Shown: positions 1 to 64,000 of the stretch, one piece after another
Layout: the number at the start of each line of letters is the position of its first letter
Numbering within the stretch: the first letter of the stretch is position 1
DNA from: Macrostomum hystrix
Taxonomy: Eukaryota; Animalia; Platyhelminthes
Length of the DNA stretch: 64,000 nt
Assembly: GCA_950097015.1 (NCBI GenBank)
Contig: CATNEN010000009.1
Span: 62,001-126,000, forward strand
Reading direction: 5' to 3'
The notes under the pieces: generated by a model
The model's input: the letters and a program-made list of their open reading frames with translations, nothing else
The model's database searches: none
Told to the model about the DNA's origin: nothing
Made by a program: the position numbers and the translations under genes

Positions 1-1163
1 TTGCACGAACTCTAGCTGTTGTTACGGGTTTTCACTGGCATCACATTCAGGTTAAGCGACTTTTTTAATTCCACACCCATTAAAATTAGTTTCATTTGCG
101 CTGCTCCATGTTCTAAATTATATGCAAGCACTGTAAGAGTATTATATTCTCAAGATCTTGTCTTGCGCATACATGCAGTACATACACGCAAATTACTTTG
201 CTTCTAGCTTCTGTACTCACATGTCCTCCACTACACCCTACATGGACTTTTAAAATCCTGGATCCGCCACTACACGTGAAGTGTAATTCAAATTGCGAAT
301 TGTAATTCGTAAAGTTCCATATTACAATTATATACTCGTTCTCGTACCAATAAAAATGAGCTTATGCTCTATATTATTCATGATGCGTGCAACCGCAATT
401 TCCATGTGTTTTATCATCATTTTGAAAATATAACACAGTCAAATCAAAATACGATTCGAAGATTCAAAAGATTTAATGCTTAAAAGCTCAACTGCTTACT
501 TATAGTAGTAAAATAATAAGCATTAAAATGACAGTCCTATTCAGATCCGCTGTGGGCATGAAATCTGAATCCGGCGGACTCAGATCACTTTATACCTAAC
601 CATATCAGATGGAGCCTGACGAATCAGTGTCCGCCGGATTCGTTTTTTTACACCGGGATATTGTTACGGTCCTAGTAGACAATAAATGATATGTTTCAAT
701 ATAGCAAAACGACATAATTAAAAAGGAAAATGAAATCTGATCTTGCGTATCATAATCATTGAGCTGGGTCAGAAGGTATATGATAAAGGCAGAAAGATGC
801 ATGAATTAATAAAGCTAGTTAATTAAGTTAAGTTAAGATTGCAGGGGGGCTGAAGGCTTTGCCGAGACCATTTTGGCGACAGTCAACCCTCAGCCAGCGG
901 GGAGGCAATTCTATGTCCATTCCGCTGACCCCTGAGCACACACAGGCACACAGATACGTACGCAGGCACACGCTCACACAGAGGTGCACATCTGCCCTGA
1001 CTTTCTCATCGTCAGGCATTGCACATTCACACTGTGCCTTGGAGGTCGGCCTTCAAGGGCGCAAATCGCACAGCAAGCCCCCACACCCCGGCTATACACC
1101 CCAAATGAATGCGGTCTCGCAGGGGTGCGAACTCAGGCCAGTGGCATTAGAGCAGGGATAAAC

Positions 1164-1220
1164 GGAGCAGGGGCCGAGCAGGGGCGGAGCAGGGGCGGAG
1201 CAGGGGCGGAGCAGGGGCGG
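1164..1220 (+). repeat. G-rich 11-bp tandem repeat (GAGCAGGGGCG) x~5
   Basis: Repeat read directly from the sequence; five GGGG runs with 7-nt spacers. Confidence 0.9.
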
Positions 1221-2039
1221 AAAACCGCTTCAATTCACGGAGAATCTTTTGCGCAAATGGAAAATGAACATTTCGTGGAAAATTGCCACGAAATGTATTA
1301 CTTTTTCAAGCAGACGGACGCCCTGTGTCTCAGCTGTCCCCAATGCCCCCATGTTACATGCGGTAGGCAGCTTCATAGCTAGACTCTCAATTTTATCACC
1401 CCGTATTGAATTTTTCAACGCCTCTTTGCAAATTTTCGAATTCTTTATTTGGTCTTTCGCACGCACCGAGTTATAGGTTTGGAGATTTCGCAGTTTCAGG
1501 TGTCGTTTTAGGGAAAGGCACCTGCTTCTTCCACCGCCTACGGCCTGTAGCTGCATTGTGAAAAAAATGAAGTTAGCGTCATAAATCTTTATGTTGTCGA
1601 TTCTTTCTTTCATTTATTCTGACTGTTTACGACTCAGTCTACTCTATCGGAAGAGTTGAAGGGATTATAATCCAAAAAATCAGAGAGACCAAAGGCTAAC
1701 ATACTGACCCTATTTCTGGTAGCGGCAGTACAGTATAGGCGTGATAAGTGAGAAACATTCTCTTTCTTTCTCTCTCCCACCCTCTCTAATAGATTTTCTG
1801 CTGGTGCCGGCAGAGATTTTCGTATGTGCGAAAGTGAGTTAATTTCTATTTCCCGTGAGTGGTGCATGCTAATAATGGCTAACATGACGAGTCACTTGGC
1901 AGCATCAGACATCAAGCTGGAGTCATTTTGGGCATTAGATTTGCGTCTGTGCCTATTGTTCAAGGAAAAATAAATCATTTCTTAATAAATGTTGCACCCT
2001 CGACTCGAGATATGGATCTCACGTGAGATCGAGAATTTT

Positions 2040-2225
2040 ATCTACCCTTAGATTTATCTCACCCTCACTCTTTCTCACCCTAGATCTATCTCACCCCTAG
2101 CTCTATCTCAACCTTATATCTATCTCACCCCTAGATCCATCTCACCCCTAGATCTATCTCACCCCTAGATCTATCTCACCTCTAGATCTATCTCACCCCT
2201 AGATCCATCTCACCCGTAGATCCAT
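2040..2225 (+). repeat. ~17-bp degenerate minisatellite (TAGATCTATCTCACCCC)
   Basis: About 10 imperfect tandem copies visible. Confidence 0.85.
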
Positions 2226-3827
2226 GCCCGCCCCAATCATCTCAGGAACCATTCAGCAGCAGCCAGACGCCAGTGCAGCAGCCCGGCATGATGACGGCGT
2301 GCCCACCCTGTGTAGCTGAACCCTGCGGTCGGCTCCAACTGTCAACTGTCGCATTCCATTCTGAGCCGCTCCGCCTCATCCTCCGCGCAGCATCCGCCGC
2401 TTAAACTTTCAAGCCTCCCTCCCATTCAAGCCTGCTGCCAACAAAATTGTATATATAGAGTTAGACCCTCCCACTATCTGTTATCCAAGAGTTACTATCC
2501 AAGAGCTGTTCAATTTTCTGGAGTTCAATAACTACTACGCATTCTTAGCACTTTCTGCCTGTCCTCACGTAGCTAGCTAAGCAGAGGTTGTTGAAAATGT
2601 TGCAGTCGCTTTTAATTGATCGACAAGCAAATTTGACTGCCAGTCATTCAGCAGTCAGTCAGTCAGTCAAGCTGTCAGCCTCGAAATTCTAGCCGCGTAA
2701 CCATGGAATCATGAATCGATGCAAAAACACAGCCGGAAAAAGTTGCTTTCGTGAGGGCTTTAACACTGTATGAACTCCTCAATTGAGCGGATGAACGCTT
2801 CCAGTATTTTTCTCGTTCCTAAAGATGCATACAGAGAGTTTTATGGTGGATGGATGCAGCACTGGATGATGTAGCTGGAAGCGAAACTTTGCTGCAGCCT
2901 GCAGCTGAGTGAAGCATGAAATTCACAACCCAGCTGTTTACTCGTATTCCGTTTGTCACTAAAGCGCTGGGTTTTACTCGTAGTTTTTGTTAAATGGAAT
3001 GGCTACAGCCCCGGGTCTTTGGTGAAGATTTTCGTCGCCAACTGACCCCCAACTTAGCCTAATGAGGCGATCCAGGCTGGGTCGAAAAAAATATAAGTAA
3101 TAAAATATAAATAATAAATAATAAAATCTGGACACATTGGCTGCACCTGAGTCGCCTCAGTCTCATACCGCTATTTGTTTTGTCAGAGGCAATAACATAA
3201 AATTATCCCATGCTAATACCCAGGCACGTGATGACTCCCGAGCAACGCTACGAAAACATGATTTGGGGTTGGGGAAAAATATCCCTATTTATTTGAATGA
3301 TCTTAGAAAAAAAGACAAAAGGTTCAATGCTCCTAAATATATCAAAGAGCTCTTTGCCCAGACTCTAGATTGGACTAATGATTTAAAACAACGACGGAAA
3401 ATGGCTTTATTGAAAGTCACGGGCTAGAAATATCCAAAATTACATTCCGCTTTTTTGTTACCTCTTCCTGCCTAACCAGAATCCATCATTTGTCTGTTTC
3501 TGACTGCTTGGTAAGCAGTGCTTACCATAGATATTTTCTGGCATAGCATGTCACTCCCATTCCTGCCGGCTAGGCTTACTAATCAAGCATGGCTTAAACT
3601 GATGCACTAGACGGGAAGGACATGAGCAGCACTACTGCCTTTAGCCAGTAAAGCAGTCTCACTTGCTGCCTGCTTGGTATGCGCTGCTTACCATAGAAAT
3701 CTGTGCGCAGCAAGTCCCCTTTACAGTAGGACAAGCTTTCTTACAATAATATTCTGACCATCTTGTTTGTTAGTATTTTCTTACTAAATTTCTCAGTACG
3801 AGCGTACTCACTGAAAACCTGCAGTAC

Positions 3828-4805
3828 ATGGCTTCTCTCTCTGGGATCGAATACATGACCTCAGACAGTGAACTGAGCCTCGACTCCTACTTAACAATAG
3901 ACGAGGAGCCTGTTGAGGAGGTTGGTATCGAAGACGCACTGAATGGCAATCCTCCAATCATGGAAGAGCCTGAAGGCGAGGAAGGACAGGAGTTCGCAGA
4001 TGGCGAAGCGGCTGAAGTTGAGAATGTTTGGCGGCTTGTCGAGCCTGGGTCCGATGAAGGGACAGAAAGTTTTGAATTTACCGGAACTGCTGGCCTAAAT
4101 CCTAACGTTTTAATTCCTGACAATGTTGAGCAGGATAAGTCTTTATTTTTACAAAATGGACGAACGCCAAGGTGGCCACCATGCTGATGGAGCTGGATCC
4201 TGAGACGGACGTCCTTCCACCTATCTTGACTAGCTGGCGGGACTGCACCGCAAGCGAGATGAAAAAGCTAGTCGGCATGCATCTGTACATGGGCCTGAAC
4301 AAAAAGTCCGAGCTACATGACTACTGGAGCACAGATGATTTTCACTGCATGCCATACTTTCAGAAGCCCGAGGCGTAAGCTCGCGATAGATTCAAGCAGC
4401 TGCTGACATTTCTGCGCTTCTACGACAGCAGGGAAGAAGCAAGCGCAGATCCACTACTCAAGATTCGTCCATTTATGAATATGCTGCAAGCTTATTGCAA
4501 GAACAACTACAGGCCTGAGTGTGAAGTGAGCATTGACGAGTCCTTGATACTGTTTAAGGGGCGACTTCGTTTTAAACAGTACATTCCAACAAAGCGGGCC
4601 AAGTCCGGAATGAAGATGTACTGTCTGTGTGAGTCCAAGTCTGCTTATCTCTTCAATTTCATAGTGCACTCAACTCCAGAAGAAAATCGGAAGTTCGGCT
4701 CCACACAGGACTGTGTAAATCTTTCTCTCAGCGAGCGAATCGTAGCTGAGCTGCTTCCAACGTTGGCATTCGCAGCGTTGAAGTATCGACAGAATGGACC
4801 AGCTT
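3828..4805 (+). pseudogene. piggyBac (PGBD4-like) transposase remnant
   Basis: Motifs LYMGL..K.EL.DYWST, RDRF.QLL.FLRF, KIRPF, SIDESLILFKGRLRFKQYIPTKRAKSGMK.Y.LC.S. Frameshift near 4170, in-frame TAA at 4376-4378, truncated after ~4800. Confidence 0.88.
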
Positions 4806-5384
4806 AACACTCAAACTGACTTAAGTTTTCTGTTTTTGCCTCTTGTCTTTAGCTTAAATTTGTTAATGACTATTATTTATTTATTCTAGTTTTGCTAGTT
4901 ATAGTTTCTGCATAGTGTACCAGTCGTACCCTCTGTATGCGCTGGTAAGTTAGATTGGACAGATGTATCGGCTGTTTCGATGCTCTTCTTTGTTCTTTAG
5001 TTATTTTTACAATACTACGAGAAAGTTAAGATATTGGAATTCAAATTTATCAGAGCCTTCTTGAATAAAATAGAATGTTTGAATTAAAAGCTATAAAGGA
5101 GATGTACAAACAACACATAATTAAGAATGTACAATTTAAAATTTATGCTTGTCAGAAAAAAATCTAGAATATTCACGGTAAGCAGTGCTTACCACTGCAG
5201 GCAGGAACCGATAGTATCAATTTAACCATAGAATTCTATCTACTCAAGCCGGCAGGAGGTAAAATTAGGCCTTGGTAAGCACTGCTTACCATCAGTCTTC
5301 TCGTGGTTTTAAAAGCATACAAATCTGTAAAAAGACAACCCGCTTGCCCTCCAATACTCCCGATCTATATTTAGTCCTTTTGAT

Positions 5385-6578
5385 TTGCGCTGCTTAAAAT
5401 CTCACTGCCATGAGCGATCAGGAGCTTCTATCTCTAGTGACGAATCAAACCGCCAAAGCTACGAAACTGCTCCAGATGAGCACGGAGATGGACTGCGCCG
5501 AGGACCGTACGTTAGAATAAGCGATGAGCGTTACAACCTCGTTGCGGATGCTTTAGAAAGAGGCGAACTACCGGCGGATATCGCGCGCTGGCTGCAGCTC
5601 AACAAAAACACCGTCTACTCCATTCAGAAGCGATACGAGACGAAAGGACAGCGAAATCGGCGTCCGCGTGGTGGAACTCGCGGCGCAAAGCTGGGCGAGG
5701 AACAGACAGACTGGCTGGTGCAACATCTTGACCGGAACCCAATGATGACGCTGGCAGAGATGGCACGATCGGTACAAGGTAGATTTGAAGGTCTTCAAGT
5801 TAGCACTGCTACAATCAGTAGAGCTTTAGACAAGCAGCTTATCACCCTGAAATGTCTGAGCCGGGATGCCGACATTCCTGCAACGCACAATACTCCGGAG
5901 AATCGACTTCGAAGGCGCGAATTCGCTGAATGGCTGATCGAATTGCCACTCGATCATCACCCTGTCTTCTTCGATGAAACAGGTTTTAATTTATGGACTC
6001 GAAGGTCAAAAGGGCCCAGCAGACGTGGGCAATGAGTGAGAAGGGTTGTTGTCACTCAGCGAGGGGTCCAGGTGAATCTGGTACAGGCCGTGTCACCAAC
6101 GGCAGGTCTTCTGCATCACAAGATTGTAGCAGCCACGATGACCACAGAAAGATTTCAGACATTTGTGGAGGAGTTACTGGAGGTTTTAAGCAATCGGAAC
6201 GACATCGGAGACGCTGACCAGATGCACATTGTGATGGACGGTGCTCGATTTCACGGTCGAGTGCAGATTCCGGAGCAGTACGAAGCAAACTGGAGGGCCG
6301 TAACGCTGCCTCCCTACTCGCCCTTCCTCAAACCTGTAGAAAATGCACATTCCTGCGTGAAAGCGGCGATCAAGCGCGCGCTTTCCCAGCCTGAAGTGCA
6401 GAGAGAGCTGGACCTGCCACCTCTGGACACTCCACTGTGGCAGCGGCGGATTCTGGTGCTGCACAGGATTGCAGAGGAGGCCACTGGTGAGGTGACTCCT
6501 GCCAAATGCGGCGGCTGGTTCAGGCAGATGCTGCGACGAGTTCCGGCCTGCTTGGCAGGGCAGCCGATTGACGACTGA
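5385..6578 (+). pseudogene. IS630/Tc1-mariner family DDE transposase with one in-frame stop
   Basis: N-terminal HTH-like region, then VFFDETGFNLW, HIVMDGARFH and LPPYSPFLKPVEN motifs. ORFs 5385-6035 and 6036-6578 are the same frame, separated only by TGA 6033-6035. No TIRs identified. Confidence 0.88.
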
Positions 6579-8223
6579 GTGGTGTTACGCCTTTTTACGA
6601 GTAACGCCGGACACTTTCTGTGCTTCACTGCTCCCTTTAAATGTTTGTATCTTGCGTTGCATTCAACTTTTGTTGATGCATAAAGTTTAGTTAACAGTTT
6701 AATTAATCAAAGCGTAGCATTGATAAAAAGCGTAAAAACAAAGACAAAATTGTTTCTTGAAATTGATGAATACGAAGAATATTTTAATCAGAAGTAAACT
6801 CAGTCTTGATTGGGTATTTCAGGGAAAGCGAATGAATATTTTGCACAGCATCCCAAACTCTGTTGCTGGAGGACAGATGCTGGTAGAGAAACCGAATCCA
6901 GTGAAAAGAGTTGTTTTCGCTCATTTCAAGCAAAAATTTTTCTCCGCGCGCGTGGATCAAGCGAAAAAATTTTGCTCCTTAAAAAAACATTTTTCCGGGT
7001 TTTTGGGTTTTTCTAACGTGTCTATATTAATGGCACTCTGGAATTAGAGACAGAAATTTTGAGAAAATCTCTTTTCTCTGAGAATAATTTTCGTCCCAGA
7101 ATACTACTCACAGAATAAGGTTTACAGAATACTACTCTGAAATTATAAAAGTAAAGAATTTAGAATTTGGAGACAGATTTTGTGAGTTGTGACCTTTTTT
7201 CCTGATCTCTTTGTAAATAATAAAGTTAATATGGAGGCTACGATAATGTTTGTCCTAGAATACTATACTCACAGAGTACAACACACAAACTGATCTGGAA
7301 TAATAAAAATAGAGAATTTATAATATAGAAAAGAAGGGGCGAGAATTTTATGGAAGGGCGAGGATTTTTTAGAGAGGCAAGGACCCTTTTTCCCTGATCT
7401 CTTCTGTAATAATAAAGTCAACAGATTGTGGATTATGGAGACTGCGTAAACAGGTAGCACCAAGGAGCTGGAGAATTACTTTAATAATTCGTATTAAATT
7501 TAGGGCCCTATTCTATGCAGCTGCAGTATGCAGCCTTCAGATGCACCGGGCAATAGCTGCGGTTCGCGTGAAATCTAGTGAAATCTGGATTCGGACCTCC
7601 GTACTTTGAGTCGTGCGTCTTGCACATTAAGTGCTTTATTTTAAAGCTTTAAAAGCCCAATAACAAGTCCGAATTTTATAGAAAAAATGGAGTGGGTTTG
7701 GTGTGTGAGAGGGTTGTTTTCAAAAGGATGTTTGCGAAATATCTGAAATATCTGTTCAGATCTGTTCATATCTGTTCAGAAACGTCAAATATCTGAAGTT
7801 AGAAACACGTTGCATCCGAAAAAAACGAAATAAGCGTCTAAGATGTGTGACTTTTGAATCGAAGAAAGAATAGCACAGTAATTTTTAATTGTCAAACATT
7901 CTAAGGGGTGCCTAACTGACCAGCCCGTATCGCTTCGAAAACACGTTTTCCTGCCTCGTGCATCTTTATGTTGAGGCAGTCTAAGGAATGCAGGGTGCGT
8001 CAAATCTAGCTGCTCCAGACCAGTCCAAAAACTACGCTGCGCGTGTTTAAGTAGCGGTGTCTACATTAAAAATATACTATCCAAGCTCAGAAACGAGATG
8101 AACACATTTTTATGCCGTCACATTATACTCGTATAAAGTAGTTAGAAACAATTCTTTGCTACCCGTGTGAAGCAACATTCGAGTTTTGCTGGGTACGAGC
8201 GTAGATATGAGTAGACATTTCTG

Positions 8224-8322
8224 ACAATTATAGACAATACGCGCTCGTAGCTCGTAGATAAATTTTTGACAATTCTAGACAATACGCGCTCGTAGCTCGT
8301 AGATAAATTTTTGACAATTCTC
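8224..8322 (+). repeat. 45-bp tandem duplication (~2.2 copies)
   Basis: GACAATT(A/C)TAGACAATACGCGCTCGTAGCTCGTAGATAAATTTTT repeated. Confidence 0.85.
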
Positions 8323-9372
8323 CGTGCCAGCGACGGAGAATTAGAAAAATTTCTTGAATGGAAGCTTTTAACTCGCTGAAACAATTATCAATAGTCTTGC
8401 GCGAGTTATAAAACTAATATACATTGCAGATAGTCAAAATACACTCTTAGCTTCTCAGCTTTATTTCAGGTTTATGCTTCGTAGGTTGCGCTACAAATAC
8501 TTATGCAGGAAGTCTACGAACTATCGAGACTAATGAGTTTAGTTTTACCTATTGTCAACTGCAGTCGCAGAGTCGTGTCAAGCCTAGTCTTTTGTTAAAG
8601 TCATCAGATTCGCCTCGTAAAATGATATCGTTTTTACAAAATTACCTCGCAACTTTAATTTTCATCGGTTTTTGCGTGATTTTAATTTAGCTTATCCGTG
8701 CAAATTTACTGTGTCAAAACAATGGCTAAGGTCATTCGAATTTATCATAAGAAATTGACAGCCTACAGCTTGCTTCAGCTGGCCAAAAATACACACGTTT
8801 GTGCGCATTCGCAAGCAGCTGAGACCTGTTTGCGAAAACAAAATGTGAACAGTATTCTACTGTGAACAGAAGAGAGTAATTACATGCAAGAAGCTTGGAA
8901 TAAGAGTAATAAGCAGGCTGCGTTAGAATGAGAAAACTGAGTTACTCGTATAAGATTTTGCATGCCGCTAGTGGCAATGACAATTAAGCTTCACGAATAC
9001 TATCAAGACTACAGCGCGAATAAATAGGGTAGGCAAAACCTACCCTAGTCTCCATTAGTTTGATAGACTCGTTTTCTTTCTTGCCCATTAGAGCATCGCT
9101 GGTATTCTATAAAAAGGAGGCTGAATGGTATTGCATTTTCAGTAGGGTTAGTTGGCCCTGACACAGAGTCGGTGATAAAGTTCTGGGTTATCTAAACATA
9201 AGGAGAGAGAAACTGAAGCGAAGCAAGTGCTCTGCTCACTATACTTAGCCCGCGGCCTTGACCAAATCAATCTTTGCAAAGAGACTCTGGACTATTTAAA
9301 AGCTCTGCAGCTCTCATTCCTCTCCAAAACTGAGTCAACAAAGCAGAAGCCCGGAATAATTCTGTGACTAAG

Positions 9373-11736
9373 ATGCAATCGGAAGTTTCAGAAACGTGCT
9401 GGTAAGTGTTTGAAAATTAGAGGGTTTAAAAATATACGCACTTTAAATAAAAAACGAGTCTTATAAAGCGCTACTCAAAACGGCCTGTTCTATAAAATTT
9501 GCGGATCCTCAAAGTTTCAACTTAAAGAAAATTTATACTGCTGAGATACGAGTGAAGGATCGAGGATCCAATTTATTTTACGAAAGCTTTATATAGCACG
9601 ACACTAGCGACTTCACATAAAAATGTTGCGTTAATAAGTAGTAAAGCGCCACAAAACTTTAACAGAATCAAATACTCATTATTCATCTAGGAGGGCCTCA
9701 GCAGATAAAGATTCAAAAAACGTGAGCGTGAAGGATCCAGTGGAAAGGAAAATGAAGCAAACCAGGGCAAGACTTTTTGTTGTTTTTATTGTTTAGGACT
9801 GCTTCAGTCTAGCTCTTGGTTGTTTGAGGTACATGGGTACATGCACGCGCATGCATATTTACAGGACCCGCAGTCGCACAGGATAATTGAGAAGAGGCGC
9901 CGTGACCGAATGAACAAATCGCTGAGTGATCTAAATCGCCTAATTCCATCCGCTTACTTAAAGCAGGTAAACCAACAAATCTACGAGAGTAGGTCGTCCT
10001 TTCATTTTCAAATTCAGAACTCGATTCTGAGATTCATGAATGCACTTTAAGTGTATCTAAATCGATCGAAAAAAGGATTAATGCAAAGAATTAATAATGA
10101 ATATTATTGCATAACTTATGCTGCTTTTAATAATAAACGTTACAGGGTCAGGGTCGAGTAGAGAAGGCAGAAATAATAGAATTGGCAACACAGCACATGG
10201 TGGCGCTTTCAGCCCAGCTGAAGAAATGTGAAGGTAGCGGCGAATACATAGTAAATAAATTTGGACTGAAAATCTATGCTTCACGCACGATTTAAAGATA
10301 ACTTTCCATTATTTCAGCTATCATGGGCAATGATTTTCCTGGCTCTGAGGGCGCTTGCTGCATCGGAAAATTTTACTTAGGCTTCAGGGAGGCCAGCAAA
10401 GCAGCTGTGTCATTTCTCATCGAGCAAGGGGGCTTTAGCAGCAACGACCCTGTGTGTAGCAAGCTGCGAGCCAACCTACATAGTCTCTCCGAACGACTTT
10501 TGCTCGGTAAGCATTAAAAATAATTTTGCTTAATTTTCGTTCTACCTTAGTACTTGAACACTGTACAAGCAAGACCTTCAGCTTTGGTTAAAGATAAGAT
10601 TAGATATATTATCTATAGATACTCGTAAAGTTTTGCTATTGCTTGTTATCTGTATGTGTATGCATTACTAAATACAGACAATAGTGTAGTTAAACCTTAA
10701 TGCAATCCCAGATGACACGCATCAGCAGAAGCTGCAGCAGCAGCCAAAGTCAGATGAGACCACGTCAGAGCTTCCCGAGCCGACCGGTCAGCCGTCTCCG
10801 GAAATTTCCTGTTACTCCACCGACGAGGCTAGAAGCGAGGCGTCCTTTGAGGCCGGCGGGAGAGACTGTGCCACTAGAGGCACTTGCAGACACAATCAAA
10901 AGAGTAGTTTTAATTCGCGGCAGGAGGTGAGGTCGGAAAATATAGCTGCAATATACTTACACGATTTAGTTGCTGTTGAGAAGAAGTGCACCGTACATTT
11001 TATAACTCTATATCTCATGTAAAGCTCGTTCATTAACATATATGTATTGCAAGTACAATATACTTTTAATATGCTAAAATGAAGTGTCTATATGTCAATT
11101 CAGTCTTACGTATACATTTCTAGTATGTACTATTATACTATGCATATACACAGTATAATATTTATATTCTGTATCACTATCTATAGAGATTTTTGCCACT
11201 AGAAATATAAAATACTGAATTTCCAGTTTTAACGTAGCTGTTTTATCCATATTTAACATATAAAATACTATTTACTCGTACATCTAAACACGGTGTGTGG
11301 GTGATCAGAGTACCGATCTTTTAATAATGAGTTCGAAAACCTAACTCCTAGCTGCTATTGGACCAAAAACTAGGCGAACGTGGCCGAAAACCGCACATGT
11401 ACGTTAAGTCGAAAGCGCCGGGCAACGTCACCCCTTCCTGACTCTGGAGGTCCGACTTCTCAATACACAGATAGTGTCGGTTTGTTAGGAACACATGACG
11501 AAGCTGTCAAAGACGCAGTGGAGGCTGAGCCAGCCCAAGAGACAGAGGCCTTCTTGCCAGGCTTTGTGCTTCATGAGTCGGGAACTTACTACGAACCTGT
11601 GGTGATCCCTCAAGCAAGTCTGGGGGAAGAGAGGCTAGGCCGGTGTCGCCAGCCGCTGCACCCGGTGTCCATCCCGGTTAATTTCCGGACTACGCGGTTC
11701 ATTCGAACTGACCAGCCGGCTGGGTCGGATGCCTGA
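9373..11736 (+). CDS. cwo: clockwork orange-like bHLH-Orange transcriptional repressor (7 coding exons)
   Basis: Predicted exons 9373-9401, 9691-9721, 9865-9966, 10146-10233, 10318-10506, 10712-10926, 11374-11736, all GT-AG and phase-compatible. b[43 protein letters not shown]; Orange domain [16 protein letters not shown]; C-terminal [14 protein letters not shown]...HPVSIPVNF resembles the cwo-specific C-terminal motif; no WRPW. Confidence 0.85.
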
Positions 11737-13430
11737 CCGAACACCATTGAGGGAGAACTGCGCAAAAAGAAGGAATGATGAGAAATGAAAAATAATTAGA
11801 TTATCATAATTACCAATTGAAATCAATATTCATACAGTATGACAGCGGAATACTTTTTTATTCGCCATACGTGCTCGTAAATATTACTGCATGCTTATTT
11901 GGTATTTTGTGCGTCATGTTATATTTCCAGCCAGGTTCCTTTAATTTAAGCCTAATCCGCGTCCTGAGCCGTGAAGTGCTTCTTTATAATGCTATGAGTG
12001 AACTTACATCTATTGAACATGCATGTTCTGCCCCAAAAATACCTGAACTATAAACTAGCCCAAACCATGCCCATTGCGTATTGTATGATTTCTCTAAAAC
12101 TGAAGCATATATTTATTATTGAGAAGTACGATTGAATTTCACTGAATTCTCTAAAGCGGATTTTTACACTGGATCTGGAGGGAATTAAATACAGGTGACC
12201 CTAGACTGTGGATGTGTAAGATAACTAACTGTATGTGGCGAATAAATACATCGCGGACATCGTTTTGATTGGCCGTACGTTAGGTTGCCCTAAAATCACA
12301 CTGGATAATTTTATTAGGTGTTCACTTTTGTCACTTCTGTGTTTTAACCGGCCACACGCTTCGTTGCCCTGCCCCCTCAGTGCTCAGTCTCCTCAGTCTC
12401 TTCAGTGGCCGCATTCAAAGGTTCCGAATCCGATTTCATCGAAGTGCTTCTTGCCTCTTCGAAAGACATTAATAACCGCTGATCAAAGGGCAATTACGTA
12501 CCCGCCAGATAAATCAGTCATAATTGACGCGAAACAGTTTTCAGCTAACAGAAAGTTACTTACCGTGATGTAAAGGGTCTTGACTTACTTGACTTAGCTG
12601 CAGGGGGCATCCTCGGATGCAGCGGGGAGGCGTTGCCGCCCATTCCGCTAGCCCCTGGCGACCACGGGCAACTAAAGCTGCGGTGTCGCGCAGGGGGATC
12701 CGGTGATGATGGGAGGACCGCAGTGCGGTCCTCCTCCGGAGAGTCCAGGAGGTGGAGAGTTGCTCGCCCGGTGGCCCTTAGGTAACGGATGAGCTGGCAG
12801 ATGTTCTCAGGCCTGAAAACGTCGGGGAGATCCGGGTTTGGGCCGAGATAGGTGATCCTGTCTTGAGTGAAGGCGGGGCAGTCACAAATAAAATGCTCTG
12901 CATCCTCAACATAGGAAGAGGCAGAAGGGGCATTCCTCACTGCGGATTTTGCCTTGCAGGAAGCGGTGCCTGGCGAAACAGCCATGGCCAGAGAGGGCCA
13001 TGGTAACTGCCCTGATGTCCCTGCGGTTAAGTCCAAGCAAGGCTTTGAGGGAGGGACAAGGAGGGACAAGGGACAGCAGCGCGAGACTGCCGACAATCGG
13101 CGGTATTGATCCATCTGTCCTTGTGCTTTGAGGCCACCCACTGGTTAATCCGAGTGTTGACGACGGCGGTAGGGGTGGAGACCGCAGGCACGGGGCCAAA
13201 AAGCGAACCCGTCGAACCGGCCTTGGCGAGGCTGTCGGCCAATTCGTTACCAGGGTGGCCAGAGTGTCCTGGAATCCACCTTAGGGACACCTTGTTGTGG
13301 GTCCCTAAGCGATTGAGTTGCGCGACGCAGTTGAGGACTGTGTGTGAGCAGGTGTGCGTGCAAGGATCACCGCCTAGCTGTCCGAGTTTAGGAAGATTTC
13401 TGCTCCGTGGAAAGCTCAGCTCCAGGGAGG

Positions 13431-14470
13431 CCCGCAGGGTGGCGTTCTCAGTCCGATCCTTTGGAACCTTCTCATGGACGAGCTGCTCTGCAGCCCTGAC
13501 CCGGACCCGGTCCAAAAAACCGGCTATGCTGACGACGTCAGCCCGTGGCCGGACCGTCTCCCCTGGTCCTTAGAGACCTTTTGCAAGCTTTCATCCACCG
13601 TGCCGAGCGCTGGGCTCATAGCTGCGGCCTCAAACTCTCTGAGTCCAAGACCGTCGCCATTATGTTCACCAGCAAACGAAACTGGAGGATTGAGCCTCTT
13701 CTTCTCTATGACAAACCCATCGCCATGGAGAAGCAAACTAGATGCTTAGGTGTCATCCTCGACCACAGGTTGAGTTGAACACCTCACGTCAAATTCAAAA
13801 CTCGCAAAGCTCTTGCGACTCTCGCGCAGATCCGCAGAGCCTTCGGTGCTACCTGGGGCCTCACCCCCCGCCGTCTCTGGTGGATTTACACTACCCATTG
13901 TAAGACCGGCCATTTCTTATGCCGGCTTCATCTGGAATAGTGCCCTGGAGACCAAAGGGGTCTTGGAGGCCTTAAACAAGGTGCAGGGCCGTGCTTGTCG
14001 AGCCATCATGAGTGCGGCACCCTCCACTCCCTTCGCTGGCATGAATGCCTTCCCCCTTTAGATCTTTTTATCAAAGGGGAAGCGATGAAGACGGCTCGTC
14101 GTCTTCTGGACGCGGGCGTCTCCATACGGAAGCAACTTACCTTCAGAAAGCAGAACCTCCAGCCCCATGGCGACCTCAGCCTACGGGACCTGGACGCAGC
14201 AGGAGGTCTCAAAATTCTCTCAGACGGAATTCCGTCGACGCTGTGCCCACCGCTAAAATTCAAAACCAGCATTCCGCCTCGCCAGGAAGTATGTGACCAC
14301 GGCCAACCCCGTGAAATTCACTGCTTCACCGACGGTTCGCAAATCAACTCGGTCTCTGCTTTCGGCTACTGCATTATGTCCGGAGGGAAAACTGTGGCGA
14401 CCTTCTCCCAGCACACCGGTATAAACTCTACCGTTTTCCAGAACGAAGTTCTCGCCATCAGCTCCTGCGC
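13431..14470 (+). other. Inverted internal segment of the LINE ORF2 (RT C-half to RNase H N-half)
   Basis: [11 protein letters not shown]...GYADD...FTDGS...EVLAISSCA reads on +, while upstream RT (…VKVQKG) and downstream RNase H (…SLELSF/IFLNSDS) read on -. Confidence 0.88.
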
Positions 14471-16345
14471 CCTTCTGGACTTTCACAGAACAGGAGTGGC
14501 CAAGCAGGTGCGAGGTGGCAGTTCGGTGAGAGATCATATACATGATCCAGCGGGTGAGGTGTTCGTGCGCAGCCCGGCGTTCCAGGGCTCGCCTAAAGGC
14601 TCCGAAGAGCACATTGTCGAAGGCACCATCAATGTCGAGGAAAAGCGAGAGAGCAAAACCGGTACCAAGCACGGCGCGCTTCAGCTTGTCGACAATGGCA
14701 TGTAGAGCACTTTCGATGGAGCGTCCGGATCGAAGGCGTGCTGGTTGGCGGAGAGCGGGGAGTTCCTCAGCTCAACGTGAAGAGGCGCCAAAGAACTAGC
14801 CTTTCAAGCAGCTTAAGAAAGAAAGATGTTAAGCTGATGGGGCGGAAGGCTTTGGCGGAATGGTAGTCTCCCTTCCCAGGTTTGGGGATGAAGACGATGG
14901 TGGCTTCCTGCCAAGACCTGGGTACGCACCCGAGGGTGATACAGGCCTTGAACAGGTTGCAAAGGAGGCCGAGGAACCTGTCATTTTTCACCGCTTCATG
15001 TAGGAAGGCGGGGTAAATGTTGTCAGGTCCAGGCGACTTAAAAGGTGAGAAGGAATTAGCTGCGCGAGCTGTCCGTTCTCTAGTGATAATGGTGGTCGCA
15101 AGGATGTGTCCACACGGAGTGTGGTCCGGCGGGTCCTGAAGCGGCGCGGTCCGGGGGAAAGCGCTGGCGAGCATGATGTCCAGCGATTCGCCAGGATTCT
15201 CAGCAAGCCGGCCGTCCCGTCTTTTGATCACTGAGAGCTTCGACATTTTGTCAAGAGTGAGCGCTTTTACAACGCGAGAGGTTGGGCGGGCGCCCTCCAG
15301 CTCGGCGCAGTTTTCGGACTTCCTGGTGTCACGCTTAAAGTCGCGAATCGCATTCTGGTAGGCGGTCAGGTCAGCTGGGTCCTTGCTTTTCCGCGCAATC
15401 CGCTGGAGGGATTTGGCCTTGCGCCTGAGGGTTCCAAGCGCTGGGTTCCATCAGGGAGCGGATTTTTCGCCTTTGCATGCTTTAAGGGGGCAAGAGGTTT
15501 CATGAGCTGTCAGGATGGTCGTACTGATTAGATCAGCTAGATCGTCCACTTCTTGACAGGTGGCAGGAACAACGGATTCTAACTGGTTGGTCTGGCGCTT
15601 CACGGATTCCGCAAAGGCCGTCCAGTCAGTATTCCGGGGGTTCGTTTTCCACAGAATACCAGGCTTGGAGTAGGAGCTTTGCAACCGGAAGCGAATGAAG
15701 CGATGGTCAGACAGAGATTCCTCTTCGTCCTGATCAGAGGGATCAGGCCCTGAGAGGCGAGGGTGGCGTCAAGGACCACCGTCCATCGCCCATTGTCAAA
15801 GGTGGGTGCCACCCGAGTTGCAGAACTCAATATTGGTGGTGCAAATGTAGGCAAGGAGATCCTCGCCTCTGCAGTTTGAAGTAACACTGCCCCAGTGGGT
15901 GTGGTGGGCGTTAATGTCGCCTGCCACCAGCAGCTCAAAGTCGCGGTCTGAGCAGTAGTCCACGAGGGAAGTGAGACTGGGCGGAACCGCAGGACCATCA
16001 CCAGGAATGTATATAGAGGCGATGATGACGGTGCGGTTCGGGAGAATGTGGTTGGTTTGGATGACACAGAGGTCTTTGTCAGAGAGGTCTGGTCTATGCC
16101 AAGCTTTGAGATCGGTAGTCGCGAACACAGCAGCCCTGGGGTTTTGGGGCATGAAAAACTGTTAAAGCCTGCAGGAATGTTCGGAATCTTACCTTTCTTC
16201 GTCCAGGGCTCCTGGAGGAGGATGATGCCCGGTTTTACGAAGTCCACCACACGCGCCAGGTTGGTCGAGGCCGCGATGCAGTGGTGCAGGTTCAGCTGCA
16301 GGAAGCTCACCCCAGAAGGGGCGGTCCGTGCGGCTACCTGCTGGT

Positions 16346-17819
16346 CTACGGCGAGTTGTTCAGGAGAGATTCCTCGTCCTCGCCGGTGTTTTGCCTGAGC
16401 TCCATCGGTTCCTCCTGAATCGGATCCAGAGCCGTGGCCGGGGCTGCCGCAACAGCGGCGTCCGTATCCTCAGCCCGGTTTTCCGCCGGGGGTTCCGATG
16501 AGACATTGGGCCGGGTGGTGCTGCGGTGGCGTCCTCTGCTGGGGTCCGGCAGCTGTTTGGCGCGCTGAGTCAGGCCAGTGCGGATGGTGCTGCGGGCGGG
16601 TTTCCGGCCCTTACCACGTCCGCCTGTCGCTGCGGCTCTCGCGGCTTTGCCCCTGATAGGGTCCGCATCCTCGGAGTGGTCGTGACGGTCAGGAGTCTGT
16701 GTTCCAGGGCGCAGGGGCCCGGCAGAGCTCTGATTCGTCCGTTTCCGCTTTTCCGGGGGCGGCGGGCGAGTGGCGTCGGACTCGAAGCTGAAGATCTGAA
16801 TTCGAGTGAGACCTGCACTGATGTAGGACATGTCTGTGCAGCGGAGCATCCAGCTGTCCGACAGTCCTAGAATGGCCGTGAAACCATCTATACCAGATCT
16901 GGTGATGGTTTCATGAACCACGACACCGTTTGCTGGCAGATCCGGGTGGAATGCCAACAGCAGGCGGCGCAGTTCTCCGGCGTTGGTGATGGCGCTGCGA
17001 GCTGGGATCCAAACACGATGACGGTGTGTCTGGGGGCGCTCGTCCTCCCTGTAGATAAACAGGTTGCCCATTTCCGTGCCCCAGTCGAAGGTTTTCAGCA
17101 TCTCGAGGAGTTGCCGTCCGGACTGGTTGTCGGCAGGCTGGACAATGAGGGCTTGGTCCTGGATGTTGGTCTTCAGGACGTGCAGCACAGTGCCGCTCAG
17201 TGCCAGTTTGACCAGATGGGAGTCCAATCTGCGCCAAATCTGGTCGAGTTGCGCTGTCGAGAGGGGCGTCTCCTGGCCTCGGATAACCAAGGCTGGCTGC
17301 CTCTTTGCCATAGCAGCGTAAGTGCGCTTTGGCTTTGTGGTTTGGCCGGCGCCTCCCGCAACGGGCCCCCCCCCCAGCAGTCGTCGGAGTTTCCGGATGA
17401 CTGTGAGATGTTCCGCCACGAGAGGTACCGGACGCCCGAGAGGCCTGGGCGGCACTTTTCCGCACTTCCGGGTCTCCCGGACGACGCGAGGAGGCCGCAT
17501 CCTTGTTGGGTGCCGGTTCCTCCGCGATGTTCGCAGAGTTGCCGGCCCCCTCCTCGGAGGCGATGGTTGGCGCGGATTTCGCAGCCAACTGTGCTTCCTG
17601 TTTGCGCCGCCGGAATTCCTGGAAGCGGGCGAAGCTGCGGGCCTGCATGGCAGGGGAGCGTTTGCTCTTAGATCCAGCCGCTCTGGTGTTTTCCTGAGTG
17701 GCGGAGGAGCAGGATGGGTTTTGGACGCCGGTGGAACCGGTGTCGCCCTGGCGCTGGTCCTGAGGATCTGCGTCGCCGGCCGGGGTCAGCGTTTCAGCAG
17801 GGTCCTGGGATAATACCAC
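16346..17819 (-). pseudogene. LINE ORF1 (frameshifted; DUF4780-like region inferred)
   Basis: Two overlapping ORFs (16911-17819, 16346-17500) immediately upstream of the APE start; basic/low-complexity ends around a globular core (RVWIP...HPDLP...LGLSD). Confidence 0.6.
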
Positions 17820-18306
17820 CGTGGTATTTCCGCAGGGAAAATTATTGTGGTCTTTCTACTATTAAGGTATTGACCAAAAAAAAATGCAGACAACTTTGCA
17901 CTTGAGAAAAGTGCATTCCGCACATAAGTCATGCCTCAGTCATGCCTCAGTATAGGCTCTCGAGCTGTTGCATGCTTGAAACTCCGTAAAAAATAATGGA
18001 GGAAAAGCGTGGTCGAAGGGGATTGGGTGCAGCTGGTTGTTGAGCTATTATCTCTTGAACTGCGAGGAACTCACCAATAACTGAGACAAAACTAAGCTGA
18101 ATATTATCTAAATCTAAAGGCACAATTGTCTAATTGTTAATAAGGCCTATTTTTTACTGATTTTATTTAGTTTACGATACGAATACAATGCGATGCAATT
18201 CGAGCCCAATTAAGACTGCAAAGATAGAATCTAAGTGACATGATAAGTCTACGACAGTGATTAGGTATGAAAATCCTCGAAAAGTTCCCAATAAGTTTTC
18301 CGTTTC

Positions 18307-21300
18307 TCAGTAGAAGCATGTGTCCCCCAGTTCGATGCCGAACTCTGTGGCAGCCACGAGCCCAAGGTCGCGAATCGGCAGCCGGGCCGGTCGAGTGTCG
18401 AAGTCTACGACGGTCTCCGCCCAGCTGCTCTTGCCGTACTGGCAGTCGTCATGCGGCACCGAGTAGCCCAGCTTGCGATTGAAGCGGCTCAGCACACGGC
18501 CAGAGTCTGTGAAGAAGCGGACGGGCTGGGTGGCACCGGACACAACTGGCATACCGCTGCAGGCGATGGTAAGCCTCTGGCTTGCCCGCACGGACCACAG
18601 CTGCAGCGCCTGAAGCTGGCTGCCTTCCACCGAGTAGCCGAACTGCGGGAGTGGCGAGCGATTTTTGAGCGTCTTTGAGCGTGCTTCTACCTTTTCTCGC
18701 CTGTGTTTATGATCATGTTTTTGTTTGTTTCAATATCTCATTACATTCAATCAAAAGCGTTATTTTTATACTTATTCGTAGCTCGTAAGGGTTTTGACAT
18801 ACGGTTTCGATTGAGGTTTAGCGCATTTTTTGTTCTCCTGATTCGCTCCAGAGCATCTCTCACCTCCTGGTTGGTGTCCGAGAACCAGGCGTGCTGGTCG
18901 GTCTTCCTGGCCAACCACTGTCTCCTGCCCGCCAACGTTTTGGCCGAGATGCAGGTCTGCTTGCTGATGCGCACGCAGCGGACCTGCACGGCATCCGAGG
19001 CGCGGCCTCCATTGGGATCGATCCAGTAATTTCCTAAATATAGCGGACGGCCATTATTGACTGGGTTGCTTCGAAGCTTACAAAAAACAAAATATCTTTC
19101 GGTACTCATGAATTCTCCAAGGCGAATACTGGACATGATTATTTAATTCATTATATTTAATTTATATGTGTCAAAGAAGACGGGAAAACTATGCAGGACT
19201 GAAGCTTAAGAAAAATCGTTCAATATAATCTGATTTTAATACATTCGACAATAGTTATACTCGTAATTTTCGTTCAAAAATGTTTTCGGAATATTTTAGA
19301 AGCCACTCAGTTTAGTTTAGCCAGTAACTCACCGTCAGGCAGCCTGGGTTGGCTGTCAAACAGGTGCCGGCAGGTAAGAGCCGGTTTATCATGGCTTCCG
19401 TCCGGCTCTCCGATCGCCTGCAGAGCGGGACAGATGAGAGCCTCATGTAGCGTCGTTTAATATAGTTTTTTTATAGTTAGAGCCTGTCTTTCCTGATTTC
19501 TGTGACTGTTGCAACTACTTAAATATTTGTACTTGTATTTTCTGAGTCTTCAAAATAAGAAACCAGAAGCATGAGTAAATAAGTTATTCGGTCAGATTTC
19601 TACAATAAGAGCGTAGGCCTGCATAAAAAGCACTTCGAATCCAAGCCAAGAATGCTCCAAGCAGCACAGCAATCAGGGTCTTACGTCGCTTCCGAAACGG
19701 GCGTCCGCAGCCTGGTCAGCAACCATTTGACCACCACCGCCGCCGCCGACCTGGATCACCCGGATTGGACCAGGCGGCCCAGGTGGACCCGACTCGCCAA
19801 CCAGTCCCACTGAGCCCGTTGGTCCGCGCTCGCCGGCCGGTCCCGGGCTGCCAGGGTAGCCAGGCGGGCCTGGCAGTCCAATAGCTCCCACAGGACCGGC
19901 ATCACCGGCAAGTCCCGCGCCACCCGGGTCGCCGCGCTTGCCTCTCGGACCTGCCAGTCCCTTGTGTCCCTTAATGCCTGGCTCGCCAGCTGGACCGGGA
20001 AATCCAGCAGCTCCTTTTTCGCCTTTCTCTCCTGGGCCTCCCTGCTGTCCCGGTTGACCCTTTGGACCTGGCTCGCCCTTTTCGCCTTTGGGTCCGTCTG
20101 GCCCCTTGTCGCCCAGCTGACCAGGCTGGCCCGGTGAGCCTTGCGGTCCTTTGTCGCCAGTCTCACCAGCAGGTCCTGGGGCACCTGGCTGGCCGGCCGG
20201 TCCGGAACCGCCACGCGGACCTTCCGGACCCTCTGGACCCTTGTCGCCCTTGTCGCCCGAAACTCCTTGGAGGCCGCGATCGCCTGTGAGGCCTGGGTAG
20301 CCCTGTAGGCCTGTCTGGCCTAGTGGACCCTGAATAAGAGACGGAGGCGATTGCGAGCTGCTGATTAATCTGTGTGTGTAATAAGTCTATCAGCATTGAA
20401 GCAGCAAAGAAATCATTTCGAAGCGTATTTGCCACAGTACCGGCTCGCCCTTGTCGCCCTTTTCTCCAGAGTCGCCTGCGCCGCCAGTTTGGCCACGCTC
20501 GCCAATCGGCCCCGGCTCGCCTTTGGCTCCTTGAGGTCCAGGCTCTCCGGCGCTGCCAGTTGGTCCCCGACGACCAGCAAGTCCTGACGGACCCGGGGCA
20601 CCGGTCTCGCCTGGCTTGCCCGGCTCTCCTTTCTGACCTGGTGTGCCGCGCTCGCCCTGGTCGCCACGCGGTCCCGTCGCCCCCTCGCGTCCCTTGGCGC
20701 CCGGGTCACCTTTTGTGCCTTGCTTTCCCGGAGGCCCCTGACGACCAGGTGAGCCTGGGCTGCCAGCTGCGCCAGGGAAGCCGCGCTCTCCGGCCTGTCC
20801 ACGGCCACCAGCGAGGCCAGCAGTGCCCGGCGTGCCGTCTCGACCCGGTTGGCCCTTGGCGCCTTGGGGCCCGCGCGGACCCTGAGCACCAGGGCTTCCT
20901 GGGCTGCCCATCGGTCCATCAGGCCCCACCTCGCCTGCAACACCGATTTCGCCAGGTTCACCCTTCTGGCCAACGGGACCCAGAGCTCCGTTCGGTCCGG
21001 GTGGTCCCTGCGAACCTGCAGGCCCGGGCTCGCCGTCGCGTCCTCTAGCACCGTCCTTGCCATCACGGCCTGGTGGGCCGCGAGGTCCCGGCTCTCCAGG
21101 TGGGCCGCGAGGTGGCGCTGCTGGTCCTGAGGCCTGTCGTCGGAAGCGAGTCACGGCGGGCACTCGATAGTCTTGGCCAGGAACTCCACGATCGCCCTGT
21201 AACACATGAAACAGCACTGGATATTTTAAAGGGTTTCTTTTAAATGGGTTTAGCCAGCGAACCTGGAGCTTGTTAATGTACCTTTAGCATATAGTACATA

Positions 21301-24065
21301 AATCACAAGTTCACATAAGAAATTTTAATCGTGATTGAAAAGCATACCTTCTCACCATCCTCGCCCGATGATCCCTTTATGCCCTTTTGACCTTTGTTGC
21401 CGGTCGCTCCCGGACTGCCCTTGGCTCCAGGAAGACCGACAGGCCCCGTAGCTCCCTGAAAATATATTCAAACATTGCAATTTGCAATCTCGTTTCACAT
21501 CTCAGCAAGCCACAGCAATTTTAATATTTGGGAACAGAGATACGAACGACTGTACCCAGTTTGTGAGAGCAGCATTTGATTGGCTTCGCTCCTGATATGC
21601 TTTTTTCTACTTTATTATTTATTATTACGAGCTCATTGAGCTCGTCGCTCTGTAGTTGTGTCATTCGAGCGAAAAAAGGACATAGACATAACAAAGTTTT
21701 AAGGCGAAAGACTACGAATATGAATAAATCTAATATTTTATGTTTATGCTTGACGATTACAAACAGGCATCCACATCAAAACCAGATGAAAAAATAAAAT
21801 AAAGAGTTATTGCTCACTGTATTGCCAGGCGGCCCTTCCTTGCCATCCGATCCGGTGGCTCCACGCGCGCCTTGATCACCTTTGTCTCCCGGCTGGCCAG
21901 GTGCTCCAGCCGGTCCCTTGTCGCCTGCCGGACCTCGCTGACCTAGTTCACCGGGAAGTCCCTGCTCGCCCTTTGGCCCGGTCTCTCCAGCCAGTCCCTG
22001 TGGCCCAGACTGGCCCTTCGGACCCGCCACTCCGCGGTCGCCAATGGCTCCAACGGGGCCCGTCAGTCCAGGGTTGCCAATCGCACCCTCTGGTCCAGGA
22101 TCGCCGCGCTTCCCTGCTGGTCCAGGAGGTCCGTTCGGACCAGGCGGGCCTTGAGGTCCTGATTCACCCGGAGAACCTGCAGCGCCGGGCTTGCCCGGCT
22201 CTCCCTGGCGGCCCAGCACACCGGCCTCGCCTGCGACACCTTCGGATCCCGTCGGACCCTGTGGACCCTGCGGCCCCTGCAAGCCGGGAGTACCGCGCTC
22301 GCCTGGCTTCCCTTCTACACCCGGTTCGCCACGTTCGCCCTGCGGCCCTGGGGCGCCGTCGGTTCCGGGCTCGCCGGCCAGGCCTGGGGGGCCCATGGAG
22401 CCGGGTAGGCCTGCGGAACCCGGCTTTCCAGGTCGTCCCGGCGCACCACGATCGCCCTTGGCCCCGGCGGAGCCCGGTGAGCCGCGGGGACCGGCGGTGC
22501 CGTCTGTACCGCGGACGCCAGGCTCACCAGCAGCACCTGGCGGTCCATCTTCGCCTCGGGAACCCACTTCTCCAGATGATCCGTCCTTGCCCTGCATGAT
22601 ACGAATTTAAGAAGATGTTTAGTTAAGCCGAAGTATTGACAAAGCATCAAATTATTAAAGTCGCGTCTCATTCGAAAAACACTAAAAATCAATGCTCTAA
22701 CCTGCGAGCCCTTGTCGCCCTTATCACCGCGGTCGCCTTTGGTTCCGGGCATTCCTGGTGTACCCGGCTGTCCGGGCGCTCCAGCGCCGCCCGTCGGACC
22801 AGGCGCGCCCGGGTAGCCGCGTGGCCCCGGACCGCCAGGAGCTCCAGGACTGCCCACCGGTCCGACCAGACCGGACGGACCCGTTGGTCCCGCGCGGCCT
22901 TTGTTGCCCTTGTCGCCTCTTTGTCCTGCTGAGCCCGACGCACCCGCCTGTCCGGCTATACCGCGTTCGCCTGGCTGTCCAGGAAGGCCGGGAGCTCCGG
23001 CTGGTCCGTCGCGCCCGGGCGGGCCAGTGTCGCCTGGCGCTCCCTTGTGTCCGTGCAGACCAGGGAAGCCAAGGGCGCCATCGAATCCGCGCGGACCAGG
23101 CGCTCCTGTTGGGCCTTCGGCGCCGCGGTCACCAGGACGGCCGGTGTCGCCGGGCTCGCCCAGCTGGCCCTTGGCACCAGGTTCGCCTTGTGCGCCGCGA
23201 ACGCCACGCTCACCCTTGGAACCATCAGGGCCAGGGGAGCCAGCGGCGCCGACGGGGCCCCTGCAGATGATTTTCAGATTGACATAATATAGGAGAAAAA
23301 CACAATACCGCAACGGCAACAGCAAAGACAAAGCAATTGTCTTACTTGATTCCCTTGTCGCCTTTCTCTCCGGTCGGACCCTCAGGTCCTCGCGGTCCCG
23401 GTGAGCCGCTAAACCCCTTCGCTCCATCGCTGCCTTTTTCTCCTTTGGGACCTCGCGGCCCGGCGTCACCCTGCGGCCCGAGGTCTCCTTTCTCCCCGCC
23501 TGGCCCTGTGTCGCCCTTCGCTCCGGTCGGCCCATGCGGTCCCGGACTGCCGGGCTGGCCAGGCCTGCCAGCCGGGCCCTGTTGGCCTGGCGGCCCTGGG
23601 TCACCGCGAGGGCCCGGTGGACCCGCCGGCCCGGCCACCACCGAGCCGGCCTGGCGGCGCTCGCGGCTCTGGGCGGCCTGCGGCTCCACAGCTGAATGAG
23701 GAAGTGAATACGTGTGAAATTATAACTGTTCATCCAACGTCCTTTGTCATCTTATGGCCTTGGCCTAGCTGGCAGGCTGGAAACTGCTTAGAGCTAGGGC
23801 GGGATCTAAGAGACTCAGCAGAATCCCAAAGAAAGTAGAAAGTAGTAAATTCAAAATACGGCTGTTAGTGGAAAGAGGATAATGTGAGAGAATACCTCAA
23901 ATTAAGCTTTTGTCTTGTTGAAATATTTAAGCTTTTATTGAAATTCAAAGAGATGGTTAAAGCACAATATATGCTTGCGGCCTCACCAACTGACAGAGCT
24001 ATCGACGGAAGCAACAGAATCAGCGCCAGCATCGGCGGGAGGCTGCGCAGGTGACGCCTCATCAT
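18307..24065 (-). CDS. Fibrillar-type collagen alpha chain (signal peptide, two Gly-X-Y helices, COLFI C-propeptide)
   Basis: Predicted exons 24065-23987, 23691-23346, 23260-22702, 22591-21818, 21455-21348 (108 bp), 21196-20441, 20329-19685, 19417-19333, 19033-18864, 18642-18307, all GT-AG and phase-compatible. COLFI motifs [42 protein letters not shown]. Confidence 0.93.
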
Positions 24066-25229
24066 GTAGGATGATGAAGCAGAGACTGGTTCCTTCCTTG
24101 AAAGCTTAGAATGCTTTGCTGCTGTCTGCTTCAAAGAGAGGGCAGAAGCAGCAGAGGCCAGTTTTTAGCTGGGAGCCGAATGCTGCCTCTGTGCACCGGG
24201 ATATGAGGGCGAGCGAGCGGCTGCGAGGCCCGGATCGATGATGAAGCCGGGGTAGGGGGCTGCTATGGTGAAATGGTACGCAAGGAACTTTGCACCACAT
24301 CGCCCAGCTGATGTGGCCGGGCATTTTGGGACAGGAATGCCCTATTGGCTGGGCGAGCGAAATGGCAAGCACTCGTCCTAAACTTCCCTGCATTTTCCTC
24401 TGCGAGCAAGCCACCCCTCAGAAAAAATTAGCCTGCCACCATCACCATGGAATTCTTAGACGTCAGAGTGGAGGGCAGAAGTTGATGCGCAGACGGCAGG
24501 CGGCTGGGACAAACGCAGATAGCGTACAAGCTGCGGGCCTATTCAGTCCAGCTTTGTAGCTCGGCCTATTCGTTCCTACGGGGCTGGAGAACGCTCGGGC
24601 TTGGTCCTACGCCGGTAAACTACCTAGGACTTGCTGTACTTTGCCGCTCGGTGTATGCGTCTGTTGTATGCCAAAAAACGGCAGGTTTCCTAGGACTAAT
24701 TTCCTATAATATATTCGCCCTTTGATCATTTGATCATTGATCAGGTCTTTTAAAACAAAAAGAGCTACGATAAAGAGGTGTGCTTAAATTTATCACAGAA
24801 ACGTTGTTTACCCTATATTTCTGCCCTACAGTAGGATACTGAAAATGAACGAAGCTATGAATGGTGCAAGCGTTCTATAAACCTAGCCCATCAACGATCG
24901 TTCGTTGTTGAGTTGCCCAAAAAAATTAGCAAAGAAATCTCTTTGTTTATTAGTTGACTTATCTAACTAATCCGCGAGATAAGTTAACGTGATTTTTTCC
25001 ATGGGATCCATCGCTATGTCTATGGCAAAATGCTACGAACACATTCTGGCTTATTGACTATTTCAGCCATAGACACTTTCTCGCCTTGTCCCCAAATTAA
25101 ATGCTTTCAGATAAGAGTTCTAGAAAACAATAATTTTATGCCTTAAACGAGAGTGCAAAGCGTAAAAGCAAAGAGCCATTAAATCTAAAATTGCAAAAGG
25201 AACTAGAAAACGGCCAAAGATAATTTGTG

Positions 25230-28200
25230 ATGTCTGGAACTCCGACGAGTTCTGAGTCGTTTCTGTTCCCTGAGCCCCTGGTCCTCTGCGAGCTGCTGCT
25301 TCCAGCCGAGGTGGCTTTCGAATGCCTCGTCGCCCTGGGCAATTCCCCGCATCCGGTACACATCGGCGGTGACGGTGGCACCCGTGCCGGACCAGCAGTG
25401 ATCTCTGGACCAGCCAAACATTGCCGGGACCTGCTAATGACACTGGAATCCGTTCGTGGGTATCTAGCTGCCTACCGTGACTTTATCTACATGCACAGCA
25501 GCGGCAGTGACTCGCGCGAAGCCGATACGGACTCACTGGCCACTACACTCAAGCCAAAGATGCTCTTCGACTTGGAGGTGATGGCCACGGAACCTATCTT
25601 TAGCTGTGCAGTTTCCGAGAGGAATAAATATGAAGCATCAGATAAAACCTATACGAAACAAATTATAGCTCTCATTATACTTCTATCAACTGGTTGATCA
25701 GTAGTAAAAAATGCTATGTAGATTCTTCTGTTTGCGCCCTTAGGCAAGCATCTGCAGCCTTCAAGAAGACTTGAAAGAGTTAGCCAGGATGGAGACCGAG
25801 ATGAACGCCGAGTATGTCAGGCTAGTGCATCTTGTGAATATTCTTGACTGTTTCGAGAACGTCTTCTGGGCTGTAAGTGCCATGTCCAGCTGATTTAACC
25901 AGTTCCCGATTTGAAAATAGATACCGTCAATAGTAGATACAGTAGGTTAAAACACGAAAGTTAGAGTGGCGTGATAGGTCTTGAGCATTTTTGTGTACTT
26001 GCATATAATTTCATCGATTGCCGGGTACGCACTCATGATCAAAAGAACGAAAGTTTTTCCCTTTTTCAAAGCATTCTTCCCTCGCGCAGCTCTGCACACG
26101 CATAAATTACTTCAGCCAGCCACATTTTCTAGGAAACCAGTAGGCTTCAGGCGGTGGCCTGGTCCACACCAGCCACAGCGGACAGGGAGGCGGCGGGCGT
26201 CCTACTGCGCAGCACCAGCCTTTCGGAGCTAGACACGGCGTCGGACTCCCCTGACCAAAGCCTTCCGTATGTACATAAGGGGAATGCCAAATCATAAATT
26301 TACTATTCACTGAGACAATTAAAATTTGGTTCGACTTACGCCTTAAGCACCTCTTAAATTGCAGCTTTATAGTTGGTGTTGTGCCCACATCAAGGGCACA
26401 CCGCCTACGGCTTAGCGTGTGGCGAAGGTTTCACCTCACAGCCTTCTATACGGAGATTGCGATCAGGGATCAGCGCGACCTGGTGAGAGAAGACGGCTTT
26501 ATGCGAATCAATTTCAAGAATTTAACGTTTCCTTTGACTAGCCTGGACGCTAATACTAAAGAGTTATTAGGTAATAGGTAATAGCGTATCCGAGTCTGAT
26601 CGCAGCACACGTGCTGCGCTCGAATCTGCAATCGGTAAGACGCAGAAATCTTTAGCGCGTATTGGCAGAAAATGCTTGCGTGGCAGTTTACCCCATGCCG
26701 GACGCTCAGGGTGCGGAGCATTATTTTATTCAATTATTAATCCATGACACCAACCTGAAAATACTGCAGCGGGACGAGCCTGTGGAGCCACACAACGTGT
26801 TTCTCATTGTTTCGTTGTCGGAGGCGCAGAGTCACACGGCAGAACGGCTCTGCCGCATGCTGGGCGCCGAAGTTTTCTCGACGCCTTCCAGTCCGGAGCA
26901 GCGCAGTTCCCTGGCAGCTGAGACAAAGGAGCGCCTGAGCGAAATGCGCCAGGTATTCCTGGAGGGTGAAGAGCACCGGAAGCGGCTGGCGCTGAATGGC
27001 TGGACAAAGTGGCGTCGCTGGTACAGCCAGCTGACGGCAATGCAGTCGGTGTACCGTTCTCTCGCTAGTTTCAGCCAAGGCTTTGGCAAACAGTACTACA
27101 TTGGCGAAATCTGGTGCACAAGGGAAGCAGTCGAATGTGTGCACCAAGCCCTAGACGTCGGGTCCAGCAAGGCTTCTGGACTTCGAGCCACGGTGTGCCT
27201 AGTTGAGGACCACAGGCGCCAGCCGCCGACGCGGATGCCGCGGCACGAATTGACGGCTGCCGTCCGCGACCTTACGTACCAGTTTGGCGTGCCAGCGCAC
27301 AATGAGATCGATCCCACGCCTTTCACAGCCGTCACCTTTCCATTCTTGTTTGCTGTCATGTTCGCTGATTGGGGCCATGGCCTCTTGCTATTGGCGTTTT
27401 CGATGGCGTTATTCCTGCCACCAGGCCGCGTCATGCACCGAGACGTTGTTCGAAGCCTAGAGCCACTTCGACCAGGCCGCCACCTTCTGCTTATGTGCGC
27501 CATTTTCGCAGTTTACTGTGGCATCGTGCTAAACGAAGGATTCGGTCTTACGGTGGGTTGGCACAGCCACTCTCAGTTCTCGCTAGGAAATCACAATGAA
27601 ACTCGAGTCAACAAGTAAGTACTGGCGAATCTAACCTTCCAAGGTCTTATTTTCTACGATTGCTTGTGAGTATATCACTACACTATGAGTATATGTCCCA
27701 AAGAGGAAATAGTTTTAAGGACGAAATTTGGCGTTTTAATCTAGGCAAAAATGATTTAATCTTATCAAAACTTATGTAAGCAGTGCTTAAATAGTGGACT
27801 TATTCTTATAAGTTCCACTGATAAATTTACACTTAGGTTATCTTCAAGCCATCAGATTGAGCCAAAAAAAGATGGCTACATAATGAATTGGATTACAGAC
27901 TGCATTTGGGGGAGCGCAACAAATCAGGTAAGATACTGGTTGTCTTATCGATGACGCTTTTCATTGTACAAATGTTTTAAGTGCTTATAAAATAAATATT
28001 TAGTGTCGGTTTTTGCGCAACAGGTGCGATTCATGAACTCAGCGCGAATGAAGCTGAGCATCATCTTCGGCTCGCTACACTTGGGTCTTGGCCTCGCCCT
28101 CCAGCTCGTTAATGACGTCAAAGCAGATCGGACAGCCCGCCTGTGGCTGTTCAGCGCCGCCAAGCTGATCTTCCACTGTCTGCTCACAGGCTACCCCGTC

Positions 28201-29939
28201 GGCCTCATACTGCGCAAGTGGCTGGTCGTGCGGCCTTCGGATGCCGCCTGCGCACCGGCGCTACTGCCTATGCTGATCGCCATGTACCGCTTGGAGTATA
28301 CCGATACACCCTGCTACCTAGCCACCTACTACCCGGGACAGGTACTCAATCTGCCCTAGAATATCTATTCTATTGAGGATCTAGTGCCTACAGATTAGTA
28401 CGTCAGACGCCGACACCGGGAGACTGCAGGGGCTATCTACAACTAGGCTATTCAAAACTACAGTAGCTATCAAACAGGCGCTTCTGAAACTTCAGGGGGA
28501 TAACTGAACCTGCAGGGGGCTATCTGAAACTGCCGGGGCTATCTGAAACTGCAGGGAGCTATCTGAAACTGCAGGGAGCTATCTGAAACTGCAGGGAGCT
28601 ATCTGAAACTGCCGCGTGCTATGTGCTACTGCTAATCTCCGTTGCCACTTCTTCCTCAACTCCGCAGCGCTATGTGGAGCACGCGATCGTCGCTTGCCTG
28701 GCGGCCAGTGCCCTGCTTCTTATATTTGGTCTGCCAATTCACCACGCGATCGTCAGTAGTTCAATGATCCACGCTCCGTGGGAGAAGAAAGACTCCAAGG
28801 CAGCTGTGGAAGCTTCCTACGCTCTTGGAGACCAAGACTCATCGGTTCAGTTGACTGAGGACAACAATTCTGAATCGACACTGCCCCTTAAGCTGCTTTC
28901 ATCTTCCAGCAACATCAGTCATCGAGGCAGTCAATGGCCTCATAAGAAGCTGTTGCAGTCGAAGTCACAATCGTCGATGCTGAATGCACAGGTAGGCGGA
29001 AATGCAGTCGACCACCCAGTAGAGAAGCACTTCGACCTGCTGGAGCATTTTCTGGCTTGCTTTGAGTTCCTGCTCAGCTCGCTGTCACACTCGGCCTCCT
29101 ACCTGCGTCTTTGGGCCATCGGACTCGCACACGGAGGTCTGCCGGCCTAGAACTTTTATTTTTATTTTCACTTCCCTGATGTCTTCCTTATCCCATGTTT
29201 CACTGCAACTTAAGGAAGGATACATTAACTCCAGCTTTAACTGATCCTTTTAAAAAAACGATGTAACATCTAACTCAGTGCTGAGCCGGGTCAGTTCATG
29301 TACTAGGTCACACCCACCCAGATCTGTGCCTCAGCTGGGTAATCTGAAGAGAAATGAAAACTAATGACTTGCTTGAGGAATAAATTAGCTTCCTTTAGGC
29401 TTTGATTCTAACTCCAGAACACTTGACCTGGGTTCGAAAGCTCTTAAGAATTGGTCATGCATTATTGACAGCTTTTCTTCTGCAAATTCGTTTCCAGAGC
29501 TCACAGCCATCATGTGGCCAATGTTGCTGATGCCGCCGACCAGTCTGGCAGACCTGTTGGCTGGCAGTCCAATTGCAGCCCTCCTGCTTGGCGGCCTTGC
29601 ATTGGCGGCCAGCTTCTGTCTGTGGGCTTGCGTCACCGTCTGCATCCTGGTGGGCTTGGAGGGCATGACCTCACTGTTGCATTCACTACGGCTGCACTGG
29701 TGAGCGGCTTGCATAGTGCAACATGTAAACTGTGGAGCATTTCCAATAGGGTAATGCGATCGTGCGCTTTTCAGAAAATGTGAATTTTTTGACTCAACCA
29801 CAACCCCGCCAGGATCGAGTTTCAATCGAAGTTCTATTCTGGCGATGGCTATCTGTTCCGGCCGTTCTCCCTCAAGTTGGAAGTCAAGCAGGCCATGGAG
29901 AAATGTGTGGACGTCAAAACTACGGAGGACTTTCTCTAA
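25230..29939 (+). CDS. V-type H+-ATPase V0 subunit a, divergent paralogue (multi-exon)
   Basis: N-terminal FLFPEPLVLCELLL.AEVAFECLVALG; PPT; TFPFLFAVMFADWGHG; FMNSARMKLSIIFG; SHSASYLRLWAIGLAH; LEG...LHSLRLHW|IEFQSKFYSGDGYLFRPFS; stop TAA 29937-29939. Not all internal exon borders were resolved. Confidence 0.9.
28424..28612 (+). repeat. ~20-bp intronic minisatellite (GGGAGCTATCTGAAACTGCA)
   Basis: About 7-8 imperfect tandem copies inside a V-ATPase intron. Confidence 0.85.
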
Positions 29940-30446
29940 GACGCCTTCGGCTGGAAAAATAAATAAAGAAAGACCAACAAGCTTTAATCGGCTGACTTTC
30001 TGAGTTGAATCGTTGATTAATTTAGAAGTCTTTTAAATAAACGTTAAAGAAGCTTCGAAACCAAGTTTAATCAAACAGAACTTCACACTTTTCTTTGCGT
30101 TTTATTTAAATTTCGCAACAACTGGAACTGGAGAACAGAAGTTCTACTTCCAGGCTAGCAGATTTTTCAAGATTTCTAGGCTACCTCTTTCTTCAACGTG
30201 CCCTACATCCAGGGACAAATTCGACTTGTAAAACGAAGTCGGACTTTGGTCCTACGCTCTTACTACTAGCAAAAAGGACGAAGAATGTACGAGCTATTTT
30301 TCGAGTCATGTGTATAGTTACTTGTACGCTCGTATAATAAGTCTGCATGGACTTCATGATCCGTCAGAACTGAAAACTAGCGGCGCGCCTTGTTCTGTGG
30401 CTTTCTGCTGCTGTAGTTAATGCGATTTAATTTTGCTAACCGTTTC

Positions 30447-33400
30447 TCAGGTCATTAGAGGAAATGTGCACCATCCATTTAACTCGATCATGTCCATTAT
30501 AGTTAGCGAACCGCGGAAGGCTCCAAAGCAGCGGACGGTGCCGTTTAGACCATCGCTAGCGATACCCCAGCCAATGCGGACAGCCCGCGGGCCCGACTGG
30601 TCAAGGCAGAGGCCGCTGCTATTAAGGCCAGTAATGATGCCTACGGTACCTGTTGAGTTTAACATGCTCGTGACGCTGGAGCCGGAGAAGTTGATGCCAA
30701 TCATTACGAATTCGCTGTCAGTGTTAAGGGCCTAAGGCTGCTTCTCATTTGCTCAGTACATGTATATACATTTAGGGCTCCCGGTCACTCCGGATCACTT
30801 CATTCTCGGAGTGAGTGATCCGGACTGGCATTCTCGATTCTCGACGCCAATAAGCCACTGCACTACTTAAACGAGCCCTATATTTCCATGGCACATCTAT
30901 TTTGACTTACAAAGGATGTACCCCGACGTCATTATGCGGGATGCTGCTCATCATTTTTAGAGTGAAAACTAGCATGTTTTGCCCCCCTTCGGGGAGCAGA
31001 AATACTTTTAATTCGTCTAGTATATACTTTTTAGCAGCTGAATTTACAGCTTTTTATAGCTACAATGAACCCCCAGTTGACAATGATCCCCCAGTTGATG
31101 ATGATCCCCAAGTTGATGATGATCCCCTAGTTGACAATTCTCCCAGTTGACAATGATCCCCCAGTTGACAATGAACCCCCAGTTGACAATGAACCCCCAG
31201 TTAACAAAGATCCCCCAGTTGACAATGATCCCCCAGTTGACAATGATCCCCCAGTTGACAATGATCCCACAGTTGACAATGATCCCCCAGTTGACAAAGA
31301 TCCCCAGTTCACAATGATCCCCCAGTTGTCAATGATCCCACAGTTGAAAATGATCCCCCAGTTGACAATGATCCCCCAGTTGACAATGATCCCCCAGTTA
31401 ACAATGATCCCCAAGTTAACAAAGATCCCCCAGTTCACAATGATCCCCCAGTTGATGATGACTCCCCATTGATGATGATCCCCAGTTAACAATGTTCCTC
31501 CAGTTGACAATGTTCCCCCAGTTGACAATGATCCCCCAGTTGATGATGATCACCCAGTTGACAATGATCCCCCAGTTGACAATGATCCCCCAGTTGACAA
31601 AGATCCCCAGTTCACAATGATCCCCCAGTTGATGATGATCCCCCAGTTGATGATGATCCCCCAGTTGAAAATGATCCCCCATGCAGTTGACAATGATCCC
31701 CCAGTTGAAAATGATCCCCCAGTTGACAATGATCCCCCAGTTGACAATGATCCCCCAGTTGACAATGATCCCCCAGTTTACCATGATCCCCCAGTTCACC
31801 ATGATCCCCATTTTGATGATGACTCCCCAGTTGACGTTGATTTTTCAAACGCTGGGTTAGCCAAGATTCAAACTCAGGTTTCGCCATGTTTTAAACCCTG
31901 GTGGGCTATGATTCAAACTCTCGTTTTGCCATGATTCAAACTCTGGTTTAGCCATGATTCAAACGCTGGGTTAGCCATGATTGAAACTCGGTTTTTGTCA
32001 TGATTCAAACTCTGGTTTAGCCATGATTCAAACGCTGGGTTAGCCATGATTGAAACTCTGGTTTAGCCATGTTTCAAACTCTGGTTTAGCCATGATTCAG
32101 ACTCTGGTTTAGCCATGATTCAGACTCTAGTTTAGCCATGATTCAGACTCTGGTTTAGCCATGATTCAGACTCTGGTTTAACCATGATTCAGACTCTATT
32201 TTAGCCATGATTCAGACTCTGGTTTAGCCATGATTCAGACTCTGGTTTAGCCATGATTCAGACGCTGGTTTAGCCATGATTCAGACGCTGGTTTAGCCAT
32301 GATTGAAACTCTGGTTTAGCCATGATTCGGACTCTGGTTTAGCCATGATTCAGACGCTGGTTTAGCCATGATTCAGACGCTGGTTTAGCCATGATTGAAA
32401 CTCTGGTTTAGCCATAATTGAAACTCTGGTTTAGCCATGATTCAGACTCTGGTTTAGCCATGATTCAAACTCTGGTTTAGCCATGTTTCAAACTCTGGTT
32501 TAGCCATGATTCAGACTCTAGTTTAGCCATGATTCAGACTCTAGTTTAGCCATGATTCAGACTCTGGTTTAGCCATGATTCAGACTCTATTTTAGCCATG
32601 ATTCAGACTCTAGTTTAGTCATGATTCAGACTCTGGTTTAGCCATGATTCAGACTCTATTTTAGCCATGATTCAGACTATGGTTTAGCCATGATTCAGAC
32701 TCCAGTTTTGCGATGATTCAGACTCTGGTTTAGCCATGATTCAGACTCTAGTTTAGCCATGATTCAGACTCTGGTTTAGCCATGATTCAGACTCTGGTTT
32801 AACCATGATTCAGACTCTATTTTAGCCATGATTCAGACTCTGGTTTAGCCATGATTCAGACTCTGGTTTAGCCATGATTCAGACTCTGGTTCAGCCATGA
32901 TTCAGACTCTGGTTTAGCCATGATTCAGACTCTGGTGTAGCCATGATTCAAGATCTGGTTTAGCCATGATTCAGACTCTAGTTTAGCCATGATTCAAGAT
33001 CTGGTTTAGCCATGATTCAGACTCTAGTTTAGCCATGATTCAGACTCTATTTTAGCCATGATTCAGACTCTGGTTTAGCCATGATTCAGACTCTGGTTTA
33101 GCCATGATTCAGACTCTATTTTAGCCATGATTCAGACTCTGGTTTAGCCATGATTCAGACCATACATGCGCAACCTCCCAAATCTTAGCCGGCCGTGCGA
33201 CTTAGTTTTTGCTCTCATTTGCGACTTAGTTCGTTTCATTGCTCTATTTACGACTTAGTTTGCTCTCATTTGCTCTTTTTCTCTCCCCTTTTTCCTTTTC
33301 TTCACGCCTTCTTTTTTTGTCCCTTGGTCCCCCCTTTGATTTTTTTGCGCTTGGTCGATTGGTTTTTGCGACTTACCTTGCTTGGCCCTCGTTTCACCCG

Positions 33401-36400
33401 GCCGGTTCGGCCGGGTTGGCCGGGTGTTGCGCATGTATGATTCAGACTCTAGTTTAGCCATGATTCAGACTCTAGTTTAGCCATGATTCAGACTCTGGTT
33501 TAGCCATGATTCAGACTCTATTTTAGCCATGATTCAGACTATGGTTTAGCCATGATTCAGACTCTATTTTAGCCATGATTCAGACTATGGTTTAGCCATG
33601 ATTCAGACTCTGGTTTAGCCATGATTCAGACTCTAGTTTAGCCATGATTCAAGATCTGGTTTAGCCATGATTCAAACTCTGGTTTAGCCATGATTCAAAC
33701 TCTGGTTTAGCCATGATTCAAACTCTGGTTTAGCCATGATTCAAACTCTATTTTTGCAATGATTCAAACTCAGGTTTGCTATGATTTATGATATTTTATT
33801 TACGAAATGAAAAAAATAAATTAAAATAGTCTTCAATCACTACTGGCTGAAAATTAGTCTAAAATGATTTGACGCAGTGCAAAATCGAACCCTAGCCTAG
33901 CCTATAACCTATTCCTAGTGCCTACATATCGGCTATTCCGACTGTTGGTTAGTGGGTGCAAAAATCAGCCTTATAAAATGAATTCTCAAAGTTCTGGCTT
34001 TGTACAATGAAGTGAGAAAATAGAGTACACTCAGTCTCGCGGTTGGTTGTGTACATTTATTTCCAATTTGTCTCCAGAGTGCAGGCTTTAAATTCAATCA
34101 GCTAGGGGTTGTTGCGCAATTTGACGATGCAATTCTAATTCAGTGGCAGTCAGTGAATGAAACTCTCAATAGGCCAAGATAGTTTGACCTTTGAATTGGT
34201 CAAAAAACTTGTTTTTCGAATATTTAATCCCCTTAGCAATAAAGTTGAGCTTAATAAAAATACGTGTATAATTGTCCCCATATTTGGCATGACTAGCAAG
34301 TTTTGCTAGACTAGCAAGTTTTGCCCCCCTTCGGGGAGCAGAAATATTTTTAATTCGTCCAGTATATACTTTTTAGCAGCTGCATTTTCAGCCTTTTTTG
34401 CGCTACAATGATCAGTTGACAATGATCCCCCAGTTGATAATGATCCCCCAGTTGACAATGATCCCCCAGTTGACAATGATCCCCCAGTTGACAAAGAACC
34501 CCCAGTTGACAATGATCCCCCCAGTTGACAATGATCCCCCAGTTGATAATGATCCCCAATTGACAATGATCCCCCAGTTGACAATGATCCCCAAGTTGAC
34601 AATGATCCCCAAGTTGACAATAATCCCCCAATTGATGATGATCACGCAGTTGACAATGATCCCCCAGTTAATGATGAATCCCCATTGATGATGATTCCCA
34701 GTTGACAATGTTCCCCCAGTTGACAATGTTCCCCCAGTTGACAATGTTCCCACAGTTGACAATGATCCCCCAGTTGACAATGTTCCCCCAGTTGACAATG
34801 TTCCCACAGTTGACAATGATCCCCCAGTTGATGATGATCACGCAGTTGACAATGATCCCCCAGTTGACAATGATCTCCCAGTTGACAATGATCCCCCAGT
34901 CGACAATTATCTCTCAGTTGACTATGATCCCCCATTTGATGATGACTCCCAATTGATGATGATCCCCAGTTGACCATGATCCCCCATTTGATGATGATTC
35001 CACAGTTGACAATTATCCCCCAGTTGACAATGATCCCCAGTTGATAATGATCCCCCAGTTGACAATGATCCCTCAGTCGACAATTATCTCTAAGTTGACT
35101 ATGATCCCAAATTTGATGATGACTCCCAATTGATGATGATCCCCAGTTGACCATGACAATGATCCCCAAGTTGACAATGATCCCCCAGTTGACAATAATC
35201 CCCCAATTGATGATGATCACGCAGTTGACAATGATCCCCCAGTTAATGATGAATCCCCATTGATGATGATCCCCAGTTCACAATGTTCCCCCAGTTAATG
35301 ATGAATCCCCATTGATGATGATCCCCAGTTCACAATGATCCCCCAGTTAATGATGAATCCCCATTGATGATGATCCCCAGTTCACAATGTTCCCCCAGTT
35401 GACAATGTTCCCACAGTTGACAATGATCCCCCAGTTGATGATGAATCCCCATTGATGATGATCCCCAGTTCACAATGATCCCCCAGTTGATGATGAATCC
35501 CCATTGATGATGATCCCCAGTTCACAATGATCCCCCAGTTGATGATGAATCCCCATTGATGATGATCCCCAGTTCACAATGTTCCCCCAGTTGACAATGT
35601 TCCCACAGTTGACAATGATCCCCCAGTTAATGATGAATCCCCATTGATGATGATCCCCAGTTCACAATGATCCCCCAGTTAATGATGAATCCCCATTGAT
35701 GATGATCCCCAGTTCACAATGATCCCCCAGTTAATGATGAATCCCCATTGATGATGATCCCCAGTTCACAATGTTCCCCCAGTTGACAATGTTCCCACAG
35801 TTGACAATGATCCCCCAGTTGATGATGATCACGCAGTTGACAATGATCCCCCAGTTGACAATGATCCCCCAGTTGACAATGATCCCCCAGTTGACAATGA
35901 TCCCCCAGTTGACAATGATCTCCCAGTCGACAATTATCTCTCAGTTGACTATGATCCCCCATTTGATGATGACTCCCAATTGATGATGATCCCCAGTTGA
36001 CAATGTTCCCCCAGTTGACAATGTTCCCACAGTTGACAATGATCCCCCAGTTGATGATGATCACGCAGTTGACAATGATCCCCCAGTTGACAATGATCTC
36101 CCAGTTGACAATGATCCCCCAGTCGACAATTATCTCTCAGTTGACTATGATCCCCCATTTGATGATGACTCCCAATTGATGATGATCCCCAGTTGACCAT
36201 GATCCCCCATTTGATGATGATTCCACAGTTGACAATTATCCCCCAGTTGACAATGATCCCCAGTTGATAATGATCCCCCAGTTGACAATGATCCCTCAGT
36301 CGACAATTATCTCTAAGTTGACTATGATCCCAAATTTGATGATGACTCCCAATTGATGATGATCCCCAGTTCACAATGATCCCCCAGTTAATGATGAATC

Positions 36401-39400
36401 CCCATTGATGATGATCCCCAGTTCACAATGTTCCCCCAGTTGACAATGTTCCCACAGTTGACAATGATCCCCCAGTTGATGATGATCACGCAGTTGACAA
36501 TGATCCCCCAGTTGACAATGATCCCCCAGTTGACAATGATCCCCCAGTTGACAATGATCCCCCAGTTGACAATGATCTCCCAGTCGACAATTATCTCTCA
36601 GTTGACTATGATCCCCCATTTGATGATGACTCCCAATTGATGATGATCCCCAGTTGACCATGATCCCCCATTTGATGATGATTCCACAGTTGACAATTAT
36701 CCCCCAGTTGACAATGATCCCCAGTTGATAATGATCCCCCAGTTGACAATGATCCCTCAGTCGACAATTATCTCTAAGTTGACTATGATCCCCAATTTGA
36801 TGATGACTCCCAATTGATGATGATCCCCAGTTGACCATGACAATGATCCCCAAGTTGACAATGATCCCCCAGTTGACAATAATCCCCCAATTGATGATGA
36901 TCACGCAGTTGACAATGATCCCCCAGTTAATGATGAATCCCCATTGATGATGATCCCCAGTTCACAATGTTCCCCCAGTTGACAATGTTCCCACAGTTGA
37001 CAATGATCCCCCAGTTGATGATGATCACGCAGTTGACAATGATCCCCCAGTTGACAATGATCCCCCAGTTGACAATGATCCCCCAGTTGACAATAATCCC
37101 CCAATTGATGATGATCACGCAGTTGACAATGATCCCCCAGTTAATGATGAATCCCCATTGATGATGATCCCCAGTTCACAATGTTCCCCCAGTTAATGAT
37201 GAATCCCCATTGATGATGATCCCCAGTTCACAATGATCCCCCAGTTAATGATGAATCCCCATTGATGATGATCCCCAGTTCACAATGTTCCCCCAGTTGA
37301 CAATGTTCCCACAGTTGACAATGATCCCCCAGTTGATGATGAATCCCCATTGATGATGATCCCCAGTTCACAATGATCCCCCAGTTGATGATGAATCCCC
37401 ATTGATGATGATCCCCAGTTCACAATGATCCCCCAGTTGATGATGAATCCCCATTGATGATGATCCCCAGTTCACAATGTTCCCCCAGTTGACAATGTTC
37501 CCACAGTTGACAATGATCCCCCAGTTAATGATGAATCCCCATTGATGATGATCCCCAGTTCACAATGATCCCCCAGTTAATGATGAATCCCCATTGATGA
37601 TGATCCCCAGTTCACAATGATCCCCCAGTTAATGATGAATCCCCATTGATGATGATCCCCAGTTCACAATGTTCCCCCAGTTGACAATGTTCCCACAGTT
37701 GACAATGATCCCCCAGTTGATGATGATCACGCAGTTGACAATGATCCCCCAGTTGACAATGATCCCCCAGTTGACAATGATCTCCCAGTTGACAATGATC
37801 CCCCAGTCGACAATTATCTCTCAGTTGACTATGATCCCCCAGTCGACAATTATCTCTCAGTTGACTATGATCCCCCATTTGATGATGACTCCCAATTGAT
37901 GATGATCCCCAGTTGACCATGATCCCCCATTTGATGATGATTCCACAGTTGACAATTATCCCCCAGTTGACAATGATCCCCAGTTGATAATGATCCCCCA
38001 GTTGACAATGATCCCTCAGTCGACAATTATCTCTAAGTTGACTATGATCCCCAATTTGATGATGACTCCCAATTGATGATGATCCCCAGTTGACCATGAC
38101 AATGATCCCCAAGTTGACAATGATCCCCCAGTTGACAATAATCCCCCAATTGATGATGATCACGCAGTTGACAATGATCCCCCAGTTAATGATGAATCCC
38201 CATTGATGATGATCCCCAGTTCACAATGTTCCCCCAGTTGACAATGTTCCCACAGTTGACAATGATCCCCCAGTTGATGATGATCACGCAGTTGACAATG
38301 ATCCCCCAGTTGACAATGATCCCCCAGTTGACAATGATCCCCCAGTTGACAATGATCCCCCAGTTGACAATAATCCCCCAATTGATGATGATCACGCAGT
38401 TGACAATGATCCCCCAGTTGACAATGATCCCCCAGTTGACAATGATCCCCCAGTTGACAATGTTCCCCCAGTTGACAATGTTCCCCCAGTTCACAATGTT
38501 CCCCCAGTTGACAATGTTCCCACAGTTGACAATGATCCCCCAGTTGATGATGATCACGCAGTTGACAATGATCCCCCAGTTGACAATTATCCCCCAGTTG
38601 ACAACGATCCTCCAGTTGACAATGATCCCCCAGTTGACAATTATCCCCCAGTTCTGGTTTATGATTCAAACGCTGGGTTAGCCATGATTCAAACTCTGGT
38701 TGGCTATGATTCAAACTCTGGTTTAGCCATGATTCAAACTCTGCTTTAGCCATGATTCAAACTCTGGTTTAGCCATGATTCAGACTCTGGTTTAGCCATG
38801 ATTCGGACTCTGGTTTAGCCATGATTCAAACTCTGGTTTAGCCATTATTCAAACTCTGGTTTAGCCATGATTCAAACTCTGGTTTCGCCATGATTCAAAC
38901 GCTGGTTTAGCCATGATTCAGACTCTAGTTTAGCCATGATTCGGACTCTGGTTTAGCCATGATTCAAACTCTGCTTTAGCCATGATTCAGACTGTGGTTT
39001 AGCCATGATTCAGACGCTGGTTTAGCCATGATTCAAACGCTGGTTTAGCCATGATTCAAACTCTGGTTTAGCCGTGATTCAAACTCTGGTTTAGCCATGA
39101 TTCAGACTCTGGTTTAGCCATGATTCAGACTCTGGTTTAGCCATGATTCAAACTCTGGTTTAGCCATGATTCAGACTCCAGTTTTGCCATGATTCAGACT
39201 CTGGTTTAGCCATGATTCAGACTCTGGTTTAGCCATGATTCAAACTCTGGTTTAGCCATGATTCAAACTCTGGTTTAGCCATGATTCAGACTATGGTTTA
39301 GCCATGATTCAAACTCAGGTTTTCTTTGACAAACTCAGGTTTGCTATGATTTATGATATTTTATTTACGAAATGAAAAAAATAAATTAAAATAATCTTCA

Positions 39401-40420
39401 ATCACTACTGGCTGAAAATTAGTCTAAATGATTTGACGCAGTGCAGAATCGAACCCTAGCCTAGCCTAACCTATTCCTAGTGCCTACACATCGGCTATTC
39501 CGACTTTTGTTTAGTGGGTGCAAAAATCTGCCTTATAAAATGAATTCTCAAAGTTCTGGCTTTGTACAATGAAGTAAGAAAATAGAGTACACTCAGTCTC
39601 GCGGTTGGTTGTGTACATTTATTTCCAATTTGTCTCCAGAGTGCAGGCTTCAAATTCAATCAGCTAGGGGTTGTTGCGCAATTTGACGATGCAATTCTAA
39701 TTCAGTGGCAGTGAGTAAAATTCTCAATAGGCCAAGATGGTTTGACCTTTGAAAAATCATGTTTTTCGAATATTTAATCCCCTTAGCAATAAAGTTAAGC
39801 TTAATAAAAATACGTGTATAATTGTCCCCATTTTTGGCATCTTTTGGTGAAGAAATGGTGAAAATCGGTTGAGCCGTTCAGGAGAAAATCAATTACAACC
39901 AACCAACCAACCAAGCAAGCATTTCATTTTTAGTATAGTGGGGAGGATGCTCTGTTGCTGAGTGATAATCAATGAATTTTACTAGAATACTCACTTGGAC
40001 TTGATGCCGGAAAACCTGGCGTAGGTCATGATCGCGTAGGAGCCGGAAAACCTGCTGGTGAGGTTGGGGTGGCTCAGCATCAGATAGGAGTCGGGGTTGC
40101 CGGCTAATCTGACGCCGTCTGAGGAGTTCAGGACGTTGGCAAAGACCAGGCTGTAGCCGGTGTCGGCGAACATCGTGGCAGTATTGCTGCGCCGCAAGTC
40201 GACCAGCACCTCAGCTTTGGCCGGCGCGCAATGGGGAGGAGAGAAAGTCAAACGGAGTGCTCCAGTTGGCTGGGGCCAACGCTTCAGTTAAAAAGGCTGG
40301 AAGTGCGTTTTTACCGATGCGAATGAACCACTACACACTGGAGACAGGATCTGGACTCAGTGCGATGATGATTAAAAGACGGAAGAAAAAAGGTCGGAAC
40401 TTGTGAAGCCCGATCACCAT
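30447..40420 (-). CDS. Probable secreted LamG/concanavalin-like domain protein split by a ~9-kb intron (incomplete model)
   Basis: Hydrophobic N-terminal peptide from ATG 40420; exon ~40290-39995 (GVRLAGNPDSYLML...SYAIMTY); exon 30731-30447 (AVRIG...LNGTVRCFGAFRGSLT..M.EL..WC) resembling the LamG C-terminal pattern. The splice phases of these two exons do not match. Confidence 0.4.
31066..31835 (+). repeat. 18-bp satellite A (GTTGACAATGATCCCCCA), copy 1
   Basis: Tandem repeat read directly; 17/18-bp variants. Confidence 0.95.
31850..33780 (+). repeat. 23-bp satellite B (CTCTGGTTTAGCCATGATTCAGA), copy 1
   Basis: Tandem repeat read directly; interrupted by a MITE at 33161-33439. Confidence 0.95.
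33161..33439. mobile_element. 279-bp hAT-type MITE inserted in satellite B
   Basis: Perfect 14-bp TIR CATACATGCGCAAC; 8-bp TSD ATTCAGAC at 33153-33160 and 33440-33447. Confidence 0.92.
34410..38650 (+). repeat. 18-bp satellite A, copy 2 (~4.2 kb, higher-order structure)
   Basis: Same monomer as 31066-31835; long variant blocks recur (e.g. 34642-35220, 36371-36904, 37612-38163). Confidence 0.95.
38655..39345 (+). repeat. 23-bp satellite B, copy 2
   Basis: Same monomer as 31850-33780. Confidence 0.95.
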
Positions 40421-40920
40421 GGCCACAGCTAGTGCTCTTTGGTTAGCAGATAATAGCAGACGACGGTTAATGACACGGAAATCGAATCAAATATGGCTTT
40501 TACTATAATTTACGCTCGTAATATATTTTAGTTCAGAAGACGAATCAAGCTGTTAGCGTCGAAAACTGTTTTCTGAGCCGGATGAAAATCCAGAGAAGCG
40601 AAGATGGTATAATTACCAAGCTGTAAACGATTATGATTTTAAGAAATTCTAAATTTATATAAAAAACAGATTTGTACATGGTAAAAGTTTCTATAATATA
40701 CGAGATGCTGTAAAAACTGGCGAAAATATTTTAAAGTTTATACTTTGTAGTTTGTACTTTTGATTTAAGAAAAAAAACACTTCAAAATTACCGACTGTCG
40801 AAACATCAAACACTAAGCGCAAAGAACAGACTCAGCACTAAAGTATACCATAAAAAGTGTACTACGGCTCGTACTATCACAGATATCGCGACATTAAAAT
40901 AGGCAGTCGAGTGGGGGAAA

Positions 40921-41648
40921 GTGGCAGGCTGTGGATGATCAACTGACAGTTATTAGGGACAGGCAGTGGCAGGCTGTGGATGATCAACTGACAGTTATTA
41001 AGGACAGGCAGTGGCAGGCTGTGGATGATCAACTGACAGTTATTAGGGACAGGCAGTGGCAGGCTGTGGATGATCAACTGACAGTTATTAGGGACAGGCA
41101 GTGGTAGGCTGTGGATGATCAACTGACAGTTATTAGGGACAGGCAGTGGCAGGCTGTGGATGATCAACTGACAGTTATTAGGGACAGGCAGTGGCAGGCT
41201 GTGGATGATCAACTGACAGTTATTAGGGACAGGCAGTGGTAGGCTGTGTATGATCAACTGACAGTTATTAGGGACAGGCAGTGGTAGGCTGTGTATGATC
41301 AACTGACAGTTATTAGGGACAGGCAGTGGCAGGCTGTGGATGATCAACTGACAGTTATTAAGGACAGGCAGTGGCATGCTGTGGATGATCAACTGACAGT
41401 TATTAGGGACAGGCAGTGGCAGGCTGTGTATGATCAACTGACAGTTATTAGGGACAGGCAGTGGCAGGCTGTGGATGATCAACTGACAGTTATTAGGGAC
41501 AGGCAGTGGCAGGCTGTGGATGATCAACTGACAGTTATTAGGGACAGGCAGTGGCAGGCTGTGGATGATCAACTGACAGTTATTAGGGACAGGCAGTGGC
41601 AGGCTGTGGAGGATCAACTGACAGTTATTAGGGACAGGCAGTGGCAGG
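40921..41648 (+). repeat. 45-bp minisatellite, ~16 near-identical copies
   Basis: GTGGCAGGCTGTGGATGATCAACTGACAGTTATTAGGGACAGGCA. Confidence 0.95.
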
Positions 41649-41812
41649 TCATAAAAACGTTCAAAGCAGGTAAAAAAGAAAACAAATGAAAAAGCTGCGA
41701 ATCGAATCGATGGTCCCGATTGTATTAAAACTGTAAAATTGTATGCACTACTATAAAGCTAAAAGCCGAAGAAACGCAAACCCACTTGAGAATAGTGCTT
41801 GTAAAAAACGAA

Positions 41813-41990
41813 CGCAAAAAGGTAAAAGCAAATACGCACACTCTGACGGGGACATTTCTGACTAGAATGGCAACAAAAAAGGTAAAAGTAAATACCTACT
41901 CGTATGACGGGGACACTTCTGACAAGAATGACAACAAAAAAGGTAAAAAGTAAATACGTACTCATCTGACGGGGACACTTCTGACTAGAA
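41813..41990 (+). repeat. ~60-bp degenerate tandem repeat x3
   Basis: CAAAAAAGGTAAAAG...GACGGGGACA.TTCTGAC recurs three times. Confidence 0.75.
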
Positions 41991-42236
41991 GTGCAGCAAG
42001 AAGTCATTTTACGATTACGATTTCTGCGTTTCGGCTTCTAGAAAACATTTACGTCTGAAAATGCGCAAGGCAGCAGACACAGGGGAAGAGGCAAGTCCGT
42101 TAGACTTACTATCAATACATGTATTGTTAAGCTGTCTGAAGCTCTGTATAGGCGGAAAGCCCTTCATGAGAAGGCCCATGCAAAAGAAACAACAGTTAAA
42201 TTTTGGCACGCTTGCTCCGATTTCCTTTGCTTTCGG

Positions 42237-45200
42237 CTAATAGTAGGATGCGTTGTGCCAGTAGGCAACATTTGGTCTTCCGTAGCGAGGTGGCAGGTGC
42301 TCAGTGTCGTAGCCGAGGCCCTCCAGCATCGGGGCCAGGCGCGGCGCGGCCAGGGCAAACTCCGGCGGCATTTGACGCGCCCAGGTCGTCAGGCTTTCCA
42401 GGTAGAGTGGTCGGCGTACCTGATCAGAACTGCGCTCGGTGTCAGATAGTCGCACCTGGCGGCCGACCTCCAGCCAAGGCGCTAGCATTGCCGGTTCACT
42501 TGGCAGACTAAGAAAGTCGCACACGCGTTGGACCCATTTCGGCGGATCGAGTACAAGGTCCTCGTAGCGTACAGGAAGACAGCGACCACTTCCTAGCTCC
42601 TGGCACTGATTATACATCGATGACACCTGCCGGTGGGTGAGTCGGTCGATATGAATATGAAAGTGGAGATTAAGATTGAATTCTAATGAAACAAAAAAGA
42701 ATAAAGAATTTGCGAAGACTCAACACAATTGCTACTGCTTCTTCAAAACTCTGTTACCATCCATGGGCTCTGCCGTACACATCTGCGGGCTCTCGCGTAC
42801 CCCCCTCCCCTGTGGGATCTGCCGTACACATCTGCAGGCTCTCGCGTAGCCCCTCCCCTGAGGGATCTGGCGTACACATCTGCGGTCTCTGGAATACTCC
42901 CTTGTGGGATCTTCCGTACTCATCTGCAGGATTAGCCGTTCTCCTAACAACTGGCTCTTAGGTATTTTATGTGATCTTCAGCAGCCCCGTGAAACTCCAA
43001 CGGATAAAATCATATGAATGAAATAGATATCCTAAAAGTCGCTAATAAGCAGCCCGACCTGCAGATTCCACCTGGATAAGCAATCCATGGGCCGGTTGAG
43101 GTCGAAGCCAGTGATACGAATCTTTCGCTTGATAGCCGAGTGAACGAAAGCACGGCCATCACGAAGCATGAGGATGAACTTGGCGCTGGGAAAGAGGCGG
43201 CCCAGCAGGCGGGCGTGAGCCATGGTGTACGGGTCTTTACTGCACAGGCGGCGCGAGGGCGGTCCATTACGCATCAGTATCTGGGGGTGGTAGCAGAAGA
43301 AAATGCTTAAGGAAGGTCGAGGACTAGATTAGGCTGGATTTAAGGGACTGCATGGTGTGATGACCGCAAATTGTATTGGCCTGACCTGGAAATCAGGATG
43401 AATTGCACCTGAATTTAACTGGGCCAGACATGAGTTTCCGGAAGATCTAACGCGTGGATATGGGATTGCCATCTGACCTGCATGATGAACGCTGAAGTAG
43501 CAGCCTCAAGTGGCCGGCCCAGAATGCCAGCGGCCTTAAGTCTCTTGGACTCGAATTTCCCCGACTCCCAGCTGGTTAGCATCTGCAGTACGCGGGGCAC
43601 AACACGAGTCTCAACGCCACACCGAACAGCCGAGTGCGCATCCAGAATAGTCCGCATGAGGGTCGTTCCACTTCGCGGCATGCCTCCAATGAAGATAAAC
43701 GGGTGGTCCGTTGTCACTGAGTAAGTAAGCTGGAATGTTAAGGGTTTGTGCGTGGTGAGCTGATCGTCTGTGGTCACTGAGTAAGTAAGCTGGGGTGTAG
43801 AGGGTTTCCCGGCGGATCCTGGTAGGGCCTTCCATTTGCAGAGAAAAATGGCGCCTCCCAAGAAATCGAATGCCACCACAAAGAGAAAAGCTGCAGAGAA
43901 AAATTGCTCGTCGAGCACTCGACGGACGACGGTTCCCCAACAGGATTTGGACGAGTGGTGGGTCGTCCGCTGGGCGTCAGACAAAAAAGAGGTCAGCCTC
44001 GTGAACCGTGCACAGCCAAGTGTTAAACCCGAGTCTGCTGCGGCGGAAGCGGATCCGGACACGCGTCCCGAGAGCGAGCTGCTCGTACTATGTGCCCATG
44101 TCCTCGTGCGCGTCGCAAAAAATGCGGCTAAGGCCTCGCTGCACGAAGGCAAACTGTTCAAGGGGCCGTATACAGAAAGAAAGGAGGGTGAGAAAGCCAT
44201 TAAGTGCTGCGTCAGCGCGCCAGTGGAGCCAATCATTCGAGTGGCGAATACCTGCACTCGCTGCGCCACCCTGCAGCAGGAAGCGGCGACCCTGCGTTCC
44301 GAATCCGAACTGCAGCTTGCAGATGAATACGAGAGTGGAAGTCACAGCAGGCAATAGCTGCCAGCTACAAAGCTGAGCTAGAAGAAAGTAAAAATGAACT
44401 GGAGAAAATAAAGGCTACACTAACCAAACAGCGGTCCTCTAATGAAGCCGAACAGAAGGCTGCAGAGTCTGCTCCGCACGTACAGCACCCACTTAGGCAT
44501 ACTTAAGGCGGAACATCGCGTACTGCAGGATGCATTCGCAGACGTAGCGACCGCAGTGAGCGCTGGACTGCGCACTTTCAAGGACAGCGGCAACGTGTTG
44601 GCTGGGTTAAAGTCTGCGAACGTTAACAACCCAGTCGATCCCTGCAACTCAGGAGCTATTAACGCGGAGACAGAGCCGCGGCAATACGAAGACATCGCAA
44701 TAGACCTTGTAGTGCTGAACAGCACGTCGGACCCGCTGAAGCCCAGCAGCCCATCGGACGGCGCGGTGGCTAAGGAAGCTGGCACCGAGGCCGATGTTGG
44801 ACCGCGTGCTGAGGAGGAGCGCGCTCATCTGACGGCAAGCGTTTAAGTTCGGCGACTGCGTTAGCTGTTATTAAACAGGAATTCCGCAACTGTGTTCTCT
44901 GTTTGGCTGGTAAGCTTGGTGTTCTCTGTTTGGCTGATACGCTTGGTGTTCTCCGACATATTGGCTGATAAGCTTGGTTTTCTCTGATTGGCGCGCTCGA
45001 TCTCTGATATCTAATACAACTTTACAACTTCTTTTGAATCGAACTCTTCTCCTGCAGTGTTCGCTGTTATTTATTTTCTATAAATTTTTTTATTCTATAT
45101 CGAGAGCAGTGTCCGAGAACTGTCAGATCACACTCGGCCAGTATCAGAGCTGTGTCAGGGCAGTGTCAGGGTAGTGTCGGAGTAGTGTCCAGGTAGTGTC

Positions 45201-46530
45201 GGGCAGTGTCGGGCAGTGTCGGAGGAGTGTCCAGGCAGTGTCGGAGGAGTGTCCAGGCAGTGTCGGGCAGTGTCAGGCAGTGTCGGAGGAGTGTCCAGGT
45301 AGTGTCGGGCAGTGTCAGGCAGTGTCGGAGGAGTGTCCAGGTAGTGTCGGGCAATGTTGGAGGACTGTCCAGATAGTGTCGGGCAGTGTCAGAGAAGTGT
45401 CCTGGCAGTGTCGGAGGAGTGTCAAGGCAGTTTCAGGGCAGTGTCAGAGCAGTGTAAAACTGAGTGTCCTTCAGTGTCACTCACCACTGTCTAGGGACTG
45501 TCAATCTACTGTCACAGTAGAGTTTAAGTACTAGTGTCATATTTTAGTGTCACCAGTGTCTTTAGAGGCCATTGCTTTACTGTCATTTGACAACTGTCAC
45601 TAAGTGTCTCGTAACACTCGCATTTCTTTCTTTTCTATTTCCAGTGTCAAGATAAAGTGTCACAGGCTGGACAAAAGTACTGTCGAAGAAGTGTCAAAAC
45701 TGGCACTGTAAATGAGTGTTACATAGTGCCAAAAGCCACGACCAAGATCCGCCGGGTTTGCGAGTGGTGAGCTGATCGTCTGTGGTCACTGAGTAAGTAA
45801 GCTGGGGTGTTAAGGGTTTGTGAGTAGTGAGCTGATCGTCTGTGGTCACTGAGTAAGTAAGCTGGGGTGTTGAGGGTTTGTGAGTGGTGAGCTGATCGTC
45901 TGTGGTCAGTCTGTGGTCACTGAGTAAGTAAGCTGGGGTGTTGAGGGTTTGTGAGTGGTGAGCTGATCGTCTGTGGTCACTGAGTAAGTAAGCTGGGGTG
46001 TTGAGGGTTTGTGAGTTGTGAGCTGATCGTCTGTGGTCACTGAGTAAGTAAGCTGGGGTGTTGAGGGTTTGTGAGTTGTGAGCTGATCGTCTGTGGTCAC
46101 TGAGTAAGTAAGCTGGGGTGTTGAGGGTTTGTGAGTGGTGAGCTGATCGTCTGTGGTCACTGAGTAAGTAAGCTGGGGTGTTGAGGGTTTGTGAGTGGTG
46201 AGCTGATCGTCTGTGGTCACTGAGTAAGTAATGGGTTCCTCATATTGCTTCACCTGCTCTTTATATATAGCTTTTCAGCCCTAGCATGTCTGTATTTCTA
46301 CTCGCCAACCCATGCCCAGTTTGCAGTGTTATCAGAAAGCATGCAAAAAAACTCACTGTATTATTTGCATCTCGAAGCTGCTCGGTGATGGACAGACCCG
46401 GCAGACAGGGAGCAAAGGGGCCCCAGCTCAGCCAGTACATAAGCAGAGTGCACAAACCGCCAAGACTGACCAAGGCTGAGGCTCTACGTCTGGGCCGATA
46501 CCGAAGGCAGCAGAGCCAGTGCGTTATCAT
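42237..46530 (-). CDS. TPST: Tyrosylprotein sulfotransferase (type II Golgi membrane protein)
   Basis: Predicted exons 46530-46357, 43729-43478, 43280-43059, 42626-42237 (~345 aa). Motifs PFIFIGGMPRSGTTLMR.ILDAH..VRCG.ETRVVP, LCSKDP, FILMLRDGRA.VHS, RYEDLVL, ERSSDQVRRP; N-terminal TM segment. Confidence 0.93.
42765..42930 (+). repeat. ~45-bp degenerate tandem repeat in a TPST intron
   Basis: CTGCCGTACACATCTGC..GCTCTC...GTGGGAT recurs 3-4 times. Confidence 0.75.
43808..45756 (+). mobile_element. 1.95-kb non-autonomous TIR DNA transposon (CACTA/EnSpm-like)
   Basis: 16-bp TIR CCCGGCGGATC(C/T)TGGT; 3-bp TSD TTT (43805-43807, 45757-45759); GTGTC-rich subterminal repeats 45100-45720; no transposase. 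Confidence 0.82.
43848..44357 (+). CDS. Putative transposon accessory ORF (unknown function), probably extending past the TAG at 44355-44357
   Basis: Lys-rich N-terminus, WWVVRW..DK..SLV, GKLFKGPY, then coiled-coil-like; similar by eye to 60138-60618. Confidence 0.5.
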   Translation: MAPPKKSNATTKRKAAEKNCSSSTRRTTVPQQDLDEWWVVRWASDKKEVSLVNRAQPSVKPESAAAEADPDTRPESELLVLCAHVLVRVAKNAAKASLHEGKLFKGPYTERKEGEKAIKCCVSAPVEPIIRVANTCTRCATLQQEAATLRSESELQLADEYESGSHSRQ

Positions 46531-46659
46531 CACAACCTGGCACTGCTGATCCACTCGCGAGTCGTGAAAAAGGAATTCGGGTTTATTGTAAACTGAGTAC
46601 AACGTATATTGCCTACTACCCCTAAAACCCATTTTAAAGGCACTCACCCAAACCTATCA

Positions 46660-47655
46660 CTCTCCCCGAAACGAGCTGCTGTCACTCTCCCCGAAATGGA
46701 CTGCAGTCACTCTCCCCAATATAGGATGCTGTCACTCTCACCAATATGGACTGCAGTCACTCTCCCGAATATGGGATGCTGCCACTCTCCTCAAAATGGA
46801 CTGCAGTCAACTCCCCAAAATGGGCTGCAGTCACTCTCCCCAAAATAGACTGCAGTCACTCTCCCGAATATGGGATGCTGCCACTCTCCTCAAAATGGAC
46901 TGCAGTCACTCTCCCCAAAATAGACTGCAGTCACTCTCCCGAATATGGGATGCTGCCACTCTCCTCAAAATGGACTGCAGTCAACTCCCCAAAATGGGCT
47001 GCAGTCACTCTCCCCAAAATAGACTGCAGTCACTCTCCCCAAAATAGACTGCAGTCACTCTCCTCAAAATGGACTGCAGTCAACTCCCCAAAATGGACTG
47101 CAGTCACTCTCCCCAAAATAGACTGCAGTCACTCTCCCGAATATGGGATGCTGCCACTCTCCTCAAAATGGACTGCAGTCAACTCCCCAAAATGGGCTGC
47201 AGTCACTCTCCCCAAAATAGACTGCAGTCACTCTCCCGAATATGGGATGCTGCCACTCTCCTCAAAATGGACTGCAGTCAACTCCCCAAAATTGACTGCA
47301 GTCAACTCCCCAAAATGGACTGCAGTCACTCTCCCCAAAATAGACTGCAGTCACTCTCCCCAATATGGGATGCTGCCACTCTCCTCAAAATGGACTGCAG
47401 TCAACTCCCCAAAATGGACTGCAGTCAACTCCCCAAAATGGACTGCAGTCACTCTCCCCAAAATAGACTGCAGTCACTCTCCCCAATATGGGATGCTGCC
47501 ACTCTCCTCAAAATGGACTGCAGTCAACTCCCCAAAATTGACTGCAGTCAACTCCCCAAAATGGACTGCAGTCACTCTCCCCAAAATAGACTGCAGTCAC
47601 TCTCCCCAATATGGGATGCTGCCACTCTCCTCAAAATGGACTGCAGTCACTCCCC
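46660..47655 (+). repeat. CTGCAGTCA-core satellite (~22-25-bp monomers with higher-order units)
   Basis: GGACTGCAGTCACTCTCCCCAAAAT variants repeated for ~1 kb upstream of TPST. Confidence 0.93.
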
Positions 47656-48439
47656 AAAAGGGGCTGCTAGGAGCCCGATCACTATCCTAATGAAAGGAAT
47701 GTATAAGAAAGGAACAAATAAATGATACGAGGCAATTCGCGCACAGCCAAGCAGACAGAAAATAGCCTCACAAAGTGAGCTATTTATTAATCGAGTCACT
47801 GATTTTGGCATGAAAGAGAGGAAGAGCAGAGAAAATGTTATGGCTAAAAAGTACTGCAGACTGCAGAAAAATCCATTATAGTATTAAAAACGTGGTATAA
47901 TGAGAATTTTGTTAAATCCTCAAAACAGATAGGAAAAATTTGGATACCAGTCGCAATAACAGTATTTTTTAGAAAAGCAGAAGGGGGCTGTACAGGTCAA
48001 TCGGCTAAGAACTCGTGATTATTTAAGATCTTGTCAGATTCCTTGGCCAGGCAAAAAGCGCAGCACAGTGTAGGTACAGAAATTAAACTAAATTTGCGCG
48101 ACAAAGGACTAATGCAGTAGTATATAGGGTATATTGGAGACGTAATAAACAGATAAAAGTAAATATATAATTCTGGGGATATTAGGATATGCCTTTTTAA
48201 TCGAAATGAAGCAATCAGAGCTAGCTACAATACTTAATGAGCTTTCAATAAAGTGATCTGATATGTGCTTATAGATACAGAGCAATATAGCGCGGGTTAA
48301 AGAGAGCAAAGGTGACAATATAAAGACAGCTCATATAGAAAACTGGAATGCGCTTAGAAATGGGCGAAGAGCAAACTTCTAATATCGTTTTTAAACTGAC
48401 CACCGTAAGAGCAATCTGGATAAAAATATACTGCCACTT

Positions 48440-48545
48440 TCAGCGCAAGCAGACACCTGTCACTCTCATGTTGCAGCACAAGCAGACACCTGTCACTCTC
48501 ATGCTGCAGCACAAGCAGACACCTGTCACTCTTACGATGCAGCAC
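48440..48545 (+). repeat. 30-bp tandem repeat x3
   Basis: GCAGCACAAGCAGACACCTGTCACTCTCAT. Confidence 0.85.
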
Positions 48546-48559
48546 TAGCTAACTTCCGA

Positions 48560-51500
48560 TCAATGTCCTAGCTCTCCGCGGACAGTCTTGGCCGGTCGGC
48601 GGTAGGTGACGAATGCGGTAATGAGCAGGATGCAACCGAAGAATGCGAACAAAAGCAGCACTCCAGCAAAAGTGGCCACGAAGCCCTCACCACCAACGTC
48701 GCGCACTAACACCGCGGCGATACGCTGCAGAGAGCCATTGTTTGGCTTAGGCTGCAGGCCCAGCAGGCGGCAAGCCAGCGGGTACAGGTCTACGGCTTCC
48801 ATTGGGAGTTTTACCAGAGTACCATCGCGCTTGAAGTCCGGCCCTCTAGCAAGCCAAAGCGGCCGCATGTCATCGGATTCGGCAGCGAAGCCGCTGACAC
48901 CTTTTGGCAGCGTGGCTGACGAGCTGAACCGCAGCAGCCAAGGCGGCTGGGCGCGCACATAAACAGGCGGCAGCCGCTTGTGACATCCAGCCAGGTACTG
49001 CAGCTCTGGGGGCAAGCGGCTAGTCTCCCAGGCCTGCAGTGCGATGGACGGCTTTAACAACAAGCGGGAGACCAGGTCTGATGCCTGATGGCCGCTCTTC
49101 GGCCACAGCTGCGCATGAGCTCCGGCCTGCGTGCTAAGCAGATTGGCGAACCAATCGGTTGGCAGCCGGGAGCTCAGATCGATCACCTACAAACACAGTA
49201 ATGAAGGCCTAAACTTTAAATACTGTAATCTTTCTCGCAGTTTATAAACTAAAGCATAGAAATAATAAAAAATTCAACTAATAACCACGAGAATAATTGC
49301 AAATAATAAATAAGAAAACAGTAAAAAGAATATTCCTTGATTCTCCTGATTGCCTCACAAAGCAATGAGACAAATGTATTGCTTGCCCACAAACCGCTGT
49401 GGAGATACTTTGCACTGGGAAATATGCTCACCATAGAGGGGTCCACCGCTGCCATGCCGTGATCAGCGGTGACCACCAGGTTCACGGAATCTAGCAGACG
49501 CAGGCGGCGTAGGCCATCAAGCAGGTGACCAAGAACACCGTCCAACTCCAGAAGCTTCAAGCCCACCTCATTGCTCACCGGTCCGTGGATAGCCGCGGTG
49601 GCCGCGGGCTCGTCAAAATATAATAGGGCCAGACTGATCCTGCCATGAGTGTCAGGCTTGGCTAGCCAGTTGAGCAGAAGCTTTACTCGCGCTGCCTGGC
49701 TGTCACCGACGGCGCCCATCTGCGTTGGTCAAACGGATATGCAGGCAGCTAGCGGAGGAAATACATGATTGATACTATCGTTGGTATTGCTTTCGTCAGC
49801 CAAGTCGAGAATAAAGTCAATCACGTTAAGAATCTCCATTCAGTGCAGTAGCAGCCCTTGCCATAGAACTACACTTCGACCTTAGACAAAAAAGCCAATC
49901 GAATTGATAAAAAGCCAACCAAGTAGAGAATTCCAGTAAAAATGAACCAAATGGTAACAAAACAATTTACAATTGACATTTATGTATTTCTTAATTCGTA
50001 AACCGCGAGTCGTTAGCTGCACACAGTTGTAAAAATGAACTGTGCTAAAAAACAGCAAGTTGCATCTCTGCATCCACCGATTGAAAGGGCCCTTCCAGTC
50101 TGTATTGCCTTAATGCCTCGTATTTTGTAAGCTGTTGACTTTAAATGTTCAATATGGCTACCACGTTTTAAAGAAAGTTCCCCTTATTGATAGCATCAAT
50201 CAGACGCTGGCGATCTGCGCGATGTTGCTGCAGGCATTTTTGTTTAGAATGCACGCTTCGTGGCCTAAATAGCTTGGTTTGAAATCCTCTACTTCAGGGG
50301 TCGGCAACCTCCGGCCCGCGGGCCACATCCGAATTTGGTGACCCTGCCTGGCTGGCCAAGTTGGCTCTACTTGCTGATATAACTGAGCATTTGAATGACC
50401 TGAAACGCAAGCTGCAAGGGAAGGATACTCTCATCACTGATGTCTTTGCCTCAATCACAGCATTCGAGGTGAAGCTGCGACTGTGGGAGAGCCAGCTGGC
50501 AGATCACCGACGGCAGCACTTCTGACGCCTTTCAACTGTAGCTGATGACATTGTGGACTACAGAGCAGCTGCTGACATAATCTCCACTTTGCGAGAGCAG
50601 TTTAAGAGCAGGTTCGAGGCCTTGAGAGAGTGCGCAGCAGATTTCAAGGTCTTTACTTCACCATTCTCTGTAGTTGTGGACGACCTTCCGGACTCCATCC
50701 AGATGGAGGTGGTGGAACTCCAGTGCAACGACGAGCTACGGAGCAAGTTTGCTGCAACATCACCTCTCGCTTTCTTCAAAAAGCACCTCGATACTAAGCT
50801 TTTTCCTGCAGTGGCAGCGCATGTCAGACGAGTGGTCTCCATGTTCGGCAGCACTAATTGGTGTGAGCAGGTGTTTTCCCGCATGAAATACACCAAGAGC
50901 CGTCTCCACTCGCAGCTGTCTGACTGTCATCTGAACGATGTTCTGCGGCTGTCCTGCACTGCTTTTAAGACAGACATTGCAAAGCTGCGCCAGGCTCATC
51001 AGCAGCAGGTTTCACACTGAAGGGTGAGCAATGAAGTGAGTGACAATTGAAAGCTTATTAACTGACCACATACTTTTATTGTTCCCACCTTTGTGACTCA
51101 AATTTTTGCTTGCTTTGAAGTGCTAATGTTTCACTTGCTCCACCCGCTATGTGTCTACTCTTTCCCACCTCTATTGTCTGTGCAACCTTCACTGCATGGT
51201 AGTGTTTCGTAGCAGCCTGTTATGACATTTTTTAGACTGCTATGTTATGCCGGTAGTCAAGAAGCTGTTACTTTCGTGTTCATTATTTTCTTGCATTTTA
51301 GGACTTATAACTAAGTTCTCAATTAAAAGGGGGTGGAATTATGATTAGAAGCCAAGTTGATGCAGACAAAATAAGGGGCAGGGGGACAACTGATAGTTGA
51401 TACTTACTGTTACAACTGATACTTACAGGCTGCTTTTGTTTCCATTATGATTTAATTTTCAATGCTTGGCGTGTGTAATGCTTGTACTTCGCATATGAAA

Positions 51501-52661
51501 TTCGATTTTTTATTAAAATGTAATTTGCACGTACAAATGTGCATTTATTTGCAATTTAAGTGCAATGTGAAGTGTAATTCTGTGTCGATGATAAGGTGTT
51601 ATTTATGCAGTACAGCACAAAATATATGCAGCAGTCAAGTCAATACACTTGTTTTAAATTAATTTGTTTAAAAGTTTTCCTACTTTTTCCAAACTTTACT
51701 AACAGCTTGCATAGATAAAAATACTTAAGTCATGGCTGGCTGCTCACCCAACAATCAGTCGCCCTGAATAATAATAATGTTCAAAGTTGCAAAAAATATC
51801 TACAAAGCATCATTTTACCAACATTTTTCCTCAAATGTTTTGGCCCGCGGCCATTCATCAACTTTTAATCTGGCCCGCGCAGCTAAAAAGGTTGCCGACC
51901 CCTGCTCTACTTCATTGAATTTAAGCCCTAGAGAAGAGCATTTAATAAACTGTTAATAAGCAGAACTCCAGCATCAGATCTGAGTGATGCTCAGGATGGG
52001 ATTCTATAAGATTACGAGAGGTGCATGACGACGCTCTCACCGGCAGTGGCGAGGCAGAACCGTCAAAGAGAACTGTAGAGCCAGGCAGCAACACGAGTGA
52101 CTTGCCACCAGCACGCTGGTTGGCCAGCCAGAGGGGCTCGGGGAATCCCTTGTAGAACCAAGCGGCATCAGTCAGGCCTGTGAGGTTGGCTCGGCGGAAA
52201 ACCACATCAGGTCTGTCGCTATCCAGAAAGGAGTCAAATGGAATGCAGTGACTGCCCGGGTAGAGTCCAGTCAACATACTCCAGAAGTTCGGCATGGAAT
52301 CCGTGGGATTCACACTAGACACATGGGCAGCGCGAACTCCCTGCTTGATCAGAGCCTCCAGACTGGAAAGGTTGAGGCCGCGCGACCGATACACCTCGGG
52401 GAAATCGTGGCGCAACCCGCTGAATATTGCCACAATAAGAGGAGACGTGGAAACTCCCTCAGAATGCATTGAGTGTCCCATAGAATGGTCCTGGTGCATC
52501 GAATGCTCCTGGTGCATCGAATGGTCCTGGTGCATCGAATGGTCCTGGTGCTGATGAGCCGAATGGTCATGCGTGATCATACTGTGGTCGACGGCCCCTA
52601 CTTGGCTGTAGTGACACGCACAGAATGACAGCAGCAGCAGCAGCCATTGAAAGGTGGCCAT
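48560..52661 (-). CDS. ENPP4/5/6-like type I membrane protein, probably catalytically inactive, with N-terminal His/Met repeat
   Basis: Exons 52661-52041, 49719-49432, 49186-48560 (511 aa, all phase 0). Signal peptide, (DHSMHQ)-type repeats, GV.A..V....PT.S.PN..S.LTGLYP.SH, LY.DEP, VVTADHGM, DMRP...ARGP.FK, C-terminal TM. Confidence 0.88.
50295..51904 (+). mobile_element. Buster/Charlie-type hAT deletion derivative in ENPP intron 1
   Basis: TIR CAGGGGTCGGCAACCT at both ends; 8-bp TSD CTCTACTT (nnnTAnnn) at 50287-50294 and 51905-51912; retains only the C-terminal GTF2IRD2-like transposase part (~50340-51020; SMFGST..CEQVFS.MK). Confidence 0.95.
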
Positions 52662-54286
52662 CCAATCGGAGAAATGGTAGGCAGTCTGGAACTGCAGTGC
52701 ATACCAAATTTGTAACTAACTGCTCCGGCATTACCAATATTTTAATATTCAGCTCGCCATTGCTAAACTTCCTATTGCACATTGATATACTACATATGTT
52801 CCTACGAAATAGGCATAGATCCAGCATTTCTTAACTAAAATTTTTCTCATGTTCTCTTTAGTTGGCAAATAGTGCCCATTGAGTGGGCGAATTCTCCAAA
52901 GCTCAAGCCAAACAGAACCATTCAAAGAAGGCTAATCGCCACAAAAACTTTGTTGTTTGTTTTATCACAAGCGGTTATGGCTGCTGTAATTAAAAAACTT
53001 AACACAACTTCATAACCACAAAAAAACTAATTCTTCAAAAAGCTAAGAGAGGAACAAGTAGGCTACAAGCATGGCACACTAAAAGAAACTATGCTTTTAT
53101 ATGAAGTTTAATATAGCCTTGAGGGATATCCATAAAGTAGTGGGAATCACAGATACTATAAACACTAGATAGGCCACTGAGGCTAATTTTCTGGGCAAGT
53201 TTTTTATTCTACTTTCTGCTTAGTAGTGATAAAAACATTTATGCGTTTATATAAAAAAATAAAAAACCAAGATGAATACAATGCAGCAATTGTATTATTA
53301 TATTATTAGCAAAAATAAACTTCTAACTATAATTTCTACGACAAAAAGCAATAGTGTGAATGCTTTAGATTGCATTGACAGCAATATTATTGCAGTTAAC
53401 TATACTTGGCAAATACAAGCTATTATATACTGCATATTTGTTTATCTAAATAGAATGATTTCACATCAATTAATCAGCTCATCGCAGTTTGTGAAACTTT
53501 CGCAGCGTGCTGCTCCTGCTCGCCGCTGCTCGCAGGCTTCTCATCTCGCAGCGGCACCAATGATGCAGTCGCAGCCGTGCAAACGTGCTGCATACCCCGC
53601 TTGGCTTTTTAGTCCGGATTTTGTCCGCTTTTGTCCGCTTTTGGGGTCCTTTCCGGACCAAATCGGGATTTTATCCGCATTTCATCCGGATTTCACGTCC
53701 GGACCAAAATGTGGGAGAAATTCCGGGCCAAATCCGGACAAAGGGGTTTCGCAAACCACTTTTGATCCGGATCTCATCCGCAATTTGATCCGAACTTTTG
53801 AGCGGACGAAAAGTCGGACTGCAGTCCGGATGAAAGTAGGGCGATAATGTATTTTGTCCGGAAATTTCATCCGCTTTGTCTCCCGCCTGTTCAACCGCAA
53901 TTGAGCCGGACAAAGTTCCGGACGAAGATCGGACAAATATTAAGATTGCTGTCTTACTTAATGTAGTCATCAGCTGTACCCACTGTACTGTCTGTACTGA
54001 CAGACTGCTTATTCGTATAGTATTCGTATGCAAATCCCGGATACGCTAATAAATGATGTCATTCTTGTGCAGCGCGCACCGATTCAATTTGGCACTTTGA
54101 CAGCTCGCCAGCCTTCTTTATTTGCATGATAATGAAGAGTTCTAGGTTGGCATTTCATAGGCATATTGTCAAGGGACTTAAACTGTACAGTGATGTACAC
54201 GAAGCTTCTTTTCCATTTTGCCGTACGTTTTGTAGGGTAATAGCTTCGCCTCCAAAAAGAGTAATAATTACGGTGCCACTGTTAAC

Positions 54287-57200
54287 ATGAGACACAAAGG
54301 TAAAGCTTTCTTTAAAAAATTCGGTCATTCCAGCGCACCACGTTTCTGCTGTCAGCTGCATATGGAGGAGCAGGACGCACAGCATCGCAGGCGCCTCTGG
54401 ATGAGGGCGTACATGCAGAAGCGAAGGGCGGCTCGCACACGCTCTCGGTCACCTATGTCTGCCTCTGGCTCATTGCCCGCCCATCCGGACCACACCCCAC
54501 CCAGCGCCGATGACGGCTCAGACGGCAGTGCAGATGACGGCAGCGCACATGACGGCTCAAACGGCAGCGCCGATGATGGCTCAGACGGCAGCGCCGATGA
54601 TGGCTCAGACGGCAGTGCAGATGACGGCAGCGCCGATGACGGCTCAGACGGCAGCGCCGATGATGGCTCAGACGGCAGTGCAGATGACGGCAGCGCCGAT
54701 GACGGCTCAGACGGCAGCGCCGATGCTGGCTCAGACGGCAGCGCCGATGCTGGCTCAGACGGCAGCGCCGATGACGGCTCAGACGGCAGTGCAGATGACG
54801 ACAGCGCAGATGACGGCAGCGCCGATGCTGGCTCAGACGGCAGCGCCGATGACGGCTCAGACGGCAGCGCCGATGCTGGCTCAGACGGCAGCGCCGATGA
54901 CGGCTCAGACGGCAGCGCCGATGACGGCTCAGACGGCAGCGCCGATGACGGCTCAGACGGCAGCGCCGATGACGGCTCAGACGGCAGTGCAGATCACGAC
55001 AGCGCAGATGACGGCAGCGCCGATGCTGGCTCAGACGGCAGCGCCGATGACGGCTCAGACGGCAGCGCCGATGCTGGCTCAGACGGCAGCGCCGATGACG
55101 GCTCAGACGGCAGCGCCGATGACGGCTCAGACGGCAGCGCCGATGACGGCTCAGACGGCAGTGCAGATGACGACAGCGCAGATGACGGCAGCGCCGATGC
55201 TGGCTCAGACGGCAGCGCCGATGACGGCTCAGACGGCAGCGCCGATGCTGGCTCAGACGGCAGCGCCGATGACGGCTCAGACGGCAGCGCCGATGACGGC
55301 TCAGACGGCAGCGCCGATGACGGCTCAGACGGCAGTGCAGATGACGACAGCGCAGATGACGGCAGCGCCGATGCTGGCTCAGACGGCAGCGCCGATGACG
55401 GCTCAGACGGCGGCACCGATGACGGCAGCGCCGATGACAGCAGCGCCGAGGACGCCGGTGAAAATAACATCCCCGTGCCCCATGACATGCTGGAAAATGC
55501 CTGGCACGATGCCCTGCCTTTGACAATCGGCGAAGCGCTGTGCGAGGTGAATTCCTGTGCATTAGACCTAAATGTGTCACGGGACGGATTTACCAGACTG
55601 TTGGCAATGCTGCATCGCCTAGTGCCCGGCAATAGGCTGCCTAGATCAGGACGAGCCGCTCGCGATGCAACTAAGTCGATTCAGACCATGTCGGGCACGA
55701 CAAAGTGCTTCACAGTGTGCAATGAATGCAACAGGAGTTCGCCTGGGGTGTGCCGAGCAGGTCTCACAACTTGCGTGCACTGCGGTGCGACCAACGTGGC
55801 GAACTTCTGGTGTTTTGATGTGCCCAGACAGCTGAAGACGCTCATAGAGTGCCGTAGCATGTTGGACCACGTCGTTTTCCCGGCCGACAGAGTAGTGCCA
55901 CCCGACGTAGTTCACTTTGCCACTAGTGAGCTGTACATTCAGTTCATGGATGGCGTCGATGTTCCGAGCCGCTGCGACCTGTCCTACACTTTCTGCTCAG
56001 ACGGCTTTCCACTGTTTAGGACAAGTTCGGTTGAAGTTTGTCCCGTCTACCTTAGTGTCAATGAGGTACATGACCGTTTTAAGCTGCGCTACGTAGTAAT
56101 TTGCGGCGTTTGGGCCGGAAAGAAGTAGATCCATGCGAGTGCATTCCACCCATTGGTCGTGGCCACCCTTAATGACCTACGCTTTACCGGGCTAGAGTTT
56201 GTTGACCAACAAGGCGTTCAGCGCCGTCTACGGTTTCATCCGCTAATCGCGATGTTTGACGCTCCAGCCAGAGCTGACGCGCTGTGCATGAAGCGCTTCT
56301 CCGCAAAATATGGATGCGATAAATGTTATCTGCTGACGTCCCTACACCCCTCGAAGCACGGTCGAGTGTTCGGCGTACAACTAACTCCTGCCATGCAGGG
56401 AACCGCCCGTCGCCTTGGCTGCACCCAAACGCTGGTTCGGTCTATGAATGACACATTTACTCTAGCTGAGCGCCACTCGCAGCAGAACCTAAACTCACGC
56501 ACCGACGTGTTAGGCGTCCGTGGACACTCGCCGCTCGGGCGACTGTGCGGGTTCGACTTTATCAGGGGGACACCACCGTGCTTTCTACACCAATTGTGCT
56601 CGGGATTGGTTCGCTACATCCTGTTTCAAATGTTTCTCGTGCGACATGAGAAGCCTGACCGGGGTGATACCAACTGCCCTGATCTGCACGGTCGGATTGC
56701 CGTAGTACAGAGTCGCCTGGAGAACATTCGCCTGCCCAGTTGCGTGCAGCGCCACACGGTGCATGAGCTAAGAGACCTCCGTCACCTTCGTGGCCACGAG
56801 CTAGAAGTCTGGATCCTAGCTTTCGGCCCGATGGTGCTGGGGGAATTTCTGCCACCGGAACACTACTGGCACCTGTTGCTCCTATCCTCCGCTGTATTCT
56901 GGATGACCTTGGAGGTTGCCCCAAGAAGCGAGTTGCCGCATGTCGAAATAACTCTCCGGCATAAATAACGCGCCTATACTCTCTGAGGGCCCTCACGTAC
57001 AACAGCCACTGCCCACCGGGGTGACCATCGTGGTATTCGAGTCCGCGCCCACGGAGGGCGGCGCCGGTAGAGGAAGGTCCACCTCCAGCTTTGTGGCACT
57101 TCGAGGACCAGAAACGACGTCCTTCAATTTCGCACGTGTTGAGGCACTCGGCGTCAACCAAGAAAACCGCGTCATGGTCTCTCTCGTAGCGCTACCCATT

Positions 57201-57425
57201 GAGCCTCAGCTTGACCCACTGGAGGCACTTTGCGCGGTCTCTGCAGCGTCACCTGAGCGTGGGTGCCGCTTCACTCATGTGCGGCGCCTTATGGTTGACC
57301 CGTTCGTTGACAGGCTCATTCTCGGTGCCGCTGTACGCGTGCCTCTGGCCGACGTTGTCGGTGTATGCGTCGTTTCAGACACGCATATCGCCCTAATGCC
57401 GCATGCCCAAATGGGTTTTTCTTAG
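54287..57425 (+). pseudogene. CACTA/EnSpm (TNP2-like) transposase with in-frame stop and internal truncation
   Basis: CxxC...CxxCG, SDGFPLF..S..VCPVYL.VNE, GVWAGKK*(TAG 56126-56128), FDAPARA..CMK.F...GCDKC, FLHQLCSG; 57021-57425 resembles the C-terminal part. Confidence 0.85.
54497..55445 (+). repeat. In-frame 24/15-bp coding minisatellite (ADDGSDGS)n
   Basis: GCCGATGACGGCTCAGACGGCAGC units; all unit lengths are multiples of 3. Confidence 0.95.
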
Positions 57426-58504
57426 CAGTTTAGTCAAGCCGGTTCTGTCCAACGACAAAAATGTAAACTTAAGGAAAAAGTATACTATAAAAGAAAATAC
57501 TATAAGTTATAGTATAATCTATACAATATATTGAAATATTTTAGATTCGCCTCTGGTCTATCGATGTCCAGCTTAATGAATATTCTTATTATCTTCACCT
57601 GTTGTCTTTGACAAAAGCCAATTGCACACGGCTATTTCTAGGAAATGAGGAGGCGTAGGAAATCGACTATCTTTTCCTGATGTTGCACTCACTTTAGATC
57701 TTATGCTCGCAATCGGATTATATTTAAATGATCTTAGAATAAAAAATCACAAAGATGAAAACTCACTTTAAAATTTTCTGAGAGGTGTTTCCCAAACACA
57801 AGTGGTTAATGGTTACTAACGGATCCTCTTGTTAGATCACAATCGGAGGAAGTATGGTCTCAAATTGAAGATTGGATAAGAATTCAAGGAATTCAAGGAA
57901 CTTCAATGAAATAAGTCTAGTTTCTGACTAAGGTGTAGTCTGAGTATTGTAGCTGGCCAGGGATAGCAATGGCTAGCAAAGAGAATGAGTGGATTATATC
58001 AACTGCGGCTGGCTTGCGTAAGAGGAATTCAGGGAGAAAAAGGTTGGGGAAACACGTTCTCTCAGTGCAAGAACTTTTATATTACTTTACCAACGGCGGT
58101 CATTCGCCAGGATTTTCTAGGCGAATCCTAGGGCTCTTGCAAACGCATTTTTGCATAATAGGAAAACAGAATATTTTTTGTTTTTTTTTATATAAGCGCA
58201 TATAGGCGTGAATCGCATGGGTTAAATTGTAACACTTCAATATGCTATACCATTTTCAAACGAATATCGTATACGTTTACATTCATATGACACGTAATGT
58301 AAATAGAGACTTGAACGAACAATGTAACGTAATCTACTGGACACTAAATAAATCCGTCATGCTTTTGACTTGCGTAGTCCGCGCTGCTGGCCTGTCTTCT
58401 CATTTCTGCTCACGGTTCATCACTACCCACTACATAATTACAAATATGGCATAGGGAAACATGGAGACCTAAGCGCTGCATAAATCTTGCCATATTTCAG
58501 CCGA

Positions 58505-59113
58505 ATGGATGCCTCCGGACCTATTCAGTGGTCGCGGATTTTGGACGACGTCCTACTGGACAGCAACTTCTTGGACTTCTTGGACGACGATGATACCGAG
58601 ACGACCCTCGGGGAGAGCGACCGCCGATCACCGGGAGAAGGAGCCTGGCCCGTCGAGAGCCAGAACTTCTTGGACCCGGACGACTCGCTCGCGCTATGTC
58701 CGCCTGCTGCCAGCAGTACACAGGCACCTGCTTTACCAACTAGCCCTCGTGTACCCGTTAAGTACACGTGGGTGGACTATAACCGGTTGCCCGACGAGCC
58801 GCCGCCCAATTTCGACTCTCGCCGACCCGAGGAGCGCCGCCGAATCCCCGCTCAGACGTGCGCGGATTGCGAGAGTTGGTTCGCGGCGTTGCCACCGGCA
58901 GAGCGTGAGCGACGACTGCAGTGCCACGGGCGCCATCGACATCGCCCAGTTATCCAGTCGGCCGACTTCTTCGCTATTGCCATGCCGCCGAGCCCACCAC
59001 CCGCACCGATAGAGCACATGAAGGTGATGAAGCGCCGTCGGCGCCCCCTAAGAGACCTGCAGTCTGCAGGGCAGTCGGTAAAGAAGCAGTCGGTTGATGA
59101 GAAAGACGACTGA
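58505..59113 (+). CDS. CtIP/Sae2 C-terminal-domain-like protein (202 aa, intronless) inside the transposon nest
   Basis: RRPEERRRIPAQTCADCESWFAALPPAERERRLQCHGRHRHRPVIQSADFFAIAMPPS matches the CtIP pattern EERR..L.G.TC.EC..YY..P.EERE..L...RHR....F...FP; uninterrupted ORF. Confidence 0.75.
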   Translation: MDASGPIQWSRILDDVLLDSNFLDFLDDDDTETTLGESDRRSPGEGAWPVESQNFLDPDDSLALCPPAASSTQAPALPTSPRVPVKYTWVDYNRLPDEPPPNFDSRRPEERRRIPAQTCADCESWFAALPPAERERRLQCHGRHRHRPVIQSADFFAIAMPPSPPPAPIEHMKVMKRRRRPLRDLQSAGQSVKKQSVDEKDD

Positions 59114-59388
59114 AAGCCGATGTAGCCATTATGATGCGTGTACGTGACATGTGTTTTCATATAATCTTGGGAATTAAAAATTGAAGTTCGGCTCACAACT
59201 GGCAAGACTGGAACACAGAGACTTCATTTCTGTTATTTTCGCATTCACTCATGTTACTCCATAGACTCTATTAGACTTCTTGGTTACATTAGGTTAACCT
59301 TCGGTGGTTAGTTAACAAGGTTGCCTCCGGTTACCATGAAAATTATTATATACATCAACCGTCATCATCATCAGTTGCAGCTGCTACA

Positions 59389-60618
59389 ATGACCAAGCCT
59401 ACGACGTCCAATCGTCGCCTCAGCACGTCGCCTCTAGGCCGGACCTCGCCTCCCTGAGCGGCCTCCGCTGCCTGACGGACTCGCAGTCCCTGCTCCGAGC
59501 CCTCGAGAAGGGACCGTCCAAGTCCACCTCGCCAGCGTGCCGGGAGATCTGGATGCTGCTGACCCACATTGCCGCCCGCTTCCAAATCTGGCTGCAATGG
59601 GTCCCCAGCCACTGCGACCTCCGGCGGAACGATGCCGCGGACGCCACCGCCAGGACCGCGGCCGGCCTCCCCCAGGACGAGACGCCGATCGACTTCGGGT
59701 CAGCGCGGGCCGCCCTCCGCCGGGTCCTCGCCGAGCGCACCCGCGAAGCCTACGCGGCCGACCCGCACTGCGCCACCCACCGTCTGGCAACCGCCACCGC
59801 CGCCCCGCGGCCACGCCTAAACCGGGCCGACGCGGTGACCCTCGCCCAGCTGCGCACGGGCCACTCACCGCTCCTGCGCTGGTATCGGCACCGGATCAGC
59901 CTGGACACCGCCGCCACCTGCCCCCGCTGCGGGGCCGCCGACGAAGACGTGGCCCACGTTTTCCTGCACTGCCGGGCCCTTGACGACCTTCGGGCCCGCA
60001 TCCTTGGACCAAACCCGTCCCTGGCCGTCCTCTCGACGGACGGCCCCGCGCGCTCGAATTCCTCCACACGGTAGGGGCGCAGACACGCCCCCCGGATCCT
60101 ACCGGCCGGGAGTAACAACAACAACAACGTCCAATCGAGCAGCATCGAAGCAAAAGGGCGGGCTTCAGCGAGGAAAAGTAGGGAAGGCCAAGAAGCAAAA
60201 GGAGAACACTCCGCCCGAACCAACGGGCGTGCCTGCTTCGAGCGACACGCCTCCTCCCACCGCGCCACGTGACGCAGCTGACGCGCTGGAAGAATCGGTC
60301 ACAGACCAGAATGGCCAGACCAGCAGCACAGAGGACATGGTGCCTTATAAGTCGGAGAGCGTGGCGCGTTACTTTCTGTTCAAATACAGCTGTTACCATG
60401 ACCGCACGGAAGTAGTGTCTACCGACGGTGAGAGCAGTGCTCCCGTCATTGTCGCGCGCAGTCGGGACTCACCGATCCCTGTTGCCGTAGGGAGCCGTGT
60501 GCTAATAGTCACAGCTAAAAAAAACCGCACCTCGGCGAAACGCTGGTCCGGAGACCTGCTTCGCGGCCCGTTTTCTAAGAAAAGTGAGGCCACGGGTGCC
60601 GCCCTGCTAACCAACTAA
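59389..60618 (+). pseudogene. Putative CACTA accessory ORF interrupted by a LINE
   Basis: Removing 59415-60137 (LINE plus one TSD copy) restores MTKPTTSNRAASKQKGG...GDLLRGPFSKKSEA..LLTN*. Confidence 0.7.
59415..60126 (+). mobile_element. 5'-truncated I-group LINE (RNase H C-part + Zn finger, (AAC)n tail)
   Basis: QWVPSHC...NDAAD..AR, AQLRTGH, CPRCG...EDVAHVFLHC; (AAC)n tail ~60115-60128; TSD ACGTCCAATCG at 59404-59414 and 60127-60137. Confidence 0.92.
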
Positions 60619-60639
60619 CAAACTGAACCCTGCTAAGCT

Positions 60640-62792
60640 GATAGTTCGGGTTTTTCATTGAACCCGTTGCGCCCTCTAAGGATGCTGAAGAGATTCTGAA
60701 AAGGGATGGCGTTTCACTTTGCTAAAGCTGTACTGCTCTGTGCACTCTGAAAGTATGATTTACATGTACTGCCTTTCCGGGGAGTAAAATTGCGTTTTTG
60801 AAAAAGTGACATTTCAAAGAAGCTAAATTAGCTAATAATAGAGAATTTCGAAGAACCGAAAAATACGAGCAACACATAAAAATGCACAGCTGATGTGAAG
60901 CTCACCTCAACATGATCCTGCGAGAACCGTCGCGTGCAGACGTCGTTCTGAATTAACTGAGCGGACAAGCAGCGAATCGCAGAAATTGACAACAGCCAGC
61001 CCTCCTTGAAATTCATGGTCGCCTTCGCAGCTCTGCCGGTGTGCGGAAGGAAGCGCCAGCTTTTCACAAAAGTCTCCACTTTTCGCAACTGCTCCATTTC
61101 GTCCACCAACGACGCACGACGAATCGGCTGCTTTGTGCCTTTGACGAAGGAGTGTGATGAGTTCAGCAGATCGAAGGCGTCATTCAATCACTCAGCGAAC
61201 TCGGCGGTCTGCAGGGCGTCAGCCTCCATCACTTGGTGCTGTACGAGTGTCTTGATGCCGCTGGCGACGGAACGGCTAAAAATCTGCGCTGCGAGAGAGA
61301 CACGCATCTTCTGTCCCAGCTGCAGGTTAAAGTGAGCATCGCTCAAACGAACTGCAAGTCGTAGCGATCGGCTGCAGTCGACCTCGTAGAAGCTGAGTAG
61401 GAGATGCCATTTCGCGAGCTTCTGGCCGTCAAACTCAATGTCATTTTTCATTAGGGCATTACGGGTGTTCTTCAGGCAATGTGGCACGTCAATCATCACG
61501 TACACAGGGGCCTGTGTAACCGGATGCTGTAAGAACGGTGCTGCCGCGCTTGCCTGCCTGCTCAGATGAACCCACTGCGTTGATTCCTGGTCGGCAACCA
61601 GAGCAACAACCCGAACTCCAGCCTCGTGACTGGCGCGCAAGCACTCAGCGATGGCGGCCTTGAACCCGGACTGTCCGAGAGTGTGGCTCACGGGATATTG
61701 GGCGATCGGCTGCTTCCAGTCCTGTAAAACACCTCGCAGCACGGCGACTACTGCCTCGTTCACTGGCTTCAGTTGCTGCTCCTGCTGCTGCTGCGTGCTG
61801 GTACACTCCCTCAGTGCCTTGACTGTCCGGTCGTCGAAGCCGACTACTCTGTCAGCGTTCGAGTCGTACCGCACGCTGGGTGACAAGCTCATGCCGTCGA
61901 AGCAAAGGGTCGCCAGTCGTCTTTGTTCAGGGGTAGCATTCAGCTGGCTGCTTAACAACTGAAGTATCAAGCGGCACGGCCCAACAGATGGAAAAAACTG
62001 GCGAATGCGCCTCTTCAAGGATGTATTCGATGGCAGAGCCAATCCCCAGTGGTTTCGTAACGGCTGATAAGCAGCAGGGCTCATGTGGTGCAGCTGCAAT
62101 GATCTGTTGATGACATCCTTCGACCAGCGCACCCCCCGACTGCGAGAGCCCAGTCGACCACGAATGCACGACTGCGCTGCACTTTCCTTGGCCATCGAGA
62201 GTTGCTGTTGCAGGCGTTTGATCATCGCTTGTCGCTTTCGGGATCGCCGCTGCAGTCGCTTTATCGTTGCCTCTCGTGCTTGGAATCGGCTGCGGAGGTG
62301 AGAGCTCTCAGCAGCAATAGCTATTCTCGGTGCAGTATCTGGTAGCCAACGTTTGCTCTGCCACTGCACTGGCAGCAGGCAGGTCGCAGGCTCGGCTGCA
62401 GGCAGATCGCTAATTGGCTCCAGCATTGGAGGGTACTTGTTGTCTGCTTCATCATCAGTTCTTTGCACAGAGGGTAGTTGGTCTATTCGAAAGAGCCGAG
62501 GCAGCACCAGCTCTCGGTGTGGGATTGCGTCCCAGCGAAGACGGGTGTCTTGTTCGTGGCGCCTTGTAGGGCAGTTGTAGGCCTCGTCCGTAAAGTGCAA
62601 GCTGCATACACGTAGGCCCCGTGACTTAATTGTTTGCAGGTCAATATCCAGCTCCAATAGCTGCTGCCAGCGCTTCGCCACAGTTTCATCTTTCGGAAAT
62701 CTATGCATTCGCACCGGACATCCTTTCTCGGGTGGTGATAGCACAGAGCTCGTGCAAGTTGGAGCACAGCAGTGGTTCGAATTAAATGACAT
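60640..62792 (-). pseudogene. THAP9/P-element transposase, disrupted
   Basis: THAP (CCAPTC..FPKD..W..VCSLHF), CFDGM, DVPHCLKNTRN, KMRVSLAAQIFS, in-frame TGA at 61190-61188, FSQDHVE|intron|NLFSILRG, then cut off near 60640. Confidence 0.92.
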
Positions 62793-64000
62793 TTCTACGA
62801 GATAGAAAAGCTAGTACTTTCAATAATAACTCTTGACTCTTCCTGTTTATCAATATAAGCTTGTATTTAAACACGATTCGCCAGCCCCAAAATTTCTAAC
62901 CTCTCAAACCTCCACCTCCTAACCCAGGCTAGCTATATGCAGTCCTTGGTTTTCTATCCCCACCACCTGTGCGCCTAAATTATCGATCCACTCACCCTGC
63001 CTTATACGAAACCGATATCAACCCCATTTCAGACTACACCCTTCCTCCACTTTAAAAGATAAGCAGCATTGTACACTGCCGCGTCTTAATGTACACCATT
63101 ACTGCCCAAAACAAGTTAGTTGTCGATGACGATCTTATAGCAAACGATGTCTTGAAAACAGTCGCTCGATTTGTCTAACTTAGCAAATAATACTGTTGCT
63201 TACTTTCATTGCTACTAAGCAGAAAGTAGAATAAAAAACTTGCCCAGAAAGTTAGCCTGAGTGGCCTATCTAGTGTTTATAGTTTCTGTGGTGGGAATTT
63301 TCAACTTTCAATCTAGCTTGCAGTTGAATTTTGTTTTATGGATGACAATCGGGATTTTCAAAAGCAGCTTTATGTATATATGCACATAATATTGATTTTT
63401 TCTAACAGTTATTGGTATTTAAAATTTTGACTGATTTAATTGAGTTCCTTACATTATAAATCAGAAAATTATTTGCTAGGGTTTTCATCTGATAAAAATA
63501 AGAATTTTGCTGAATCAAGTTTTTTAATTATGGCTAGGCTAACAGATAAAAAGGTGTATATGGACCAAATAAAAAACAAGAAAATATTTTGTCCCCCAGA
63601 AGCCAATGTTAAAGTATTTTGTGCTATGCTATTAAAGTTACTCTAGTGCTAGGGCAGTGCATCAAGTGGAGCTTCCAGCCTCCAGTAGTGCCTCATTTTG
63701 GAGGTGCACACAAGGTGAGCCCTAACATGTGATTCTGGGCAATGCAGATATCAACAACAAGGAGCCACAGTCCACAGTCACCAAAGCTGGGTGCTGCTCA
63801 ATATGCAACTAATCACCTATCAAAAGGCTATTAATCCAAGAGACAAAGAGCCACTCACACCAAACAACTTTCTGCATGGACAGTGTCAATGCCAATTTGT
63901 GCTGATTGGCGAGAATCTGACATTGCTGATATTGAGCTAGATCATTAAAGTGAGACCTTGGGCATGCAGAACAATGTTTACCCAAATCTGTGAATGAATT

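Follow-up and report, generated by a model that had tools for sequence, protein, structure and literature searches.

How a module of a double-strand-break resection factor comes to lie among the genes of a transposon, and whether it does anything for the element that carries it, is the question raised by a 64,000-nucleotide stretch of the Macrostomum hystrix genome (contig CATNEN010000009.1, positions 62,001 to 126,000; hereafter the window). An ORF in this window was noticed to resemble the C-terminal part of CtIP/Sae2 proteins. An earlier analysis made from the letters alone (hereafter the sequence-only reading) proposed that it encodes a hairpin- and end-processing cofactor, supplied by a CACTA-type transposon for its own use. 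The features of the locus are collected in Table 1.

Table 1. Features of the nested elements and of the CtIP-like ORF (coordinates of the window)
Feature	Position	Strand	Remarks
Outer P element, left TIR	53148..53234	.	TSD GTGGGAAT ahead at 53140-53147
Left end of inner transposon, CCCGCTTGG..., with array of subterminal TCCGG repeats	53596..53999	+	no matching right-end array in window
Inner-element transposase, Transposase_21-like	54287..57425	+	broken
615-nt segment missing from another element copy	57603..58217	.	organism A contig joins 57602 to 58218
CtIP-C-like ORF	58505..59113	+	intact, 202 aa, GC island (62% GC) amid 39-40% GC spacers
Acidic/Pro-rich N-terminal part of ORF	58505..58750	+	predicted disordered; no significant homology
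SAE2/CtIP C-terminal-homologous part of ORF	58811..59050	+	residues ~103-182; CxxCE, RHR, FF..MP, KRRRRP
Accessory ORF, start	59389..59403	+	severed from the rest by LINE insertion
LINE fragment, 5'-truncated	59404..60126	+	RNase H / zf-RVT remnants, (CAA)n tail, 11-nt TSD ACGTCCAATCG
Accessory ORF, remainder	60127..60618	+	homologous to L002 7509-8237
P-element transposase	60828..62792	-	THAP + TNP-like RNase H + GTP-binding insertion domain; in-frame stop 61188-61190
Outer P element, right TIR	63204..63290	.	TSD GTGGGAAT after at 63291-63298

Homology of the ORF to the CtIP/Sae2 C-terminal domain

The ORF is intronless, begins with its own ATG, keeps a full reading frame and is the only CtIP-like copy within the 64-kb window. 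It contains all the motifs listed in the sequence-only reading, namely EERR (residues 109-112), C119-x-x-C122-E123, PPAERERRL (residues 130-138, the PxxERExxL motif), R143-H144-R145 and FF..MP (residues 155-161). The Pfam hmmscan returned no match at E<=1 for the whole ORF; for the excised residues 93-166 it identified SAE2 (PF08573) as the sole match, with 12.0 bits versus a gathering cut-off of 19.8 bits (E 0.47), and the cellular CtIP of Macrostomum lignano likewise stays under the PF08573 threshold (13-14 bits). A phmmer search of the ORF against 1.84 billion representatives revealed three meaningful matches: a 395-aa M. lignano protein (P0001; E 3.4e-18, 50% identity over 115 aa, residues 72-187), a 315-aa protein composed of a coiled coil and a Pfam SAE2 domain (5e-9) (P0002; E 4.7e-11), and a 640-aa protein with a CtIP_N domain and a Pfam-significant SAE2 domain (P0004; E 2.1e-4). 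The SAE2 relationship that Pfam hmmscan leaves under threshold was recovered by hhalign, which matched a profile of the ORF and P0001 over 98 columns to a separately built alignment of 16 proteins with SAE2 domains (probability 98.9%, E 3.6e-17). P0001, P0002 and P0004 have 17 invariant columns in common; the ORF retains every one of them, among others C119, C122, E123 and R143-H144-R145, while its identity to the nearest cellular CtIP is only ~42-50%.

Comparison of the predicted structure with reviewed UniProt entries by Foldseek points in the same direction, as the best six matches are the C-termini of vertebrate RBBP8 proteins, with the low scores to be expected of a region that is mostly unstructured. 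The language-model search of the ORF is also consistent with CtIP homology. Sequence and profile searches of the PDB retrieved no solved structure of the CtIP C-terminal domain. A word-indexed protein search with the ORF, whose length window left out the 395-aa relative, gave no match; the metagenome contig scan revealed no relatives of the ORF; and the profile search for short CtIP-C proteins retrieved mostly vertebrate RBBP8 fragments and no transposon-linked relatives. Judged by these sequence comparisons, the C-terminal half of the ORF is a real, divergent CtIP/Sae2 C-terminal domain, although it falls under the Pfam threshold, and the homology proposed in the sequence-only reading holds.

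With the CtIP/RBBP8-Ctp1-Sae2 family (PF08573) the ORF shares ~100 homologous residues, comprising the CxxC and RHR motifs, the F-F/W and P positions and a basic KRR.P tail. It differs from the members of this family in that it is transposon-encoded, scores 12 instead of 19.8 bits, has Q-S for T-P and possesses neither the tetramerisation coiled coil nor the internal region. In the AlphaFold2 model residues 1-80 are disordered and devoid of helix (pLDDT ~50), with no coiled coil predicted in these N-terminal 80 aa; the C-terminal part is more confident (pLDDT up to 92), with short predicted helices around CxxC and before RHR. The search of the rest of the 64-kb window for a coiled-coil or other CtIP exon found none, in agreement with the earlier statement that the coiled coil is missing. 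The replacement of the CDK-type site was likewise correctly noted: the canonical T-P (human T847 / yeast S267, the CDK site ahead of the F-W motif), which is invariant in 16/16 canonical SAE2-domain sequences, aligns with Q151-S152 of the ORF. The suggestion built on it, namely that the product is "cell-cycle-uncoupled", is not warranted, as the cellular CtIP of M. lignano also has no canonical T-P, and in the ORF, P0001 and P0002 alike an (S/T)-P aligns with human T859 (S163-P164 in the ORF).

The inner element and the P element around it

The whole block lies inside a P element, as claimed originally: its TIRs (87 nt, 93% complementary) are flanked on both sides by the 8-bp TSD GTGGGAAT. An in-frame stop breaks the reading frame of the P transposase, which makes the outer P element, too, look inactive. 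This stop (61188-61190 on the minus strand) lies between "...AEFAE" and "MNDAFDLLNS...", and the C-terminal part of the P transposase is seemingly missing where the inner element sits.

The transposase pieces of the inner element match an 863-aa protein (P0006; 49% identity, E 5e-51 in the protein search, tblastn E 7e-153) encoded on a 10.2-kb marine-metagenome contig, L002. Pfam hmmscan of the window pieces and of P0006 gave no match. The nearest Atlas clusters of P0006, found with language-model features and predicted structure, are Transposase_21/DUF1258 (score 0.97, TM 0.74-0.78). L002 represents a complete element of ~9.9 kb (L002 1-10198), with the intact 863-aa transposase, two downstream ORFs, TIRs that start with CCCGCTGAAAAAA, and TCCGG arrays at both ends. 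A corresponding left end, CCCGCTTGG, is found in the window at ~53596, where 20 TCCGG-containing repeats are present in 53500-53999 versus 0.54 per 250 nt expected; a right-end TCCGG array of the inner element is not found in the window. The termini are thus of the CCCGCT... type rather than CACTA, and a pattern search for CACTA termini gave matches at chance level only. No target site duplication is evident at the flanks of L002, and the window copy has no right end. On the basis of the predicted fold and the cluster assignment, the element family is probably in or near the CACTA/Mirage/Chapaev superfamily. The earlier label "CACTA-type" therefore survives as far as the Transposase_21 clusters and the predicted structure of P0006 go, but not with regard to the termini, and Pfam offers no match in its favour. 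One candidate TIR of the inner element, a 27-nt inverted repeat at 53240-53266 / 58176-58202, was rejected: it is AT-rich and of low complexity, its right arm falls into a segment that other copies do not have, and the element's actual left end is marked by the TCCGG array.

En/Spm-type CACTA elements encode a transposase, TnpD, and a DNA-binding protein, TnpA, and possess subterminal repeats. The window and L002 elements resemble them in a transposase that is probably of the Transposase_21 kind, in a second conserved gene downstream and in short subterminal repeat arrays. They differ in the CCCGCT... termini and the lack of a readable TSD, in an accessory gene that is weakly BEN-like and, in the window, in the extra CtIP-like gene. 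L002 may represent a branch of the Transposase_21 superfamily in animals that has been little described and does not end in CACTA.

The accessory ORF, reassembled from 59389-59403 and 60127-60618, is homologous to the second ORF of L002 (E 9e-7), for which the only lead is a weak similarity to BEN. The CtIP-like ORF is thus placed between the transposase and the accessory ORF, as first described, and has the same orientation as both; no in-frame splice can join it to the accessory ORF at obvious sites. Its sharp rise in GC resembles the GC of the element's other genes. In contrast to these, the module has no counterpart in the complete related element: tblastn found no CtIP-like sequence in L002 (E>2), which argues that the module is a lineage-specific addition.

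Several other features of the inner element were noted. The N-terminal region of the window transposase contains ~1 kb of in-frame tandem repeats (54450-55450, (A/D)DGS(D/A)GS..., ~360 aa); this DGS-type expansion is not present in P0006. The LINE fragment at 59404-60126 comes from a non-LTR retrotransposon, has ~72% GC and landed in the first codons of the accessory ORF. The AT-rich segment 57603-58217, in place of which another copy has GT and inside which several short contigs end, may be a separate small repeat.

Other copies of the element and coverage by RNA libraries

We compared the window with contigs from public runs of the same species (organism A) and from four wastewater metatranscriptomes, which cover the region at 95-99% identity. 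In the other copies 59403 is joined straight to 60127, with 11 shared bases, so that 59404-60126 is a LINE insertion private to the window copy; the CtIP-like ORF and the accessory ORF are contiguous there, and the LINE is also missing from the RNA contigs. Overlapping contigs of organism A chain the transposase, the spacer minus 57603-58217, the CtIP-like ORF and the accessory ORF, repeating the gene order of the window. One 88-nt contig of organism A runs from 58755 through GTT to 58612, possibly an in-frame 147-nt tandem duplication in the disordered half of the ORF in some copies, or an artefact of the assembly graph.

The window transposase has a stop codon at 56126-56128 and, relative to other copies, 10-nt and ~300-nt deletions near 56964-57008, and the part matching P0006 residues 613-748 is missing; the other copies have no stop at 56126 and retain both lost segments. 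Homology of the window with the other copies stops at ~60615, beyond which the RNA contigs continue into sequence that is not present in the window, and the loose-end sequences of the other copies were not found in the window either. The window copy of the inner element is therefore dead, as its transposase is broken, its accessory gene is split by an insertion and its right end is lacking; more intact copies of the element exist.

Contigs from RNA libraries cover the transposase, the CtIP-like ORF, the 3' spacer and the accessory ORF, and leave uncovered 57754-58530 (including ~500 nt upstream of the ORF) and the P element. This suggests that the CtIP-like ORF is transcribed, with the reservation that RNA depth is low and DNA carry-over possible. 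In a run labelled X1, the type of which we guessed as DNA, depth is ~12 over 57532-60674 only, including the window-specific LINE junction, and zero on the transposase and the P element; the contigs of this run join the window precisely at 57532 and are foreign to it on the left. The pattern could stem from a derivative or duplicate that has no transposase or, alternatively, from transcription of the window locus.

Origin of the module

P0001 and its companion P0005 are proteins of the flatworm M. lignano (PAA54340.1 / PAA88737.1). Their gene is spliced and flanked by genes for acetyl-CoA synthetase (ACAS) and EMP24, and its longer form carries an N-terminal coiled coil; it is the cellular CtIP gene of M. 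lignano. Among cellular proteins it is closest to the ORF, with which it shares the want of the canonical T-P and the (S/T)-P at the T859 equivalent, and from which it differs as a spliced host gene with a coiled coil does from an intronless ORF with an unrelated N-terminus inside a transposon. Outside the universal motifs, the stretches KYT..DYN.LP and FFAI.MPP are common to the ORF and M. lignano CtIP. Such lineage-specific similarity fits an origin of the module in a related animal's own CtIP gene.

The part of M. lignano CtIP homologous to the ORF is encoded by one last exon (residues 205-395), and a good splice acceptor (~58500) is located 4 nt upstream of the ATG of the ORF. Both observations would agree with the ORF being simply the terminal exon of a normal host CtIP gene, or of a paralogue, whose introns have been filled by transposons. 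We regard this explanation as very improbable, and largely refuted by the context: the ORF sits between two same-orientation genes of one transposon, in an order repeated in other copies; the whole block is enclosed in a P element whose 8-bp TSD is intact; the 64-kb window contains no coiled-coil or other CtIP exon; and the ORF is multi-copy, with variant contigs. Capture of a terminal exon together with its acceptor was also considered and is weakened by a faint "NFL" resemblance near the start of the ORF (LEDNFLT in M. lignano), which precedes residue 205, where the last exon begins, and would map to the preceding exon. Given this resemblance, exon capture and a processed copy both remain as origins of a captured module.

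Selection and decay

If the module matters to the element, its copies should bear traces of selection, and the two species for which copies are available give different pictures. Of the five ORF variants listed for organism A, four are synonymous, with a binomial p of 0.012-0.049 that varies with the mutation model assumed; the fifth is V90A, a nonsynonymous change private to the window. Divergence of the ORF is also lower than that of its flanks on the same contigs (1/609 vs 11/792, p 0.016), and a second comparison of this kind gave 2/162 vs 10/221 (p 0.08). We take these values as a hint of purifying selection on the ORF within organism A, from tests that rest on 5 to 12 substitutions and AT-rich flanks and are not fully independent of each other.

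In organism B, a second species, the copies are ~90% identical to the window, and only over <=58391-59130. They carry R143H, H144N and R145stop, by which the RHR motif is destroyed, and a DNA contig has in addition a 4-nt deletion (frameshift) at 59056. The 23 changed codons comprise 14 nonsynonymous and 9 synonymous ones. The substitution pattern among the copies thus hints at constraint in organism A, and in organism B the decay is compatible with neutrality. Nearly all changes in the domain of organism B are CpG>TpG; within 58797-58991, 15/16 changes listed for the contigs of organism B are CpG>TpG or CpG>CpA, and the window's element has a CpG observed/expected ratio of about 1.0-1.2. The pattern points to decay of the methylation type in organism B and to no CpG depletion in the window genome.

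The contigs of organism B part from the window exactly 17 nt past the stop codon of the ORF, a boundary that would be explained if the ORF unit (about 58391-59130) were an independent mobile or duplicated piece that landed in the element by chance. A 21-nt imperfect inverted repeat that brackets the ORF (58485-58505 / 59187-59207, 81% complementary, possibly by chance) could be read in the same way, but it does not coincide with the boundary at 59130. Moreover, the bounds of the unit show no TSD, poly(A) tail or convincing TIR, and several contigs of organism A run from the flanks into element sequence without a break. We consider an independent unit improbable.

Passenger or modulator of break repair

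With rather better than even confidence we favour the explanation that the ORF is a lineage-specific, captured fragment of host CtIP and a passenger in a Transposase_21-type element. One lineage of such transposons would have acquired the CtIP C-terminal module from a host genome as additional cargo, which occupies the spacer that separates its transposase from its conserved accessory gene. The module exists in several copies in the same species and is probably transcribed; it would spread with the element without belonging to the core transposition machinery. The sequences themselves show the homology, the place within the element, the multiple copies, the matches in RNA libraries, the absence from L002 and the decay in organism B, from which capture of a host gene and the role of a passenger are inferred. 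The absence from L002 and the decay in organism B count for its being a passenger. That the ORF is still intact would be due to the youth of the family and perhaps also to some selection; in the window, where the copy of the element is dead, intactness would reflect youth. We rank next after the passenger a modulator of MRN maintained by selection, then an independent unit, and last a host exon.

The selected modulator, which we consider unlikely, would be a functional, element-encoded regulator of MRN (Mre11-Rad50-Nbs1) kept by selection in the element lineage: a monomeric CtIP C-terminal module that stimulates Mre11 at the breaks left by excision, or is a rival of the host's own CtIP, and so shifts the repair of the donor site. 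It would account for the retention of every invariant CtIP-C residue in a domain so diverged from its nearest cellular homolog, and for the hints of constraint in organism A. It also fits an ATG directly past a splice acceptor, RNA contigs that cover the ORF alongside the other element genes and spare the stretch upstream of it, and a GC island like those other genes. The conserved columns, the variants and flanks, and the position of the ATG and of the RNA contigs are also what counts against the passenger. Opposed to a modulator are the same absence from L002 and pseudogenisation in organism B, the small number of substitutions behind the signals of selection, and the lack both of the oligomerisation domain and of the canonical T-P site needed for MRN stimulation.

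Hairpin processing, the role given to the ORF by the sequence-only reading, fares no better. To our knowledge no hairpin intermediates have been demonstrated for the CACTA/Mirage/Chapaev superfamily. For Ac/Ds, a hAT element, hairpins in yeast are opened mainly by Pso2, on which >95% of the recovered revertants depend, and the share of Mre11/Sae2 is not separable from end joining (PMC3299998). The C-terminal region of human CtIP on its own (790-897) is inactive in cells, where it supports no single-strand annealing (SSA), and a human CtIP with 165-790 deleted, in which the N-terminal region is fused to the C-terminal region, stimulates MRN much less and has lost NBS1 binding (PMC7261161). Together with the absence of the module from L002, the ruined RHR motif of organism B and termini that are not CACTA, these findings speak against a self-encoded cofactor of hairpin or end processing. 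A C-terminal-only module without a T847-type site is, in the light of the truncated human proteins, likelier to be inert or a competitor than an activator. If translated, the ORF would yield a small protein, acidic and disordered at its N-terminus, that has the CtIP C-terminal module for contacts with MRN and DNA but cannot tetramerise; by analogy with truncated human CtIP it would activate poorly, and any effect would more likely be to compete with host CtIP.

A bolder version of the modulator holds that an animal transposon lineage took over the tail of CtIP that contacts MRN, and that selection maintains this tail as the element's own regulator of break processing, either a minimal activator or a decoy that blocks host CtIP. 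In either form it would steer the repair of excision sites, for example to copy-back from the sister chromatid. We regard this as slightly more doubtful again than a selected modulator in general.

Significance

DNA transposons are well known to take up pieces of host genes, chiefly in plants. Our search of the searchable literature found no paper combining CtIP with CACTA or gene capture. Transduplicated host gene fragments in DNA transposons include plant CACTA captures, Pack-MULEs and Helitron captures (reviewed in PMC13317346); the locus studied here resembles these in that a host-derived coding fragment lies between parts of an element, is multiplied and apparently transcribed, and is lineage-specific. 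It differs from them in its animal host, in being a complete module with its own start instead of a chimeric patchwork, and in its cargo, a DNA-break-processing factor.

It is unusual for an animal transposon to carry a whole, intact and apparently transcribed module of a factor for double-strand-break resection. We see in this locus a probable transposon-captured host gene fragment, a known phenomenon, with an unusual and potentially meaningful cargo. If the tail of CtIP has indeed been recruited as a regulator, the ORF would be the first transposon-encoded CtIP-like factor. Should it prove to be under selection, it would provide a natural experiment that separates the MRN-contact tail of CtIP from its oligomerisation domain, and a direct handle on how cut-and-paste elements control repair of the donor site. 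If it is a passenger, it would offer a clean, datable case of gene-fragment transduplication in an animal. The element that carries it defines a little-described Transposase_21-like family, characterized by CCCGCT termini and TCCGG subterminal repeats.
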